Of a stretch of 64,000 nucleotides of DNA, positions 1 to 64,000 are shown piece after piece; within the stretch, counting starts at the first letter, position 1, and every line of letters starts with the position of its first letter. Location of the stretch: the NCBI GenBank assembly GCA_000004985.1, contig GG738846.1; one strand, given 5' to 3'. Below the pieces are notes generated by a model. It did not search any database, was not told where the DNA came from, and saw only the letters and a list, made by a program, of their open reading frames with translations. The position numbers were made by a program, and so were the translations under genes. The stretch comes from Naegleria gruberi (Eukaryota).

Positions 1-1119
1 CGTCCCTCGAGGGGACTTATCAATATAGGATTTGGTCGATGACTAAAAGTTGAACAAGAAAATATAGTAGTTTTTATTGTGGTTTTGAAAAATGACCTTT
101 AATTTAATTAGTAAAAATATATTGGAAAGAGAGTGGCTACTTTCTTCTGGTACTATTAAATCACTAATAAACACAATATTTATTATCAGTTTTTCATTAT
201 TTTGTGTTTTGGCTTGGAGCCAAACCTTGATTGATTCACTCCTTCAAGATTGATCAAACTCATTGCGAACAAGATATTAAAATATTAAATTCTTATTGTT
301 TCTTTTAATTTCTTTCACCTTAAATCTAACAATTAACCTCATTTCCATAAACATCACTATGATCAAATTAAATTTCAAAGATAACCAACTTGTTCAACAT
401 CTACACATTCTAGTGATCACACTCATATCAATTAATCCATTTTTCATTTTCAAATTTTTTACTTTCCAAAGTTTCCCAACAAAAATGTCAAAACGTAATA
501 GGAGTAGTTTATAAGCTGAACCTAAGGTGCCAACTCAAAAGACTTACAATAAAACAAATAATCATAAAGGCCAATATAATAGCAACAGGCGGCAGTCACA
601 TTAAGGATAAAGCAGGATACAGCATTGTGACAGACAGGGAAAACCTTCAAATCAGGCATCATATGCCCAAAATGCTGAACTACAAGCTTATCCATAAAGC
701 TAATAAAGAAACTGGCTTCAAACTATGAATGGAGCAAAGATCTTAACAAATATGTAAGCATTTTGTAACAGCCATTTTTTCAATCAAGTGAAGATACTCT
801 ATTGTCTTTTAGTTTTACAACGTGATATTTCTTTAGATGCACAAGTAGCTCATGCTCTCACAAACGAGATGAAAATCTCTCTTCCCTTCTACAACTCTCA
901 ACTTTGAGATGTTTGATTTAATCAGCGAAAAACAACGAGTTCCAATCTTATTAGTGTGTGAGTGAAGATTATAATATTGGTGAATGAAAGTGAAATTTCC
1001 AAATATTCAACTTGACACTTCACTTGGCCCAACTATACTATTAAACAGCGTCTATCTTTTTGTGGCGTTCAATTTTAAAAACAATAACAACTTTATTTTT
1101 CATATTATAAAATTATAAT

Positions 1120-2094
1120 ATGGGTAATAGTTCTCTAGTGAGGTCCTCTATTGATATTGGAATTAAGGGAAAAATTAACAATACTCCCTCTTTTAAAAGT
1201 AGTAGTGGCACTACATTGATTGAAAGTAATCATAACAGCAGCAATGCAAATATTGGAGGAGGGTCATCCGATCTAAAATTATATCAAAAATTGAATGATG
1301 AGGAATTTGAAAAGGTGGCTCAAGTATTGAGGAAATCACTAATGGATGGAATTGTTACTCTGCCAGGCGATTTAACAAGGTCAGACTATAGACCAATGGA
1401 AGCTTCTTCCTCACCACCAAATCATTTCATCACCACCTCTTCAACTTCATCCATTGATCAATCCAAAACTAGAAATAATAGTTTGAATGTACATTCATTT
1501 CGTTCCTCTACGAGAAATACTCGTTTGAAGGATATTAAGGGAACCTTTTTTTCAGAATCCATACTCATCAAGAGTTCTAACAATTCACAGTTTAATAATA
1601 GCAGCAGCAGTCATTCAAAGATAGTGTCATTGCAGCATGATCAGCATGATGATGAGATGGATGCAATGAAACGATTTAAATTACCACCAATCTCTCCAGC
1701 ACACCCTTTTTCTGAGAGGGATAATAATAATAATAATAACCAAACAGCAATCACTTCATTTGAATCATTGATTGATGAAACTCATCATGGAGGGGGAGGA
1801 AACTCACAACCTTCTCAATTTGAATTTGACAATAATATTAATCATACAATTTCAACTCCTGTGGGATCATCAACATCTTCAGAAAGCAGCTTGGACCAAC
1901 ACCATCATGTCAATACTTCTATTGAATTACAACAAGACAAGACAAATTTATCAACACCAAATCAAGATAGTGCAATTAAATCTCAATCAGAGTCCACAAC
2001 CAACAATTCAACTCTAACCCATCAATCATCCAATGAAGAGCTCGAAGTTTTCATTTGTCCATCTCATGATGCACATCATCTCCACAATCAATAG
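1120..2094 (+). CDS. Hypothetical Ser/Asn/Thr-rich low-complexity protein (324 aa)
   Basis: Long ORF starting at an ATG (checked at 1120). Poly-N, poly-S and poly-T stretches. No recognisable domain. Coding status rests only on ORF length. Confidence 0.4.
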   Translation: MGNSSLVRSSIDIGIKGKINNTPSFKSSSGTTLIESNHNSSNANIGGGSSDLKLYQKLNDEEFEKVAQVLRKSLMDGIVTLPGDLTRSDYRPMEASSSPPNHFITTSSTSSIDQSKTRNNSLNVHSFRSSTRNTRLKDIKGTFFSESILIKSSNNSQFNNSSSSHSKIVSLQHDQHDDEMDAMKRFKLPPISPAHPFSERDNNNNNNQTAITSFESLIDETHHGGGGNSQPSQFEFDNNINHTISTPVGSSTSSESSLDQHHHVNTSIELQQDKTNLSTPNQDSAIKSQSESTTNNSTLTHQSSNEELEVFICPSHDAHHLHNQ

Positions 2095-2483
2095 CACATC
2101 AAGTTCCCTCTCTCAGTGCGTGTTAACAATTTGCTCTCAATATTGCTCTCGTAAAAAGGGCGATAAAAAACCAAAAAGGTCTCTGTACAATCAAATATAA
2201 AAATTGACCCTTAATTGACCTTATTTGGAGAATGAAAAACACAAGTGTTCGAAAACCAAACCGTAACATCATAAAAAAACTGCTCAACAAGGACATTCAC
2301 ATAGTCACTTCTCACCAGAAAGAACCACTCGTCGTCATCATTTTGATAAAAATATCTCTCTTTTAAAAACAACAACAAACTACTACACCGCAAATTTATT
2401 AAGGTGTAAGACCACTTATTCTTGTTGAAACTTAATAGTAATACTATCAATTATTTGACTCTCTTTTTCAAAATAGATCAAAG

Positions 2484-3026
2484 ATGGGGAGTAATACAGC
2501 TCTCACTCATGCCAAAGCATCAGTTAAACAATCACTCACTGAGGAACAATTAGAAAAACTTCATAACATGATGAAACAAAGCCTCATTGAAGGTAAAAAA
2601 CAAAAGAAGGTTAAAAAGACTTCCAAACTCACTAGTAAGGATTTTATAAATTCACCTCGTGATCCACTCAATGATAGTCTCAAACAAGACTCGAAGCAAT
2701 TTTCAAACTATCATCCCCATCAAAATATTCTCTACTCTCAATTGTATAATGATGGTGATCCATTTGCTGATAACAAGATTTGCTTTCCAATGCTATTGAA
2801 GAATAATCATGATGCTGCAAGACAAAAGTCAATATCACCTCTTCCCTACATTCCTGGTTATTTAGCATCCGATTACATGCCCTCTCCAAAGGCTTTACCT
2901 CAATTAAAGTCGTGTGGACGTTTGGTTGGTGTTCATTCTTCACGCACTGAAATTAGTACAGTGCAGAGAAGTAAGACATGTCCACCAACGGCAGCTGCTG
3001 TGAATAACAAGTCCTATATTGAATGA
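2484..3026 (+). CDS. Hypothetical protein (180 aa), K/E-rich N-terminus
   Basis: ORF with ATG at 2484. Preceded by a possible 5' leader intron (GTGTAAG ... AATAG/ATCAAAG ATG). No domain recognised. Confidence 0.35.
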   Translation: MGSNTALTHAKASVKQSLTEEQLEKLHNMMKQSLIEGKKQKKVKKTSKLTSKDFINSPRDPLNDSLKQDSKQFSNYHPHQNILYSQLYNDGDPFADNKICFPMLLKNNHDAARQKSISPLPYIPGYLASDYMPSPKALPQLKSCGRLVGVHSSRTEISTVQRSKTCPPTAAAVNNKSYIE

Positions 3027-3311
3027 CTAGTTGTGTGAGGTGAATTTGGTGTGATATTACATCTATGGAATGGTGAGTATTCTCAGTGGATATCACCACC
3101 TACAGAATACTGTGTAAATAGAGTACTCAAGATTTTGATGATTCTATGAAAGAAATGATCAAACTTGATTCATGAAAAGAATGATACAATTATCATTCCT
3201 AAATAATAAATTTAAATTGTCAAATCATTCTTTGAAATGTGGAATTAATCAGAAAATACACATTAAGGATAATAATTTTATTTTTTATAAAATCCAATTA
3301 AGAAGTTGAAA

Positions 3312-4796
3312 TTAAACAAGTAAATTCAAAACCAAAACCACCAACACAACCACTAATTGACTCAAAACTACCATATTAGAATTGTTACTGGCTTTTGATT
3401 TGGCAGGTGAAATACTGCTACTGCTAACCACTGGAGTTGGACCTGATGGATATTCATATTCCAAACTTGTACTATTAAATTTGGCCCCACCTGGCATGAT
3501 AACCATCGGTGGTCGACTCATGACCATTGATGAAATATCAAGACCTGGCAATGATGGTTCGCCCAAGAATACTTGAGCACTCTTAGAGGTGAGCTTCAAG
3601 CACGAGTAGGCAGCTTCATATTGAGTTTTACATTTTAAAAAGGCAGATGATTTCAGGTCCACAATTTGATACTTGCCATTTCCTGGAAGCATGTGCGCTG
3701 CATTCGAATAACCATTATTCCACAAACAAATTGACACATCCTGAACAAAACCAGTACAAGTTCCAAAACAAACACCATTGCCATTACCTGAAGAGCTAGT
3801 TCCATTACAACTGCATTGGAAAGAACCTGGACAATTGAGACCATTTCCATTACAAGTCAAAGTATTGGCAAGACCCAATTTGAAACACATTCCATTCTTT
3901 GAACCACAAGTTCCACTATAACAATGAGAATCTGATGAGCACATCTTTTCATGAGTATTGAAATTGACACGAGAGCATTCTCCATTGTAACAAGTTGCAA
4001 GTCCAGAGGATCCAATCTTGCTACTCTCACATCCAAGAGCATCTCCTTCACAGAATTCGCCCCATTTGGCATATTTGGAACATACATATTGGTCAATCAT
4101 GGCAGCTTTAACAATTCTACAAACTAATCCACTTGGACAAATGCTTGTCACACTCATTGGATCACAAACCTCACCTTCCTTTAAGGTTGTTACTTGATTA
4201 CAAATTCCATTCAAACAAGTCAATCCCTCTCCACACAGTGTATGAGTATGAGTTTGCATATCATGAGTATTACATGTTTCATTGACACTTCTCATTAAAC
4301 AATTGACACACATTCCAGAGTGACACATTCTATTATCGGCACAAATTGAATAAGTATTCTCAGTTGCACTGTAAACTCCACACATTTCTCCAAGTCCTAC
4401 TTTGAGATTATCAAATTTCAAGCAATATCCACCCAGACAATTCAATCCATCTGCACAATTATTAATGGAATTGCATGAATCTCCCTGATATCTCGTCTTT
4501 CTATAATCACAAATGGAATTGAAACAGCCAAGTGAAGCCAGATAGCAATTAGCATCACTGGTGCATGATTTTCCTAAAACTGAATTCAAGAAGGTTGCAT
4601 ATGGTGCACATGTTCTATTGCCAGAATCGAGTTGCATCATATTGACGAAACCAATTGGACATGTTGTTGATTCAAGTGTTGGAGCAATGTCATAATTGGA
4701 TGTACATGTTTGAGCATGGACATTGTGCACAATAGTCACCACCAATAAAATTAATGCGTTGACCAACAGTAATAAGTTAAAAGAAGATTTGAACAT
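3312..4796 (-). CDS. Secreted Cys-rich repeat surface protein with signal peptide and C-terminal hydrophobic (GPI-like) tail
   Basis: ATG verified at 4796-4794. The N-terminus MFKSSFNLLLLVNALILLVVTIVHNVHAQ looks like a signal peptide. There are about 60 Cys in recurring C-x-G-x-C / G-x-C-x-N spacing (EGF-like or tenascin-like modules), then a Ser-rich stalk. The last 18 aa are hydrophobic (LVVVLVVLVLNLLV), consistent with a GPI-anchor signal. Confidence 0.6.
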   Translation of the reverse strand: MFKSSFNLLLLVNALILLVVTIVHNVHAQTCTSNYDIAPTLESTTCPIGFVNMMQLDSGNRTCAPYATFLNSVLGKSCTSDANCYLASLGCFNSICDYRKTRYQGDSCNSINNCADGLNCLGGYCLKFDNLKVGLGEMCGVYSATENTYSICADNRMCHSGMCVNCLMRSVNETCNTHDMQTHTHTLCGEGLTCLNGICNQVTTLKEGEVCDPMSVTSICPSGLVCRIVKAAMIDQYVCSKYAKWGEFCEGDALGCESSKIGSSGLATCYNGECSRVNFNTHEKMCSSDSHCYSGTCGSKNGMCFKLGLANTLTCNGNGLNCPGSFQCSCNGTSSSGNGNGVCFGTCTGFVQDVSICLWNNGYSNAAHMLPGNGKYQIVDLKSSAFLKCKTQYEAAYSCLKLTSKSAQVFLGEPSLPGLDISSMVMSRPPMVIMPGGAKFNSTSLEYEYPSGPTPVVSSSSISPAKSKASNNSNMVVLSQLVVVLVVLVLNLLV

Positions 4797-5317
4797 TTTA
4801 AGGTGATTTTTTTTTCAACATTCTTCAAATTTCACGATAAAGTATCATAATTTATTCTTCCCTCACTGTTGTGACAATATGAATGGTTTCCTTCTTAGAA
4901 GTCATCTATTACTGTATCCAAAGGGCTTCCACAAACAGTCAGGTCTGTGCTGGTTGGTGAAAACCAATCATTTAAGAGAAAATCTTGTGTTAAAATTCCC
5001 AAATAAGGTTCCTTTGTGGGTTATATTGATTGATTTTGATTGTGGTGAGGCGGGTAATTATAAAGCATTTTCTTCAACTAAATGCTGGATGGACAGGTCT
5101 GTGGTTAGATTATTCTCAAAAGTTTTCAAAAAGACATTTTCACAAGCCAATCGTTCTATCTTAGTCACATGCTTATGAATTCACATTGAAATTGCTGTAA
5201 ATTCAATTGTTAGTTTCCATTTAATTTCTCTTTAAGGTTGGAATAATCTTTTCAAATGTGTTTAGCTCCGTTGTGAGTTAGAGAACAGTTTATGATGATT
5301 TTTATGATTTTTATGTT

Positions 5318-8300
5318 TTACAAAATTGTACATGCTTCTGCATTGGCCTGGTACTTATTTACAATATTATATCTGTTGAGGATTACATTCTCTCCATCAC
5401 CAACCCAGGTTTCTTGCTTGGTAGTTTCATTCTTTTGCTCACTCTTTTCATCTTGTTCTCCAATGTGGAATCTACCGAGAATGTATTCATTAGTTCCCTT
5501 TTCAAAGTAGGTGAAATAGGATTCATCGAAAAAGATTTCCTTCTGAGTATGTCTGGTATTACTAGTTGAAAGAGTTGGGAGGGCAAGAACTCTAACAAGT
5601 GCACCAGCATCAGCTCCACAAATACTCCAAATTCTAATAACTGATTCATTAACACAACAAGTAGCAACCATAGTACCAGCAGCAATAACCTTGGCACAAG
5701 AGACAGCACTTGGATGTTCCAAGGTCATTAAACATTGACCTGTGTGCAAGCTCCAAATTTTGACAGTCTTATCGGATGAAGAAGAGGCCAACACATTACT
5801 CAAATCAATCAATTCAGTATTGAGAGACATTGAAGTAACAATGGAATCATGACCTTCAAGAGTATAAATTAATCTCCAACTTGCCATGCTAGTTGAGTTG
5901 CTGATATCATATACATAAATCTTCTTATCAACAGTGCAAGCAATTACTTGTTGAGTAAGTTCCCAAGAGGTAACTTCTTTTGAATCTGTTGGAAGTTCCT
6001 TCAATTCAAAGCTTTTAGAGAGACGTTTCATAGAAATGTCATAAATGTGAACACAATATTGAGTTGGAACACGAGCTAATTTTACAATGGCCATACAGGT
6101 CTTGTTACTAAGTAATTTAACAGCAACAATATAATCCTTAGAATAGGTAACTTCCAAAAATACTTCATCCTTCAACAATTCTGTACCTCCAATAACAACC
6201 AAAGTAGAATTGATATGGTAGTAGCTAGATTCAGTATAAACAAAGCACAAGACACCAAATTGATAATCGAATGGTGAATGTGAAAGATAAGAGTATGGAA
6301 AGTGCAAAACTTCCTTATTAAGACTGATAGTATCCTTCTTGGTTTGCAATTGTTGGCTTGCGAGTACCCTCAATCTGTCCTTGAAATGCAAATACCCTCT
6401 CACAAGAATACCATCAATTTCAGTCCACCCTGTTGGAGACTTTCTCAAATCCAAATCAATTCTAATCTTTTTAGTTGGGTAATCCTTTTTGAGAATTGTT
6501 GGTGCAAAAACTCTAGATCTTTCCATCATTCTACAATTGGTATCGTATGGTTTTCCTAGCCAAACAGTATCCCATGAGTTGGTAGACTTGTCAAATATCG
6601 AAATTTTAAAGACACCACCAGGGCAGAATGTTTCAAAGACACGAACTTCTTCAATGAACATTTCTTCTTCAATTTCAAATTCCAAGAATTCCAATGATCC
6701 AAAACCTAAAGTTCTATTGGATGGTGACCATGCAGTTCCAAAGGATCCATATTTTGGATAGGTATTGACAACTCCAATCAAATTGAGAGCAGAAAATGGT
6801 GGATAATCAGCTCTAGAGTGGGCTGTGGATAAGTCATCATCAGCAGTTGTAGAGGCAGCGCCTCCCTCAGATCTATTTCTTGAAATGTACTCACTGCTGC
6901 AATTCATTACCTTTGAGACCCATTGTTCATATAAAAACTCATCAGTTTCACTTAAAAGGCTCTCGTGAAGCTCTTTCATGGCAGATATTGGCAAATCATC
7001 TTCGAACATATTATCCAAAATTTGTTTTCTTCTACCTGTTAATCTATTGGCAACGTGAGAGTCTTTAGCACTGAACAAACTATAGGTTAAAAGATCATAG
7101 GAAAAGTGATGTTTAAAAGGTTTGGTTGTGTGACGGAAATTCTTTCTAGTATTTAAAATAACACGACCATCCAACAATCTTACATCCTTCAAGTGAAATC
7201 CATTACTCTTCCAATCATCGGTATTGGTTGAACAATAATTCATAATACCACTAAATTCGTCAACAAGACGATCTCTTTCCTTGTCCAATTTTTCCTTTTC
7301 CTTTCTAACTTCCTCTTCATCACTAACATATTCTCTTCTTTTAATGGATGGTTCAACAGAGGTGTTCAAGATTGAAATTTTAGAATCACTTGGTGTGGAT
7401 GGATTGGAAGGTACTTTTGTATTGTTGGTATTTTCAATATCAATCCATCCTTTTCCCTTCACGGCCTCTTTCAAACTGGAAGAGGAGAGTGTGAGAATTT
7501 TCAAATCAGGTTGTGTATAAACTTTCATTAAATTCACTTGACCAAAACGATAACATGTTTGCATTTGCTCTCTATATTTGACAGCATTTCTCCAATTGCA
7601 ACGTGGTCTCTTGTAGTACTCTCTTTCCTCTCGTTGAATTGATTCTTGTGGTTGTTGTTGTTGTTGATTATTTGATGACGATGGTTGGCCTTTTTCAAAA
7701 ACAGATGATAATGTAGAGAAGGAAGCAAAGGATGGTGTTGAAACCAACTGTGGAGGAATTCTAGAGTTTTGAGATTGTGCCGAATTAACGCTTCCTCTTG
7801 GAGAAAGTGGTGTTGATGTTATGATTGGTGAAGAGGGAGCAAGGGGAGATTCAACATTAGCCTTCACAGCAATAGGGAAGGTAGGAGAGGAAATTCCACC
7901 TGTTGTTGTTGTTGTTGTTGTTGTTGCTGTTGTTGGTGTTGGAGGTGGTTGTGCTGAAGCTCCACCTGAAATTAAAAACGATTGACGATTATAGTCGTGA
8001 TAGAAGGTAGTATATGGTTCGTATCTGGCAATAAAGTATTCCAAGAATTTGCTCTCATCATTTCCAACATTTTGAAAGATATGACTTGCCTTGCAACAAC
8101 TTTCAATATCGGCACCATTCATGAAGGAAAATATGTGGAAAATAATACTTTCATTCAATGGTAATTTTCTCTTATTTCTTGTACGGATTTGTACCAATCT
8201 TGCTTTTTGTTTTTTAGAGTAGATTGGATTGATCAGGTGGGTGTGATTTGATGTGGCCGACGACATGCTGCCGGCAGCAGTTAATGATGAAGCTGCTTGG

Positions 8301-8320
8301 GTTGATGTGTCGATGGACAT
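5318..8320 (-). CDS. F-box-like / WD40-repeat protein (1000 aa)
   Basis: ATG verified at 8320. The N-terminal segment (LPLNESIIFHIFSFMNGADIESCCKASHIF) is F-box-like. The C-terminal third has classic WD40 units (DKTVKIWSLHTGQC ... VIRIWS). The central region has a poly-Thr/Gln low-complexity stretch, which is the (GTT)n run at 7895-7935. Confidence 0.65.
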   Translation of the reverse strand: MSIDTSTQAASSLTAAGSMSSATSNHTHLINPIYSKKQKARLVQIRTRNKRKLPLNESIIFHIFSFMNGADIESCCKASHIFQNVGNDESKFLEYFIARYEPYTTFYHDYNRQSFLISGGASAQPPPTPTTATTTTTTTTGGISSPTFPIAVKANVESPLAPSSPIITSTPLSPRGSVNSAQSQNSRIPPQLVSTPSFASFSTLSSVFEKGQPSSSNNQQQQQPQESIQREEREYYKRPRCNWRNAVKYREQMQTCYRFGQVNLMKVYTQPDLKILTLSSSSLKEAVKGKGWIDIENTNNTKVPSNPSTPSDSKISILNTSVEPSIKRREYVSDEEEVRKEKEKLDKERDRLVDEFSGIMNYCSTNTDDWKSNGFHLKDVRLLDGRVILNTRKNFRHTTKPFKHHFSYDLLTYSLFSAKDSHVANRLTGRRKQILDNMFEDDLPISAMKELHESLLSETDEFLYEQWVSKVMNCSSEYISRNRSEGGAASTTADDDLSTAHSRADYPPFSALNLIGVVNTYPKYGSFGTAWSPSNRTLGFGSLEFLEFEIEEEMFIEEVRVFETFCPGGVFKISIFDKSTNSWDTVWLGKPYDTNCRMMERSRVFAPTILKKDYPTKKIRIDLDLRKSPTGWTEIDGILVRGYLHFKDRLRVLASQQLQTKKDTISLNKEVLHFPYSYLSHSPFDYQFGVLCFVYTESSYYHINSTLVVIGGTELLKDEVFLEVTYSKDYIVAVKLLSNKTCMAIVKLARVPTQYCVHIYDISMKRLSKSFELKELPTDSKEVTSWELTQQVIACTVDKKIYVYDISNSTSMASWRLIYTLEGHDSIVTSMSLNTELIDLSNVLASSSSDKTVKIWSLHTGQCLMTLEHPSAVSCAKVIAAGTMVATCCVNESVIRIWSICGADAGALVRVLALPTLSTSNTRHTQKEIFFDESYFTYFEKGTNEYILGRFHIGEQDEKSEQKNETTKQETWVGDGENVILNRYNIVNKYQANAEACTIL

Positions 8321-8631
8321 TTTTTGAATTAGATAATAAAAATTATTATTTGATTTTTAAATTTCTAAGAAAAACAGATCTTGCATGGAGAAAATGCCAG
8401 ATTTAATATAATAGAGTTACTTCGTTCTCCTCGTTTAAAACCAAGACAACAATCTATTAAATCAAATTGGAAAACAAATAAAACCACACAGGTTTAAGAA
8501 AGGTCACAAAAATCTACTTAGAAAGGTTTTATTTGTACTTCAAAGTAAGTAATTAATTTACAATTTCCAGTATAATCAAAACTTCTAATGCACACTCGCA
8601 CTCAATAAATAAAACAACAATAAAAAAAAAC

Positions 8632-10152
8632 ATGAAAATTTCCACAATCAAACAATTAGTACGGGAAGCTAGTGCAAAAAATCGACAACAATCACAAATT
8701 TCAAATCACCGCGACGATGATTCTGATGCAATGACCGTAAGCAATGATGAAGAAATGAAGGAATTCAATTCTTCTGATCAATTAATTTCCAATTCTTCTT
8801 CTTCTTCAACTGCTCCGAAACAAAGAAAGAACAGAAAGAATTATATTACATCAAATTCGTTTTTTTCTAAAACACATTCAATTAAGATGTATGCTGATTT
8901 GTGGTTTTATATTTCGAAATTTATGGATGAACCTTTAAATTACTTTCTTACACAGTTTCGTTTAATTTGTAAACAGGCCTTGGAGGCTGCAAGCAGATAC
9001 ACCAAATTGGAAATGAATGGGATTTATGGAAATAGATTATTTTTAATGATTTGTAATCACATGACCGAACTTAAAGTATTGTCATTAGAGAAACGATTAC
9101 AAAATCGAAAGAAAGTAGGAATTACAGATATAGGTCCATTGAAAAGGGGAAATTTAGAAAAGTTAGAATATTTAAACTTGCAAAATAATTCCATTTCCAA
9201 TGTTACAGCTTTTGGTGTTGCAAAGAATTTGAAAAATTTGAAATATTTGAATTTAAAAGGTAACAAGATTACTACTTGGCAATATTTGGCTAATAAGAAA
9301 TTGAGGAATATCGAATATTTAAATTTGAATAGTAACATGATTACCAGTGTGTACACGTATCTTTATATAGATACCAAATTACCTGAATCCAATTTGAAAA
9401 CTCTCAAATTGGGAAATAACAAGTTGGATGCAATTTTTTTCGTTAACATTAATATGAACTATTTCTCCAATTTAACAAACTTGGATTTGAAATATAATAG
9501 AGAAATTGGTACGATATGGTATAATGGTGAATCGAAATTGGATAAATTGGAGCAATTGAATATTAGTGGAACAAGTATTATCGATCTGACACATGTTCTA
9601 ACTAGCTTTCCAAAATTGAAAATTCTCAAATATGGCAGTGTTGACTATGAAAGCATGACAACAATGAGCAATCTATTGCAAGAATTATCTCCATCCATAG
9701 TCGAAGATACACCACTAAAAAATCAAATTGAGACGCTCTATTTGAATAACATGAAACTAACGTGTGGAAATATTGTAGAGCTCTGCAATCTGAAACTATA
9801 TCAACAATTAACCAAACTAGTCTTGAGTGAGAACAAAATTTGCAACCAATCTATTCAAGTGCTTTCCCAAGTACCAAATCAATTGACTAGCTTGACTGTT
9901 CGTAATTGTTTTCTTAATGATGGTTGTGCCACACATCTATGCTCCTTTCCAAAATTGAAATACTTGGATGTTGCCTGGAATTTCCTCACCAATTCAGGTT
10001 GTAATGTGTTGGTGAGCTCGAATTTGGACCATCTCGATATCACTCACAATACTTACATTGATGCCAAGCTCATTTCAAGTCGGCCAACCAGTATCAAGAA
10101 GATTATTTATGGTTGGGGAAGAACCAACATTCATGAAAGAATTACTCAATAG
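8632..10152 (+). CDS. Leucine-rich repeat protein (506 aa)
   Basis: ATG at 8632. Multiple LxxLxLxxNxI(s/t) units (LEYLNLQNNSISNV, LKYLNLKGNKITTW, IEYLNLNSNMITSV, LTNLDLKYN ...). Confidence 0.6.
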   Translation: MKISTIKQLVREASAKNRQQSQISNHRDDDSDAMTVSNDEEMKEFNSSDQLISNSSSSSTAPKQRKNRKNYITSNSFFSKTHSIKMYADLWFYISKFMDEPLNYFLTQFRLICKQALEAASRYTKLEMNGIYGNRLFLMICNHMTELKVLSLEKRLQNRKKVGITDIGPLKRGNLEKLEYLNLQNNSISNVTAFGVAKNLKNLKYLNLKGNKITTWQYLANKKLRNIEYLNLNSNMITSVYTYLYIDTKLPESNLKTLKLGNNKLDAIFFVNINMNYFSNLTNLDLKYNREIGTIWYNGESKLDKLEQLNISGTSIIDLTHVLTSFPKLKILKYGSVDYESMTTMSNLLQELSPSIVEDTPLKNQIETLYLNNMKLTCGNIVELCNLKLYQQLTKLVLSENKICNQSIQVLSQVPNQLTSLTVRNCFLNDGCATHLCSFPKLKYLDVAWNFLTNSGCNVLVSSNLDHLDITHNTYIDAKLISSRPTSIKKIIYGWGRTNIHERITQ

Positions 10153-10359
10153 TAAATTTATTCAAATTCACAATTATATGTAATAACAAATAGATGAACA
10201 TTTAAAAGTAAAATTAAAACTTTAAAAAAAATGTTTAACAAGTAGGTAGGAAATATTTTCTCTCTCTTTTTATTGAATTCTAAATAATGGAATTGTTATT
10301 GTGATGCCTATCGGAATTAATTGATATAATCCTGGACTAAATATTTATATATATTTTGA

Positions 10360-11529
10360 TTGAATTTACTATTAATATTATCATCATCATATGATATTAG
10401 AATTTTGGGAGGATTAAGTAAAACAAGTATATTTTCAAAAATTGGATCAATTCTAGGAGGTGGAGCAACATCAAGGAAGATATTTAATGAGGAGGATTTT
10501 AAATTGTTGGAAAAGGCTCTTCTCTCGAGTGATGTCGGAAATAATACTACACAATTACTTCTAACAAGGATGAAGACACAAGTATCTGAAATTGAAAAGC
10601 AAATTGAAAATAATCCCACTGCAGAGGAAAATGTCAAACCCATGAAGAATATTCTACGTGAGGAAATGCTGAAATTATTCCAATATCCAATGCAACAACA
10701 AATTGTAAAGAGATTGCAACAAAATCAAGGAACACCTGAGGGTGGAGTTTCCATTCCTTTGATTCCATTAAATCCAAAATCAAGACCAACTGTTGTACAA
10801 ATTTGTGGAGTGAATGGATCTGGAAAGACAACAACTATTGGAAAATTATTACACAAGTATAGAGAATCAGGAACTGTTAGAAATATTGTTGTTGCAGCTG
10901 CAGATACAGTCCGAGCAGCAGCTCCAGATCAATTGAGAACTTGGGTTGAACGTACAAGTGGATGTACTCTCGTCGATTTGACAGAATCTGAAAAATTGAA
11001 AAAACAACACACTACAACTCCTCAACAAGTCAAAGTTAAGAATATTAGACAAGTGAGTTATAAGGTTCCTGCTGAAAGTGTAGTTTATGAAGCCATTCAA
11101 CAAGCTTTGAGAAAGGAAGATGTTGACCTTGTTTTTGTTGACACTGCAGGAAGATTGCAAAATCAAGAAGCTTCAATGAAAGAATTGAGTTTAATTACTG
11201 AAATGTGTTCCAAGTCGAGAAAGGGAGCACCTGATCATACATGGCTCATTCTCGATGGTACAATAGGTCAAAATTCTATACAACAAGCCAAACTATTCCA
11301 AAAGTATGTGAGAATTTCAGGAATTATTGTCACTAAATTGGATGGAAGTGCCAAAGGAGGTGTCATTCTTGCAATTGCCAATGAATTGAAAATCCCAGTT
11401 CTCTACATTGGTTTGGGAGAAAGTGTCAGTGATTTGAAACCTTTTTATCCTGAACAATTTGTTGATTCCATCTTGTCAGTAGCCTCAGCAGAGGAAAAAC
11501 AAACAAAATCAGAAGAGGATGATGAATAA
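10360..11529 (+). CDS. ftsY: Bacterial-type FtsY (SRP receptor GTPase, NG domain) with N-terminal extension, candidate organellar targeting
   Basis: ATG at 10360. The SRP-GTPase motifs align almost position for position with E. coli FtsY. These are G1 GVNGSGKTTTIGKL, AAADTVRAAAPDQL, DTAGRLQN, TKLDGSAKGG, and the closing IPVLYIGLGESVSDLKPF. There is no SRX or SR-alpha N-domain. The roughly 70-aa N-terminus (MNLLLILSSSYDIRILGGLSKTSIF...) has the look of a targeting presequence. Confidence 0.8.
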   Translation: MNLLLILSSSYDIRILGGLSKTSIFSKIGSILGGGATSRKIFNEEDFKLLEKALLSSDVGNNTTQLLLTRMKTQVSEIEKQIENNPTAEENVKPMKNILREEMLKLFQYPMQQQIVKRLQQNQGTPEGGVSIPLIPLNPKSRPTVVQICGVNGSGKTTTIGKLLHKYRESGTVRNIVVAAADTVRAAAPDQLRTWVERTSGCTLVDLTESEKLKKQHTTTPQQVKVKNIRQVSYKVPAESVVYEAIQQALRKEDVDLVFVDTAGRLQNQEASMKELSLITEMCSKSRKGAPDHTWLILDGTIGQNSIQQAKLFQKYVRISGIIVTKLDGSAKGGVILAIANELKIPVLYIGLGESVSDLKPFYPEQFVDSILSVASAEEKQTKSEEDDE

Positions 11530-11600
11530 ATCAATTTAAAATAATAACTATTCGAAATGCATGGCGAATTTAAATGTTTTTTTATGTTTTTTGAAAAAAA

Positions 11601-12562
11601 ATGAAAGAACATGATATTGAACAATTTATTGAATGGTCCCACAACATTGGAGCCTTCAAACATGAAAATATTGACTTGAAATTCATCTCCTCCGAGTGTG
11701 GTATCGGAGGTATTCTAACATCAGACATTCAAGCCTCTGAAGATGATCAAGTGGATTTATTATCTGTTCCTTTGGAAAATTGTTTAAATGTTAGGAATAT
11801 GAATAGGGAATTTAGAGATTTAATATCGGAATTGAAATTAATTGCTGATGGAAATAATGATAAGAATGAAGAACTTGCTTCTCAGTGGAAGGGAACAAAC
11901 ATGTTTGAAAATGGATTAATTGTTTTCTACATGTTTTTAATTTATGAGTTACATGTTGAGAAGGAGAAGAGTACACACTTTCCATATTTGAATTTATTAC
12001 CAAGGGAATTTACTACAGCTCTTTATTTTGATGAAGATGAAATGGCTGCATTGAGATCTACCAATTTGTACAAATCTGTGCAGAGTATTAGACAAAATTT
12101 GAAGCAAATTTACGAAACGAAAGTGGAATATTTAATGAACAAGTATCCACAAAAGTTTGATAGACAAGTGTTTAGTTATGAGAATTTCATGTGGGCTTTT
12201 TCTGCTGTTTGGTCAAGAGTTTTTCCAATTGAATATCCTGCAGAGAATGGAGAAGGTGTGGAAATTGTTCCAACATTATTGCCAACAGTTGACATTTTGA
12301 ATCACAAATTTAATGCCAAGATTACATATTTCACAGGATCTGACAGAAGATTCTACTTGAAAACAAGAGAATCTCTCAAAAGCGGAGACTATGTCTGCAA
12401 CAATTATGGAGCAAAGAGTAATGATTCATTCTTATTGAGTTATGGATTTGTCATTCCAAATAATTCTGAAGACACTCTCTATGTTCAATTTGGTATTTCT
12501 GATGATGGCAATGAAGAATTGGTTCAATTCAAGAAAAAGTATTTGGAAGACAATTCTCTCAA
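11601..12562 (+). CDS. SET-domain lysine methyltransferase, SETD3/SETD6/Rubisco-LSMT-like; exon 1 of 3
   Basis: ATG at 11601. The SET C-terminal signature is ILNHKFNAKITYF ... GDYVCNNYGAKSNDSFLLSYGFVIPNN. The exon ends at 12562 with a GTAAGT donor at 12563-12568. The TAA that closes the raw ORF lies inside that donor. Confidence 0.7.
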
Positions 12563-12603
12563 GTAAGTTTTATAACATCTTTATCTTGATAATATTCCAA
12601 TAG

Positions 12604-13495
12604 TCTTGGATTTTATCTCAAAAAACAACAACTGCCAGAAGACATGCTAGATTCCATTCGTATCTGTATGATGACCGAAGATGATTTTTATCTTGCCAAA
12701 CAATCAACAATCTCTCAACACAGAGAACAATCTAAGGATTCTGTCTACAGATTCAGTGTAAAGAATGAATTCAAAATGCTTCACACACTGAGGTCATTGT
12801 TCATATCAAAGAGACGTCTCTTCCCAACCACTATTGAAGAAGATGAAGAAGAGTTGAGTGAAGAAACCAACTTTAACATGCAAAATATTCTCATTTACAT
12901 AATTGGACAAAAGAAGATTATTGAAAATGCCTTGAAATGCATTGATGAAAAACTCTCTACTTTGCTTGGAACCTATACCAAACTTGTGGACAATAATAAT
13001 CATCAGGAAAATATTCTCCAAACCATGAAGAATATCTTTATTGAAAATAGTGGAAAATTATCTGTGGAAATGAGACCAGAATTGAATTCTTTCCATGCCA
13101 TTTCCAAAGAATCCATCTCAAAAGGTGAAATAGTAATGATTGTCAAATCAGAGGAATTAATAGATGTGGATAATGCTCTTGATTCCCCGTTTGGAGAATT
13201 CTACACTGAGGCAAGAGAGGAGGATCTCAGTGCCAATCTCGATGATGAAATGGCTGTCATGTTTTACATTATGTTTGAAATGTTCTCCTCTCCAAATTCA
13301 CCTCTCAAGTCCAATAATCACAAAAAGTTTTTCAATCTCCTTCTCAAGCATTACAATTTCCAAGAAACTCCATTCCTCTCCGAAAAACTTCAAGATGAGC
13401 TGAGTGGAACCAATACCCTTGATTTGATTCAGAGAACAAGAGATGGACTTTCTGAAGTTTTCGAGGAGATTAAGAGTGCCCTCATACAGTCTGGT
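12604..13495 (+). CDS. SETD3/LSMT-like methyltransferase; exon 2 of 3 (substrate-binding region)
   Basis: A 41-nt intron (12563-12603, GTAAGT ... CCAATAG) joins in phase 2 to the frame of ORF 12644-13525. The exon ends at 13495 before a GTAAGT donor (13496-13501). Confidence 0.6.
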
Positions 13496-13542
13496 GTAAG
13501 TTTTCATTCTCTAATTTTTTACTGAAATTTATATTTTCACAG

Positions 13543-14229
13543 TTGCAAGATGAGGAAAATGTAATGACCTTTGAAAACTTTCTAGTTGCCTATTCAGTAT
13601 TTGATTTGTTCGCTGTTGGATCAGAGACTGTATTACCAATACCAGCAATTTCACAATTAGGCAGCTTTTTGGTTGAGTTTGATGATGGAAATCTTGTGGT
13701 TAAAAGTTTGATTGACATTCCTAAAGATAAGATTATTACCTTCTCTGCCCTTTCACTCACAAAACCAATCGAAGACTTACTCATGTACAACATTTATCCA
13801 ATTGATTATGAATTGGCCTTGCCTAATGTAAAACATGCCATTGGTATTGATTTGGAATCTTTAGAATCTCTCATTACACAACAAAAGCTTGACATTTTGA
13901 ATTTTTTGAACAATTTATCCTTCACTCACTATTTGACAAGAGGTAGAAAGTGTAGCCTTCTTCCAATCCAATTAGGAGTTTTATTTACTACAGATGAGAT
14001 TGCACTTTCAAACCTTCTCAATCAAAAAAAGATTGAAATTAACATGTTTGATTCGTCAGTCATGGAGAATGTGAATCACGTCATTAGTGCAATGGTTGAA
14101 AACTTTGCAAGTGCCTTCTCAGAGAATGAGGAAGCAGTAGAAGAAATCAGAACACTGTCAAGTATAGAACAGAATGCAAAACTCTTCTTTCCTCACTTCT
14201 TTCAGAATAAAAACCTTCAATTTTATTAA
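13543..14229 (+). CDS. SETD3/LSMT-like methyltransferase; exon 3 of 3
   Basis: A 47-nt intron (13496-13542, GTAAGT ... TTTCACAG) joins in phase 0. The ORF-track 'M' at 13543 is a TTG codon, so this is not an independent start. Combined CDS is 2541 nt, about 846 aa. Confidence 0.6.
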   Translation: MQDEENVMTFENFLVAYSVFDLFAVGSETVLPIPAISQLGSFLVEFDDGNLVVKSLIDIPKDKIITFSALSLTKPIEDLLMYNIYPIDYELALPNVKHAIGIDLESLESLITQQKLDILNFLNNLSFTHYLTRGRKCSLLPIQLGVLFTTDEIALSNLLNQKKIEINMFDSSVMENVNHVISAMVENFASAFSENEEAVEEIRTLSSIEQNAKLFFPHFFQNKNLQFY

Positions 14230-16708
14230 ATTCTAATAAGGACAATCCATTCTTTTCATTATTATTGGAAGTGCTTAAATTTTGTAAAACGCACTTGACA
14301 TGCTTCATGGTTGGTCTTTCAGCCCAGTCCTTTTTCAATAAATTCAAAACCAAATCAATAGCAATTGGATTGACTTCCTTCTCCACAAGCTCAGCCCTAA
14401 TGTTATTATAGGCCAATTCATAATTTTTCAAAATTGCATCAGACATGAAATAGGAAGTACTTTCCAATCGAACCTTTGTACGGAATGTCAATAGATTGTA
14501 CAATAAAACTCCAAAAGAAAAACTATCTGTAGCCCTCAAATTCTCTCTAGACATTTCGGCTTTTGATTTCAATTCAGGAGAAATTGTTGGTAATGAACCC
14601 AAATAGAGAGCATGTCTTCTCATTTGAAAGTCTGGACTGTCTCTTGTAATCTTGATTACATCTTGTCTTGTCGATTGCAAGTAACCAAAATCTGCAATCT
14701 TGACACATTTAGAAATGCAAGACGGATCTAAGAGAACATTTTCCACCTTAATATCTCTGTGAACCAAATCTAACTGGTGCAAGTAATTAATTGCATCTGC
14801 AATTTGATAGGCAATCTTGAAAGTATCTGGGAGTGATTCATCACCCTCAACTTCTTCATGATAAAAGATCAAACTAGTCAGTGTATCATAAAAAGGCATA
14901 ACTATATGACAATAGGTTTCTTTGTCTGTCTCACTATTACAAAAACCATCAAGGTATGGAGTGAGATGTTTGTGGGAGAGCGATTTGATTTGGGAAGTGT
15001 GTTGGAAGAACTCGTCAAGCTCTGCATTGGTAATTTTCATGTGTTTGATTGCTACAGTTCGATTATCAGTTTTGGATATGTACTTGTGCAGAATACCTTC
15101 TGCTCCACGCCCAATCTCCTCTACGAGTGTGAAATGTTCTAGAATTTTTTGATTAGTCTCGATATAGGTTTCCTCAATAATTGGAGTTGTATTGGTTGTA
15201 GGTTTCTTCTTTTTTCCAATTTTAATGGTGTTAAATTTGAGTTTACCACCATCTTCCAACTCTATATTATTAATACTATTTACAGTACCAACTCGGTGTA
15301 GAATGGTATAATCTTTACAAGTAAAGATATTTCTAATTGAAGTGTTGCTGAGCTTGAGTGATTCCACAATGTGTGGAGAAATTGGTTGTGGAAAGTTTGT
15401 AGAGATATTACTTCGCCACAGCTGATGGTTATTATTACTGCCCCAAGAATAGATCAATCCACTGATTGTCCTAACCACAGTATGACTATCCCCTGTATCT
15501 ATGGAATGAATCTTCTCCTCTCCAAATAGCTTTTTTTGAAGCTGTACAGGTTCGAATAATTGCTTGTTAATGGAAGGGCTGAAACCTAATTGACCCATGT
15601 GATTTCCTCCAAAAGCATAGAGTTCATTATTGAGGGTAAGAACTATAGAGAAATTGGAGCCTGCGGAAATCTTGCTAATTTGTGATTGAATTCCTTTCAC
15701 TCTATTCAATTGTAAAATGAATTCCTCATGTTTTCCAACTCCTGTTTGGCCAAATGAGTTATGGCCAAACGAATACAATAGTCCTTCAGTAGAGACTGCC
15801 AAAAAATGACCATATCCAACACTAACAGATCTAATAGTAACACTTCCATAATCTCTCTCTGCCTTTTTAATATCTAAACTACCTTCCAAAATTTGAGTTT
15901 CAAAATTTTCAGTGAATGTGTAATAAATCTGACCATCAATAGTCAACCACACTGCTAAACCTCCTTTGTATTGGAAATCTGCTACATTTTCTTTCAATAT
16001 ACTAGCCACATTAGAATTAATTAAATCTTGAATATCTATGGCCTTTCCATCGTTCCACACGTAGAATTCTCCCAATAATTTATCTACAATAAACAATATT
16101 CTTAATTGTGAATTTGTTTCTCTATTTACATTTGAAATGACTTGTTCATTTTCCTCGAATCTATTTGCACGATATGGTGCAGATCGTACAATGTATCTAT
16201 TTAATGAAGTGGAATCTGTCGAAATATCCTCCTCTTCGTCCAATTCTAAAAGTTTTAGCTTTTTCTTCAATTCTGTCCTAATACTTTCTTCCTCATTCAT
16301 GGTCCAAACCATAAAGTCTTCATAAATTTCAAAATCTGAATTCTTTAACAATAGTAATTGATTTGTCTTGCTTCTGACCATTAACAAGTCATCATCGGAT
16401 TGACCTTGAAAACATGATATTTCAAGGTCTTGTGTAAGAAAACTATCTGGTAATGTATTGTCCTCCAATACGAGGATTGAATTGTTTCCACGCCCTGTTA
16501 TCATCAAGGAAGGCCTTTTTACATTATCGTCATCATTAGTACTAGTTGAGAAAGAATGCTGATGAACATTTGATTTGGCCATCGAATAGAAAACCTCTTC
16601 ATGTTGATTACCATGTATCACTAGTACAAATAATTTGAATATCAGCAATATGAGGAGGCAAGCCTTCAATAATATTATCAATGTTGGTGATGAGGTGAAT
16701 GCTTTCAT
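14147..16708 (-). CDS. RCC1-repeat + Ser/Thr protein kinase with N-terminal hydrophobic anchor
   Basis: The first in-frame ATG is at 16708 (the track start at 16738 is TTG). The N-terminus MKAFTSSPTLIILLKACLLILLIFKLFVLVIHG is a signal-anchor. RCC1-like blades are GHNSFGQTG, GGNHMGQLG and GSNNNHQLW. The kinase subdomains are VAIK, HRDIKVENVLL, DFG and SPE. The 3' end overlaps the convergent SET exon 3 by 83 nt. Confidence 0.7.
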   Translation of the reverse strand: MKAFTSSPTLIILLKACLLILLIFKLFVLVIHGNQHEEVFYSMAKSNVHQHSFSTSTNDDDNVKRPSLMITGRGNNSILVLEDNTLPDSFLTQDLEISCFQGQSDDDLLMVRSKTNQLLLLKNSDFEIYEDFMVWTMNEEESIRTELKKKLKLLELDEEEDISTDSTSLNRYIVRSAPYRANRFEENEQVISNVNRETNSQLRILFIVDKLLGEFYVWNDGKAIDIQDLINSNVASILKENVADFQYKGGLAVWLTIDGQIYYTFTENFETQILEGSLDIKKAERDYGSVTIRSVSVGYGHFLAVSTEGLLYSFGHNSFGQTGVGKHEEFILQLNRVKGIQSQISKISAGSNFSIVLTLNNELYAFGGNHMGQLGFSPSINKQLFEPVQLQKKLFGEEKIHSIDTGDSHTVVRTISGLIYSWGSNNNHQLWRSNISTNFPQPISPHIVESLKLSNTSIRNIFTCKDYTILHRVGTVNSINNIELEDGGKLKFNTIKIGKKKKPTTNTTPIIEETYIETNQKILEHFTLVEEIGRGAEGILHKYISKTDNRTVAIKHMKITNAELDEFFQHTSQIKSLSHKHLTPYLDGFCNSETDKETYCHIVMPFYDTLTSLIFYHEEVEGDESLPDTFKIAYQIADAINYLHQLDLVHRDIKVENVLLDPSCISKCVKIADFGYLQSTRQDVIKITRDSPDFQMRRHALYLGSLPTISPELKSKAEMSRENLRATDSFSFGVLLYNLLTFRTKVRLESTSYFMSDAILKNYELAYNNIRAELVEKEVNPIAIDLVLNLLKKDWAERPTMKHVKCVLQNLSTSNNNEKNGLSLLEFNKIEGFYSERSEERRVLHSVLYLTVF

Positions 16709-17214
16709 TCTCCAATTAATCAAAATATTTTCTTTCAAAAAACTTATTAAAAACTTTTCCGTAAGACTTTAAACACACGTAAATCGTTGGTGTTAATATT
16801 ATATTATTGTGTATACTCTTGTGAATTTGTTGCTGATGATGATGATGGTGATGGTGGGTACTACTCTCCTAAATTCAATCACAACTTATTCTTGTTGTGA
16901 ATTAATCATACTTGGTATTTTTTTCTGTTATTTTTTTAATGCATTCTTTTGGTGGTGAATTTGATATTTAATTTTGGAGGGAGATTTGTGAGTGTTTTGG
17001 GTGATTTGAATGATCTTGATCCCCAAAAGTTGAAATGCATTTGGTAAGGTGTCGAGGAATGTGTATGAAAAAGTAGGACGGATGACAATTGAATGAAATA
17101 TTTGAATGTTGTTTCTTTAAGCATTTTCTTGTTTTGATTTGTGACAGTAGTAAACTCAAAATTAATTGATTGATGGTATATTTCCAATTAAAGAGTATTT
17201 TCATTTATTGTATA

Positions 17215-17344
17215 TTAGATAATACCAGTAATCCTAATTGGTTTTTCCTTTCTTAAGGCTGCCACAAGGAAGAAGAAACTTGCAAATAACAAGTGGAATC
17301 CAGCAACTGCTGTTTGAACACAAAAGAATGAATAAACACAACCA
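17215..17344 (-). CDS. Putative terminal exon of the 17441-17985 gene (adds a further TM helix)
   Basis: The 96-nt intron (17345-17440) would join in phase 2 to give ...FCFF GCVYSFFCVQTAVAGFHLLFASFFFLVAALRKEKPIRITGII*. Hand-built model. Confidence 0.3.
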
Positions 17345-17440
17345 CTTTGTTAAATCATTCCATAATCATATTTGTAAGTATTTTGCATAAATAGTTTAAT
17401 AATTTCTCTATTAATTGAAATGGATGAATTAACAACTTAC

Positions 17441-17985
17441 AAGAAACAAAAAACGCATTGAGTTTCATTTCTATACAAGATACTCAAGAATGTACAAACA
17501 TGTTCTGGCCATTGTTTTGGATTCAAGATATCCTCAACAGTGACCTTATCTTGCTTATTAAATTCACTGAAAAAACACCAAACATAAAGAATAAAAGATA
17601 ATAATATACAATAACCACCAGGAATATAGGAGGCCCAAATTGGATCCGATGGTGTCATGACTACAGAAGTAAATCCACAAATAAATAATGTATAGATGGA
17701 TCCGATTTGTAAATTTCTAGCCAGAGGAGCAAACTCTAATTTTGATGTTACTGGATTTTCCTTCTTCGGTGCCTTATATTTTGTTTTAACGAGTGTATCG
17801 TTTTGAGTCTCCCTTACTACTTCATCAGGAACAGACTCGATCAAGGTTTGATTTAATTTTTCTGAAAATCCCTTATAGGATTCCTTTTGTGCTTCATCTT
17901 CAGTGTAATAGATTGGTTGGGACATTGGGTTTTTTTTATTGTTGTGGAAGATTGTACAATGAATGGACCAACAGTTTTTCATCAT
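17441..17985 (-). CDS. Hypothetical small multi-TM protein; exon 1 of 2 (start possibly at the internal Met of MSQPIYY)
   Basis: ORF with ATG at 17985. Two hydrophobic helices. On the minus strand a GTAAGTT donor overlaps the ORF stop (plus 17434-17440). Confidence 0.4.
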
Positions 17986-18776
17986 ATTATCAACGAAATG
18001 CTCCTTCTCTCAAAAACAGCGCCCCAATATCGATAAGCATGCCTTGCTTATTAAGAGGACTCATGTTTCGATTTGGAAAATTAATATTTTCCGAGAGGTG
18101 ATCTTTGGAGAAATATAAAAGTGAGACTATTATTGATTTGACTCCAAATAATATTTGATTAGAAACATTTTATAACTGGAATGATACCCTTAAATCCAAT
18201 TCAAATTGCAGGTTTAAATATCAGTAAAACTTCTAATTAAAATTTACATATATTAATCATCGAAACTCTTCAATTTTGATTTAATTCCAATGTTGCAATC
18301 AAAAGAATAAAGTGAATCAGCTAGAGTCTTTCTCAAAGGCATTAACACGGTTTTAAAATCAATTAATCAGAATGGATCTCTAACTTTTGTAGATCATATC
18401 AAACAATTGAAAATTCTTATCATTTCAATGGTCCATCTTGACAATGAGTTTTCAGAAATAAAACTGCTTGAAACATAACAAGGTGTTTACTATAGATATA
18501 CCATTTCTTACAAGTAATGAATTGACTAAAATCTGACAAACGTATAATCAAACTCATATAAAAGAGAGATTATTCTGCCCTAGATGGAAATCAAGAAATG
18601 GTACTTGGAAATGTTTATTTGGATTGAAATAACCCAAAGTATGACACGATATAATAATCATCATTATTACTAAACATTGGAATTTAAGGTTATTAATAAA
18701 TGAAGAAAATTAAGCCTTAAATTTGTAATATTTTGGCGGGAAAGTTTTTACAGAAATTTATTTTTAATTTAAAAAA

Positions 18777-18855
18777 ATGTCACAAATCTATCACATGTTA
18801 ATTCATCAAGAACACCAAATTAATTCTTTAAAATGTGATTTAATCTTCAAAATCC
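18777..18855. repeat. Short dispersed repeat family member (~75 nt), copy 3
   Basis: ATGTCACAAATCTATCACATGTTAATTCATCAAGAACACCAAATTAATTCTTTAAAATGTGATTT is about 80% identical to the reverse complement of 27590-27660 and 28170-28240. Confidence 0.45.
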
Positions 18856-18964
18856 TCCCAGTCTTCAAAATTGATCGGCGATTTAATAAGGCTTGCAAAC
18901 TTGTCAATAATTTCAAAATAAGCCTTTTTCAAGTCAAAGTCAGAAGAATTAACATTTCTTTCTT

Positions 18965-19054
18965 TTCACAAAAGACACACAATTCATAATTATCGCTTAG
19001 ACAAACAAAGGTGTTACATGAATCACACTTGCATCAGTTGGATTCATTATTGAC
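18965..19054. repeat. Left terminal inverted repeat of the 18965-20539 element
   Basis: Direct alignment with the reverse complement of 20452-20539. Confidence 0.65.
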
Positions 19055-20451
19055 TTTGGTATCAAGCCTCTTATACCAAGCCATTCTCGTAACACCAGAT
19101 AACCCTGTTGCTTTTTGAATAACCTTGCATAACTTAATGGTGTAATCTAAGGTTCTTTCTTTGGCGGTTCTGAAAAGCAATTTCAAATCAAAATTTTCAT
19201 CCTTAGGATCTAGAATTTGATTTGAATTAATTATTTCTAATAATTCCTTGGTGGAATAGAGTTTCATTTTTTTAAAAGTACTTTACTATTGAAACGTTCC
19301 ATTATTATTCATATTCTTCTCAATTATTTAATATTAATCTAACAGTTTATTATTATTATTATTAATAAATTGTTAAATGTCTACTAATGATATTGAATTG
19401 GAATGGTTTGATTCATCCTTAGATGAAAATCTAAAATTCAACCAACAAATAAACCAGAAAATGTTTAATGGAAAAAGGTATTGCTTAGTAATGATAATTG
19501 GATCATTTCAACAAGATTTAAGAACTACCAATTGAATCAAATTGAAAAATCACATTATTATCGGAATTTCTCAATCCAGTTAAAAGACAGAGAATTGGTC
19601 TCCTATCAGAACAAGTATCTGCTTGTATCCTTGTTTATTTGTACCATGAAAGAAACGTAGTATTTATTATTGCTGAGAGTTCTGGTTCTGTCTCTCTTTG
19701 TCTTACAATTATGGATGAACTCTATTCTGTTGTGAGTAATAATAATAACAAGGATTAAAGAATATTAGTAAAATGAGGAAATGTATCAACAAGGATTTAT
19801 GGAGAAACTTCTCCATAGCCTTTTTTTAATCCCCTTTAAAATGGCTGGATGTAGAATTAGCCTCACCGATTATCTTTCCCAGTTCAGAAATGATTTCAGT
19901 TCATATTCTTGTCCTTCCAAATACCAAAACACTTACCATTGACAGAAATTCCTCAAGGATAATCAATTGACAATCCGATTTGTATTCACCCATGTAGGAA
20001 TTGTTTGGTTGAGAGAGGAATTTTGGTTTTCCACCTCTCTCCTTAGTAGTTGATAGATTTTGAATGGTATGATTCGAATTGAGTTGCTGGAGAGATGTTG
20101 TTGGCAAAAGTATAATAAGGTGCTACCACTGTGACACAAAACACACTTTTACAAAATAGAAAATTTTATTAGAATGCAAGTTGGTGGAATTTATGAAACT
20201 ATTTTTATTTCTATACGAAAGACTTATTTAGAAAGTCTGATTTCGAATATTTTTCTTAAAGAGAGGATTCACATTGTTCAATGGAATAGAAGAACGATTG
20301 GATAGTGAATTGAGGGAATTATCTCATAAGAAAACTGGGAAATTTAGGCTCATTTTGTCCATAAATCCATATCCCAGATACAATTCCTCATCATTTTACT
20401 ATTAATAATAAATTATAGTCTCTTATATCATAACGACCTTAGAGACTAGCT

Positions 20452-20539
20452 CAACAATGAATCCAACCGATGCAAGTGTGATTCGTGTAACACCTTTGTT
20501 TGTCTAAGCGAAAATTATGAATGGTGTGTCTTTTGTGAA
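20452..20539. repeat. Right terminal inverted repeat of the 18965-20539 element
   Basis: Reverse complement of 18965-19054. Confidence 0.65.
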
Positions 20540-20572
20540 TTAATTAAGTGTGCTTCAGAACCACTTCCAAAT

Positions 20573-22133
20573 ATGGTCATGTGGCAACCAAAAAAGGGAG
20601 ATTGTGTTGTTGGATTTTTAGAGAACGATGAGTTGACCTCACCATTACAATTATCTAACATTCCATTATTTAATCCCAATTCCATCAAGAAAAAGAAGGA
20701 CATTGTTGAATTTGAAAGAAACGACAATTCAAACCTTTTATTAAGAATTAGAAATTTATTTTTAGAAGAGAGTACAGAAAGGGTAAATAATTTATATGAA
20801 AAAAAGAGCAAGAAATTAACAAACGAAAGTGTTAAAAGAAAGAAGTATTCTAATTCTTCTGATCTGGACTTGGAGAAGGATTTTGAAATTATTGACAAGT
20901 TTGAAAGTCTTTTTAAATCGCCAATCAATTTTGAAGAGTGGAAGGAGAAGAATGTGATTGAGAATTTTTATCCTTCATCTTTGCAAGAGGAAAAGCAAGT
21001 TGATAATTTAGCAAGAAACAACAAATATATAGACAGTCTTCCGACCAATAATCATTGTAATTTGTTTTACCCAACCACGACCACTGCAAAACAAGAAAAG
21101 TTCCAATTGGTTGCTGAATATTTTGAAAAGGAGTATGGCTTGAAGGTTTTATCTGATTTTCCAAAGAGCTTTTCATGCATTTATGGTTTTCTTTATATTT
21201 TCAGAAAGGATAATGGTAGAATTGAATCAAAAATTCAAATTGGGGAAAGACAGAACAAAGACTTGCCATCAAAGCCCTAAGAAGATGTGAAATGGCTTTT
21301 ATATTTCCACTAGAACAGGTGGAAAACAAAAAGGAAGGCCTTGTCAAGGAAAGCAAAGCGATTTGCAGATTGTTAGATTTGGGTTTCGGTCCGTTGAATG
21401 AATTACTCTCCAGTGACAGTGTTACAGATTGTAGATTGGATAGATTGTTCAATGGGGATCGATTCTTCTCAAATTCCAGCAGAGATTTGCAAATCAATTA
21501 CAAAACAAGTCGTATTCACACTCTTGATAAGGGTGACTCTTATTCTTGTTTTATAGATGATGGAAACAACTTTGTAATTCAATCAGATGAGAGAATAATT
21601 GAAAGATCTCCATTTGTGATTAGATTGGATCAAGAAACTTTGGAATCATTCTTTCCAAATCTTCCAACTGAGGTAAAGGATATGTATAATCTTTTAAAGA
21701 GAGTCATTGGATATTCTAAAAAGTATAGCTTGTTAAGATTTGCTTCCTTATTTCAATGCAACCCAAAACCAGCAACTGGATTATCAGTTAAGAAAATTGT
21801 TTTATTAAGAATTTTAATCAAGTTAATAATTTGAAAATTATATTTCCAATTGACGTAGGTGAATTTCAAAGAGTTGATTTTGCCAATTCCCAATTCGTTT
21901 TTAAGAATGCCAATATTCCACTCACACATTTAAAGATGAACTCTAGATTGTTCAATACATTAGCTGTTCAAATCAAATTGAGTAATTCAATTTTCAGAGA
22001 TTCATTCAAAATTACATTAGATGATGATGATGGAGATGATGATGAAGATGATGGAGAAGATGATGAAGAAGATGAAAATGATGATGGAGAAGATGAAGAG
22101 AGAGGAACATCAAAAAAAACAAAATTCGATTAA
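20573..22133 (+). CDS. Hypothetical protein with poly-acidic C-terminal tail (D/E-rich), fragmented over three ORFs and frames
   Basis: ATG at 20573. Three consecutive same-strand ORFs (20573-21280, 21292-21834, 21831-22133) are 12 nt apart or overlapping. This suggests short introns or indels, for example GTAGAA at ~21217 to CCACTAG at ~21326. The tail DDDDGDDDEDDGEDDEEDENDDGEDEE is typical of histone-chaperone-like proteins. Structure unresolved. Confidence 0.35.
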
Positions 22134-22282
22134 TCAGAATAATTAAATTCTTCTTCTTATCAACAAGAAGAAATGTACAATAAACAAATCTGTTACAATA
22201 TACTAAGGTTTAAGAAGAGAGTAATCATTTCTCCAAAAAAATAAATTTGATAAACTAATGGGTTTCTGGAAAAATTGAAAAT

Positions 22283-22347
22283 TTATTCTTGAGAAGCATT
22301 CTTCATGTATTCAATCAAATCGGCTCTTTCGGCTGGCTTCTTCAAAC
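22283..22347 (-). CDS. Cytochrome c, exon 3 of 3 (GLKKPAERADLIEYMKNASQE*)
   Basis: After a 133-nt intron (22348-22480) rich in (TTAAAA)n, the acceptor TTTTAACAG restores the conserved C-terminus. The three-exon CDS is 333 nt, giving 110 aa. Confidence 0.75.
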
Positions 22348-22350
22348 CTG

Positions 22351-22440
22351 TTAAAATTAAGTTAAAATTAAAATTAAATTAAAATTAAATAAAAAAATAA
22401 AATTAAATAAAAAAATAAATGTTAAATAATTAATAATAAT
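22351..22440. repeat. AT-rich microsatellite (TTAAAA/TTAAAT-like units) inside cytochrome c intron 2
   Basis: Repeated AAATTAAAATTAAATTAAAATTAAATAAAAAAATAAAATTAAAT units. Confidence 0.7.
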
Positions 22441-22480
22441 AAAATCATTAAATAATAATGCAAATAAATGATGAGCGTAC

Positions 22481-22741
22481 CTGCAAAAACCATTTTAGTT
22501 CCAGGTATATACTTCTTAGGATCCAACAAATAATCAAAGAGGGATTGTTCATTCCAAGTAACACCCTTTTCCTTATTGGCAGCAGAGTAGGCATAACCTT
22601 CAGCCAAACCAGACTTTCTACCCCACATACCGTAGAGATTTGGACCAACCTTGTGAGCACCTCCCTTGTTGATGGTGTGACATTGGGCACATCTGGCCTT
22701 GAAGATCTTTTCACCCTTAGTTGCGTTACCTTGTGGAATTT
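22481..22741 (-). CDS. Cytochrome c, exon 2 of 3 (haem-binding CAQCH)
   Basis: Encodes (E)[86 protein letters not shown]. The acceptor is TTTGATAG at 22742-22743 and the donor is GTACGC (22480-22475 on the minus strand). The ORF-track start at 22748 is TTG, and there is no in-frame ATG upstream. Confidence 0.85.
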
Positions 22742-23004
22742 CTATCAAATGATGATGATGATGATCATTATATTGTAGGAAAAAGTTATTTCACGTCAAT
22801 TTGTAAAGATGACAATGATGATTTAAAATATGGAACAATATATTAGTAACAGATATATAATGATATATGTAGTGTAGCAAGAAGTAGTAGCAGCAACAAG
22901 TGGTACAAGTCCGTGTGAACAAGTTGTTTCATCATGATGGAAAATAATGTTGATGAATTATTGAAGAAAATATAAATTTCATTATTATTATTGAAGGTAC
23001 GTAC

Positions 23005-23011
23005 CAGACAT
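23005..23011 (-). CDS. Cytochrome c, exon 1 of 3 (ATG TCT G, 7 nt)
   Basis: The minus strand reads aaaaaaaATGTCTG followed by GTACGTACC. The donor sits inside the palindrome GGTACGTACC. This supplies the Met that the main exon lacks. Confidence 0.55.
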
Positions 23012-23596
23012 TTTTTTTATTGTTCAGTGTTGGCCAATTCTACAACACGCGTTCAGCTTAAATTCAACCACGCGCGTCGTTGAGCAACTCTTGGTCAACC
23101 ATTCGTAAAACCAATCAAAATGCCTTAAGGAGAATAATGAATTAATCTAGACAAAAACCGGCCAATTTGTTCTGTTTAGGCGGCGTTTTGAATGTGTGTT
23201 GGTGCAAAGATGATGTGTTGTGAGAAGCATCTCTCTTTCAAATCCCATTTATTGTAAAAAAATGCACAGGAGTTTTTTCCTCGAATCATTTAAATGATGG
23301 GCCGACTGTAAATTTTGGCTATCAAAGAATGGAAGAGAGGATGAAATTAATTGACTGGATGATAATAATATTGGAAAGTGGATGACAACAATAATATATT
23401 ATCTATTCTAGTGGATTGTATTATCCATGCATTTTATTTTGATTGGGTTGATATTGTAGTGCCACATGTGGAATGAAGGAATGAAGAAATTGGAGATTTG
23501 TATAATTTTGGATTTTGGATGTCCCTCTTGTCAATATAATCTTTCCACACCAATTAATTACATTAATTTATATTTAACATTTTAATCTATTAATTT

Positions 23597-24385
23597 TCAA
23601 ATTTTGATAGTATTTTGTTGTAAAAGGACACTCATTATATCTTTAGAGTCAGAGTAGTTATCGAGCATGATAATATTCACCTGTCTTCGTGCAAGTGCTT
23701 GCGTGGATAACCAATTTACAATTTCCGAATTGTAAAAGTGACCCAATTCTAGAGCACTAGATGGCCTGCCAATGATACCATTTGCAATCATTAAATTGTC
23801 TGGTGTAATTTTACATTGAATTGCAAAAAATGATTGATCCTGAACCTTTCTGGAGGAAATTTCTTTCGAGACTCTCATGAACAAATCATGACTATTCCTA
23901 ACAATGGGTCTAAAGTATCGAATATTTGGCAAATCATTATTATTATGGATGGAAAGAGAAGGGGACCAGAACAGTCCATTTGAGTGTTTTACAATATTTT
24001 CATTGTGGTAAATTACGATTATTCTTTGCTTGTTGGTTTGCCTCCAAATTTCATTCAGTGATGAGCTAGCTTGAATAGTTTTAGAGTTGGCCAATAATTT
24101 TCCAAACTTTTTTTTCAAAACACTACTCAAATAATTATGGTCATACTCACTCATTTCAAAAAAGTGAGCAAAATCCAAAATGACAACCTCATTAGGAGAT
24201 TCTTTCATGAATTGAACAATTTCATTAAGAGAATCTTCAATTGGTCTATCAAACATTGTATTACATGATTTGAGCATGGTAACTTTCTTAAATGTTGACC
24301 TGTCTCTACAAGTTCTAATATCAAAATAACGAATACCATCTCGCAATTGTAATAATGCAGATCTACTTTGAGTTTTTGACCATTT
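23597..24385 (-). CDS. PI-PLC X-domain protein, exon 2 of 2
   Basis: The 127-nt intron (24386-24512) ends in CAATAG. The join is in frame and gives ...RVQS|KWSKTQSRSALLQLRDGIRYFDIR..., with the X-domain RYFDIR and ILDFAHF blocks. Confidence 0.7.
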   Translation of the reverse strand, partial: KWSKTQSRSALLQLRDGIRYFDIRTCRDRSTFKKVTMLKSCNTMFDRPIEDSLNEIVQFMKESPNEVVILDFAHFFEMSEYDHNYLSSVLKKKFGKLLANSKTIQASSSLNEIWRQTNKQRIIVIYHNENIVKHSNGLFWSPSLSIHNNNDLPNIRYFRPIVRNSHDLFMRVSKEISSRKVQDQSFFAIQCKITPDNLMIANGIIGRPSSALELGHFYNSEIVNWLSTQALARRQVNIIMLDNYSDSKDIMSVLLQQNTIKI

Positions 24386-24512
24386 CTATTGAATTGAAAT
24401 AATATATATTTTAATTATTTTATAATTGTTATTATATATTTTAATTATTATTAATTTAATTAATTAAATTACAATTATTTGTTTTAAAAAAAAATATATA
24501 TATAAAACTTAC

Positions 24513-24776
24513 CGATTGAACTCTATTTAAAACATCTTTTGGATAATATTTAAGAGTTTTAAATATGAAATGTTCATTTCTCTTTCCATCTGGAGAAATT
24601 CTAGAATATTCATTCAAATGATTTGAAAATGAGGAACGTGTACCAGGAATGACCAATCTATTCAATGGATAATCACCAATGATTCCCCTCAAATCATACA
24701 TCCAACTGGATGGATTTCCCTTATATGGATTTCCCTTAATTTTAGCAACGGGTGGTCCCAAAAAGAATTTTTTCAA
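24513..24776 (-). CDS. PI-PLC X-domain protein (PLCXD-like), exon 1 of 2; true start uncertain
   Basis: Contains SSWMYDL ... LNRLVIPGTRSS (the X-box LxIPGTH motif). The track start at 24776 is TTG. The first in-frame ATG is the M of WMYDL. The exon ends at 24513 before a GTAAGT donor. Confidence 0.6.
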
Positions 24777-25281
24777 TAAGGGTTAGACCGAAGGAGGTGA
24801 GCTAAAAAATGTTACATCACGGTAATTTCGCGCCAACCAAAAACCGCTGAAAGTTGTCTGTTCTGACCGTTAAATATTCAACAAAAAAAAACAACAAACA
24901 ACAATTACTCATCATGAATTCATCATCACCCTGCTAAATAGGTATATTGGTTGGTATTCCCACCTTCAGCATGCTACCTTGAGAAGCCACCATGAGGAGA
25001 GTTCTCCCTTTGCTTCCTTCCTCACCAGCCATTACTACATTCACCTCGCCAAAACATCATCTAGATAAGTGCCTGCCCATTTACTTGAAATTGTTGGTAC
25101 ATTAAAGCGAAGGTTCATGTACAAGAACCCAGAAGTACTTGTTTCTAGAAGAACAAGTGGTAATTGATACTTTGAACACACTGTCTCACTCTTGGTCCAA
25201 TAAACCTTCGGCTCGACTTTAACAAATTTTTGTTTTTTGAGTGACTTCTAAATTTTTTATAAAAATATTTGTCAATCCTTC

Positions 25282-25644
25282 TCACCTCCCACGGTCTAAT
25301 AAGGGTGTATTGATTTTCTTTTTCAACTTGTCATACACTGATTGAATGAATAGAGTACTTGTTGCCAATTCATTACTTATTTCCAATGTTTTTGAACTAT
25401 TTTCAGTGCAGGTTTGATCTAATTGTTTAAAAATCAAACGAAACAAATTTCTTTTCGATTTTGGATATTTTATAAAGAGGGTTTGCTTACTGTGTCTCAA
25501 TCTGGCAGAGGGTTTCCAAACACCATTTCCTTGTTCGAATTGATTACATAAGAAACCAAACGAAACCTCTCCCAATAATGATAAAAATAATATCACCAAC
25601 AATGATACAACCATTGTCATTAATTGATGACTACAATTCTTCAT
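25282..25644 (-). CDS. Small secreted/TM protein (~120 aa) with N-terminal signal peptide
   Basis: The track ORF starts at a GTG. The first ATG gives MKNCSHQLMTMVVSLLVILFLSLLGEVSFG, which looks like a signal peptide. No known domain. Confidence 0.35.
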   Translation of the reverse strand: MKNCSHQLMTMVVSLLVILFLSLLGEVSFGFLCNQFEQGNGVWKPSARLRHSKQTLFIKYPKSKRNLFRLIFKQLDQTCTENSSKTLEISNELATSTLFIQSVYDKLKKKINTPLLDRGR

Positions 25645-25915
25645 CTCTTCAATTTTTTTTTCTCTCTCAATACTGTTATTGAAATCATTCAATGATGGAG
25701 AATGATGGAATACAACAAATTTACAATAAATTTTTTTTTCATCTAAGGTATATTCCAAGACCTCATCCACACAATTAATATCATATAATAAAAATCAAAC
25801 AATCATCAAGTTGAGTTGAATCAGATAAGTTATTATTGTATCCACGTGGATATTACTCGATGAAAGAAGATATTCCTTCTAATTTGTTTCAAAAAAATAT
25901 TTTAAAAATAAAAAA

Positions 25916-25997
25916 ATGAACAACAATAACGATCAAACTCTGTTGCCTTTCGAAGGAGGAGGAGGTTCTACAAGTAATGGTGGTTTGGAGTTTCAAG
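25916..25997 (+). CDS. Yip1-domain (YIPF) Golgi membrane protein, exon 1 of 2
   Basis: ATG at 25916, encoding MNNNNDQTLLPFEGGGGSTSNGGLEFQ. A GTTAGT donor lies at 25998. Confidence 0.5.
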
Positions 25998-26063
25998 GTT
26001 AGTTGGATTCGTGTTGGAAAAAATTTATATAAATTTATTATTATATCGGATCATCAATTCTAG

Positions 26064-27007
26064 AATTTGGAACTCATCAACAATTAACCTTTCCTTCTGA
26101 TCCGATGGGATCAATGACTCTTGATGAAAATCCAATGATGAGTAATATTCCATCAAGTGGTGCCACTGCTGGTACTAGTACTGGTAGTAATCAACAACAA
26201 CAAAATACAATAGTATTGAGTGGAGATGATTCTGATGATGAAATGACCAATGTGGATTATTCACAATATAGTTTTTGGAACCTTGAATATTATATTCCAT
26301 TCTTTAATGTGAATACTAATGAAGTACTCAGGAGAATAACCAAACCATATCTCTTTTTTTTGAACACTGACGAATCTTTTGTATCATACACAAAGAGAGG
26401 AAAGAGACAATCTGATCTGTGGGGACCATTTTGGATTATCACAACACTTATTGTTGTAATTGTCATGACTAGTAATATTGGACACTTTTTTAATTTAAAT
26501 GCTATCGGAAAAGAGTTGGAGGGAGATTTTCAACAATCTGGATCCAATAATAATACATCAGGAAATGAAGCTTTCCGTCGACCAACAAGTGATTTATTAG
26601 AATGGACAACTGACTTTTCACTCATTTCTGTAGGAGCAACAGTGTTTTATGCATTTTCTATGGTAGTTCCTGCTCTTTTATGGGTTGCTATGAAATATAA
26701 GGGTGTAACTGTTAGTCTTGTTGAAACCATATGTGTCTATGGATATTCTTTCGCAGTAGTTATACCACCACTTGTTTTATGCATGTTCAATATTACTTGG
26801 TTGAGATGGATTTTGATTATGGGAGGATTTTTATATGCCAGTGTTTTTATAGTATTTGGTTTATTCAAAGAATGGAAGAAGGTTGTCACTGGTCCACAAG
26901 ATAATATTTTCCTTCTTGTTTTTGCAGCTTTTATTGTACTTTCTCACCTCATTTTGGCTGTCTTTGTCAAGTTTTACTTTTACACATTTTCAGTTGATTT
27001 GAAATAA
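26064..27007 (+). CDS. Yip1-domain (YIPF) protein, exon 2 of 2
   Basis: The 66-nt intron ends in TTCTAG (26062-26063) and joins in phase 1. The Yip1 signature is FWNLEYYIPFFNVNTNEVLRRI ... DLWGPFWIITTL, followed by 5 TM helices. Confidence 0.7.
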
Positions 27008-27430
27008 ATTTTGTAATATTTAATTGAAATATGGTTTATCATTGAAATTGTAATATATTTATTATAACTAAACTGAATAGGAATAGTAGTGTTTTTTCAA
27101 TAATGAAATTTTTATTCTACAAGTGCATCATTATACTTTGTTGGGAATTAGTTGTTGATTGCTAAAGGAAGAAGCAATGGTTTATCCTTTGGAATAAAGT
27201 GAGGAATAGTTGACGTTTTGTTCAAGTCAATGTTGATTTTAAAAAAATACAAACACCTTACAACAATTCCACAACACCACTACCCAAATAAGAAAGTATT
27301 ATAAAAATAAAACCTGAACTTCAATGACGAAATCAGAATTGGATAATTGAAATAAACTAAATCACAAAAAAGAGAAAACCAATAAACAAAATAAGCCACA
27401 TATAAAACCACCATTGAAACAAAGTTTTGC

Positions 27431-27665
27431 TTGTTGATGGTAAAATATTTGTTGTGGTGGTTTTAATAATTAATAACGAGGGGATGGAAAATCCGTCATC
27501 CAAATCCCACACAACTCCTCCACTAAAATCCAGAATCCACAATATCTGGGATTTGGATTAAGGTTATTCCATCCCCTCTTAACAACAAATCACATTTAAA
27601 AGAATTAATTTGATTTTCTTGATGAGATAAAATGTGGTTGATTTGATGTGTCATTTTTGAAATTT
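27431..27665. repeat. Local duplicated segment, copy A (carries the MITE-like insertion)
   Basis: Apart from the 27474-27579 insertion, this aligns base for base with 28123-28240. Confidence 0.6.
27474..27579. mobile_element. MITE-like ~105-bp insertion with 12-bp perfect TIRs (GAGGGGATGGAA ... TTCCATCCCCTC), flanked by TTAA/TAA
   Basis: The sequence is present in copy A and absent from copy B. The ends are perfect inverted repeats. An internal second inverted pair is TCCAAATCCCA / TGGGATTTGGA. The empty site TAATAATTAACAACAAAT is reconstituted exactly when the element plus one TTAA is removed. Confidence 0.5.
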
Positions 27666-28122
27666 TCTTTAATATTGGTAAAATCTTAATCCAAACTTTA
27701 CAGTAAAGTCAGACTTGGAAATTATAGTCAAAGTTTAATTGTGGTAGTATAATAGTGTTTCTTCTATTACAAGAACAATAATAAAAGGTAGAGAAATTTA
27801 AATTTTAAAAATAAAATATAGAAAGAAATATGATTATTCTGAGTTAATGGATATCTATTTGCAAGAAATTATCTTAACCATCAATCATTACAAAGATCTT
27901 ACCATTAATGCAATCACAAACCATCATCAAGATCCAGATTATGATCATATTGATTTCATTAAGCAAAATATTGTAAAAGAATTGAAGTTTTAATGGATCT
28001 GCAATTAAAATTGGTGCTGGAAGTGTATATTGTAAAAGGTTGAGATATTTGTGTTAAATATTGCAACCTTCTTACAACCACCAAAAAGCAAGACAAAAGA
28101 AAGCGAATTCTTTTTCTTTTTG

Positions 28123-28240
28123 TTGTTGAGGGTAAAATATTTGTTGTGGTAGTTTTAATAATTAACAACAAATCACATTGAAAAGAATTAATTTGATTTT
28201 CTTGATGAGATAAAATGTGGTTGATTTGATAAATCATTTT
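28123..28240. repeat. Local duplicated segment, copy B (empty site)
   Basis: Reads TTGTTGAGGGTAAAATATTTGTTGTGGTAGTTTTAATAATTAACAACAAATCACATTG..., an uninterrupted match to copy A. Confidence 0.6.
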
Positions 28241-28394
28241 CTTTGATTTCAGTTGATAAAGCTTGTTTTTGGTATTACCGTTTTTGTGAATAATATATAT
28301 TTATTTTGAAAATTACAATTCTTTTCCTCTAAAGTTGTTGATTGAGAATAATTGTTTGATCTGAAAGTTAGTTATGATGCACTATCTTGATTTT

Positions 28395-28981
28395 TTATTC
28401 TTCATTTGGTTGATCATCTAATAATTTACCATTATTTTTTTCTGATAAAGCTTCATCATCCTCATTTTCAGAATAATAGGCCTCACTTCCACCATCATTA
28501 ACATCCAAGTAATTGATTGCCAATTGCTTGTTTTCAGCTTCTTCCAAATCAATTGATAGGAATTTTGAAGTATCAATTCTGGCAGCTTGAGGATTTGGAT
28601 TTTGATGATGTTTATCCTTGAGTAAATATGTTTCCATTTTCCCCTTTCCTTTAACATCTACCTCTCTAGTTTCGAATTCAAATAAATCATAAACTCTTTC
28701 ATAAGTTGCTCTTGAAATTTGAATCCTTCCTGGTTCACCTGTAGATTCCATTCTTGAGGCAGTATTGACAGCATCTCCCCACAAATCATAGGCAAACTTT
28801 GAACTTCCTAATACACCTGCTGTTACTGATCCTGTGTGAACACCAACACGAATGTTTAAATTTGTATTATGTTTGACATTGTAATTGTATAAAATTGTAA
28901 ATTGACCCATTCCAAAATTAATAACCTTTTCAGGGTGATCTGATTGCTTTTGATGCAAACCACCAGCAAGGAAATAGGCAT
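28395..28981 (-). CDS. PAS-cyclase, exon 2 of 2 (rest of cyclase catalytic domain)
   Basis: The 53-nt intron (28982-29034, GTAAGT ... AATTTAG) joins in phase 1. This restores KIKTIGDAYFLAGGLHQKQSDHPEKV ... IRVGVHTGSVTAGVLGSSKFAYDLWGDAVNTASRMESTGEPGRIQIS, the canonical class III cyclase motifs. Confidence 0.75.
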
Positions 28982-29034
28982 CTAAATTAAATGATTAATT
29001 ACTATACATGCCAAATATTATCAACAAAACTTAC

Positions 29035-32000
29035 CACCAATGGTTTTAATCTTTTCAAGAGAATAGGTTTCACACAACAAGTCAAACTGGTTGACAATAA
29101 TATTCAACATTTCTACAACTTGGTGTGGTTCCAAATGACTACTCAAACTAGTGAAACCAACAATATCACTAAATAGACAGGTAACATCTTTAAAGTTTTC
29201 ATAAATATTAGTTTCACCTGCTCTTAATCTATTGGCAACAGGTAATGGTAAAATGTTAAGTAAAAGTGCTTCTGATTTGGTTTTTTCTTGTGCCATTAAA
29301 ATGGAATGTTTCAATTCGGAGGTAATATCCTTAATAAAACATGAAATAATAATTGTTCTCTTCTTATCATTAGGATCTCCCAATACTGAAACACATAAAT
29401 TAACTCTTGCTGGGAATGCCTTTCCGTTCTTTCTTTTGGCTTTTAACTTTTCAAATGTTTCTCCAAAGTTGCTAGTAGCATTCTTCATTCTCTCCAGAAC
29501 TGAATTTAGAGTGTCAACAACCTTCTTTTTAGAAAATAGAACAGCCAATCCAGTTCCAATAATTTCTGTAATTCTATAACCAAACATATCTTGTGCAGCT
29601 TGATTGAAAAATCTAATAGAACCATCTACATTACAAATGATAGATCCTTCTACAGTTGAATCAAGGACAGCCTTAACCTGGGAGAATGCTTGTTCATCTT
29701 CCTTATCATTATTTGAATCTTGGAACATTTGTAATATTCTATTCATGCCCTTCAATTTTCGATTCTTTCCATTGTTGCTTGATGCTGTCGAATTGTATTG
29801 ATAGTGAAGAGCATAATCTCTTAATTGATCATTTGAATCGATAAATTCCCATGATACATAATTGAACATAATTCTCATCTGATGGATTTGAGCCCAATAT
29901 CTATTGAACATATTATTACCTAAATAGAATAAAAATAGGCAAGCAATAAATCCAATAGAGGAGAACACTCCTGACAAATATCTGGAAGGATGCTGGTGCA
30001 AATCAACATAGGTATCAATGAAAGCATACAACTTGTAGGCCATAATTTTAGAAGCACTGTAAAATTGCATAAACTTGATATATATATCACGTGGGCCAAT
30101 AGTATGATGATAAGCTTGATTATTCAATTGATCTGCTTGTGAGGCTAACATATCCAATAATTGATCCAATCCATAACAATTATAATCTGTAGAGTTACAT
30201 TGATGACTTTGTACAACTGGAATATTTTCTGAGAGAATGGATTTTCTATTGTTGTACTCTGCTCCGTATATTAAATTGTTCCAAGACTTGACTGTTAGAG
30301 CTAGATAATTTTGGTTAAGTACAAAGTTGGCATCATTTTCATTTGGTTTTAGTGGTGAATCAAACACAATTTCGTCCAATCCAAAGTTTACAACTTGACT
30401 GTTCATTAAAACTCTACCTGCTTCTGCAACATTTAACATGGCCACATACGAATCATCTAAATTCAAGAAGAATTCTGTAATGATCAAGGCACCAGATACA
30501 AATGCAAATACAATAATGAGTAAACTGATTATTAATACAGATCTCTTTGGAGATAGATAGTCTGTTTGAGATTTGTTAACTTCTTCTCTAGTGTCCTTAT
30601 CTAAACGATGGAAAATCTTACCAACTTCATCTTTACCTATTCTCTTGAATAATCTTACAAGATTATTAATTTTACGTAAATGGAAATATAAAACTAGTAA
30701 ATAGCTCAAAGACATTAACAATACAATGGCATTTACACAAACTGCAATAATTATATAAATAACTCTAAGTTCTTGTGCCACCACTTGATTTCTATCAATA
30801 AAATTCACACAAAATGATTCATATGAACGCATGAGAGGTAATCTATTGAGCCACCAAAACATGAAAACATAGGATTCATATGTTTTGTTGTATTGGAAGA
30901 TTGTTGATTCTAACAATGAATCAATATTTGAAATCACTAGTTTAGTAGTTTCAGAGAGAGAGGTATTTCTAATTTCATAAACAATCTGGCCTGGAGTAAC
31001 AATTGGCAAGTACAAAGTAACATCATCATGGGTGAAATCATTTACCATGTCAGTTGTGAATACACCGACTGTTTTAGAGAGTGTTTGTACGGTTCTAGCC
31101 TTATCTTGAAGTGTTTTCAGTCTGTCCTTGTGGGCTGAGAATGATTGCAACAGAGCTGTATCATTAATACCATTAAACTTGATTGTAGATTGAAGTGAAC
31201 GAATACCACTGGCTATCAAATGCGAAACGCTATTCATGGTACAAGCTTGTTTGACAAGGAATACTTTTGAGGAAATTTCATTAGAGAAGGAAATATTTAC
31301 AGCCAAGGTGATTGTAATTAGTGCCAAGCCAAACAATAGGAATACTATGAAAAATCCATAGACAAACTTGTGTTCTTCTGGTACTAGTAATGATGTTCTG
31401 TAGAGCATTTCTTTTTTCTGAGTTGGTGTCACCATATCAGATCCATTTAAACTTTCCTCATCAATTTCCTCATCGAATAAATCAACTGCAGATCTTGGTT
31501 CTTCAGGTGATGTTGGTACTATTGGAACAACCTTGTTGTGTTTGGATGAAATCTTGATTTGGTTTACAGGCTCCCTCTTTCTAACTCTCTTAGATTCTTC
31601 ATCTTCAATTATTTGTGCTTCAAAATACAAGTCAGAAGCCAATTCTTTTTGGAATAGGTAATTTTCTAAAAATCTGGCATAGGTTCTTAGTGCAGTCTTA
31701 TCTCCAGAAAAGTTAGTCATCAAATTTCCAAATAAAACTTCCAGTTCAGCAGTAATCTTTTCAATTTGTTGATTCACTCCAATGATTTTTGAATCGGAAA
31801 CTACTTCATTTTGCAATTCCTTCCAGAATTGTCTGTGGAAGTAGGCCAATTGTTGTTCTTTGGCGTCAATTTTTTGTAATAACATCTTCATTTCCAAATT
31901 ACTTGTGGCATGTCTATTGGATGAAGATGAAATGATTTCCAATTCTTTCAATCTCATTTGAATGAAATATCTGTTCAGAATATTTGGATGTTGTCTGAGT

Positions 32001-33718
32001 GCTCTTTTAATCAAGTGATTTGCATAGATAAACGCATTAGAATCCTCAGAGGCAACAAAGTTTGCAATGAGCATACTTGATGTCAATAGTAAATTAACAT
32101 CTGTAAAACTTTTTTGAGAAGCAGCACCCTTAACAAACAGCATGGCTAAATTGAAATCACCATGCTTTTGTTCGTTGCGTTGAACATTTCTTGCCTTTGT
32201 CATGGCAAATCGAATGAAAATGTTAACACTTCTAAATCGACGTTCTTCTTCGATAACTGAAGCTAAATTATTGACAAATAATGTTGGATCACCCTCTTTG
32301 GATATCTTCCAATTATTTACATCATCAATACCAAGGTACACTGAAAATAAATGCTTTACGCTTCTATAGACAAGTCTGGTATATATTTCCATAGTTACAC
32401 AACCCAAAACAAATAATAAAATAGCAAAGCCAAATGATGCACCAGCCAATGATACTCCAAATATATTGTCATCTAAGTAATTGATTGGTAAGGTAGTCAG
32501 TATTAAAGTTGAAATGGAAAATCCAAGTTTTGCAAATGTAAATCCAGACCATAAACTATTTTCCCATCTATTGAAAAAAGGAAGGGACCTAAATAAAACA
32601 ACAATATACAATAAACTAACTAGAATAGATATAATTGGAACTATATAACTGTACATGCTCGGAATTAAATTTGAAATTATCCAATAAAGTTGATTTGTAA
32701 ATGCAATTACCATTACAAATATCGAATTATCCATTGAACCAAATGAGCCTTCCTTTGGACTGAATTCTATTAACATTAATAATCCCATTTGAGTAATTAC
32801 AAATTGTACAATTAATCCAATCGAAGAAAATACAATCATTACTGTATTCAGTACGCTTGTACACGATTCTTCTCTGTATCTTACAAGGTGTTGTGTCATG
32901 TAATCGCAATTAATAAATGATGTTAGTATATGGGTTATGGGTACTGCTACTACTGTTATTATTATTGTAAGTATTCTTACAAATTGCAGTAATTTCTTTG
33001 TGTGTCTGCTTCCTGTTTTTGTAAATCTATATACTATATAAAGTAATACTCCATTTGATAATAGTAATATAATAAAGAAACTAGCAATTACAACAATACC
33101 AACATATGGTACCTTTTCCATTAACCAAGTTCTCATGAATCCAAATACTAGCATAATCCACCAACCATAATCACCCCATTGATATGATTTAATATCCTCA
33201 TATGGTACAGATAAACTTGAGGAAGTAAGCATGATAAATGTGTAAAAGAGCATGTAAAATATATTTGTTTTAGAAAAGACTCTTCTCAGCTTACCAGAGA
33301 GAGTACGTTGTTGAGCAATGGACCAGGGCTGATTCTTTTCATTCACCCTCTTGGCTGTATTCATCAAGCTTTGTTGCTGTATTCCAACCAGAAATGTTAC
33401 TATATTCTCTTCAAATGCTTTAAATGATTCTGAGGATAGAATTGAAGACCGTGTTGTGGTTGCTGTCCTTGCAGTTCCAGTGTCGGACCCACCTGAACGA
33501 TTACTCATCGTTAAACTTTGTGGACCGTGTGAGAAGTGTCCTTCAATAATCGAATTGGATTCACTTGTATTACTATTATGAAAACTAGGTAGTGGATCTT
33601 CAGTGCTAGCCCTCAATGGATTTACAGTCTGATTTAAATTTGTTAAGGGTACGATGGCTGAACTTTTCCTTGTTCTACCAATAGCACCGACTGCTCCAAG
33701 GGTTGGAAGTGTCGACAT
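29035..33718 (-). CDS. Multi-pass membrane PAS-domain adenylyl/guanylyl cyclase (class III), exon 1 of 2
   Basis: ATG at 33718. There are at least 12 predicted TM helices in two clusters, coiled-coil linkers, then a PAS domain (IICNVDGSIRFFNQAAQDMFGYRITEIIGTGL...). The start of the cyclase homology domain is FSDIVGFTSLSS ... KIKTIGG. The exon ends at a GTAAGT donor. Confidence 0.75.
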
Positions 33719-34611
33719 GTTGATGCTACTGTTACTACTAGCTTAGATAATAATAAGAATTATATATGATGATGACTATATGATGACGTTGCAAAAAACC
33801 TAAAGTTGTGAGATAAACCTGTATATGTTGTGTACTCTCTCCTAGATGTTTGTACTATATTTCTTAGGTTTTTTGATGCTTAATTGATGCAATGATTAAG
33901 CAACTAGCAGATCCTGATGATTAAATAATATTACTGTTATTGTGTGATAGTTAATAGTGCTCGGCTCGCAACGATGAAGGGTCTATTGATGTTGTAGAGT
34001 CTTTTAAGGCCAACACATTAAGGCGAGTGTATTGTGGAGGGTCTTTTCAGAGAGACGTTTTAGGTTGGTGAGTAACTTTTTTTGGGTGGGAAAAACAAAT
34101 GACCGTAAATTGGCCTGTAACGATTTGGCTATTAGCGCGAAGGTGAAAAAGCAGCTTGTGTTTTGACTTGACTGGCCTCAGATGAATTTGACTTGTATTG
34201 AACTTATTAAAAGAACTACCAATAACCAAATAACAAGTTGACAAGTTGTAGGTTTCTCTATCTCTATATCAAGTGAGAGCTAATTCAATGGTGATAAATT
34301 GTAAATGTTATTACATTGCTGAATTCAAATATCATTCACACATAATGTCCTTTCGAAAATATTAATACGCTCCAAGTATAGTTTGTTAGTTTTTCTCCTC
34401 GTCGTCGTTTGGTTCATGAAAGTTCTATATTTTGTGACTGTTGGCTACGGGCTCTTTTTTGTACATTTCAAAATTTAGATGCTCTGCGAATTGGCTCATT
34501 TCATAGCAAGTAATATTGACAAATTAAATTTAAAAACAACTTGGTGAAACAATGAAGAGTTCAAAAAGTTGGTGCTGGTGGTTTGACAACATTTTTTATG
34601 ATTTATTGACA

Positions 34612-35225
34612 GCAAGGTTGATCGAAGTTACTGAAGTTATTGCTGACTGTCAAGAGCTTCAAGTTTTGCAATGTTGAGTGGAATCTTTTCTCCTGACAAC
34701 CACATGGCATAGATGGTGTGAGCTTGTACATGATTGGTGTCGTTTTCAAAGACTGGATGCAACAGAACAGGTCTTGGTCTTCCACCAAAGCCGGACAAGT
34801 TATTTCCACACTGCACAATACTCCAATTATAAACTTGAATGAAATACTTGTCAACAAGTTCCTTTCCAACAATATCACTTTCATCATTTGTAGAATTAAA
34901 TTATTATTATTGAAATTAATGTGATGAAACAAACATTTCAAAGAATGGGAGTGTATGAGGTCCGATTATTTGTTTCCATGCTGCAACAAATTATATTACA
35001 TCACCAACATTGTTAAACAAACAACATACCAACAATTCGGAGAGAAGGCCATCGAAGTTTTGCACTCTCCATCATTTCATCAATAATCTTTTCATCGACT
35101 GAATCTGACGGTAAATAGTAATAGTGGAAACTGATCAGTTAATAAATTGATTAATAGAAAATTCATAGAAAGAACTTACTGATAACCAATGATTGAATTT
35201 TCATCAAGTTTAACAATAGGCATTC
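34612..35225 (-). CDS. Hypothetical multi-exon gene (exon boundaries unresolved)
   Basis: There are minus-strand GTAAGT/GTATGT donors at ~35175 and ~35025. An ATG CCT ATT GTT AAA... start sits at 35225. A long terminal coding frame (...NWSIVQCGNNLSGFGGRPRPVLLHPVFENDTNHVQAHTIYAMWLSGEKIPLNIAKLEALDSQQ*) ends at 34612. No domain recognised. Confidence 0.3.
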
Positions 35226-35406
35226 TCTCGGAGTTTCAAATAGATTTTTCTTTTGTGAATTGAAAATCATCTTGCCTTTCCATCAATTTAATTCATCCTC
35301 TTCTTATTTGTCTCTTCTTAAATTTAAATAAAATCTCTTAATAAAAACTTCAAGAGTCTCAAACGCTGCTGGGAATGATTCTAAAACCACAACAAGAAGA
35401 AAAAAA

Positions 35407-36285
35407 ATGAGTTCTACTAAGGTTCAAGTACCTCTCACTGATGAGAGCGAGGAAGATGATGTATTTGACTATGAGGTTGGTGATGACGATGACGAGTATA
35501 GTGATGAGGAGGATCATAAAGCAACCTCATCTTCCTTATTACATGCAACGAATAGTAATCCATTTGCCCCAATGCAAGCTTATAAACAATTACTCGGAAG
35601 TGATGTTGAAACAATACGAGCCTTTTTGGAAAACAAATCAAAGAACAAGTACTTTTATATAACGGTAAAGATGGGAGAAAAGAAGGGAAAATTGCGAGTA
35701 AGAATGGGCAGAGAAATTAACAGTTTTGATTTTGAAGATGCTATCGAGTTAACATTGGAGCAACAAACATATATCAGTTTTACTGGAATGGAAAATAAGA
35801 GAACAGGAGAGGTGTTTCCAATGATAGAACATCCAGTTATTCCTGGAACCACCTTACTGGAAAAAAAGTATGTCAGCAAGATGAAGGATGGAGAGGAATA
35901 CTTTTTATTAACAAGGGATATCAGAGATGATGCAGCTAATTTACTTACTCGTGAACAATTGGAGAGTATTAGAGAAAAATTCAACAAGATTGATGAGAAT
36001 AGAACTGGTTTTATATCTCACGATGAAATTAGGAAATATTTTGCAAAACATAGAGACCAAAAGATTTCCAGTTATATAGAATTTGCCAATGAAAAGATTA
36101 GAAAAGAACCTAAGAAGGAAGATTACCATCAACAACAACTTCAAAAGAGAATTAACATGGCAAAGAAACAATACCAAAAGAATGTAGACTATTTCCTCTC
36201 CATTGATATTAACGGAGATGGTTCAATCAGTTTTGAAGAATTTAGAAATAACGAAGTCAAATCTTACATTACTCAAAATAAATAA
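35407..36285 (+). CDS. EF-hand calcium-binding protein with acidic N-terminus (292 aa)
   Basis: ATG at 35407. The C-terminal half carries EF-hand loops DENRTGFISHDE and DINGDGSISFEE. Confidence 0.6.
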   Translation: MSSTKVQVPLTDESEEDDVFDYEVGDDDDEYSDEEDHKATSSSLLHATNSNPFAPMQAYKQLLGSDVETIRAFLENKSKNKYFYITVKMGEKKGKLRVRMGREINSFDFEDAIELTLEQQTYISFTGMENKRTGEVFPMIEHPVIPGTTLLEKKYVSKMKDGEEYFLLTRDIRDDAANLLTREQLESIREKFNKIDENRTGFISHDEIRKYFAKHRDQKISSYIEFANEKIRKEPKKEDYHQQQLQKRINMAKKQYQKNVDYFLSIDINGDGSISFEEFRNNEVKSYITQNK

Positions 36286-36333
36286 TTATCTTTCAAAGAT
36301 GAAAACTGGAAATATATTTCAACAATTCACTGA

Positions 36334-37618
36334 ATGCTGTTTTTACAAAACATAATATTACGAAACAAACGAAAAAAAATGCTTTCACACCTGTCTCCAC
36401 ATGATGATGACTTAATTTCCGAGTCAAGTGATCATCATGATGGATCATCCAATAATAATAATAATAGGATGGAAAAGGTAGAGATGGCAATTATTTCCGA
36501 TTTGATTGAACATTTCAATCAGAGAATTTTCAATAGTACAATAACAGAGAAGGAACAATCGGAAGAACAATCCCTTCTTAAAAACGAATTGATGAAAATT
36601 GTACAATCGGAATCATTTCCTGCTCTTACAATGAAATTCTTGAGTTTAATTAAAATATTGAATAGGCCAAGTCTAAAAAGAATTGCTATTGAATTTATTC
36701 CCAAGATTTGTGGAAGCTCCGAGGAGGAAAATTCCAAAATTATTGAAGTATTGGATGGAATATTCAAGAGTGAGAATGCATTGACAAGGATTGTGATTTC
36801 AACCTTGTACAAGTTGGAAAATTTAAAAGATTCACAACAGGAGAAGGTTTTATTCATTGCACAAAATGCATTGGAATCGGTTGAGGAGGAGGATTTGGAT
36901 GATATTGTCAAGATCATGTTGAAGAATGTGACGAAAAAGAATAGTAGTGAAATTGTAAAGTACATTCGAGAAAAATTGGCCAATGATGACGTGGCCATTG
37001 TTAGGATTAGCTCTGAATTATTGGCAGACACATTTTCAACGACGCCATCTCTTGCTAATTATTTCCTAAAATCTTTAAAAGCAGAACAAGAGGAATTTTC
37101 TAAATTTGATGTTTTAATTTTAATGGTATTACTATCAACTAGGCACAGAGATAGAAATTCAACCTTTACAATATTTAAGAATGCATTTCAAAACAAACCA
37201 CAAAGAATGATTAATATTTCAACAATTTTGGATACCTTGAGTGCTGTTGGAAGTCTTTTGGATGATTGTAAATATGTAGACAGGATTTACAACTCGATAT
37301 ATATATTTATTATTTATTTATTATCAAATAGTGAGTTGTTTACAGATGAGAAGGGTGTACCATGGGTTTATAGTATTTTCATTCACTCGTTCAAGAGTTT
37401 CAAACCACTGAGAAGCAAATTTTTAACATCACTCTTGGCATTGTTTCAGTACAATGATTCCAAGTCGAATATTGCTGCGGAAATTTTGATAGGTTTATGT
37501 GATTTTGAGCAGAATGAAGAAGAGGATGAGGAATTTTCTGCCAGTCTGTGTAAACAAATTGCCTTGAATCATTTATCGATAATTAAGGATTCTCTGGCAC
37601 ATGCTGTTTCATATTCTA
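36334..37618 (+). CDS. FANCD2-like (Fanconi anaemia D2/I family) alpha-solenoid protein, exon 1 of 4
   Basis: ATG at 36334 (an alternative ATG is at 36379). The segment EEDLDDIVKIMLKNVTKKNSSEIVKYIREKL aligns with human FANCD2 [30 protein letters not shown]. Overall length is about 1320 aa with an acidic C-terminus. The exon ends at 37618 at a GTAGGT donor. Confidence 0.55.
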
Positions 37619-37672
37619 GTAGGTTTCACATTACAATGACTTTATATAATGATTATTACCAATAATTAATAG

Positions 37673-38160
37673 TAAGATGTCAACATTCACTTTGTTATTC
37701 TTTGGCCAAGTGCTCAATTCACGATCCAAAAACATTCGAGTACTTGATGATATTTATTAGAAAGCAAATTTTCAGTGGACAAGATAAGAAATCCCAACTA
37801 GGCCTTATTATTTCAATGCACCTAATTCATGAAACACACTACATGATCAGTTCAGACATTGACAGATTTGTTTTTTCACTATTTAACACGAAAAATTTTG
37901 ACGAAAATTCAATTCATATTTTAGATTTATTTATTTATAATTTTGATATTTTACTCAATATGGGGTTCGCTTCAAGAATGAAAGCAATCATTGTACAGTT
38001 ATTGAAAAATTTGGCAATTATTGACACGTTCCCAGAAATTTCACAACAAAGTAATTTTGAATTCAGAAAATTCTGCTCCATCAATACTCTTACACTTACC
38101 TCACTTCGAGCATTATCCATGCTAGTCAAGTGCTACATTCTCTGCCATGAAAATGATCAG
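37673..38160 (+). CDS. FANCD2-like, exon 2 of 4
   Basis: The 54-nt intron (37619-37672, GTAGGT ... TTAATAG) removes the single in-frame TAA at 37663 and joins in phase 1. The exon ends at a GTAAGT donor at 38161. Confidence 0.45.
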
Positions 38161-38209
38161 GTAAGTTTGTTTGTTATGGATTCTTCTAAAAGAATTGAAT
38201 TAATAATAG

Positions 38210-39693
38210 TATCCTCTAAGCATGGCACTAATGCAAATTGGAGCAAAAGGAATTTCTAAAGAAGAATTAATGTGTATATATTCTATTGGTTATGTTTTAT
38301 ATGATCATGTTATTGAGAAGAATGTTTTGATAGAAAATCTTGACAAGGAAGACCAAGATTCTATGGTTGACTATACCGAGTATTTGCTACAGTTGAGAAT
38401 TGATATTGTAACATCTGAATCCATCAATGATACATTACACGCTTTGGATTTGGATGCATTTTTCAAATTATTCCCTCTCAGTGTGGAAATCATTTCACTC
38501 TTTATCAGAAAATACAAACACGAATATGACGAAGTATCCATGAAGAAGGAACGAGAGGCATTCAAATGCCTTTGGTCAGATTTTGATTTCATGTTGAAGC
38601 ATTTACTATTATTCAAATCGGATGAGGAAGAATCAGAGAGTCATAAATCAAATGCTAAGGGAAAGGGCGTATTTGCTCCAGATTTCAAAATTCTCTCACC
38701 CAAAAGAGTACTATTATTTGGTTCATTGTTGGAGGGAAGAAAGTCACCGAGCTCCATTTTCCAATTCATTTCTCTCACCAAGAAGGTCATTGGTGCTCTG
38801 GTGAAAAAGAGTTTCAAATATACTACTCTCTTGGCAGAGAAGAAATCAGAGATGAAAGTGAATCAAGACACTCAAAGTTTAGAAGGAAAAGACAAGGTTG
38901 ACCATTTGGTAATATGTCTATCGTATATTTATTGCTCACTTTCGAATGTGTTTTTTGTGACAAGAAACATTGATGAGGATGCATTCGAAGAGTTGATTTC
39001 TTCCTTTAAGAAGAATGACACTTCCATTCCAATTAATGTAATTTATCTTGTTCGATTGATTTTAAAACAAATTGAGGATGCTTCTTACTTTATTCATGCT
39101 TTCCAATTGAATCTTTTATTGGTATCCATTTGCCAAGGAAAGGAACTGCAAAAGATTATTGGCTATGTAGGTCTAGAATTATTGACACGAGTCTTTAGTT
39201 CTACATCTCAATCATCTACAATTGAAAAGATAGCCATGGAAGCTTATGTTTTCAAAGAATTACCATTCCATCACTTATTACACCACAGAGAAATTGCAAG
39301 AAAACGAAAAAATCCAAACATATCCAAGTACCTTAACCAAGCAACTCTTCTGTTTGCTCTCACCTATTTACCAGCAGAGGAAGGGAGAGATTTGTGTGAT
39401 TTTTTCGTATTGGCTCTTGATGATTTCCTTCATGCAATGAAAGAGGAGCAAGACGTTCACGTTCAACATCATCCCTTGAGTATTCTGGATGAGAATAGTT
39501 TTCACTACTTTTTACAAATATTTACCAAGATTTTTGAGATGGCCATTATCAATGCTCCTTGTGTGCCAGTCGATAATGGAGGAAATAGAAACTTTATCAG
39601 AATTGAAGATCCTTTGGATAACATGAGGAAAGTAATTTTGATTTACATGTCATTTCAGGAGAGTGAATTTCTTAGAAAGAACAGAAAGGATAG
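38210..39693 (+). CDS. FANCD2-like, exon 3 of 4
   Basis: The 49-nt intron (38161-38209) ends in AATAG and enters the frame of ORF 38222-39844. The exon ends at 39693 before a GTTAGT donor. Confidence 0.55.
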
Positions 39694-39773
39694 GTTAGTA
39701 GTAATTATTCAATTTTTATTTACCTTTGTTAATTACTTATTTACGTTTTACAATATATATTCAATCTATATAG

Positions 39774-40485
39774 TGGAGAAGTATTGGCTCAGTCATGTTT
39801 ATCAGTGGCACCTATTATTCAATCAAAATTGGATGAATGTTTAAGGTATATTACAGATAGGGCAGATGAAATCGATTTTGAAATGGTGAGATCAGACTAT
39901 TTCTCATTGTTTGATAGGGTGAAGTGTTTTTGTGATGCTTGTTTTGCCCTGTGTGATGAGCAGAAGAAATTTTCAGATCCGGACTCAAAAACAGATGGAA
40001 AATTGAGACAAGAAATGTTAAAACTATTCCAGAAACAATATGATTTGGAAGTTTTTTTGAGAGATTTGTGTGAAAAGAATCATTTCGAATACTTTAATGG
40101 AAATCAAGTTGCCAATGACGCTTTCAAAGTTTGGAATTGTACACCACGATATAGAAAATCTTTGGAAGAAAAAGTTGACGAGATGAATACTAATAATATT
40201 TGGGCTGAATTATTTACGCAAGATTTTGATATTGGATCACTTTGGGAAAACCCACCAACAGAAACCTTCTTTGATAGCTACATTTTGTTTGCCAATGAGT
40301 TGGCCAACTTTGTTGTTGAGGCAGATGACTTGGAGGAAGATATCTTCTCCTCTGACGAAGAAGAGGAGCAAGAAGGCGCCTCAATTTCTATTGATGAAGC
40401 TCGTAATAGATTACAAAAACGAAAAACAATTGAGGAACCAACATCAGAACCTCACATTCTTCAGCCAAGAAAAAAGCAAAAATAA
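39774..40485 (+). CDS. FANCD2-like, exon 4 of 4 (acidic tail)
   Basis: The 80-nt intron (39694-39773) ends in CTATATAG. The phase-2 join gives ...KDS GEVLAQSCLS..., which matches the frame of ORF 39784-40485 (the track start there is TTG). Confidence 0.55.
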
Positions 40486-40508
40486 TGTATTGATAAAAAA
40501 CTAAGAGT

Positions 40509-42323
40509 TTAAAATTTGAACTTCTTTTGTGAAGAAGGTTTGTCGTTTCTCTTTCTCTTCTTGTCATCCTCATTGTTTGGTTGTTGATGGGAAGAAGTAG
40601 GAGGTAACATGTTGTTAGAGGCATAACTCCTTGATGAACCCATCATATCTCGTGATCCAATTGCTTGGTCTTTCTCTTCTAATACTCTATATAATAACTT
40701 AGGGTCATCTGATTTCTTGTTGGCAACATCTTTCCTCAGGTTGACCACTTCAGGCACTCTTTGTGAACTTGTTTGATGACTGTCCATTGGTTTTGGTGTG
40801 GTCAACCCACTGACAACAATAACGGATTCATCTTCATCCTCTTCTTCCTTAGTTTGTGCCATTTCCTCATCCGAACTATCACCACCTTCTCTTATTTCTT
40901 CAGTTTCCTCTTTTTCTTCCTCCTCTTCCTCAATAGTATCATCAATGATGTCTTCGCCCCACAATTTGACATTCTTCTCTTCCGCTTTTCTATCATCATC
41001 ATTTGCATTAGCTCCAAAAAATTTGTTATAGAGTGGTCTGTTCATGTGGTCGACAGGCAAACGACCCCAACCACCTGGATGGTAACCATAACTAGCACCT
41101 TCAGGTATAGGAGCATTGAGACCTGGTATTCTGAGATTGGAATACGAAGGGGGTGGACCATGTTCTTGCATTTTAATCAACCAAGGAGGTGGTGCATTTA
41201 CTGGCATACCCAAGGCAAGTCTCAGTCTTTCAGAGAGTGGCTTACCAGCCTTATACTTATTAATGTACTTTCTTCTCTGCTCATACTCCTTTCCTTCATA
41301 GTACAAGTCACCATGGATGGCCAAATTATCTGGTTTGGTTTGATGTTTGTAAAAAGCATCTCTCAAAACTTGATAATCAATATCCATTTTTCCTAGTTTT
41401 GGTCTCACTCTTTCTCTCATCTTTTGCTTAATGGATTTCTCATTTTCCTTTTCTTCATAAGCTTCTCTCATCTTTTGAATGCCTGTCTTGGCAATAAATT
41501 CTGGAAGCTTGAAAGGTGGCTTTACAAATCCTCTCTTTCCCTGCAAGTACTTTCTTTTTTGAGACCAGTGAGCTGGAACTGGAACAGTATTTCTATATGA
41601 TTTGAGCAAAACAAGGAATTTAGGATCTTTGGCTGTAATGTCATGAACTTCCACAACATCAGGTCTCTTGGCCAGTTGCTTCAATTGTGAAATTGTGAAA
41701 ACATATCTACGTTTCTTCTTTTTCTTCAACTTGTTTTTCTTCTTACCCTTCTTGTTGGCAATTAAAGATGCTTGATCATAATCCAATTCCTCTCCATCCT
41801 CCTCTTCTTCATCATCGTCATATTGTTCCTCATCACTACTAGTCAATTCGAATAGATCCTTTTCCTTCTTTTCTGGCTTTTCTTCCTCCTCTTCCTTTTG
41901 TTCTGTGTTTAAATCTTCCACACTTCCGAACTTGTCAAATATTCTTTTAAATTCATCAAGGATAGAACTATTTGCCTTCTTTTCAATATCTTGAATGACA
42001 TCTTTTTGTATATATTCTACATTGTTTACACTTGTCGGATCGGTAGATGATTCCGATTTTATATTTGTTGTTGTTGTTGTATTATTATTTTGAATATTAG
42101 TGGATGAATTTGTTGTTACATATAACTTTTCGAAAGGCTTCAAACCTGCTGGGAGAATAATCTTTTTCTTCTTTCTCTTTCTATTTCTCTTCTTTTTTCC
42201 ATTGGTTGTAGAAGAGGAATTTATTGTTGTTTGAGTGGCACTACTATCACCATCATTGATCGAATCGTCTTGTTCGCCTTCATCCGATAGAGGCATCATC
42301 ATGTCTTCATCCTTTAGAGACAT
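40509..42323 (-). CDS. SF3B2: Splicing factor 3B subunit 2 (SF3b145/SAP145/Cus1-like)
   Basis: ATG at 42323. The conserved SF3B2 core includes the Pro-rich PSP motif LGMPVNAPPPWLIKMQEHGPPPSYSNLRIPGLNAPIPEGASYGYHPGGWG. The N- and C-terminal regions are K/E-rich. Confidence 0.75.
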   Translation of the reverse strand: MSLKDEDMMMPLSDEGEQDDSINDGDSSATQTTINSSSTTNGKKKRNRKRKKKKIILPAGLKPFEKLYVTTNSSTNIQNNNTTTTTNIKSESSTDPTSVNNVEYIQKDVIQDIEKKANSSILDEFKRIFDKFGSVEDLNTEQKEEEEEKPEKKEKDLFELTSSDEEQYDDDEEEEDGEELDYDQASLIANKKGKKKNKLKKKKKRRYVFTISQLKQLAKRPDVVEVHDITAKDPKFLVLLKSYRNTVPVPAHWSQKRKYLQGKRGFVKPPFKLPEFIAKTGIQKMREAYEEKENEKSIKQKMRERVRPKLGKMDIDYQVLRDAFYKHQTKPDNLAIHGDLYYEGKEYEQRRKYINKYKAGKPLSERLRLALGMPVNAPPPWLIKMQEHGPPPSYSNLRIPGLNAPIPEGASYGYHPGGWGRLPVDHMNRPLYNKFFGANANDDDRKAEEKNVKLWGEDIIDDTIEEEEEEKEETEEIREGGDSSDEEMAQTKEEEDEDESVIVVSGLTTPKPMDSHQTSSQRVPEVVNLRKDVANKKSDDPKLLYRVLEEKDQAIGSRDMMGSSRSYASNNMLPPTSSHQQPNNEDDKKRKRNDKPSSQKKFKF

Positions 42324-42480
42324 TTTTTAATAATAAAATAAATTTATTATTTATTTAAATATTGAACATGAAGTTAATTTTATCAAGTTGATTAAATTAT
42401 ATTTGTATTATTACAAAGTCAACTGGAACAGATCTTTTAGTTGATCACCAAAACATACTGTCCTTTTATTAATGATACAA

Positions 42481-43809
42481 TTAAAGATATTTAATATTTT
42501 CTTCTTCTTTTTGCTTGCTTCTTCTTAACCATTCTTTGGATGGTGAAATGAGATCTATTTGAGGTGTTTGTCTATGACTGCTCTTAGATGCACTCTTCTT
42601 AGTTGGGCTTGCTTGAGCGGCTTCAGCATCTTGAATGCAATCTAAAATGCTTACACTTGTCTTACTGGAAAATAGTCCTTGTGGAGGTGCTGAGAAGGTT
42701 GAATTCACTGAATTATTTAGTTCTGGTGTTGTAAATTGAGTTAGTAATTCCTCATCCTCATTAAATTCCAAAGTTCCATCGTCCAAGATCATTGTTGGCT
42801 CCCTACTTTGATCCATAGAAGAATTGAAATAGTTGGTCTTCTTATTGGCTTGATCGTTCGTGACTGGCTTTTGCAAAGATTTGATCTTGATACCATCCTT
42901 TGAACCAAATGAAAATTCCTTAGGTATGGTTATTTGATTTTTCCATTTAGTTCCGGTTTGGAATACCTTATCCACATCACTCTTCTTTTCTCTTGCTATT
43001 TTTTGTCTATGAAGGAATTCGTCATATCCTAGAGGATCTCTGTTTTCCTTAGGAGAACTGATTTTCAATCTTTGTGTATTTGGAGAAAATGTACATCCTT
43101 CCAATTCTCTTTCATCAACTTCTCGTTTACCTTTAATAATCTTTTGCTTTCTTCTTATTTCCCAAATAGCAGCTCTGTCACTTACTGTTTTCCCTTTAAG
43201 ATTAAACTTGTTCACTGTTTTGGAAACATTTGGAGAAAATGTACATCCTTCCAGTTCCTTTTCCATGAATTCCTTCTTCTTTTCTTCAATCTTTTGCTGT
43301 TTTTTAGAGGTTTTTTTGTACAATTCATTAATTCTTTGCTCGAAGGAATCAAACTTGTTCTTTCCTGAATCAATTTCTACAGACTTCTTATTAAGTGCTG
43401 GTCTAAATGTATATTGAACATCTTCTACTCTAGGAGAAGTTGGTTTTTGCATAAATAAACGCTCCTTGGAAGTATGGGGAAGTCTAGAGGCAATTTCCAA
43501 TGAAACGACATTCAATTCTGGTTTATGTGTAAGATCCTTATTGTATGCTTCCAATAGTTCTTGTGTATTTCTGTCATAACTTCTTACACTTTGAGGAGGT
43601 TGGTAATAAAAGTTCTCTGAATAATCATCAAAATCCTCATCCATCTCTCCGTCGCTGGCCATGCTTTCAGAAGTATTCATCTTCTTTTTAGCCTTAATAT
43701 AATTTACAAGTCTTAGAGTCCTAGGATTTATCTTTGATCTATATAATTTATATATGCAACCGCCACCATCATTCTTGTTAATAAACTTAACGGTCATAAA
43801 TAAATACAT
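42481..43809 (-). CDS. Coiled-coil protein with internally duplicated ELEGCTFSPN module (real start probably an internal Met)
   Basis: ATG at 43809, but MYLFMTVKFINKND is hydrophobic and atypical. MNTSESMASDGEMDED further in is a more plausible start. A ~150-bp internal DNA duplication (43075-43110 versus 43226-43262) encodes the repeated EKELEGCTFSPN. Confidence 0.5.
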   Translation of the reverse strand: MYLFMTVKFINKNDGGGCIYKLYRSKINPRTLRLVNYIKAKKKMNTSESMASDGEMDEDFDDYSENFYYQPPQSVRSYDRNTQELLEAYNKDLTHKPELNVVSLEIASRLPHTSKERLFMQKPTSPRVEDVQYTFRPALNKKSVEIDSGKNKFDSFEQRINELYKKTSKKQQKIEEKKKEFMEKELEGCTFSPNVSKTVNKFNLKGKTVSDRAAIWEIRRKQKIIKGKREVDERELEGCTFSPNTQRLKISSPKENRDPLGYDEFLHRQKIAREKKSDVDKVFQTGTKWKNQITIPKEFSFGSKDGIKIKSLQKPVTNDQANKKTNYFNSSMDQSREPTMILDDGTLEFNEDEELLTQFTTPELNNSVNSTFSAPPQGLFSSKTSVSILDCIQDAEAAQASPTKKSASKSSHRQTPQIDLISPSKEWLRRSKQKEEENIKYL

Positions 43810-44188
43810 ACAGTGATGACGATTCTTCCTCCATCTTAGTTTTGCTTATTTTTTTAATGATGATGATGAGGACGATTTGTTATTTACAGTAACGTTTTTT
43901 CAATAAAAGCAGCGATGGGTTGTGGATTTCAGTGCTTTTGTGAAATACTTTTTATTTCAATATTCTTTCATTACTTCTTGGCCACAGTTCCTTTCAATGA
44001 CTGGTTCAGATGTGAATATTTCAGATGCCAATATGATGTTCTTGCTTGTGTTCAAACCATAAAAACATTCTTGTTCCAATAAAAACTAGAAAGCAATAAT
44101 AAAAATAAATCAAAAAAATTCTCAAACCCTCTTCTCTGCAACTTTTCTCTTCTCATTGATCAACAATAAAAATTCATGAGTTTTGAAG

Positions 44189-44236
44189 ATGAATATAAAA
44201 CACATTTGCTTCACAGCATTTAGCACGGAAGAAAGG
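44189..44236 (+). CDS. TopBP1/Dpb11-like multi-BRCT protein, exon 1 of 4
   Basis: ATG at 44189, encoding MNIKHICFTAFSTEER. A GTAAGT donor lies at 44237. Confidence 0.55.
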
Positions 44237-44283
44237 GTAAGTAGTGATTTTTATTTAATGTATGATGATGATTTTGTTGATAG

Positions 44284-44625
44284 AAAGAATTATCGGAAAA
44301 GGCAATAAATCTGGGGCTTATTGTGGATACTAATTTCGAAATATATACCGAAGTATTGATTGCTCATAGAATCGGAACAGATAAATACAGGCTAGCAGCA
44401 GAAAAAAAGATACCAATCTTGAAGAAGGAGTGGTTGTTAGCCTGTGAAACAGAAGGAGAATTGGTGAGCATTGAAAAGTACAAACTTCCTTGTCTTTATA
44501 ACTGTACAATTTCTGTCACAGGATTCAAGGAAAAGGAGAGAAGCCAAATCAAAAATTTATGCGAGCAGAACGGAGCCTCCTATTCATCAAGTCTCACAAC
44601 AGGCTATACCCATTTAATTTGTTTG
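44284..44625 (+). CDS. TopBP1/Dpb11-like, exon 2 of 4 (BRCT 1 start)
   Basis: The 47-nt intron ends in TTGTTGATAG. The frame matches ORF 44323-44640, whose 'M' is a GTG. The exon ends at 44625 before GTATGT. Confidence 0.65.
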
Positions 44626-44672
44626 GTATGTTGTAAATAATAATATTGAGATTTTTCTAATCATCACAATAG

Positions 44673-44842
44673 AAGGGAGGTAGTGAAAAATTCCATTTTG
44701 CACTTTCGAATAATATTACCGTAGTGGGTATTGATTGGATTAAAAAGTCTGTAAAGGCAGGTTATGCTTTGGATGAAGCTGATTTTATTCTAAGCACCAT
44801 TTCAGAGGAAGAGAAACAACAATGTCTTGAAATTGCAAACAA
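44673..44842 (+). CDS. TopBP1/Dpb11-like, exon 3 of 4
   Basis: The 47-nt intron (44626-44672) ends in CACAATAG. The exon encodes KGGSEKFHFALSNNITVVGIDWIKKSVKAGYALDE..., the BRCT W-x-x-x-C/S region. A GTAAGT donor lies at 44843. Confidence 0.65.
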
Positions 44843-44881
44843 GTAAGTAATATTTAATACCCAAACAATTTATCATATCAG

Positions 44882-47270
44882 ATTCAAGCAGCAAATAGGA
44901 TTGGAAATGGAGGAGGTTGTAAAACCCTCAGTAAAACACTCAATTCTTCAAACTCAAGGAATGAAGTTGGATACATCAAGCACAGAATCATTCTCTCTGA
45001 GCTCACAATTTTCATCTGAGGATGTTCAACTTTCGCTCTTTAATGGATTAGTTTTCTATCTTGTTGGATTTCCTACAGACCTAGTAACTAGTGTGAGAAA
45101 ATTAATTAGAAAGTATGGTGGAAATGCCACTTTTACAACAAACAGTTTGAATTATATAATAGCTAACGACAATACACCACCTGAAACCATCAAAAATCTC
45201 AAAGAGAAACTCAATTATGATCCTCCAGTTGTTTCATACAAGTGGTTCCTTAATTGTATAGAGAGTATGCAAGTTTTACCTATTGAGGAGAAAAATGAAC
45301 AAAATGAAAAAATATCCTCAAGTACATTCGATGACAATAATATTGATATTGATATCAGCGAAGAGGATTTAGCTGATGCAATCCAATCTCAAACTTGTAT
45401 TACAAATGAGATGACACATGAAAAGAATGAAAAGCTTCTCTTTTCTAGCCTTTTGTTCAAGCTTGCTGACAATTTATTGTCACAAAAACAAATTGCTAAA
45501 TCTATAATTGAAAGGAATGGTGGAAAATTTGTGAATTTAGGACTAGATTATGATTTTATAATATATCCAGAGTCTTGCAAAACCCCTCGTGAAACTAACC
45601 CAAAAATAAGAACACTAAAATGGCTAAAAGACTCGGATGCTGAAAAAACTGTAAAGACTGCAGAGGAGTGTCTACTTTATGTGCCTACCTTCAGATTGGC
45701 TCTTGATAAAATCAAAACTGAAAATGAAAGGCTCCTCATTGTAATTTCCGGATACCCTGATCAAAAGCAGATATTACAATCTATTATTGAGGCTCTGGGT
45801 GGTTCCACTTCCAAGACTATGAGAAAAACTGCAGACATTCTGGTTTGTGAAAAGAAATCTGACAAGTCGGATTTTGCCATCAAACACCAGATACCAGTTG
45901 TTAATGAGAAATGGCTGTTTGATAGCTATAAGGCTGGATACTTCCTTTCTCCCACAGATTTTATTTTCAATCCTAACTCTACAAATTCTAACATCACACC
46001 CAATATTTCTGTGAAAACCAGCATCACAACCACCAACACTACAGACAAAAATATTAATAAGGATACCTCGACTAGCACCACACCGACAGAAAAAAAATCA
46101 ACCAATCTTCCTGTATTTGAAAAGACTGAAAAGGCAGATAAAGAGGATCAGATAACACCAACAAAGACTATAATACTCGATGAAAATGCACGAGATTCCA
46201 ATTCTCCTCATAGTACTACCAATATCCAACCCCCAACTATGCCAGCTCCTCCCACTCCTACCACTGTAATACCTGTTGATACTGCAGCTTTAACTAATTT
46301 CAAAAGCAAATTGCTCGATAAACTACCAAAGAGGAAGGATACCACTACAAAGGCAATAGAATTTTCTGAACAATCAAACGTACATTTTATTCCAAAAAAG
46401 AATTTGGAAAATCTGACATTTTTCAATTCTCAAAACACTTCAGAATCCAATAGTCTCTCACACTATGGAGGCACCTCTGAAGCAGAAAATGAATACAATG
46501 AAAAGGTAAAGAATGATAGAAATAGAACTATTCCAGATTTTGCTATGAGTCTTGGGACATTTGCTGAAACCCAAGTTATTGATCACGACAATGAGGTTCA
46601 AAAAATCAAATGGAAACAATCGAATGCAGAGAAACGTCACTTTTTACTTTCTTCATTAGCCGAAAAGCAAAAAAAGGAGGTCACAAAATACATCCAAGCC
46701 TTGGATGGAGTAATAGATGAATTGTACATACCCAATGTGACAACACATTTTATTGCTGGCTCAGCAGTTCAAACTGAGAAATTTCTATGTAGTGTAGCTG
46801 CAGGTATTTGGATTCTTTGCCCAAAATATGTTGAAGATAGTTACCAACAGCAATACTGGATACAAGAGGATGACTATCAATGGATCCATAAGCAAGCCGA
46901 TATTAAGTCAGATCAACAGGATGCTATCAGGTATCTCATAACTGCCCAAAAAATTAGGGATAACAAGACTAAGCCATTTTCAGGAATGTCAGTCTTTTTC
47001 GTTCAGAACACAAACCCTTCATTTGTTAGAATTATTACTGCAGGAGGTGGGGTGATACTCCCTTCCATAACTGATCCACGTCTCACTCATATTTTCGTAA
47101 AGGAGGCAAGTGACACTGAAGATATGAAAAAAGCATATCCCAATACTTTTGTGACCTATGAAGAGCAAATTAGCGGTTTTCTAATGACTGATGAAAAGAA
47201 AACTTCTAGAGAAACATCAAGTGAAGAAAGTGAAAAGAAGAAGAGGAAAGTAATAAAGAAAAGCAAATAA
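44882..47270 (+). CDS. TopBP1/Dpb11-like, exon 4 of 4 (at least 3 further BRCT domains)
   Basis: The 39-nt intron (44843-44881) ends in ATCAG. The BRCT motifs are FNGLVFYLVGF ... VVSYKWFLNCIES, LLIVISGYPDQ ... EKWLFDSYKAG, and SGMSVFFVQNT ... VILPS. Total CDS is 2949 nt, giving 982 aa. Confidence 0.7.
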
Positions 47271-47287
47271 TTTGTTTTCAATGTTTG

Positions 47288-47443
47288 TTAACATTTTTGT
47301 AATCTGTATGTTGTCTCTAACCAATCTGAATCATCACAATCATATAATTTAGTCTTTTTAGTCTTTTTGTTTACCAGGTTATGTAATTTACACATCCATC
47401 GTTCCTTACTCTTGTACTGTTTTTCGAATCCTTTATAAGGAAA
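47288..47443 (-). CDS. Erv1/ALR-family oxidase, exon 2 of 2
   Basis: After a ~108-nt intron the frame encodes FPYKGFEKQYKSKERWMCKLHNLVNKKTKKTKLYDCDDSDW...*. This matches the Erv C-terminal W-x-C-x-x-HN-x-VN ... FDC ... W block, which the unspliced ORF lacks. Confidence 0.55.
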   Translation of the reverse strand, partial: FPYKGFEKQYKSKERWMCKLHNLVNKKTKKTKLYDCDDSDWLETTYRLQKC

Positions 47444-47551
47444 CTTTGTTAAAATACCTATTTAACCACATCAATGATTTCAAAAATCATTTTTTCAATA
47501 AAATACCAAATTATTTGACATTTCAATTATGTATTGATTACTAAATTTTAC

Positions 47552-47980
47552 TCTACCTTTAAAATCATTAGAGCATTGTTTACAAGGAAACAAATCAGCA
47601 GTCATATAAACCCATTTCAATAATTTATCTTGATCCAAATCTTTATAATTCTGTACAAAAGCATGGAAAACATTCCAAACATGAGGTCCAATCATTTCTC
47701 TCGTTAGTGTTCCCTTATTTTCCTCTATATTACATTGTGTATTCAATGATGACGATTCCAATCTAGCAAAATACTCTTTCAAAAACAATTCCTCCTCTTC
47801 CTCCGATAAATAAACAGGAACAATCGATGACTTGTTATATTGTACATTAAATAAAACAAAAATAAATATCGTTGATAGAATTAGAATGATGAAAAATAAA
47901 TATTTTTGATGATGATGTTGATATTTGAATGGTGATCCCGATCCCGAAAGTACTGGCAGTGTTGTTGTTGAGGGGATCAT
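47552..47980 (-). CDS. Erv1/ALR-family FAD sulfhydryl oxidase with N-terminal TM anchor, exon 1 of 2
   Basis: ATG at 47980. The TM helix is YLFFIILILSTIFIFVLFNV. The Erv motifs are GPHVWNVFHAFVQNY and the redox CxxC in FPCKQCSNDF. The candidate donor is GTAAAA at 47551 on the minus strand, and its exact position is uncertain. Confidence 0.55.
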
Positions 47981-48167
47981 TTTTTTTGAAATTGTAAAGA
48001 TTTTGTATTACTCCTCGTTTGGTGATTTTTTTAATTACCTGAAATAATGTGTTAAATGTCAAAGGTAGCCGTCAGGTTTAAAGGTAGTTCTCCACAAACT
48101 AAAAATTATTAATTTCGCTCAAAATTTATCTAATTACCCGCGAATTGGTAATAAATTGAAAAAAAAA

Positions 48168-51100
48168 ATGTTGGCAAGAAAATTGTTTGGAAAATGCACA
48201 ACAAATAATCGCCATCTCGTATTAAAATCATCGCAATATGCCACAAAATTCTACTCCACAAGTGGTGCTGAAAAAAATTTAGTTGCAAATATTGAGAGTT
48301 GTATAAGAAATATTAATAATCATTATCGGAGTAAGAAAGAAAAAGAATTTAATAACGGTTTGCTGGATTTGAAGCAATTTTGCTCCCAATTAAATGATGC
48401 AACGGAAAGGAAACTAAATGAAAAATCGTGGAATTTTTTGATTCAACAATTTTGTAGAAACGAAGCCTTTAGTGATGAAGCTACATTTTGGTTCAGAAGA
48501 GTTATGAAAGAGAAGAAATTAGCCACTCCAAATTCATTCACTTTGACTGCGATATTAAAATCATTCTCTACTATTGGTGAATTAGATATGTGTGAAGAAA
48601 TTCTACAAGAATTAGAAAGTCAAGGACTATGCAACGTTTTCTCATACATATACTACACAAAAGCTTGTCTTCAAAATGGAAACACTGAGAAGGCTTTCAG
48701 TGTTATTGGACGTATGGAGAGTAAACAAATTGAACCAAGTTTTGGAATATACATTCCTCTTCTAAAGGAAGCAACTAACCAAAATAATGTGGAAGTTGGA
48801 TTGAAACTTTATGATATGATCAAAAAAAGTAACTTGGCAAGTTTTCAATTATCATCTTGTATCGCCACTTTTGCTTTGAAGGTGAACCGACCAGATATTG
48901 CAATCGAAGAATACGAAAAGATTAAACAGAGTGAATTGATGAATGTTATAACTTGGACATGTTTAATTCAAGCATACATTCAACAAAATGATACTGAGAA
49001 AGCAATAGATACGCTTATTGACATGAAAAAACATGGTATATACCCAGATTCTGCAACATTCACAATTTTATTGAGTGCATGTGCAAATTCTAATATGTAT
49101 GAAGAAGGAGTTAAAATTCATGAACTTGCAAAACAAACACTCAAAGATTTCACAATTGGATTATCAAACACAATTATTAATTTTTACACAAAATGTGGTT
49201 ATTCAAATATTGCCATAGAAGAATGTGAAAAATTGAAACAGAACGGATTGATGAATGTTGTAACTTGGACATGTTTAATTCAAGCATACATTCAACAAAA
49301 TGACATTGAGAAAGCAATAGATATGATTATTGACATGAAAAAGCATGGTATTTACCCAGATTCTGCAACATTCACAATTTTATTGAGTGCATGTGCAAAT
49401 TCTAATATGTATGAAGAAGGAGTTAAAATTCATGAACTTGCAAAACAAACACTCAAAGATTTTCAATTAGACTATCAACAGCAACTATTAATTTTTACAC
49501 TAAATGTGGTTATTCAAATATTGCCATAGAAGAATGTGAAAAATTGAAACAGAAAGGATTGATGAATGTTATAACTTGGACATGTTTAATTCAAGCATAC
49601 ATTCAACAAAATGATATTGAGAAAGCAATGAATACGATTATTGACATGAAAAACAGTGGTGTTATACCTAGATTCAACAACATTCACAATTTTATTGAGT
49701 GCATGTGCAAATTCTAATATGTATGAAGAAGGAGTTAAAATTCATGAACTTGCAAAACAAACACTCAAAGATTTCACAATTGAATTATCAAACACAATTA
49801 TTAATTTTTACACAAAATGTGGTTATTCAAATATTGCAATCGAAGAATACGAAAAGATTAAACAGAGTGAATTGATGAATGTTATAACTTGGACATGTTT
49901 AATTCAAGCATACATTCAACAAAATGATATTGAGAAAGCAATAGATACGCTTATTGACATGAAAAAACATGGTATATACCCAGATTCTGCAACATTCACA
50001 ATTTTATTGAGTGCATGTGCAAATTCTAATATGTATGAAGAAGGAGTTAAAATTCATGAACTTGCAAAACAAACACTCAAAGATTTCACAATTGAATTAT
50101 CCAACACAACTATTAATTTTTACACTAAATGTGGTTATTCAAATATTGCCATTGAAGAATGTGAAAAATTGAAACAGAACGGATTGATGAATGTTGTAAC
50201 TTGGACATGTTTAATTCAAGCATACATTCAACAAAATGACATTGAGAAAGCAATAGATATGATTATTGACATGAAAAAGCATGGTATATACCCAGATTCT
50301 GCAACATTCACAATTTTATTGAGTGCATGTGCAAAATCTAATATGTATGAAGAAGGAGTTAAAATTCATGAACTTGCAAAACAAACACTCAAAATATTTT
50401 CTTTAGAGCTATCGACAGCGACTATTAATTTTTATACTAAATGTGGTTATTCAAATATTGCCATTGAAGAATGTGAAAAATTGAAACAGAAAGGATTGAT
50501 GAATGTTATAACTTGGACATGTTTAATTCAAGCATACATTCAACAAAATGACGTTGAGAAAGCACTGAATACGATTACTAATATGAAAAACAGTGGTGTT
50601 GTACCTAACTCAACAACATTCACAATTTTATTGAGTGCATGTGCAAATTCTAATATGTATGAAGAAGGAGTTAAAATTCATGAACTTGCAAAACAAACTC
50701 TCAAAGTTTTCACAATTGAATTATCGCAACACAATTATTAATTTTTACACAAAATGTGGTTATCCAAATATTGCAATCGAAGAATATGAAAAGATTAAAC
50801 AGAGTGAATTGATGAATGTTATAACTTGGACATGTTTAATTCAAGCATACATTCAACAAAATGACATTGATAAAGCAATAGATACGCTTATTGACATGAA
50901 AAAACATGGTATATACCCAGATTCTGCAACATTCACAATTTTATTGAGTGAATGTGCAAATTCTAATATGTATGAAGAAGGAGTTAAAATTCATGAACTT
51001 GCAAAACAAACTCTCAAAGATTTCACAATTGAATTATCAAACACAATTATTAATTTTTACACTAAATGTGGTTATTCAAATATTGCCATAGAAGAATGTG

Positions 51101-53364
51101 AAAAATTGAAACAGAAAGGATTGATGAATGTTGTAACTTGGACATGTTTAATTCAAGCATACATTCAACAAAATGACATTGAGAAAGCAATAGATATGAT
51201 TATTGACATGAAAAAGAGTGGTGTTTACCTAGATTCAACAACATTCACAATTTTATTGAGTGCATGTGCAAATTCTAATATGTATGAAGAAGGAGTTAAA
51301 ATTCATGAACTTGCAAAACAAACTCTCAAAGATTTCACATTTGAACTATCAGACACAATTATTAATTTTTACACAAAATGTGGTTATTCAAATATCGCCA
51401 TTGAAGAATGTGAAAAACTGAAACATAACGGATTGATGAATGTTGTAACTTGGAACTGTTTAATTCAAGCATACATTCAACAAAATGACATTGAGAAAGC
51501 AATAGATATGATTATTGACATGAAAAAGCATGGTGTTGTACCTAATTCAACAACATTCACAATTTTATTGAGTGCATGCGCAAATTCTAATATGTATGAA
51601 GAAGGAGTTAAAATTCATGAACTTGCAAAACAAACACTCAAAGTATTTTCTTTAGAGCTATCGACAGCGACTATTAATTTTTATACTAAATGTGGTTATT
51701 CAAATATCGCTATTGAGGAATGTGAAAAACTGAAACAGAAAGGATTGATGAATGTTGTAACTTGGACATGTTTAATTCAAGCATACATTCAACAAAATGA
51801 TATTGAGAAAGCAATGAATACGATTATTAATATGAAAAAGAGTGGTGTTGTACCTAATTCAACAACATTCACAATTTTATTGAGTGCATGTGCAAATTCT
51901 AATATGTATGAAGAAGGAGTTAAAATTCATGAACTTGCAAAACAAACACTCAAAGATTTCACAATTGAATTATCAAACACAATTATTAATTTTTACACAA
52001 AATGTGGTTATTCAAATATTGCCATAGAAGAATGTGAAAAATTGAAACAGAACGGATTGATGAATGTTGTAACTTGGAACTGTTTAATTCAAGCATACAT
52101 TCAACAAAATGATATGTCAAACACCCACACTCCATCAGATGCAGAATATGGGTTGAATAAGGCATTTAGAGTCTATCAGGAAATGAAACAAAAAAACTTT
52201 GAACCTAACAGTTATACCTTCAGCATTTTAATGGCAGCGTGTGGAGAATATGTAGCTTCAAACATTGGAATTCAAATAATTGAGGATATAAAACAAAACA
52301 ACATGGATATCTATGAAGAGGTTATTTCTGGTATGGTTTATTTTTACTCTAGAGTTGGCCAAAAAGAAACTGCACAACAATTATTTGATAATCTTGTTAG
52401 AAAGAAGGATGAATCAAAAGAACCACTTTCTATCGTCACTTATACTAATATGCTTTCTTGTTATGCACAACACGGTAAAGGATATGAAGCTCAAAAACTG
52501 TTCGATGAAATTGTTGAAAAGAAAGTCAAAATTGATGAAATAACTCTAATAGTATTATTGAATGCATATTCACATTGTGGAATGGTTGAAGAAGCAATTC
52601 AATTATATAATGATATGAAACCAAAACATAATTTTAATCCAACCCTCTCTATTGATTGCGTTATGATTGATGTGTTTTCTCGTGCAGGAAGATTTGAGGA
52701 AGCAGAAAAACTAATAGGTAGTCGCAATGATATTGGTTTGTGGGGCGCATTGATGGGAGGATGTAGAAAATTCAATAAGATTGAACTTGGTGAAAAAGTA
52801 TTTAACAAAATGACAACAATTGATGAAAAACTAACCTCACCCTATATATTATTATCCCATATCTACACATATCATGGATTAAACGAAAAAGCTAACAAAT
52901 TGCAAAAATTGATGCGAAAAAGAGGTATAAAAAAATTGCCTGGTATTGTGTATCATGAAGAAAATGGCATTGTATTTAGATTTATTTCTGGATCTGACGA
53001 CCACAAAGAGGACTCTCAAATGTTTGCACAAATTGAGAGAATGAGAGATGAAATATTTCGTAAAATTATTAAGGCTGGATATAGACCAGATACAAGATGG
53101 GTTACCAGAACCGAATCATTGTCAGAGGAGGAAAAAGTTAATTTGCTTTATCGACATGCTGAAAAAACAGCCATTGCTCACGCCTTTGTTTTGAATCCAA
53201 ATAGAAAGAAAATAGTATTAACAAAAAATCTGAGAGTTTGCAATGATTGCCATTCGGCTACTACGTACATTTCAAAAGTGATGGATGTTGAAATTATTGT
53301 AAGAGATGCCAATAGGTATCATCATTTCAAAGATGGAAAATGTAGTTGTGGTGGTTATTGGTAA
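48168..53364 (+). CDS. PLS-type pentatricopeptide repeat protein with C-terminal E/DYW cytidine-deaminase domain; reading frame broken by three 1-nt indels (pseudogene or assembly error)
   Basis: ATG at 48168 (the track start at 48156 is TTG). The N-terminus MLARKLFGKCTTNNRHLVLKSSQYATKFYSTS looks like a mitochondrial presequence. There are about 10 tandem 105-aa units (a P-L-S PPR triplet: ...NVVTWTCLIQAYIQQNDIEKAIDMIIDMKKHGIYPDSATFTILLSACANSNMYEEGVKIHELAKQ...). The C-terminus carries HAEKTAIAHAF ... CNDCH ... CSCGGYW, which is the HxE/CxxCH zinc-binding DYW signature. Frame breaks: a 1-nt deletion near 49465, a 1-nt insertion near 49665, and a 1-nt insertion near 50715. Confidence 0.7.
48880..52110. 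repeat. Tandem array of ~10 near-identical 315-bp units (coding PLS triplets)
   Basis: By eye, units such as 49107-49421, 50027-50341 and 51687-52000 differ at only a few percent of positions. Confidence 0.8.
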
Positions 53365-53962
53365 ATTTGTTCCAAATACACAACATGATACAAATTATTA
53401 AACTAATTTTGATAAATTCCAATTTTGGTGATCTTCACACACTTACAACTAATAATCATAAATGTGTGGCATTCAGATAGAATATTAGAAACAATAATAA
53501 ACAATACCAATAATGAATTCGAAACAACAATTGGTTTATTATTGTTTCTAATATTCTTGCCTTTGTTTCGTCTTGGCAAATGTCTTGTTGAAAAACTAAA
53601 CTGTAAAGACAGTTATATCCATCAACTTCACAAAATGACAAACTTCCCACAATAGGAAATTTGTCCTCCTTTGCTCTTCATACTATTTTAGACTCTTCAA
53701 AACATCATTCACACTTTACAAAACCTGAAGGTTAGGCATCTAACCACAACATTTTAATTATTGATAAATATCAATAATCAATTACCAAGGACAAATCCAC
53801 TCGCAACAATTCGCACCTCACATGCAATAATAATCCACTCACTCTTTCACATTTTATGAAACAAGCGCACACGCTCACAAAAAAGTTGCCAAGATTTTCA
53901 AAAAAAAACAAATCACGCATTGCAAACTCATTGTTTTGTTTCTGTTTGGAGAAGAGAAGAAA

Positions 53963-55312
53963 ATGGTTTTAAATTCATCAACGTTAAACAGGATGAGTAG
54001 TACAATCTCGAGGAGGTTGATCGTTTGTGGTGCTGCTACCATCATGATTTTGTGCGTAATTTTGAGTGGTGTTACTTCTGCTACTACAAGTAATAGCAAT
54101 AATAACAAAATTTCGGAATCAACACTGATTACTACAACAGCAACTAGTAGTGACAATGACTCATCATCAACCACCACAACAACAATATTGGGTTATGTTG
54201 GATCATTGATTGCCATTCTCTTCTATGGAAGTAACTATGTAGTCACAAAGAAATATCCAACAGGAGATGGTGTTGCCTTTTCCTGGTTAATGTCTAATGG
54301 TATTTTCTTTGTTGGATTCATATCATTGGCTCTCACAACTGATAACAAGTTGATTTTTGTTCCGACTGGATTGTTGAGTGGAAGTATTTGGGCCACTGGT
54401 AATTTACTTGTCATTCCAATTATTAAATGTGTTGGGCTGGGTTTAGGATTTTTATTGTGGAGTGGTGCTAACTTGATTGGTGGATATTGTGTTGGTAAAT
54501 TGGGATTGTTTGGTGTTGAGAAGGAGGTGATTGATAGTTTGGGAGGTAATATTATGAACATTTTTGGTTTAGTTTGTGGTATTATCAGTTTATTATTATT
54601 CTTCTTTATTAAACCCCCACAGGAAAAGAAGAAGAATGATGATGAAACACCTCAAACTGAAGAAAATACAACTGAAGCTGCCACTGAGGGTACTTCATTG
54701 TTAAATAATGAAAATGAACCTCAACAAAATCTCAATGATGAAAAGTCAATCAATGATGACATTGTCGTTCAAGATGTTAGCAAGTTTAAAGCTTTTATGA
54801 ACAAGTTGAAAAAGATTTCTCAACATCCAGCATTTGTCAGATTATTAGGTATTGGTATGGCCATTACTGCAGGTTGTTTGTATGCTGTCAATTTGACTCC
54901 TTTCAAATTGTGGGTCCAACATGAAATTTACATTCACAACAAATCTCCAGGTCCTATTGATTTTGCCTTCTCTCATTTCAGTGGAATTTATTTATTGAAC
55001 TCGGCTGTATTTTTGATTTACATTTTAATCAAAAAGAATCAACCAGAAATTTATCCAAACATGATTATGAGTAGTATTATTAGTGGCGCCATGTGGGGTA
55101 TTGCTACTATTGGTTTATTGTACAGTTCTTCTTACTTGGGCTTTACTGTTGGTTATCCACTTGTTGCTATTGGACCATCTTTGGTTTCTACTTTCTGGAA
55201 CGTTTGTGTTTTTAGAGAAATTACTGGTGTTAGAAATTTGATCATCTTATCGTGCTCTTTGTTATTTGCTCTTATTGGTGTCATTTTGTTGGCTGTTAGT
55301 AAGATTATTTAA
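53963..55312 (+). CDS. DMT-superfamily / TMEM144-like putative sugar transporter (10 TM)
   Basis: The first ATG is at 53963 (the track start at 53936 is TTG). There are repeated hydrophobic helices. The conserved stretch is GNLLVIPIIKCVGLGLGFLLWSGANLIGGYCVGKLGLFG. A central acidic loop separates two 5-TM halves. Confidence 0.55.
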   Translation: MVLNSSTLNRMSSTISRRLIVCGAATIMILCVILSGVTSATTSNSNNNKISESTLITTTATSSDNDSSSTTTTTILGYVGSLIAILFYGSNYVVTKKYPTGDGVAFSWLMSNGIFFVGFISLALTTDNKLIFVPTGLLSGSIWATGNLLVIPIIKCVGLGLGFLLWSGANLIGGYCVGKLGLFGVEKEVIDSLGGNIMNIFGLVCGIISLLLFFFIKPPQEKKKNDDETPQTEENTTEAATEGTSLLNNENEPQQNLNDEKSINDDIVVQDVSKFKAFMNKLKKISQHPAFVRLLGIGMAITAGCLYAVNLTPFKLWVQHEIYIHNKSPGPIDFAFSHFSGIYLLNSAVFLIYILIKKNQPEIYPNMIMSSIISGAMWGIATIGLLYSSSYLGFTVGYPLVAIGPSLVSTFWNVCVFREITGVRNLIILSCSLLFALIGVILLAVSKII

Positions 55313-55349
55313 ATAATATTTTTGTACAATGTTTATTATAATAATTATT

Positions 55350-56573
55350 TCAATGATCGTTGGATTCTGAGCTATCCGAATCAACCTCAGCTGAGGTTGG
55401 CATGGTTGGCTCAGTAACTTGTGGAAGGAGAACAGTGGTAGTAGTAGTGGTGGTAGCATACAAGCCAGGAAAACCTGGTACTGGAGTTGGATTGAAAATT
55501 GGAGGAGGAATGAGAACATGGTTTTGAGTATCAGCATTTGATTCTTCGTTTGGAAGAGGGATTGGCTGTTGCTGAGCTAGATGAATTTCCTCTTGAACTG
55601 GAGGTCTATTAAGTCTAACATAGGTCACAGCATCAGAATCGGCATGTAATTCTACTTGTTGAGATTTAATAGGAATTTGCTTTTCTACAATTCCCTCTGG
55701 TCTCATATTCATTTCATCTTGTTTTGGTGGATCAATGGTGTTCAATACTCGATTGTCTCGTTCTTGGCGAACATGAACATGATTGGCAATTGGCGTCCGT
55801 TGTTGATGGTGTCTATTGAGTTCAATGAGAGTTTTGGCTTCCATTTCCATTTGCTCAGAGACTATTCTTGCCCTGTCTCTCATTCTCTTAACCATTCCCC
55901 AAAAACATGCTGAAGCCATTACTAGAAGAATTAGCAATCCACAAATGATTAGAATTGGGAAAATGACCGATTCAAAATCTCCATAATCTACATAATCTAA
56001 AACTTCATAATGGAATATTATTCGACTCTCCATTCCAGGAGGTAATTGACTTTCCACAACTATAAAAAAGAGGGGCCTAGGATAGTAAGGTGAATAAGTG
56101 TATATTACACTCGTTTCATATTCTCCTTCATAATTAATGTTTGCAACTAGAGGGAACCTCCTCACATCATCTTCCGAAACTGATGGATCACTGCTCAATA
56201 CCACTCTAAAGTTCTCTTTTGTTAGGTTGGAAGGGAAAGGAATGGTGACTCCAAACCTCAGTTCTCTATCACTTGTTGCAGTTCCATTGATTTGAACAAT
56301 ATACAGTTTCTGCCCTGTCCCTCGCACAATAACAGGGTTTCCATTAATTATGCCTTCAGGTACCAATTTAATATTTCTAGATGATGGTTGTTGTAGATTT
56401 CTAAAATCTAGTGAGAATGAATAAGCATTTTGAGGAAGTATGTACAATAATATTATTATAAAGGTAATGAAAATTAGAAAGTTATTATATCGTGATGTTT
56501 CATCTTTCCGCCTCATCAGATTAATATTGAATGGCGGTGATGATGAGGGAGATGAATTTAATTGAGGCGACAT
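55350..56573 (-). CDS. Type I membrane protein, unknown family (407 aa)
   Basis: ATG at 56573. The N-terminal hydrophobic segment is FLIFITFIIILLYILP. There is an ectodomain with N-glycosylation sequons, one TM (VIFPILIICGLLILLVMASACFWGMV) and a Pro/Gln-rich cytoplasmic tail. Confidence 0.5.
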   Translation of the reverse strand: MSPQLNSSPSSSPPFNINLMRRKDETSRYNNFLIFITFIIILLYILPQNAYSFSLDFRNLQQPSSRNIKLVPEGIINGNPVIVRGTGQKLYIVQINGTATSDRELRFGVTIPFPSNLTKENFRVVLSSDPSVSEDDVRRFPLVANINYEGEYETSVIYTYSPYYPRPLFFIVVESQLPPGMESRIIFHYEVLDYVDYGDFESVIFPILIICGLLILLVMASACFWGMVKRMRDRARIVSEQMEMEAKTLIELNRHHQQRTPIANHVHVRQERDNRVLNTIDPPKQDEMNMRPEGIVEKQIPIKSQQVELHADSDAVTYVRLNRPPVQEEIHLAQQQPIPLPNEESNADTQNHVLIPPPIFNPTPVPGFPGLYATTTTTTTVLLPQVTEPTMPTSAEVDSDSSESNDH

Positions 56574-57095
56574 CCTAATGTGTCTGTTTCTATTTTACTA
56601 CTACCACCACTAATTAGAAATGAAGAATAATGCCAGAGAATTTAATTCTCTCTCTCGCTACCAAATGTCTCGCACAAATCAATTCTCTAAGAAATGTGAG
56701 GGCAGACCTTATTGTTACTTGTCGTCGACGATGTTTTTTTTGAATAGTTTTTTTAACCAACATTACCGTGTTGTTTTTTAAACCTTTCCAAGGCACACTT
56801 TATATTGAGAAGAGCGAACTTGTTCATCTCCATCATTAAATCATCATCTGGAAGTAGCTTTATTGCCAATTGAATGGTTAAGGATTTTGATTCTAATTGA
56901 AATTCCTCTGAAACCTCTTTGGAACCTTAGCCCAACAAAAATGCAAAACTTGCCGAGAAAGATTGAACTCTCCAGAGAGTGGTCTTGGCTTTTCTCATCC
57001 TCAATTTTAGTGAATAACAAACTCAACATTAATTCTGTTTTATCAGCATCATTCAATCAATCAAGAAGAATCCTTGTTGGTATTAAGGAATTGAT

Positions 57096-58079
57096 TTATT
57101 TGTTGGCAAAAATAGGTCTCTTAATGCAGCAATGACGGCGACCTTTCCTATTCATAATAATGATGAAAAAGATTATTATAGAAATGGAAACTGTGAAAAT
57201 GATACCTAACGAAATGGTAGAGGTTACAACGGCAGCAATTATAATACCACTGGTGGTTGACATTGAACCAGAATCAACTGGTGTAGGGGTTGGGTTGTCT
57301 GTAATTTCACGATTGAGATTCAAGTCAATTACTGTAAATCTTGTGAGATGATTGGTTTTACAAGTGATTGTAAATGTTTGTGAAGAGGAGGAAATTAGAG
57401 TTTGAAGACCATCGAATTGCCACGTTTGTTTTTGCTCATTGTAATAGGCACATGAATAATTAGAGTTTGTTTCCACCATAGAGATATTCTCAAACACTAT
57501 TCGAATGGGTGTTTCTAATCCAATTACTGAAATCTGACTTGTATCCAACTTCTCAAATGAAAATGTCAAAATTCCACTCACAAATTTTGAATTTTCCTGG
57601 AATGAACTCTTCATCATAACACTATCATTTCCAAAGAAACCTTTCTTCTCCAAGTACTTTTCCAGATTATTTGGTAAAACAACAGAGCCCTTATTCTTTA
57701 CATTAATTTTCTTTGAATTCAGTTCTGAAACAAGGGACTTACTGAGAGCAATATCAGTGTCATTCTGAATGGAACAATCTGAACCAATCCATCCCATCCC
57801 ACATTGACAAGTATTTGGTTTGATACAAATTCCGTTTGCTGAACAAGAGTTTGGATTTTTGTTTGAATATCCAAAACATGAATAAGTTTTGCACTGTAAA
57901 TCTGAATAACCAGATAGACAAATACATGAGTTTGCTGAGGAACAAATTCCATTTCCATTACAAACATTCGGATTAGATGAATCCAAGCCGTAACATTGGA
58001 AAGTTTCTTGTTGAACAGCTGTTTCAAGCATTGTGATCCACAACAAGAGAAGAGTTGCACCGATCATTGAAAGTTTCAT
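57096..58079 (-). CDS. EGF-repeat / GPS-motif single-pass membrane protein (adhesion-receptor-like ectodomain)
   Basis: ATG at 58079. The signal peptide is MKLSMIGATLLLLWITMLETAVQ. Two tenascin-type EGF modules are CNGNGICSSANSCICLSGYSDLQC and CSANGICIKPNTCQCGMGWIGSDC. A GPS-like TCKTNHLTRFTVIDL lies just before the TM IIIAAVVTSTISLGIIFTVSISIIIFFIII. Confidence 0.6.
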   Translation of the reverse strand: MKLSMIGATLLLLWITMLETAVQQETFQCYGLDSSNPNVCNGNGICSSANSCICLSGYSDLQCKTYSCFGYSNKNPNSCSANGICIKPNTCQCGMGWIGSDCSIQNDTDIALSKSLVSELNSKKINVKNKGSVVLPNNLEKYLEKKGFFGNDSVMMKSSFQENSKFVSGILTFSFEKLDTSQISVIGLETPIRIVFENISMVETNSNYSCAYYNEQKQTWQFDGLQTLISSSSQTFTITCKTNHLTRFTVIDLNLNREITDNPTPTPVDSGSMSTTSGIIIAAVVTSTISLGIIFTVSISIIIFFIIIMNRKGRRHCCIKRPIFANK

Positions 58080-58758
58080 TTTGAATTGTTTTTTTTTAAT
58101 GTAACTTGAATTGGATTGAGATTTTGAGCTAGAGATGAAGAGAAGATAAAGGTTTCTTATAAATGTTCCTTCCTTTTATGGATCTTTTGACACAAAAACA
58201 ATCAAGTGTTCACTGAAAAAGTATTTAGTATGAATTTCTTGTTTACAATTTACTTTTGAATGAGTTATATTGATATTATAAAGTGGATTTATTGGTTTGA
58301 ATAAGGTTAATAGCTTTTTAAGTATGTTCTAAATAGTAATAATTATTATTGAAAGGTGCTTTCTGAGCTTTTAATTGCTTGATAATAAATAATTAAATAA
58401 TTCATTGAACTGTTTTAATTTTCAATCTTACTACATGAAAAGATCCTTTCTTTCATTAAATCATGCAAATATCAAACATAGAAGATTTTTTTGAACCTCC
58501 GTGTAGCTAAATGAGAGAAATCAAAATGCATTTTGCATGATTCACGTGAATGTATGTATTTTAATCATCAGAATTTATTGCATAGAGTTTTGTGATTTAT
58601 AGCTAACAGAACAAGTTATTCAATAACCCAAAATATCAACTTCCAGGAACTTTTCCTTCCATACCCAATAACAATAAAACAAGTAAGAGAAGTAAATAAT
58701 TCATCATCCTGCATTTCATGTGGTGGTATCATCATCACCATAAAAAACAATACAAAAA

Positions 58759-59613
58759 ATGCCACAACTTCACTCTGCTAACTTTCCTGTTACCGAAGAC
58801 GGACGTACTTACCATCTTGACTTGGCAAAAGGTATGATTGCCAATCGTATCATCACCGTTGGTGATATTGCTCGTGCTGAAAAATATGCAGGATTTTTGG
58901 ATAAGGATTCCATTACTCTTCGTCATCAATCTGCTAGAGGATTTTATACAATTACTGGTAAATATAAAGGAAAGGACGTTTCAATTGTTGGTATTGGTAT
59001 GGGTTTTCCAATGATGGATTTCTTGGTTAGAGAAGCATTATATTGTTTTGAAAGTGGATCAACAGTTGCCATGTTGAGACTTGGTACATGTGGTACTCCA
59101 GATATCAGTGTTCAAACTGGTGATTATGTTATTACTGAAGACTCTATTTCCGTTATTCGTAATCCAGATTATTTTACTTTGAAAGAAGAAAACCAAAGTA
59201 CTGAAGGTGTTAAACCATACTTGCTCTCTTTGCCAGTTAAATCTAACAAGGACTTCCAAGATGCTTTGGATAATGCATTCACACAATTAGATCTTCCACA
59301 TCATCGTGGTAGAAATGCAATGGGTGATTCATTCTACAGTTCACAAGGTAGACACGACGATAAATTTGATGATGAAAATGATCATATTGAAGGTAAATTA
59401 CAAGAACTTGGAGTCAAGTCAATTGAAATGGAATCATTCCAATTGTTGGATTTGGCTAGATGTACAAAAACTGTCAAAGTTAAAGCCTGTGCTGCAACAC
59501 TTGTATTGGCTCAACGTGTTACAAATGTATTTATTGATGTAAATTTGAAAAATACTAGAGAAGAAATGATGGGCAGAGCTGGCCTTGAAGCTATTATTAA
59601 TGTCGAATTGTAA
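58759..59613 (+). CDS. Uridine phosphorylase (PNP/UDP family 1)
   Basis: ATG at 58759. The family motifs are TYHLDL, GDIARAEK, VSIVGIGMGFPMMDF, LRLGTCG and SIEMES. Confidence 0.75.
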   Translation: MPQLHSANFPVTEDGRTYHLDLAKGMIANRIITVGDIARAEKYAGFLDKDSITLRHQSARGFYTITGKYKGKDVSIVGIGMGFPMMDFLVREALYCFESGSTVAMLRLGTCGTPDISVQTGDYVITEDSISVIRNPDYFTLKEENQSTEGVKPYLLSLPVKSNKDFQDALDNAFTQLDLPHHRGRNAMGDSFYSSQGRHDDKFDDENDHIEGKLQELGVKSIEMESFQLLDLARCTKTVKVKACAATLVLAQRVTNVFIDVNLKNTREEMMGRAGLEAIINVEL

Positions 59614-59776
59614 ATTCTTTTTGTTCCAATGTAAAATAAATGTTAATAACAGAAGGATATTATTTCATTTTGTGTGAAGGTTTTTTAGATATTATTTATC
59701 TTTAATGTTAAATAATAATAATTGATTAACAAATTAATGGCTAGATAATTGAAAAATATATTTATAATTGTACAAT

Positions 59777-60460
59777 TCATCGGAATGCATACTTTTTCTT
59801 CTTATTTTCTTTTTCTCGGTTTCTTCTATAGGCCTCTCGTAAATGTCTTGGTTCTATTGGATCAGAGGGATCATCTCCCCATTCCTTCTGTATCGTCTTG
59901 GATAATTCTACTAATTCGCCAACATAGACCTTGGCAATACCTGCAATTGTAATTTCCACATTCTTATTGGTTGACGGAGTTGATGTTGAATTATTGATTA
60001 ATCTCTTCATTACTGGTTTAAATGTACTTCTAGTGAAATTTTCATATCGATCATATTGTGGATGGTCAGGTCGTGATAATTTACTAATAATTTTCTCCCT
60101 CTTTTCTGCCTCTCTCTTTTCCCTAATTTTACGTTGTTTCTTCTTGATTTTTACACTCGAGGAGTGAGGATTCATATGGTACATGTCGTCATTTTGATCA
60201 ATATCTTGTATTGGTTTTATAATTGCTCCAGCAATTTCGTCATCATCATCGGTATCACTTGCTGTATCACTTCCCGATTCGGGTTCATAATCATTCTCAT
60301 CATCTTCATATTGTCCATTTCCACTATATCCGATATTTGTATAATCATCATCCAATTGATCGTTATTTATAGATGAAGAACCACCTTGATAATACAAAGA
60401 AGAAGAAGATGCAGTTGTTCCCAAATCATGAGCAGAAAACGATGATGGAAGGGAAAACAT
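59777..60460 (-). CDS. TAF11: TFIID subunit TAF11 (histone-fold)
   Basis: ATG at 60460. The C-terminal histone-fold FTRSTFKPVMKRLI ... VEITIAGIAKVYVGELVELSKTIQKEWGD ... PIEPRHLREAYRR matches the TAF11/TAFII28 signature. The N-terminus is acidic. Confidence 0.7.
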   Translation of the reverse strand: MFSLPSSFSAHDLGTTASSSSLYYQGGSSSINNDQLDDDYTNIGYSGNGQYEDDENDYEPESGSDTASDTDDDDEIAGAIIKPIQDIDQNDDMYHMNPHSSSVKIKKKQRKIREKREAEKREKIISKLSRPDHPQYDRYENFTRSTFKPVMKRLINNSTSTPSTNKNVEITIAGIAKVYVGELVELSKTIQKEWGDDPSDPIEPRHLREAYRRNREKENKKKKYAFR

Positions 60461-60898
60461 TTTGTATTTTTTTTCTATTTTTAATTCATTTTAAAATTTT
60501 TGGATTATTTTGAATAATATAAAATATTTAATAATTTTGAATAACTAATTCAGATGGGTTTGTAATATTGATAATGAAGGTCCAAAGGTTGTGATGCGTG
60601 CAAATTGATAACAAATTGTTTTACCAAGCAAATATATCCATCCCTCCAAAAAAAACTCAAAATAAGGCGCTAAAAAGTTCATGCACATCAATAGCACCCA
60701 AGGTACATCAGAAAAAAATTACCTCAACTCGAGCTTACATCATCAAACAATATCCTTTTAAAACAAAAATTATCGTAATCATATGATATTAACCATTATT
60801 CAATAATCTATCTATTCTTTTCCTCCAATTCAAATAATACAACAAACCTTTTCCCGCCACCTCAATCACACACAACCGTTTTCTGCTTAATTTAAAAA

Positions 60899-61663
60899 AT
60901 GTCTCATCGCCAGCTTACATTGGATTTGGATAGTTTGGTCGAGGAGATTGAGGATTTACTCACCGATAGACCAAGTTCCCAAGGAGCAATACACAAATCA
61001 CCCAACCAAAAAAATAAGGATTTGGCTGCATCATCTCGATCGTCATCAGTGCCAAGGAGTGGATCAGCAAGAAATAAGAATAATGTTTTTGCAAATACTA
61101 CTGCATTTGCTAATCATAACAATAGCACACCTTCTCCGGCCAGTAAGAAGAGTGCAATGTTTAAAAAACAATTCTCTCATAATGATTTGGAACTTGATGA
61201 TTTCATGAATGAGTTGATAGAGGACTCACCCACTTCTCCCATAATCAAGAGGAAAAATTCAATACCCAAAAACGCATCAGTTGGAGCATTTACAACCTCT
61301 TCTCCTGTTAGCAGTCTAACATCACCAAGAGTGAGTAAAAAGTGTTCAACCACCTATCTCTCCAATAGACATGACTCTTTCGGCATTAATACATTTCTTA
61401 CACCAAAGAGATGTAGTGATCTTCGATGCATGAAATGCGACTTTAAGGTTATTAATTTTGATGGAAAAAAGTGGAAGGAAGATGTCAATTATCTCTTTTT
61501 CAGAAACAATTATCCAGAAACTGTAAAGAAAGGTTTTGAGGAAAAAGAATTCCCTGATCACACTTCCTATTGTTGCCAATGTAGTTGGATCACTGTTTCT
61601 GATAGAACAAGCGCTAAAAATCTAACCTCTTTGAACTGGTATTGTGGTGGACATAAGAATTAG
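60899..61663 (+). CDS. Cys-rich C-terminal domain protein, possibly CFAP418/C8orf37-like (ciliary)
   Basis: ATG at 60899. The N-terminal half is a Ser-rich disordered region. The C-terminus RCMKCDFKVINFDGKKW ... NYLFFRNNYPE ... YCCQCSW ... WYCGGH resembles the conserved C-terminal domain of C8orf37 homologues. I am working from memory here and have no alignment. Confidence 0.4.
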   Translation: MSHRQLTLDLDSLVEEIEDLLTDRPSSQGAIHKSPNQKNKDLAASSRSSSVPRSGSARNKNNVFANTTAFANHNNSTPSPASKKSAMFKKQFSHNDLELDDFMNELIEDSPTSPIIKRKNSIPKNASVGAFTTSSPVSSLTSPRVSKKCSTTYLSNRHDSFGINTFLTPKRCSDLRCMKCDFKVINFDGKKWKEDVNYLFFRNNYPETVKKGFEEKEFPDHTSYCCQCSWITVSDRTSAKNLTSLNWYCGGHKN

Positions 61664-62058
61664 GAAGTGAATCTTCAAGAGGAATGATTTATTCCTCAAA
61701 TGGTGTTGCAGCAATAATAGATGGATGTCTTTCTAGGCACTCCTGAAAAAAAAAGAAATCAAATAGAGCTTTTGTTTCAATACACATTTTGTAAACGAGA
61801 ATATGAATATTATTAAATAAATTTATGAATCTTTCACAGGTTTATTTTTAACTGTTTAATATATATACAACAAGCAAATTTGGAAAATTTAATGTCTAAT
61901 TTGGATCATTCAAAACATTGATCGTTATGAACATTTTGTTAACCGTTTCAAAAAACACAGAACAACATCATCTCTCTTGTACCTAATTCCTTCAAGGAGT
62001 AACACCATTCACAGAAGAATCAACTTAGCTAGGCAATCAACATTGTAAGGGAATAGAG

Positions 62059-62526
62059 ATGAACCTTAATCGACCTCGTTCATCCACCCTCAATAGATTT
62101 GCAAATGTTAGATCTTACTCAAGTCTATCAAACTATCAACAATCACAAGAACAACAGCAACAACTCGATAATGAAGTTGCAAACATTAACTTCTCCTCCA
62201 GTTATTCCAACTTTCAACAGCAACACGATCGAGTGAGCAATTTATTTTCATCACACCCGATGAATATTAATGCGCATCGATCTAGTTCTAGTAACGGTCA
62301 TCATCATCAAAATAGTAATAATAATAATAATAATTATTACACCAATAGCAATAATGGAATATCATCACCTCATAATCAAACCCTTCCCATCTCTTCACTC
62401 TCCTCAGCCAATCAATATAATAATTATTCGTCCAACCTTAATAATAATCCAAGACCCATGACTGCATCCTCCTTTGGAAATTATTCTACCAACCACAATC
62501 TGTACAGCAGTAACAACAATAAATAA
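62059..62526 (+). CDS. Asn/Ser/Gln-rich low-complexity protein, 5' part (frame 1)
   Basis: ATG at 62059. Prion-like N/Q/S composition. Confidence 0.4.
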   Translation: MNLNRPRSSTLNRFANVRSYSSLSNYQQSQEQQQQLDNEVANINFSSSYSNFQQQHDRVSNLFSSHPMNINAHRSSSSNGHHHQNSNNNNNNYYTNSNNGISSPHNQTLPISSLSSANQYNNYSSNLNNNPRPMTASSFGNYSTNHNLYSSNNNK

Positions 62527-64000
62527 TAATACTAATAACACTCATGGGAGTGCTGTAAATAATGAATCTCGTGATAATGTTCAATATGGACCGAATTTAG
62601 GAAGAAGAAAGAGTATATCCAATATTGGTGGAATAGGAGGCCTTAATATAAGAAGATCACAAACACCTCAACCCTCTTCGACACCCTCAGTGATCTATCA
62701 ACCTGCAACTTTTCAATTGTATCCTCCACAGGTACAACCAACAATGTCCATAACAAACATTCCATCTCATTCAAAGGCAATGGAAATGCTGGTGAAACCA
62801 CTCCCTTTATCCATGGCTACAGTTGTGGAGAATGTTGTGGTTCGTGTGCCAACTGCTAGAAGAAAGAAGGAGAAACCTCCAAAATCATCAGCAAACACTC
62901 CAAAGACTAATGAGAGTGTTTCATCATCGGTTGATCCCCCAATTGTGGGAAATGGCATTCGACAAACCTATCAATCCTCTTCCTTTCCAACCAGTTACAA
63001 TAATACTTCCACTAATTCTTCATCACCACTGCCAACAAACCAAAATTCCACCACTAGACCATCAAGTTCTTCCTATGCAAATAGAAAGACGGTTGACAGA
63101 CCTCTTAAACCCTATTCATCAAGTGGAAATTTACTAATGAATAGACCTAGGTCATCAACACCAACCATGAAAAAGTCAACCTCACTGAATAAGATTCCAC
63201 CAAGAGATCATCTTCATAGGAATTTAACAAAATCACCCTCAACGCCATCTTTGTTTGGAAATTCTTCATCATCAGGAAATTCTAAAAGTTCAAGTAATGG
63301 AAAGAAGAAAACTCCACAGCTAGGAATTGTTGCAAACTCAAACTCTTCATTTCAAAAAGTAGAAAAAGGAATTAACAACAAACAGAAACAGGAAGTCCCA
63401 TCACCCACCAATAAGGTTCCTAAATTACTGAAAAGCATTGCTGATCTCAAAGCTCGGCAGCAGGCAAAGATTGAAATCCTCACTTTGGAAGATTACATGC
63501 TCGATAGTCCTTCAAGAACTCTCAATAAGATCTATGAGGAACTACCACCACCTAAACACAAACTAATGGCCATTCTGATGGATATCAATATACGATATAG
63601 TACTACAGTGACCAGTACAAGTCATCCCAACTATGAATTTTATACCAATGACAGGGAGGTTTATACCACACTCAAAGAAAGGCAGGCCTTCCTTGTGGAG
63701 ACAAGATATGGAAAATCACTGAGTCCAGTAGATGAGTGTGGTATTCAATTTGAAGGTGCCTATTTTGGAAGATATAGTTTCGTGTTTAATATTGATACTA
63801 ATTATTTTGGATATCATTCATGGACACTCATTATGAGAGTTTATTTGGATAGCGAATCAACAACTCTGTGTGTATTTGGAGAAAAGTACTGTTGGTTCAC
63901 TATCGATATTAACAATATCAAGATGAACAATCAGGAATTTCATCGAACAATTGGTGGAATGAAACTCAATGAGTGGAATGAAATTTTCATCTCTCTCAAC
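62462..64000 (+). CDS. Continuation in the +1 frame of the 62059 locus, open to the window end (3' partial)
   Basis: The frame is uninterrupted from 62462 to 64000 (about 510 codons) and is missing from the ORF track because it has no stop in the window. Its C-terminal part looks globular (...ILTLEDYMLDSPSRTLNKIYEELPPPKHKLMAILMDINIRY ... YGKSLSPVDECGIQFEGAYFGRYSFVFNIDTNYFGYHSWTLIMRVYLDSE). It overlaps frame 1 by 65 nt in an A-rich run, so a 1-nt indel or sequencing error is likely. Confidence 0.45.
   Translation, partial: MHPPLEIILPTTICTAVTTINNNTNNTHGSAVNNESRDNVQYGPNLGRRKSISNIGGIGGLNIRRSQTPQPSSTPSVIYQPATFQLYPPQVQPTMSITNIPSHSKAMEMLVKPLPLSMATVVENVVVRVPTARRKKEKPPKSSANTPKTNESVSSSVDPPIVGNGIRQTYQSSSFPTSYNNTSTNSSSPLPTNQNSTTRPSSSSYANRKTVDRPLKPYSSSGNLLMNRPRSSTPTMKKSTSLNKIPPRDHLHRNLTKSPSTPSLFGNSSSSGNSKSSSNGKKKTPQLGIVANSNSSFQKVEKGINNKQKQEVPSPTNKVPKLLKSIADLKARQQAKIEILTLEDYMLDSPSRTLNKIYEELPPPKHKLMAILMDINIRYSTTVTSTSHPNYEFYTNDREVYTTLKERQAFLVETRYGKSLSPVDECGIQFEGAYFGRYSFVFNIDTNYFGYHSWTLIMRVYLDSESTTLCVFGEKYCWFTIDINNIKMNNQEFHRTIGGMKLNEWNEIFISLN

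Follow-up and report, generated by a model that had tools for sequence, protein, structure and literature searches.

A four-exon gene of Naegleria gruberi that very probably encodes a strongly diverged FANCD2 orthologue

Exons, introns and reading frame

Four consecutive plus-strand ORFs lie between positions 36,334 and 40,485 of the stretch of Naegleria gruberi DNA analysed here (64,000 nt, hereafter the window), and the initial annotation had assembled them into one ~1320-aa protein. Joining exon 1 (36334-37618), exon 2 (37673-38160), exon 3 (38210-39693) and exon 4 (39774-40485) produced a 3969-nt coding sequence that is open over 1322 aa and has a terminal stop only (TAA at 40483-40485). 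Exon 1 encodes the N-terminal solenoid and ends in phase 1; within it, the segment LDDIVKIMLKNVT (36895-36933) aligns with a 14-letter stretch of human FANCD2. The motif of the monoubiquitination site is in exon 2, which ends in phase 0; exon 3, which ends in phase 2, encodes the middle and C-terminal solenoid. The first in-frame ATG of the gene is at 36334 and the second at 36379; on sequence comparison the latter is more likely to be the true start, giving a product of 1307 aa, because the residues that begin there, MLSHLSPHDDD, compare with MLQQQGHDD in N. fowleri. Elsewhere in the window, the best named homologue of a neighbouring gene is from Willaertia magna (64%), and searches of all 64,000 nt found no tRNAs or Rfam families.

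All three junctions of the initial annotation have boundaries that check out, and excision of the introns, which are likewise on the plus strand, restores an open frame. Intron 1 (37619-37672; 54 nt, GTAGGT...AATAG) is in phase 1, within an Ile codon split between A and TA; intron 2 (38161-38209; 49 nt, GTAAGT...AATAG) is in phase 0; and intron 3 (39694-39773; 80 nt, GTTAGT...TATAG) is in phase 2. As had been described, ORF1 (36334-37665) is in the same frame (frame 1) as ORF2 (37702-38259), with only one TAA between them; this stop, at 37663-37665, ends ORF1 and is located inside intron 1. Because it falls within a predicted 54-nt phase-1 spliceosomal intron, this TAA would be removed with that intron and never translated. 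The additional claim that the 54-nt intron is the sole bridge between ORF1 and ORF2 was overstated, as 23 frame-preserving GT-AG pairs exist; among them, only 37619-37672 retains the conserved SYSIRCQHSLCY.

The N. fowleri protein FDP41_012142 and the N. lovaniensis protein C9374_001460, both annotated as 'hypothetical protein' with no Pfam domain, are orthologues of this gene, with 45-48% of residues identical across 99% of the length. Alignment with these two proteins is gap-free across junctions 1 and 3 and shows an indel of 2 aa close behind junction 2, and the junctions, as judged from such alignments, are far beyond chance. Position and phase of all three introns (3/3) are common to the N. 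fowleri gene. At the alignment column of intron 1 (431), N. fowleri has a phase-1 intron that is also exactly 54 nt long, while the intron sequence has diverged between the two lineages, whose proteins are ~48% identical. The counterpart of intron 2 is 53 nt long and in phase 0, located in both species 9 aa after a conserved KC, and that of intron 3 is 57 nt long and in phase 2, at column 1110 in both. An EF-hand gene directly upstream of the N. fowleri orthologue was counted as a further likeness. The N. fowleri gene differs in possessing one further intron, of 56 nt and located after residue 503, which is absent from the N. gruberi gene, and in its donors: all four N. fowleri introns begin with GTAAGT, whereas those of N. 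gruberi begin with GTAGGT, GTAAGT and GTTAGT. The GTAGGT donor of intron 1 is less canonical than GTAAGT. The N. lovaniensis model is without 31 aa that are found in both other proteins. Short GTAAGT introns of similar size were also seen in neighbouring genes of the window. Taken together, the cross-species comparison supports the predicted intron model. An extra intron within exon 1, at ~37268-37331, where IYIFIIYLL looks intron-like, was considered and rejected, because the candidate GT-AG pairs (64 or 56 nt) would shift the frame and because the orthologues conserve this part of the protein (NSIYVFILYLLSNSELF).

We consider it very unlikely that the locus is instead a broken gene or a set of separate genes, with the TAA at 37663 acting as a real stop, the ORFs remaining unspliced, or intron 1 being mostly retained to leave a 443-aa N-terminal fragment. 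Such a reading could draw on the intron model being a prediction from cross-species comparison, on a GTAGGT donor that is not the commonest hexamer, and on a metagenome contig in which prokaryote-style gene callers split the ORFs (P0006 and P0009). However, on both sides of every junction the protein sequence is conserved and runs colinear with that of the orthologues, the intron positions and phases are those of N. fowleri, and coverage of the FANCD2 fold requires all four ORFs. Moreover, an environmental contig of 99.74% identity preserves the same gene structure, with 3 synonymous and 2 conservative changes.

Profile and fold comparisons with FANCD2 and FANCI

Searches with the protein itself were uninformative. 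The spliced protein had no match to Pfam PF14631 (FancD2) at E<=1, and its sub-threshold Pfam matches were chance ones (CtsR and phage TAC) that included neither FancD2 nor FANCI. Searches of the PDB using phmmer with the spliced protein, or using a profile of the three Naegleria proteins, returned chance matches only (e.g. TGF-beta receptor); no match was found with a 142-aa stretch around the lysine as query, and a second, word-indexed search with a 17-sequence profile added nothing useful. Seven distant homologues scored 14-26 bits to Pfam FancD2 (cut-off 27), all within profile positions 204-370, and these weak matches were solely to FancD2 and never to FANCI families. The failure of PF14631 is a sensitivity limit of the Pfam model and no defining biological feature. 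Because this model misses the protein directly, homology was shown solely via a family profile and the fold.

When a family profile of 17 sequences from Naegleria and relatives (A5) was searched against the PDB, its best matches were mouse FANCD2 (3s4w_B, E 5.4e-21), human FANCD2 (7kzq_V, 1.1e-19) and chicken FANCD2 (6tnf_A, 9.6e-19); the next matches after the FANCD2 chains were at E>0.1, and no FANCI chain was found at E<=10. Similarly, hhalign against the human FANCD2 sequence (verified against 7kzq_V) gave 97.5% probability and E 7.8e-12 over human residues 190-581, in contrast to 1.3% probability and E 0.04 against the human FANCI sequence, which was also verified. The profile comparison thus favoured FANCD2, in agreement with the initial call. 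At the sequence level, homology to FANCD2 is confined to residues ~96-479, which align with human 190-581, and a single weakly matching segment in the C-terminal part.

For the fold, an AlphaFold2 model was made of the trimmed N. fowleri orthologue, standing in for the N. gruberi protein (pLDDT 84.7, pTM 0.70). Foldseek comparison of this model with the PDB placed FANCD2 chains in the top nine positions (E 1.7e-14 to 9e-12; TM 0.54-0.66 over ~1250 alignment columns), followed by FANCI chains (E 2e-9 to 1e-5; TM 0.45-0.54). The alpha-solenoid that had been proposed from sequence appears in the model as one of FANCD2 type, and the modelled fold is a full-length FANCD2-like solenoid that is nearer FANCD2 than FANCI.

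FANCI (human; 7kzq_U and 6vaa_A), the paralogue of FANCD2, is a solenoid of the same general build and has a comparable acceptor lysine, K523 (LRKAMF). We weighed whether the protein could be FANCI instead, or a FANCD2/FANCI-like protein that has not differentiated into either. In favour of this, the FANCI chains are significant structural matches in their own right, the length of ~1320 aa is nearer to that of human FANCI (1328) than of FANCD2 (1451), and the weak hhalign alignment puts the RK motif on FANCI LRK(523)AMF. Nevertheless, the profile similarity to FANCI is insignificant, every FANCI chain ranks structurally behind the nine FANCD2 chains, and the weak Pfam matches of the distant relatives point to FancD2 only, so that we regard this explanation as extremely unlikely.

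An unrelated alpha-solenoid, such as an importin, CAND1 or another HEAT-repeat scaffold, might also resemble FANCD2 by repeat composition alone; the protein has no direct Pfam or PDB sequence matches, and solenoids produced many low-level matches in Foldseek, which returned 201 at E<=0.001. Importins, CAND1, mTOR and SF3B1, however, reached only TM<=0.25 with rmsd above 24 A, compared with ~0.6 for FANCD2, and the FANCD2 profile match is specific. This possibility is effectively refuted already and retains next to no probability.

Acceptor lysine, C-terminal tail and known FANCD2 proteins

The FANCD2 reading is further borne out at the acceptor site in exon 2. Both hmmsearch and hhalign align Lys459 (codon AAG, 37762-37764; Lys444 if translation starts at 36379), part of the motif FIRKQIFSG, with K561 of human FANCD2 (VIRKQLSS). 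This motif is unchanged in the orthologues from N. fowleri and N. lovaniensis and is kept in both distant homologues that were read (P0007 and P0008). A monoubiquitination lysine is thus found at the K561 position, and the initial annotation was right to name FANCD2, since the protein keeps this key ubiquitin-acceptor residue.

The acidic tail that had been noted is real: EADDLEEDIFSSDEEEEQEG (40318-40377, exon 4) corresponds to residues 1268-1287, and 15 D/E are found among residues 1261-1300. It is followed by a basic cluster at the C-terminus, PRKKQK (40465-40482), which may serve as a nuclear localisation signal. The tail is acid-rich without a literal EDGE, in a region that is not alignable between the Naegleria and vertebrate proteins.

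Compared with vertebrate FANCD2 (human Q9BXW9, 7kzq_V and 6vaa_B; 3s4w_B; 6tnf_A), the protein shares a homologous N-terminal and central region (human 190-581), a solenoid match at TM ~0.6 (for the orthologue model), an acceptor lysine in the motif hhRKQhxS....K..hGhI and, tentatively, an acidic C-terminal tail. It differs in its low identity (~12-13% when aligned by structure and 20% across the stretch aligned by hhalign), in being ~130 aa shorter than human FANCD2, in its C-terminal PRKKQK cluster, in having no EDGE, and in being missed by PF14631. Among protists, Dictyostelium discoideum possesses a FANCD2 (fncD2) within a reduced FA pathway (PMC2730050), an earlier example of an ID-complex component in a lineage other than animals and plants; the likeness to fncD2 is one of description, and D. 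discoideum belongs to Amoebozoa, whereas Naegleria belongs to Discoba.

Proposed role and annotation value

On this evidence, the locus is very probably a four-exon, three-intron nuclear gene for a strongly diverged orthologue of FANCD2, a subunit of the Fanconi-anaemia ID complex. By analogy with the FANCD2 family, its product would pair with a FANCI-like partner on DNA, and a FANCL/UBE2T-type E3/E2 would monoubiquitinate Lys459 in response to stalled replication forks or interstrand cross-links. The modified dimer would then be expected to close on duplex DNA as a sliding clamp, and the closed ID clamp may coordinate repair and fork protection until a USP1-type protease releases it.

Two variations on this scheme together carry only a small chance: either intron 1 is a regulated retained intron, or Naegleria is FANCI-less and its FANCD2 forms a homodimeric clamp. 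The former was raised because intron 1 is exactly 54 nt, stop-bearing and in frame, and is kept in two lineages despite its diverged sequence. If true, retention would yield a ~440-aa N-terminal FANCD2 fragment without the ubiquitination lysine, which lies 30 codons downstream, and such a fragment could be a switch or a dominant-negative form.

With FANCD2 as the preferred reading, the gene is an unremarkable member of a known family and, beyond its annotation value, expected biology. Nor is an N. gruberi FANCD2 orthologue new: Arcas et al. (2014) already list one, as JGI 61701, together with orthologues of FANCM and UBE2T (PMC3969565, supplementary table 3). What the analysis provides is a correct exon model and a name for a gene whose GenBank orthologues in N. 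fowleri and N. lovaniensis are called 'hypothetical protein', as well as confirmation that Heterolobosea (Discoba) have a FANCD2 that can still be recognised and retains the acceptor lysine. A heterolobosean FANCD2 is consistent with the ID complex having arisen before the last eukaryotic common ancestor, and the alignment of Naegleria and relatives could widen the Pfam FancD2 model.

Exon structure and its conservation in Naegleria

Four consecutive plus-strand ORFs (36334-37665, 37702-38259, 38222-39844 and 39784-40485) had been read in the initial annotation as one gene, and joining their four exons indeed yields a spliced CDS of 3969 nt encoding 1322 aa, in which the sole stop is the terminal one. 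The three proposed plus-strand introns have exactly the expected positions and ends: intron 1 at 37619-37672 (54 nt, GTAGGT...AATAG), intron 2 at 38161-38209 (49 nt, GTAAGT...AATAG) and intron 3 at 39694-39773 (80 nt, GTTAGT...TATAG). ORF1 and ORF2 share a frame and are split by a single TAA (37663-37665), which lies within intron 1 and would be removed with it. The further claim that this 54-nt intron was the only possible bridge was too strong, as 23 GT-AG pairs would splice out the TAA without shifting the frame; however, only 37619-37672 retains all conserved residues together with a plausible donor. Neighbouring genes in the window appear to carry short GTAAGT introns of similar size.

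Searching with the spliced protein returned one full-length relative in N. fowleri (FDP41_012142, 1353 aa) and one in N. lovaniensis (C9374_001460, 1294 aa). Neither protein carries a name, and they are 45-48% identical to the query across 99% of it. Judged by how the N-termini align, the second ATG (36379) is the likelier start. In the orthologue alignment, junction 1 shows no gap and keeps the split Ile codon (AHAVSYS-I-RCQHSLCY vs SHGVTYS-I-KCQHSLCY), junction 3 is likewise without a gap (RKD-S-GEVLAQS vs RNN-S-GELLAHS), and junction 2 has a 2-aa indel immediately downstream. When the annotated N. fowleri protein was placed on its locus (L001), the derived gene contained four introns (54, 56, 53 and 57 nt, all GTAAGT), three of which match the window introns in alignment position and phase; the first is exactly 54 nt in both genes. 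At the level of sequence, the three-intron model is supported by this comparison. The unmatched 56-nt N. fowleri intron (L001 4564-4619, phase 0, after residue 503) is absent from the window gene and represents gain or loss of an intron within Naegleria. The N. lovaniensis model lacks 31 residues (GKxLQ..IGYVGL...SS.S, columns 914-944 of the orthologue alignment) found in the window protein as well as in N. fowleri, probably reflecting an over-called intron in its annotation.

Relationship to FANCD2 and FANCI

With the window protein as query, neither FancD2 nor FANCI was matched in Pfam at E<=1, and phmmer and a three-sequence profile returned nothing meaningful from all PDB chains. Profile searching across 1.84 billion representatives identified 32 relatives, some of them near-identical-strain fragments (P0006, P0009) and some distant proteins of full length. 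Among the distant ones, seven have weak Pfam matches (14-26 bits, under the 27-bit cut-off), all to FancD2 (profile positions 204-370) and none to FANCI. One distant FANCD2-like relative, P0024 (1756 aa), is predicted to be fused to a calpain protease (PF00648, PF01067) and a Piercer domain, and is probably a merged gene model.

When 17 aligned family sequences served as the profile for a PDB search, the matches were to FANCD2 chains of mouse (3s4w_B, E 5.4e-21), human (7kzq_V and others, E about 1e-19) and chicken (6tnf_A/6tni_A, E about 1e-18); these were followed by importin-beta and a designed protein at E>0.1, and there were no FANCI chains among the matches. For hhalign, the human FANCD2 reference was checked against 7kzq_V (full-length match at residues 276-1451, 2646 bits, with the listed columns, to residue 1230, all identical) and the human FANCI reference against 7kzq_U. 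The family profile aligned with FANCD2 at 97.5% probability (E 7.8e-12, 350 columns), pairing window residues 96-479 (1322-aa numbering) with human 190-581, whereas FANCI reached 1.3% (E 0.04).

AlphaFold2, given a trimmed N. fowleri orthologue (1157 aa) and a 25-row alignment including the window exons, produced a confident, all-helical model (mean pLDDT 84.7, pTM 0.70). Foldseek against the PDB ranked nine FANCD2 chains first (E 1.7e-14 to 9e-12, TM 0.54-0.66, about 1250 alignment columns), compared to E 2e-9 to 1e-5 and TM 0.45-0.54 for FANCI chains and TM <=0.25 for CAND1, importins, SF3B1 and mTOR. Taken together, the profile, hhalign and orthologue-fold matches bear out the FANCD2-like reading: the gene encodes a true FANCD2 orthologue, though a diverged one, that belongs to a well-known family as a new or poorly annotated member. 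Its worth lies in annotation and better profile sensitivity rather than in new biology.

Acceptor lysine, C-terminus and proposed role

The conserved monoubiquitination lysine is recovered: hmmsearch and hhalign agree in pairing the K in FIRKQIFSGQDKKSQLGLII with human FANCD2 K561. This residue is Lys459 (Lys444 from the second ATG), encoded by AAG at 37762-37764 (plus strand) in exon 2, 30 codons past intron 1. The orthologues from N. fowleri and N. lovaniensis have the motif unchanged, and it is retained in distant homologues (FIRKQLFSAQD in P0007, FMRKQLFSGVE in P0008). The acidic tail was also found, as the run EADDLEEDIFSSDEEEEQEG near the C-terminus (40318-40377), followed by basic last residues (PRKKQK); the EDGE motif in its literal form was not found.

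By analogy with established FANCD2 biology, the protein would pair with a FANCI-like partner, and at stalled forks or cross-links FANCL/UBE2T would monoubiquitinate its Lys459. The modified protein would then close on duplex DNA as a clamp, and a USP1-type protease would recycle it. FANCD2 (JGI 61701), FANCM (69286) and UBE2T (81299) have been listed as N. gruberi orthologues (Arcas et al., 2014, PMC3969565, supplementary table 3).

Environmental copies and neighbouring genes

A 1931-nt metagenome contig (ENA ERZ929261) corresponds to window 37349-39276 with 99.74% identity over 1928 nt, differing by five exonic SNPs (three synonymous, two conservative), too few for a selection test. P0009 carries a further strain SNP that makes an ATG within intron 3. 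This contig and P0009 therefore indicate a very close strain in public metagenomes, where the copy of the gene is annotated by prokaryote-style ORF calls.

The window has a G+C content of 29-37%, and the named relatives nearest to its proteins are from Naegleria species or, for the SF3B2 neighbour, Willaertia magna (64%). The databases yielded no protein from the window's own species; its source is probably a Naegleria-clade heterolobosean, plausibly N. gruberi. The SF3B2/SAP145-like gene (40509-42323, minus strand; homologues with PF04046/PF04037) runs towards the FANCD2 gene, and only 23 nt (40486-40508) separate its stop from the FANCD2-gene stop (40485), so the 3' UTRs of the two genes must overlap or be extremely short. 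Upstream, a plus-strand ORF for an EF-hand protein (35407-36285) ends 48 nt before the first FANCD2 ATG and 93 nt before the likelier one at 36379. An EF-hand gene also lies directly upstream in N. fowleri, on the opposite strand (L001 1841-2764), pointing to local synteny that includes an inversion. Elsewhere, plus-strand ORFs at 11601-12566, 12644-13525 and 13543-14229, apparently joined by GTAAGT...AG introns of about 46-47 nt (about 12563-12608 and about 13496-13542), appear from their sequence to form a further multi-exon gene.

What the first reader, a model, noticed from the sequence alone, without database searches (positions are those of the whole stretch)
48168..53364. Plant-type PLS-class PPR protein with a DYW deaminase domain, built from ~10 near-identical 315-bp tandem units and carrying frame-breaking indels
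DYW-type PPR proteins are the specificity and catalytic factors for organellar C-to-U RNA editing in land plants. Outside plants they are known from only a few protist lineages, heteroloboseans among them. This locus has an N-terminal presequence-like leader, about 10 P-L-S triplets, and a terminal HxE ... CxxCH ... CSCGGYW domain. The repeat units are almost identical at the nucleotide level, which implies very recent tandem amplification or gene conversion. Three single-nucleotide indels (~49465 -1, ~49665 +1, ~50715 +1) put the presequence, the middle and the DYW end in three different frames. So this is either a freshly pseudogenised editing factor or a collapsed and mis-assembled repeat. 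With about 30 PPR motifs it would address a roughly 30-nt RNA target.
Basis: partly seen in the sequence, partly recalled or inferred. Interest (0 to 1): 0.85.

Follow-up and report, generated by a model that had tools for sequence, protein, structure and literature searches.

The report
Naegleria DYW-type PPR gene, frameshifted
This is one of the already published plant-like mitochondrial RNA-editing factor genes (PLS-class PPR protein with a DYW cytidine deaminase) of the amoeba Naegleria gruberi; in the reference assembly three 1-base indels break it, so it is annotated as two separate proteins, and the sequence alone cannot show whether the breaks are real.

Summary
On the + strand, 48168-53364 carries a presequence-like leader, a PPR array and a C-terminal E1/E2/DYW deaminase module (Pfam DYW_deaminase 1.2e-37, E_motif 1.2e-13; PDB 9KFX 3.6e-73). 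The tandem period is 312 bp (104 aa, one P-L-S triplet), not 315. There are 10.3 copies, 84-98% identical, arranged as a 936-bp three-unit higher-order repeat. Three 1-nt indels (49464-49472 -1, 49664-49671 +1, 50724-50727 +1) are real in this sequence. Repairing them gives one 5,196-nt CDS of 1,731 aa with about 40 PPR motifs.

The window is Naegleria gruberi NEG-M. The locus is annotated as two adjacent predicted proteins: XP_002682649 (749 aa, with a computed "intron" over indels 1 and 2) and XP_002682650 (822 aa, the DYW end). DYW-type PPR proteins in this species were published in 2010 and mitochondrial C-to-U editing in 2011, so the kind is already known.

Pseudogene or assembly error stays open. 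Older variation between units shows coding constraint, while the youngest changes look neutral. All three indels sit in the two hypervariable patches that separate unit types, which fits mis-stacked reads or ectopic recombination. Interest is modest: an annotation correction and a clear case of in-gene PPR amplification.

The parts
48168..53364 (+). Whole locus: one PLS-class PPR-E1-E2-DYW gene. After three 1-nt repairs it is 5,196 nt and 1,731 aa. It is currently annotated as NAEGRDRAFT_45423 plus NAEGRDRAFT_45424.
   Evidence: repaired CDS has no internal stop; gene models.
48168..48269 (+). Presequence-like N-terminal leader, MLARKLFGKCTTNNRHLVLKSSQYATKFYSTSGA: 6 K/R, 0 D/E, 8 S/T in 34 aa.
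   Evidence: Composition count. Mitochondrial targeting is inferred, no predictor was run.
48423..48944 (+). Degenerate N-terminal PPR motifs: two motifs plus triplet U0, which is 35% identical to an array unit.
   Evidence: tblastn of the unit against 48636-48944, E 5e-13; PPR_long, PPR_3 hits.
48945..52065 (+). Tandem array of ten 312-bp units. Each unit is 104 aa: P 35 + L 35 + S 34. The units are organised as a 936-bp higher-order repeat (U1-3, U4-6, U7-10).
49464..49472 (+). Indel 1: one base missing in unit U2, shifting frame 0 to frame 2. Best read as loss of G in TTAGA[G]CTATC by comparison with U5 and U9.
49527..49529 (+). First in-frame stop met by translation from the ATG at 48168 as the sequence stands. 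The product would be 453 aa, PPR only.
49664..49671 (+). Indel 2: one extra base in unit U3, shifting frame 2 back to frame 0. U3 reads GTT[A]TACCTA[G]ATTC. It combines the extra base that U6/U9/U10 have before TACCTA with the G that U8 has after it.
49348..49671 (+). 324-nt GT..AG 'intron' in gene model XP_002682649, spanning indels 1 and 2. It consists of in-frame PPR repeat sequence, so it is most likely an annotation patch.
   Evidence: Mapping of the P0004 junction KKH|DSTTF onto the window. 'Annotation patch' is inference.
50724..50727 (+). Indel 3: one extra base in unit U6, shifting frame 0 to frame 1. U6 has TC[G]CAAC where U4 has TCCAAC and the other units have TCAAAC.
50739..50741 (+). 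Stop codon that ends the first annotated model (XP_002682649).
52066..52737 (+). Diverged last PLS triplet (U11, with a 13-aa insert in its P motif) followed by P2-L2-S2.
   Evidence: alignment to 9KFX.
52738..52938 (+). E1 and E2 motifs.
   Evidence: Pfam E_motif 1.2e-13; 9KFX alignment; coordinates.
52939..53364 (+). DYW cytidine deaminase domain with stop codon: PG-box-like PGIVYHEENGIVFRF, HAE at 53155, CNDCH at 53239, CSCGGYW at the end.
   Evidence: Pfam DYW_deaminase 1.2e-37; PDB 7O4E 2.7e-28 and 9KFX 3.6e-73.

Best explanation
The locus is a single nuclear gene of Naegleria gruberi for a DYW-type PLS-class pentatricopeptide repeat protein. It belongs to the family published for this species in 2010.

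How an intact copy would work, inferred from the plant family:
- The N-terminal presequence takes the protein into the mitochondrion.
- The PPR solenoid binds single-stranded RNA just 5' of a target cytidine. Each motif reads one nucleotide through its residue 5 and its last residue.
- E1 and E2 position the zinc-dependent DYW deaminase (HxE, CxxCH), which converts C to U.

The array is unusually long, about 40 motifs. A 9-motif (936 bp) block was recently triplicated inside the gene. Differences between units cluster in two patches that include specificity-determining residues.

As the reference sequence stands, three 1-nt indels inside the array break the frame. Translation from the ATG would stop after 453 aa and never reach the deaminase. 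The public annotation therefore splits the gene into XP_002682649 and XP_002682650. I judge it about even whether these indels are (a) consensus or assembly errors in a hard-to-assemble repeat, or differences confined to one haplotype, or (b) genuine very recent inactivating mutations.
For: Identity and family:
- The C-terminal ORF is 100% identical to XP_002682650, and XP_002682649 maps to the upstream part of the locus (its N-terminus and KKH|DSTTF junction); both come from the same 1.0-Mb N. gruberi scaffold.
- Pfam gives PPR_2 1e-107, E_motif 1.2e-13 and DYW_deaminase 1.2e-37.
- The E1/E2/DYW module aligns end to end with 9KFX and with OTP86 7O4E, keeping HxE, CxDCH and HHFKDGxCSCGxYW.

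One gene rather than two:
- Three 1-nt repairs give a 5,196-nt ORF in which units fall exactly every 104 aa.
- The true frame has no stops, against 73-154 stops in the other frames.

Coding constraint in the array's history:
- Pooled pN/pS is 0.35.
- Variable columns show a third-position excess of 20/15/33. The excess also holds for the units downstream of the stops.

Recent amplification:
- U1/U4/U7 differ at only 6-8 of 312 nt.
- Units cluster within this gene rather than with units of the 56%-identical paralog.

Literature: PMC4202320 reports 10-11 DYW-type PPR proteins and two verified mitochondrial C-to-U sites in N. gruberi.

Pointers towards artefact or haplotype difference:
- All three indels lie in the top 2-7% most variable positions of the unit.
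- The paralog exists in two assembled versions with near-identical ends but different repeat organisation.

Pointer towards real decay: 19 changes private to single units split 4 synonymous to 15 nonsynonymous, which is the neutral expectation.
Against: - There is no expression, protein or editing evidence for this gene.
- The RNA target is unknown. The code-predicted target (GnY GnA AnY, about three times) is periodic, which is odd for a unique editing site.
- Mitochondrial targeting rests only on amino-acid composition.
- I could not read the primary 2010 and 2011 papers. I therefore could not confirm that this accession is among the listed proteins, or whether the frameshifts were already noted.
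- No reads or second assembly were available, so the real-versus-artefact question is open.
Confidence: 0.9

Rival explanations
1. The frameshifts are consensus or assembly errors, or are confined to one haplotype. In the organism there is an intact 1,731-aa gene that encodes a working mitochondrial editing factor.
For: - All three indels fall in the two hypervariable patches where unit types differ by several adjacent bases (percentiles 0.93, 0.98 and 0.95, computed without the affected unit). If the three sites were placed uniformly, the chance is about 4e-4 or less. Mis-stacked reads from different units would produce indels exactly there.
- U3 at site 2 looks like a hybrid of the U9/U10 form and the U8 form, which are offset by one base around TACCTA.
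- Apart from the indels, the frame is perfectly open over 5.2 kb.
- The paralog XP_002675345 has a second assembled version, XP_002668380, on a 7.96-kb mini-scaffold with a different repeat layout. Its model also contains truncated units of 88 and 91 aa.
- Naegleria is described as a heterozygous diploid, and NEG-M was the only N. gruberi genome included in the 2023 pangenome study (PMC9928731).
Against: - Three errors within 1.3 kb is far above the normal consensus error rate of a finished Sanger assembly (my own knowledge of typical rates).
- None of the indels lies in a long homopolymer.
- There are no gaps or Ns nearby.
- The youngest substitutions look neutral, which also fits real decay.
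Confidence: 0.5
2. The frameshifts are real. The gene is a very young pseudogene of a recently amplified editing factor. Only a 453-aa PPR fragment, if anything, is made.
For: - The sequence as given contains the indels, and premature stops follow at 49527 and 50739.
- 19 private single-unit changes split 4 synonymous to 15 nonsynonymous and are spread evenly over codon positions (6/5/8). That matches neutrality and contrasts with the older constrained variation.
- 19 substitutions to 3 indels is a plausible neutral ratio. With 5.7% of point changes creating stops, seeing none among 19 is unremarkable (P about 0.33).
- N. gruberi has 10-11 DYW proteins but only 2 verified editing sites (PMC4202320), so surplus copies could be dispensable.
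- The repetitive code-predicted target suggests the amplification was not driven by target recognition.
Against: - Clustering of the indels in the variable patches is not expected for random mutation. Ectopic gene conversion between out-of-register unit variants could explain it, though.
- Random sequencing errors would give the same neutral-looking pattern among private changes.
- No in-frame stop or larger deletion has accumulated.
Confidence: 0.4
3. The frame breaks are bypassed during expression, by programmed ribosomal frameshifting, transcript slippage, or splicing of the annotated 324-nt GT..AG interval. Alternatively the two halves act as separate PPR and DYW proteins in trans, as the plant E+ PPR/DYW1 pairs do.
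For: - A GT..AG interval at 49348-49671 would remove indels 1 and 2 in frame. This is the JGI model.
- Split PPR plus trans DYW systems exist in plants (stated in the introduction of bioRxiv 10.64898/2026.09.04.749523).
Against: - There is no X_XXY_YYZ slippery site in the -1 overlap window, and no recognisable +1 signal at sites 2 or 3.
- The supposed intron is ordinary in-frame repeat sequence, homologous to the other units.
- Indel 3 has no such bypass.
- The DYW-bearing model starts at an internal Met (MKKHGIYPDS) inside a PPR motif and has no presequence, so it would lack an import signal.
Confidence: 0.04

Closest known systems
Naegleria gruberi DYW-type PPR protein family (Knoop and Rudinger 2010, FEBS Lett 584:4287; mitochondrial editing sites in Rudinger et al. 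2011, RNA 17:2058; both as cited in PMC4202320)
   Same: Same organism. The DYW end is GenBank XP_002682650 / NAEGRDRAFT_45424. It has a PLS array, E1/E2 and a DYW domain with HxE and CxxCH.
   Different: In the reference sequence this copy is interrupted by three 1-nt indels and split into two gene models. Its array is more uniform than that of the closest paralog I could inspect unit by unit (XP_002675345): ten units that are 76-97% identical at the protein level. I could not check whether the original paper lists or discusses this copy.
Paralog NAEGRDRAFT_69406 (XP_002675345, 1,231 aa) and its near-duplicate NAEGRDRAFT_76708 (XP_002668380)
   Same: 56% and 51% identity over 96% of the query. 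Same architecture: the same type of N-terminal PPRs, 104-105-aa PLS units, the same insert-bearing last P motif, and an E1/E2/DYW end in ...CSCDGYW.
   Different: Its units are much more diverged from each other (40-87%) and cluster within their own gene. The arrays were therefore amplified or homogenised separately.
Land-plant PLS-DYW RNA editing factors, e.g. OTP86 (At3g63370, PDB 7O4E), DYW1 (PDB 7W86) and the synthetic PLS-DYW protein (PDB 9KFX)
   Same: The L2-S2-E1-E2-DYW module aligns without large gaps (3.6e-73 to 9KFX). The catalytic HxE and CxDCH and the C-terminal HHFKDGxCSCGxYW are conserved. The best non-Naegleria database hits are plant DYW proteins at 25-31% identity.
   Different: - It occurs in a heterolobosean amoeba.
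- The S motif is 34 aa.
- The end is GYW rather than DYW.
- The PG box is altered: PGIVYHEENGIVFRF against PGxSWIEVxGxxHxF.
- The array of about 40 motifs is a near-perfect tandem repeat.
Acrasis kona DYW-type PPR proteins (12 ORFs; PMC4202320)
   Same: Another heterolobosean with plant-type DYW PPR proteins and two verified mitochondrial C-to-U sites. It also has far more DYW proteins than known sites.
   Different: That paper's phylogeny groups the Acrasis proteins with Physarum and the Naegleria proteins with rotifers, so they are not close relatives.

Membership tests
PLS-class PPR proteins | Tandem array of alternating P, L and S pentatricopeptide motifs | tested here: met
   Pfam PPR_2 up to 9.7e-108 and PPR 1.9e-76. 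Each 104-aa unit splits into 35 + 35 + 34 aa motifs and recurs exactly every 104 aa after repair.
DYW-type PPR editing factors | E1/E2 (E motif) extension between the PPR array and the deaminase | tested here: met
   Pfam E_motif PF20431 at 1.2e-13 and 51.5 bits, above the 27.3 cut-off. The region aligns to the E1/E2 part of 9KFX.
DYW-type PPR editing factors | DYW cytidine deaminase domain with zinc-binding HxE and CxxCH | tested here: met
   Pfam DYW_deaminase at 1.2e-37, covering the full profile 1-93/93. HAE and CNDCH align with HSE and CGDCH/CRDCH of 9KFX and 7O4E.
DYW-type PPR editing factors | C-terminal CxCx(D/G)YW second zinc site and DYW tripeptide | tested here: met
   The protein ends in KCSCGGYW. 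It is GYW rather than DYW, and the paralogs end in DGYW, NNYW or GDFF.
DYW-type PPR editing factors | PG box (PGxSWIEVxGxxHxF) at the E2/DYW junction | tested here: inconclusive
   The sequence is PGIVYHEENGIVFRF. PG, the central G and the final F are kept, while W becomes Y and H becomes R. The same variant type is seen in the paralogs. The consensus is taken from PMC4202320.
DYW-type PPR editing factors (functional gene) | Uninterrupted reading frame from the targeting peptide to the DYW end | tested here: not met
   Three 1-nt indels are present, with stops at 49527 and 50739 as the sequence stands. Whether that reflects the organism or the assembly could not be tested.
DYW-type PPR editing factors | Organelle (mitochondrial) targeting | tested here: inconclusive
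   The first 34 aa have 6 K/R, 0 D/E and 8 S/T. This is presequence-like by composition only. No predictor or experiment was available.
DYW-type PPR editing factors | Site-specific C-to-U editing of an organellar transcript that matches the PPR code | not testable with these tools
   The code-derived target was computed.
[quoted passage not shown] | Listed by accession in the primary paper | not testable with these tools
   The primary papers are not held. No held paper mentions the accessions. The supplement of PMC4202320 gives no accession list.

The most novel reading that the evidence does not exclude
The indels are genuine, and the locus is a snapshot of birth-and-death evolution of an editing factor outside plants. 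A 9-PPR block was triplicated inside the gene. Diversification concentrated on the residues that read RNA bases (P-motif residue 35, S-motif residue 5). One-base register slips then arose during ectopic conversion between unit variants and broke the frame. A further possibility is that the mitochondrially targeted N-terminal PPR fragment, or a 40-motif protein from an intact second haplotype, binds a periodic RNA and has a role other than single-site editing.
Probability: 0.12. Interest if true: 0.5.

Novelty: already known. Interest (0 to 1): 0.3.

Why it matters
DYW-type PPR proteins in Naegleria are the textbook example of plant-type RNA editing machinery outside plants, so the family itself is not news.

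Three practical points follow from this locus.

1. Two adjacent "predicted proteins" in the reference proteome, XP_002682649 and XP_002682650, are one gene. Family counts, phylogenies and PPR-code target predictions that use the 822-aa model miss more than half of the RNA-binding array and the targeting peptide.
2. The locus is a clean example of how PLS arrays grow. Whole 9-motif blocks duplicate in tandem, and change then concentrates at code positions.
3. N. gruberi has about 10 DYW proteins for 2 known editing sites. Whether this copy is alive or dead bears on the open question of what the surplus proteins do.

Resolving the indels needs only one amplicon or one long-read run.

Tried and rejected
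Searches that led nowhere:
- Exact-protein look-ups of P0001, P0002 and P0003, intended to fetch the paralog loci or independent assemblies, found nothing on record.
- A protein search with the unique N-terminal 259 aa returned no hit, not even the identical XP_002682649. It is uninformative about orthologs in other Naegleria species.
- A metagenome scan with the N-terminal part found no relative. The scan with the C-terminal part found only three loci at 28% identity, which do not help with the frameshift question.
- The primary papers (Knoop and Rudinger 2010; Rudinger et al. 2011; Schallenberg-Rudinger et al. 2013) are not held. No held paper mentions the accessions or locus tags, and the PMC4202320 supplement has no accession list.
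- The first protein search showed no independent near-identical sequence from another source (Logan, ENA or a second assembly). No second copy of the sequence exists in the database.
- There are no tRNA or Rfam hits in the window, no other PPR or DYW copy in the window, and no Ns or gaps.

Readings considered and rejected:
- Programmed frameshifting: there is no slippery heptamer in the -1 window and no recognisable +1 signal.
- A real intron at 49348-49671: the interval is in-frame repeat sequence.
- Two independent genes: the DYW model starts inside a PPR motif without a presequence.


Full report

Yes. On the + strand, three long ORFs follow one another at 48156-49529, 49656-50741 and 50635-53364. 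Tandem Repeats Finder reports a single array at 48895-52112 with period 312, 10.3 copies, 91% matches and score 5168. It is the only large tandem repeat in the 64-kb window.

A conserved 24-mer anchor recurs at spacings of 312, 311, 313, 312, 312, 313, 312, 312, 312, 312. That spacing already shows one missing base and two extra bases.

A stop-codon map shows where the PPR reading frame is open:

| Frame (coordinate mod 3) | Open interval |
|---|---|
| 0 | 48102-49527 |
| 2 | 49433-49715 |
| 0 | 49647-50739 |
| 1 | 50632-53362 |

Over the same 5.3 kb, the frames taken as wholes contain 73-154 stops.

Aligning the units and printing the raw patches places the indels:

| Indel | Unit | Position | Change | Sequence evidence |
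|---|---|---|---|---|
| 1 | U2 | 49464-49472 | -1 | TTAGA-CTATC, where U5/U9 have TTAGAGCTATC |
| 2 | U3 | 49664-49671 | +1 | GTTATACCTAGATTC, where U8 has GTTTACCTAGATTC and U9/U10 have GTTGTACCTAATTC |
| 3 | U6 | 50724-50727 | +1 | TCGCAAC, where U4 has TCCAAC |

- The period is 312 bp, not 315.
- The N-terminal and middle parts share a frame. Only about 200 nt between indels 1 and 2 lies in another frame.
- 'Near-identical' means 84-98% identity.

**2. What is it?**

Pfam finds PPR_2 (9.7e-108), PPR, PPR_3, E_motif (1.2e-13) and DYW_deaminase (1.2e-37, covering the full profile) in the third ORF. The first two ORFs contain PPR families only.

The last 254 aa align end to end with the solved synthetic PPR-DYW protein 9KFX (3.6e-73) and with the OTP86 DYW domain 7O4E (2.7e-28). 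HxE (HAE), CxDCH (CNDCH) and HHFKDGxCSCGxYW are conserved.

Inserting one base at site 1 and deleting one base at each of sites 2 and 3 gives a 5,196-nt CDS with no internal stop. It encodes 1,731 aa, and the units then fall exactly every 104 aa.

Each unit is one P (35 aa), one L (35 aa) and one S (34 aa) motif. The motif count is:
- 30 motifs in the ten array units;
- degenerate triplets U0 and U11 on either side, each 35% identical to a unit (E 5e-13 and 1.5e-14);
- P2-L2-S2;
- two further N-terminal motifs.

That makes about 40 PPR motifs ahead of E1, E2 and DYW.

The first 34 residues have 6 K/R, no acidic residue and 8 S/T. This is presequence-like, and mitochondrial targeting is inferred from it.

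**3. Whose gene is it?**

The third ORF is 100% identical to XP_002682650.1 (NAEGRDRAFT_45424, 822 aa). The upstream part corresponds to XP_002682649.1 (NAEGRDRAFT_45423, 749 aa). Both are 'predicted protein [Naegleria gruberi]' on the same 1,001,995-bp scaffold.

It jumps from ...DMKKH to DSTTF..., which maps to a GT..AG interval at 49348-49671 (324 nt). That interval removes indels 1 and 2 and consists of ordinary in-frame repeat sequence. The model ends at the stop at 50739-50741 created by indel 3. The downstream model starts at an internal Met inside a P motif. The public annotation therefore patches and splits what is evidently one gene.

The flanking genes are unrelated: a BRCT-repeat protein, an Erv1/Alr fragment on the opposite strand, and a TMEM144-type transporter.

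**4. What is already known?**

PMC4202320 states three things:
- Two mitochondrial C-to-U sites were verified (Rudinger et al. 2011).
- The excess of DYW proteins over known sites is unexplained.

A 2026 preprint repeats that the biochemical functions of these protist proteins are uncharacterised.

I could not open the primary papers, and no held paper names the accessions. I therefore cannot say whether this copy's frameshifts were noted before.

**5. Anatomy of the array**

Pairwise differences show three unit types in a three-unit register:
- U1/U4/U7 differ at 6-8 of 312 nt.
- U2/U5/U9 differ at 16-18 nt between adjacent type members (U2-U5 16, U5-U9 18; U2-U9 28).
- U3/U6/U10 differ at 13-20 nt.

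A 936-bp block of nine PPR motifs was thus copied about three times.

Units are 76-97% identical to each other at the protein level. They are only 47-61% identical to units of the closest paralog (XP_002675345, 56% identical overall), whose own units are 40-87% alike. The two arrays were therefore amplified or homogenised independently.

Variation between units concentrates in two patches:
- the end of the P motif, HGIYPD / SGVVPN / SGVYLD, which includes the code residue 35;
- the L/S boundary, DFTIELSNTI / IFSLELSTAT / DFTFELSDTI, which includes S-motif residue 5.

Reading residue 5 and the last residue with the standard plant code gives roughly G-n-Y G-n-A A-n-Y, repeated three times. The assignments rest on established knowledge of the code, and L motifs were left unassigned. 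A periodic target is unexpected for a site-specific factor.

**6. Selection**

Pooled pN/pS between units is 0.35 (0.24-0.52 for the individual pairs printed).

Variable columns fall 20/15/33 on codon positions 1/2/3 (p = 0.02). The third-position excess also holds for units U4-U10 and U7-U10, which lie downstream of the premature stops. The array therefore diverged while it was being translated as a whole.

The 19 changes private to a single unit behave differently. They split 4 synonymous to 15 nonsynonymous and 6/5/8 over codon positions, which is the neutral expectation. That fits recent loss of constraint, and it fits random consensus errors equally well.

**7. Real frameshifts or artefact?**

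For artefact, or a difference confined to one haplotype:
- The three indels lie at the 93rd, 98th and 95th percentile of local between-unit diversity, computed without the affected unit. Uniform placement would give that with probability of about 4e-4 or less.
- Those patches are where reads from different units would misalign.
- At site 2, U3 combines the one-base offset of the U9/U10 form with that of the U8 form.
- The paralog exists in two assembled versions with near-identical ends but different repeat layout, one of them on a 7.96-kb mini-scaffold. Its model also contains truncated units.
- Naegleria is described as a heterozygous diploid, and NEG-M was the only N. gruberi genome in a 2023 pangenome study (PMC9928731).

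For real mutation:
- Three errors in 1.3 kb is a lot for a finished Sanger consensus.
- None of the indels is in a long homopolymer.
- There are no gaps nearby.
- The youngest substitutions look neutral.
- With 5.7% of point changes creating stops, seeing none among 19 changes is unremarkable.
- Ectopic conversion between out-of-register unit variants would also place real indels in the variable patches.

I found no independent copy of the sequence. I leave the question at roughly 50% artefact or haplotype difference, 40% genuine young pseudogene, and a few percent for expression-level bypass.

Bypass is unlikely for three reasons. There is no slippery heptamer and no recognisable +1 signal. 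The annotated intron is repeat sequence. The DYW model lacks a presequence.

**8. Verdict**

The kind of gene, the organism and even the protein accessions are already public, so novelty is low.

What this analysis adds:
- a corrected gene structure: one 1,731-aa gene with about 40 motifs instead of two models;
- the 936-bp higher-order repeat;
- the concentration of variation at RNA-reading residues;
- the finding that all three frame breaks sit in those same variable patches.

Interest: 0.3.

Noticed in passing
Not in the window: paralog proteins P0002 (XP_002675345, 395-kb scaffold) and P0003 (XP_002668380, 7.96-kb scaffold): The two N. gruberi models are nearly identical over the first ~290 aa and the last ~500 aa, but their PLS repeat arrays are laid out differently. 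One model also lacks a 34-aa piece of E1/E2. This looks like two haplotypes, or a leftover mis-assembly, of one PPR-array gene.
   Followed up: partly
window 49028-49072 and equivalents (unit positions ~84-108); window 49128-49190 and equivalents (unit positions ~198-232): Between-unit variation is concentrated in two short patches that contain PPR-code residues (P-motif residue 35; S-motif residue 5). The L motif and most of each helix are invariant. This could reflect diversifying selection on RNA specificity, which was not formally tested.
   Followed up: partly
window 47495-47980 (- strand): The ORF has a weak Erv1/Alr sulfhydryl oxidase hit (3e-06, profile positions 2-51 of 93 only). It is probably one exon of an intron-containing gene lying head to head with the PPR gene, about 190 bp from its ATG.
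   Followed up: no
window 44901-47270 (+ strand): A 789-aa ORF carries several BRCT domains (BRCT 1.4e-32, BRCT_2 4.3e-29, RTT107_BRCT_5 1.2e-10). It is a DNA-damage scaffold-type protein directly upstream of the PPR locus.
   Followed up: no
window 42481-43809 (-) and 55350-56573 (-): Two ORFs of more than 400 aa have no Pfam family at E <= 0.001.
   Followed up: no
Tool behaviour: A search with the first 259 aa of XP_002682649 did not return XP_002682649 itself, although that protein is in the collection. Negative results from the word-indexed protein search should not be read as absence.
   Followed up: no
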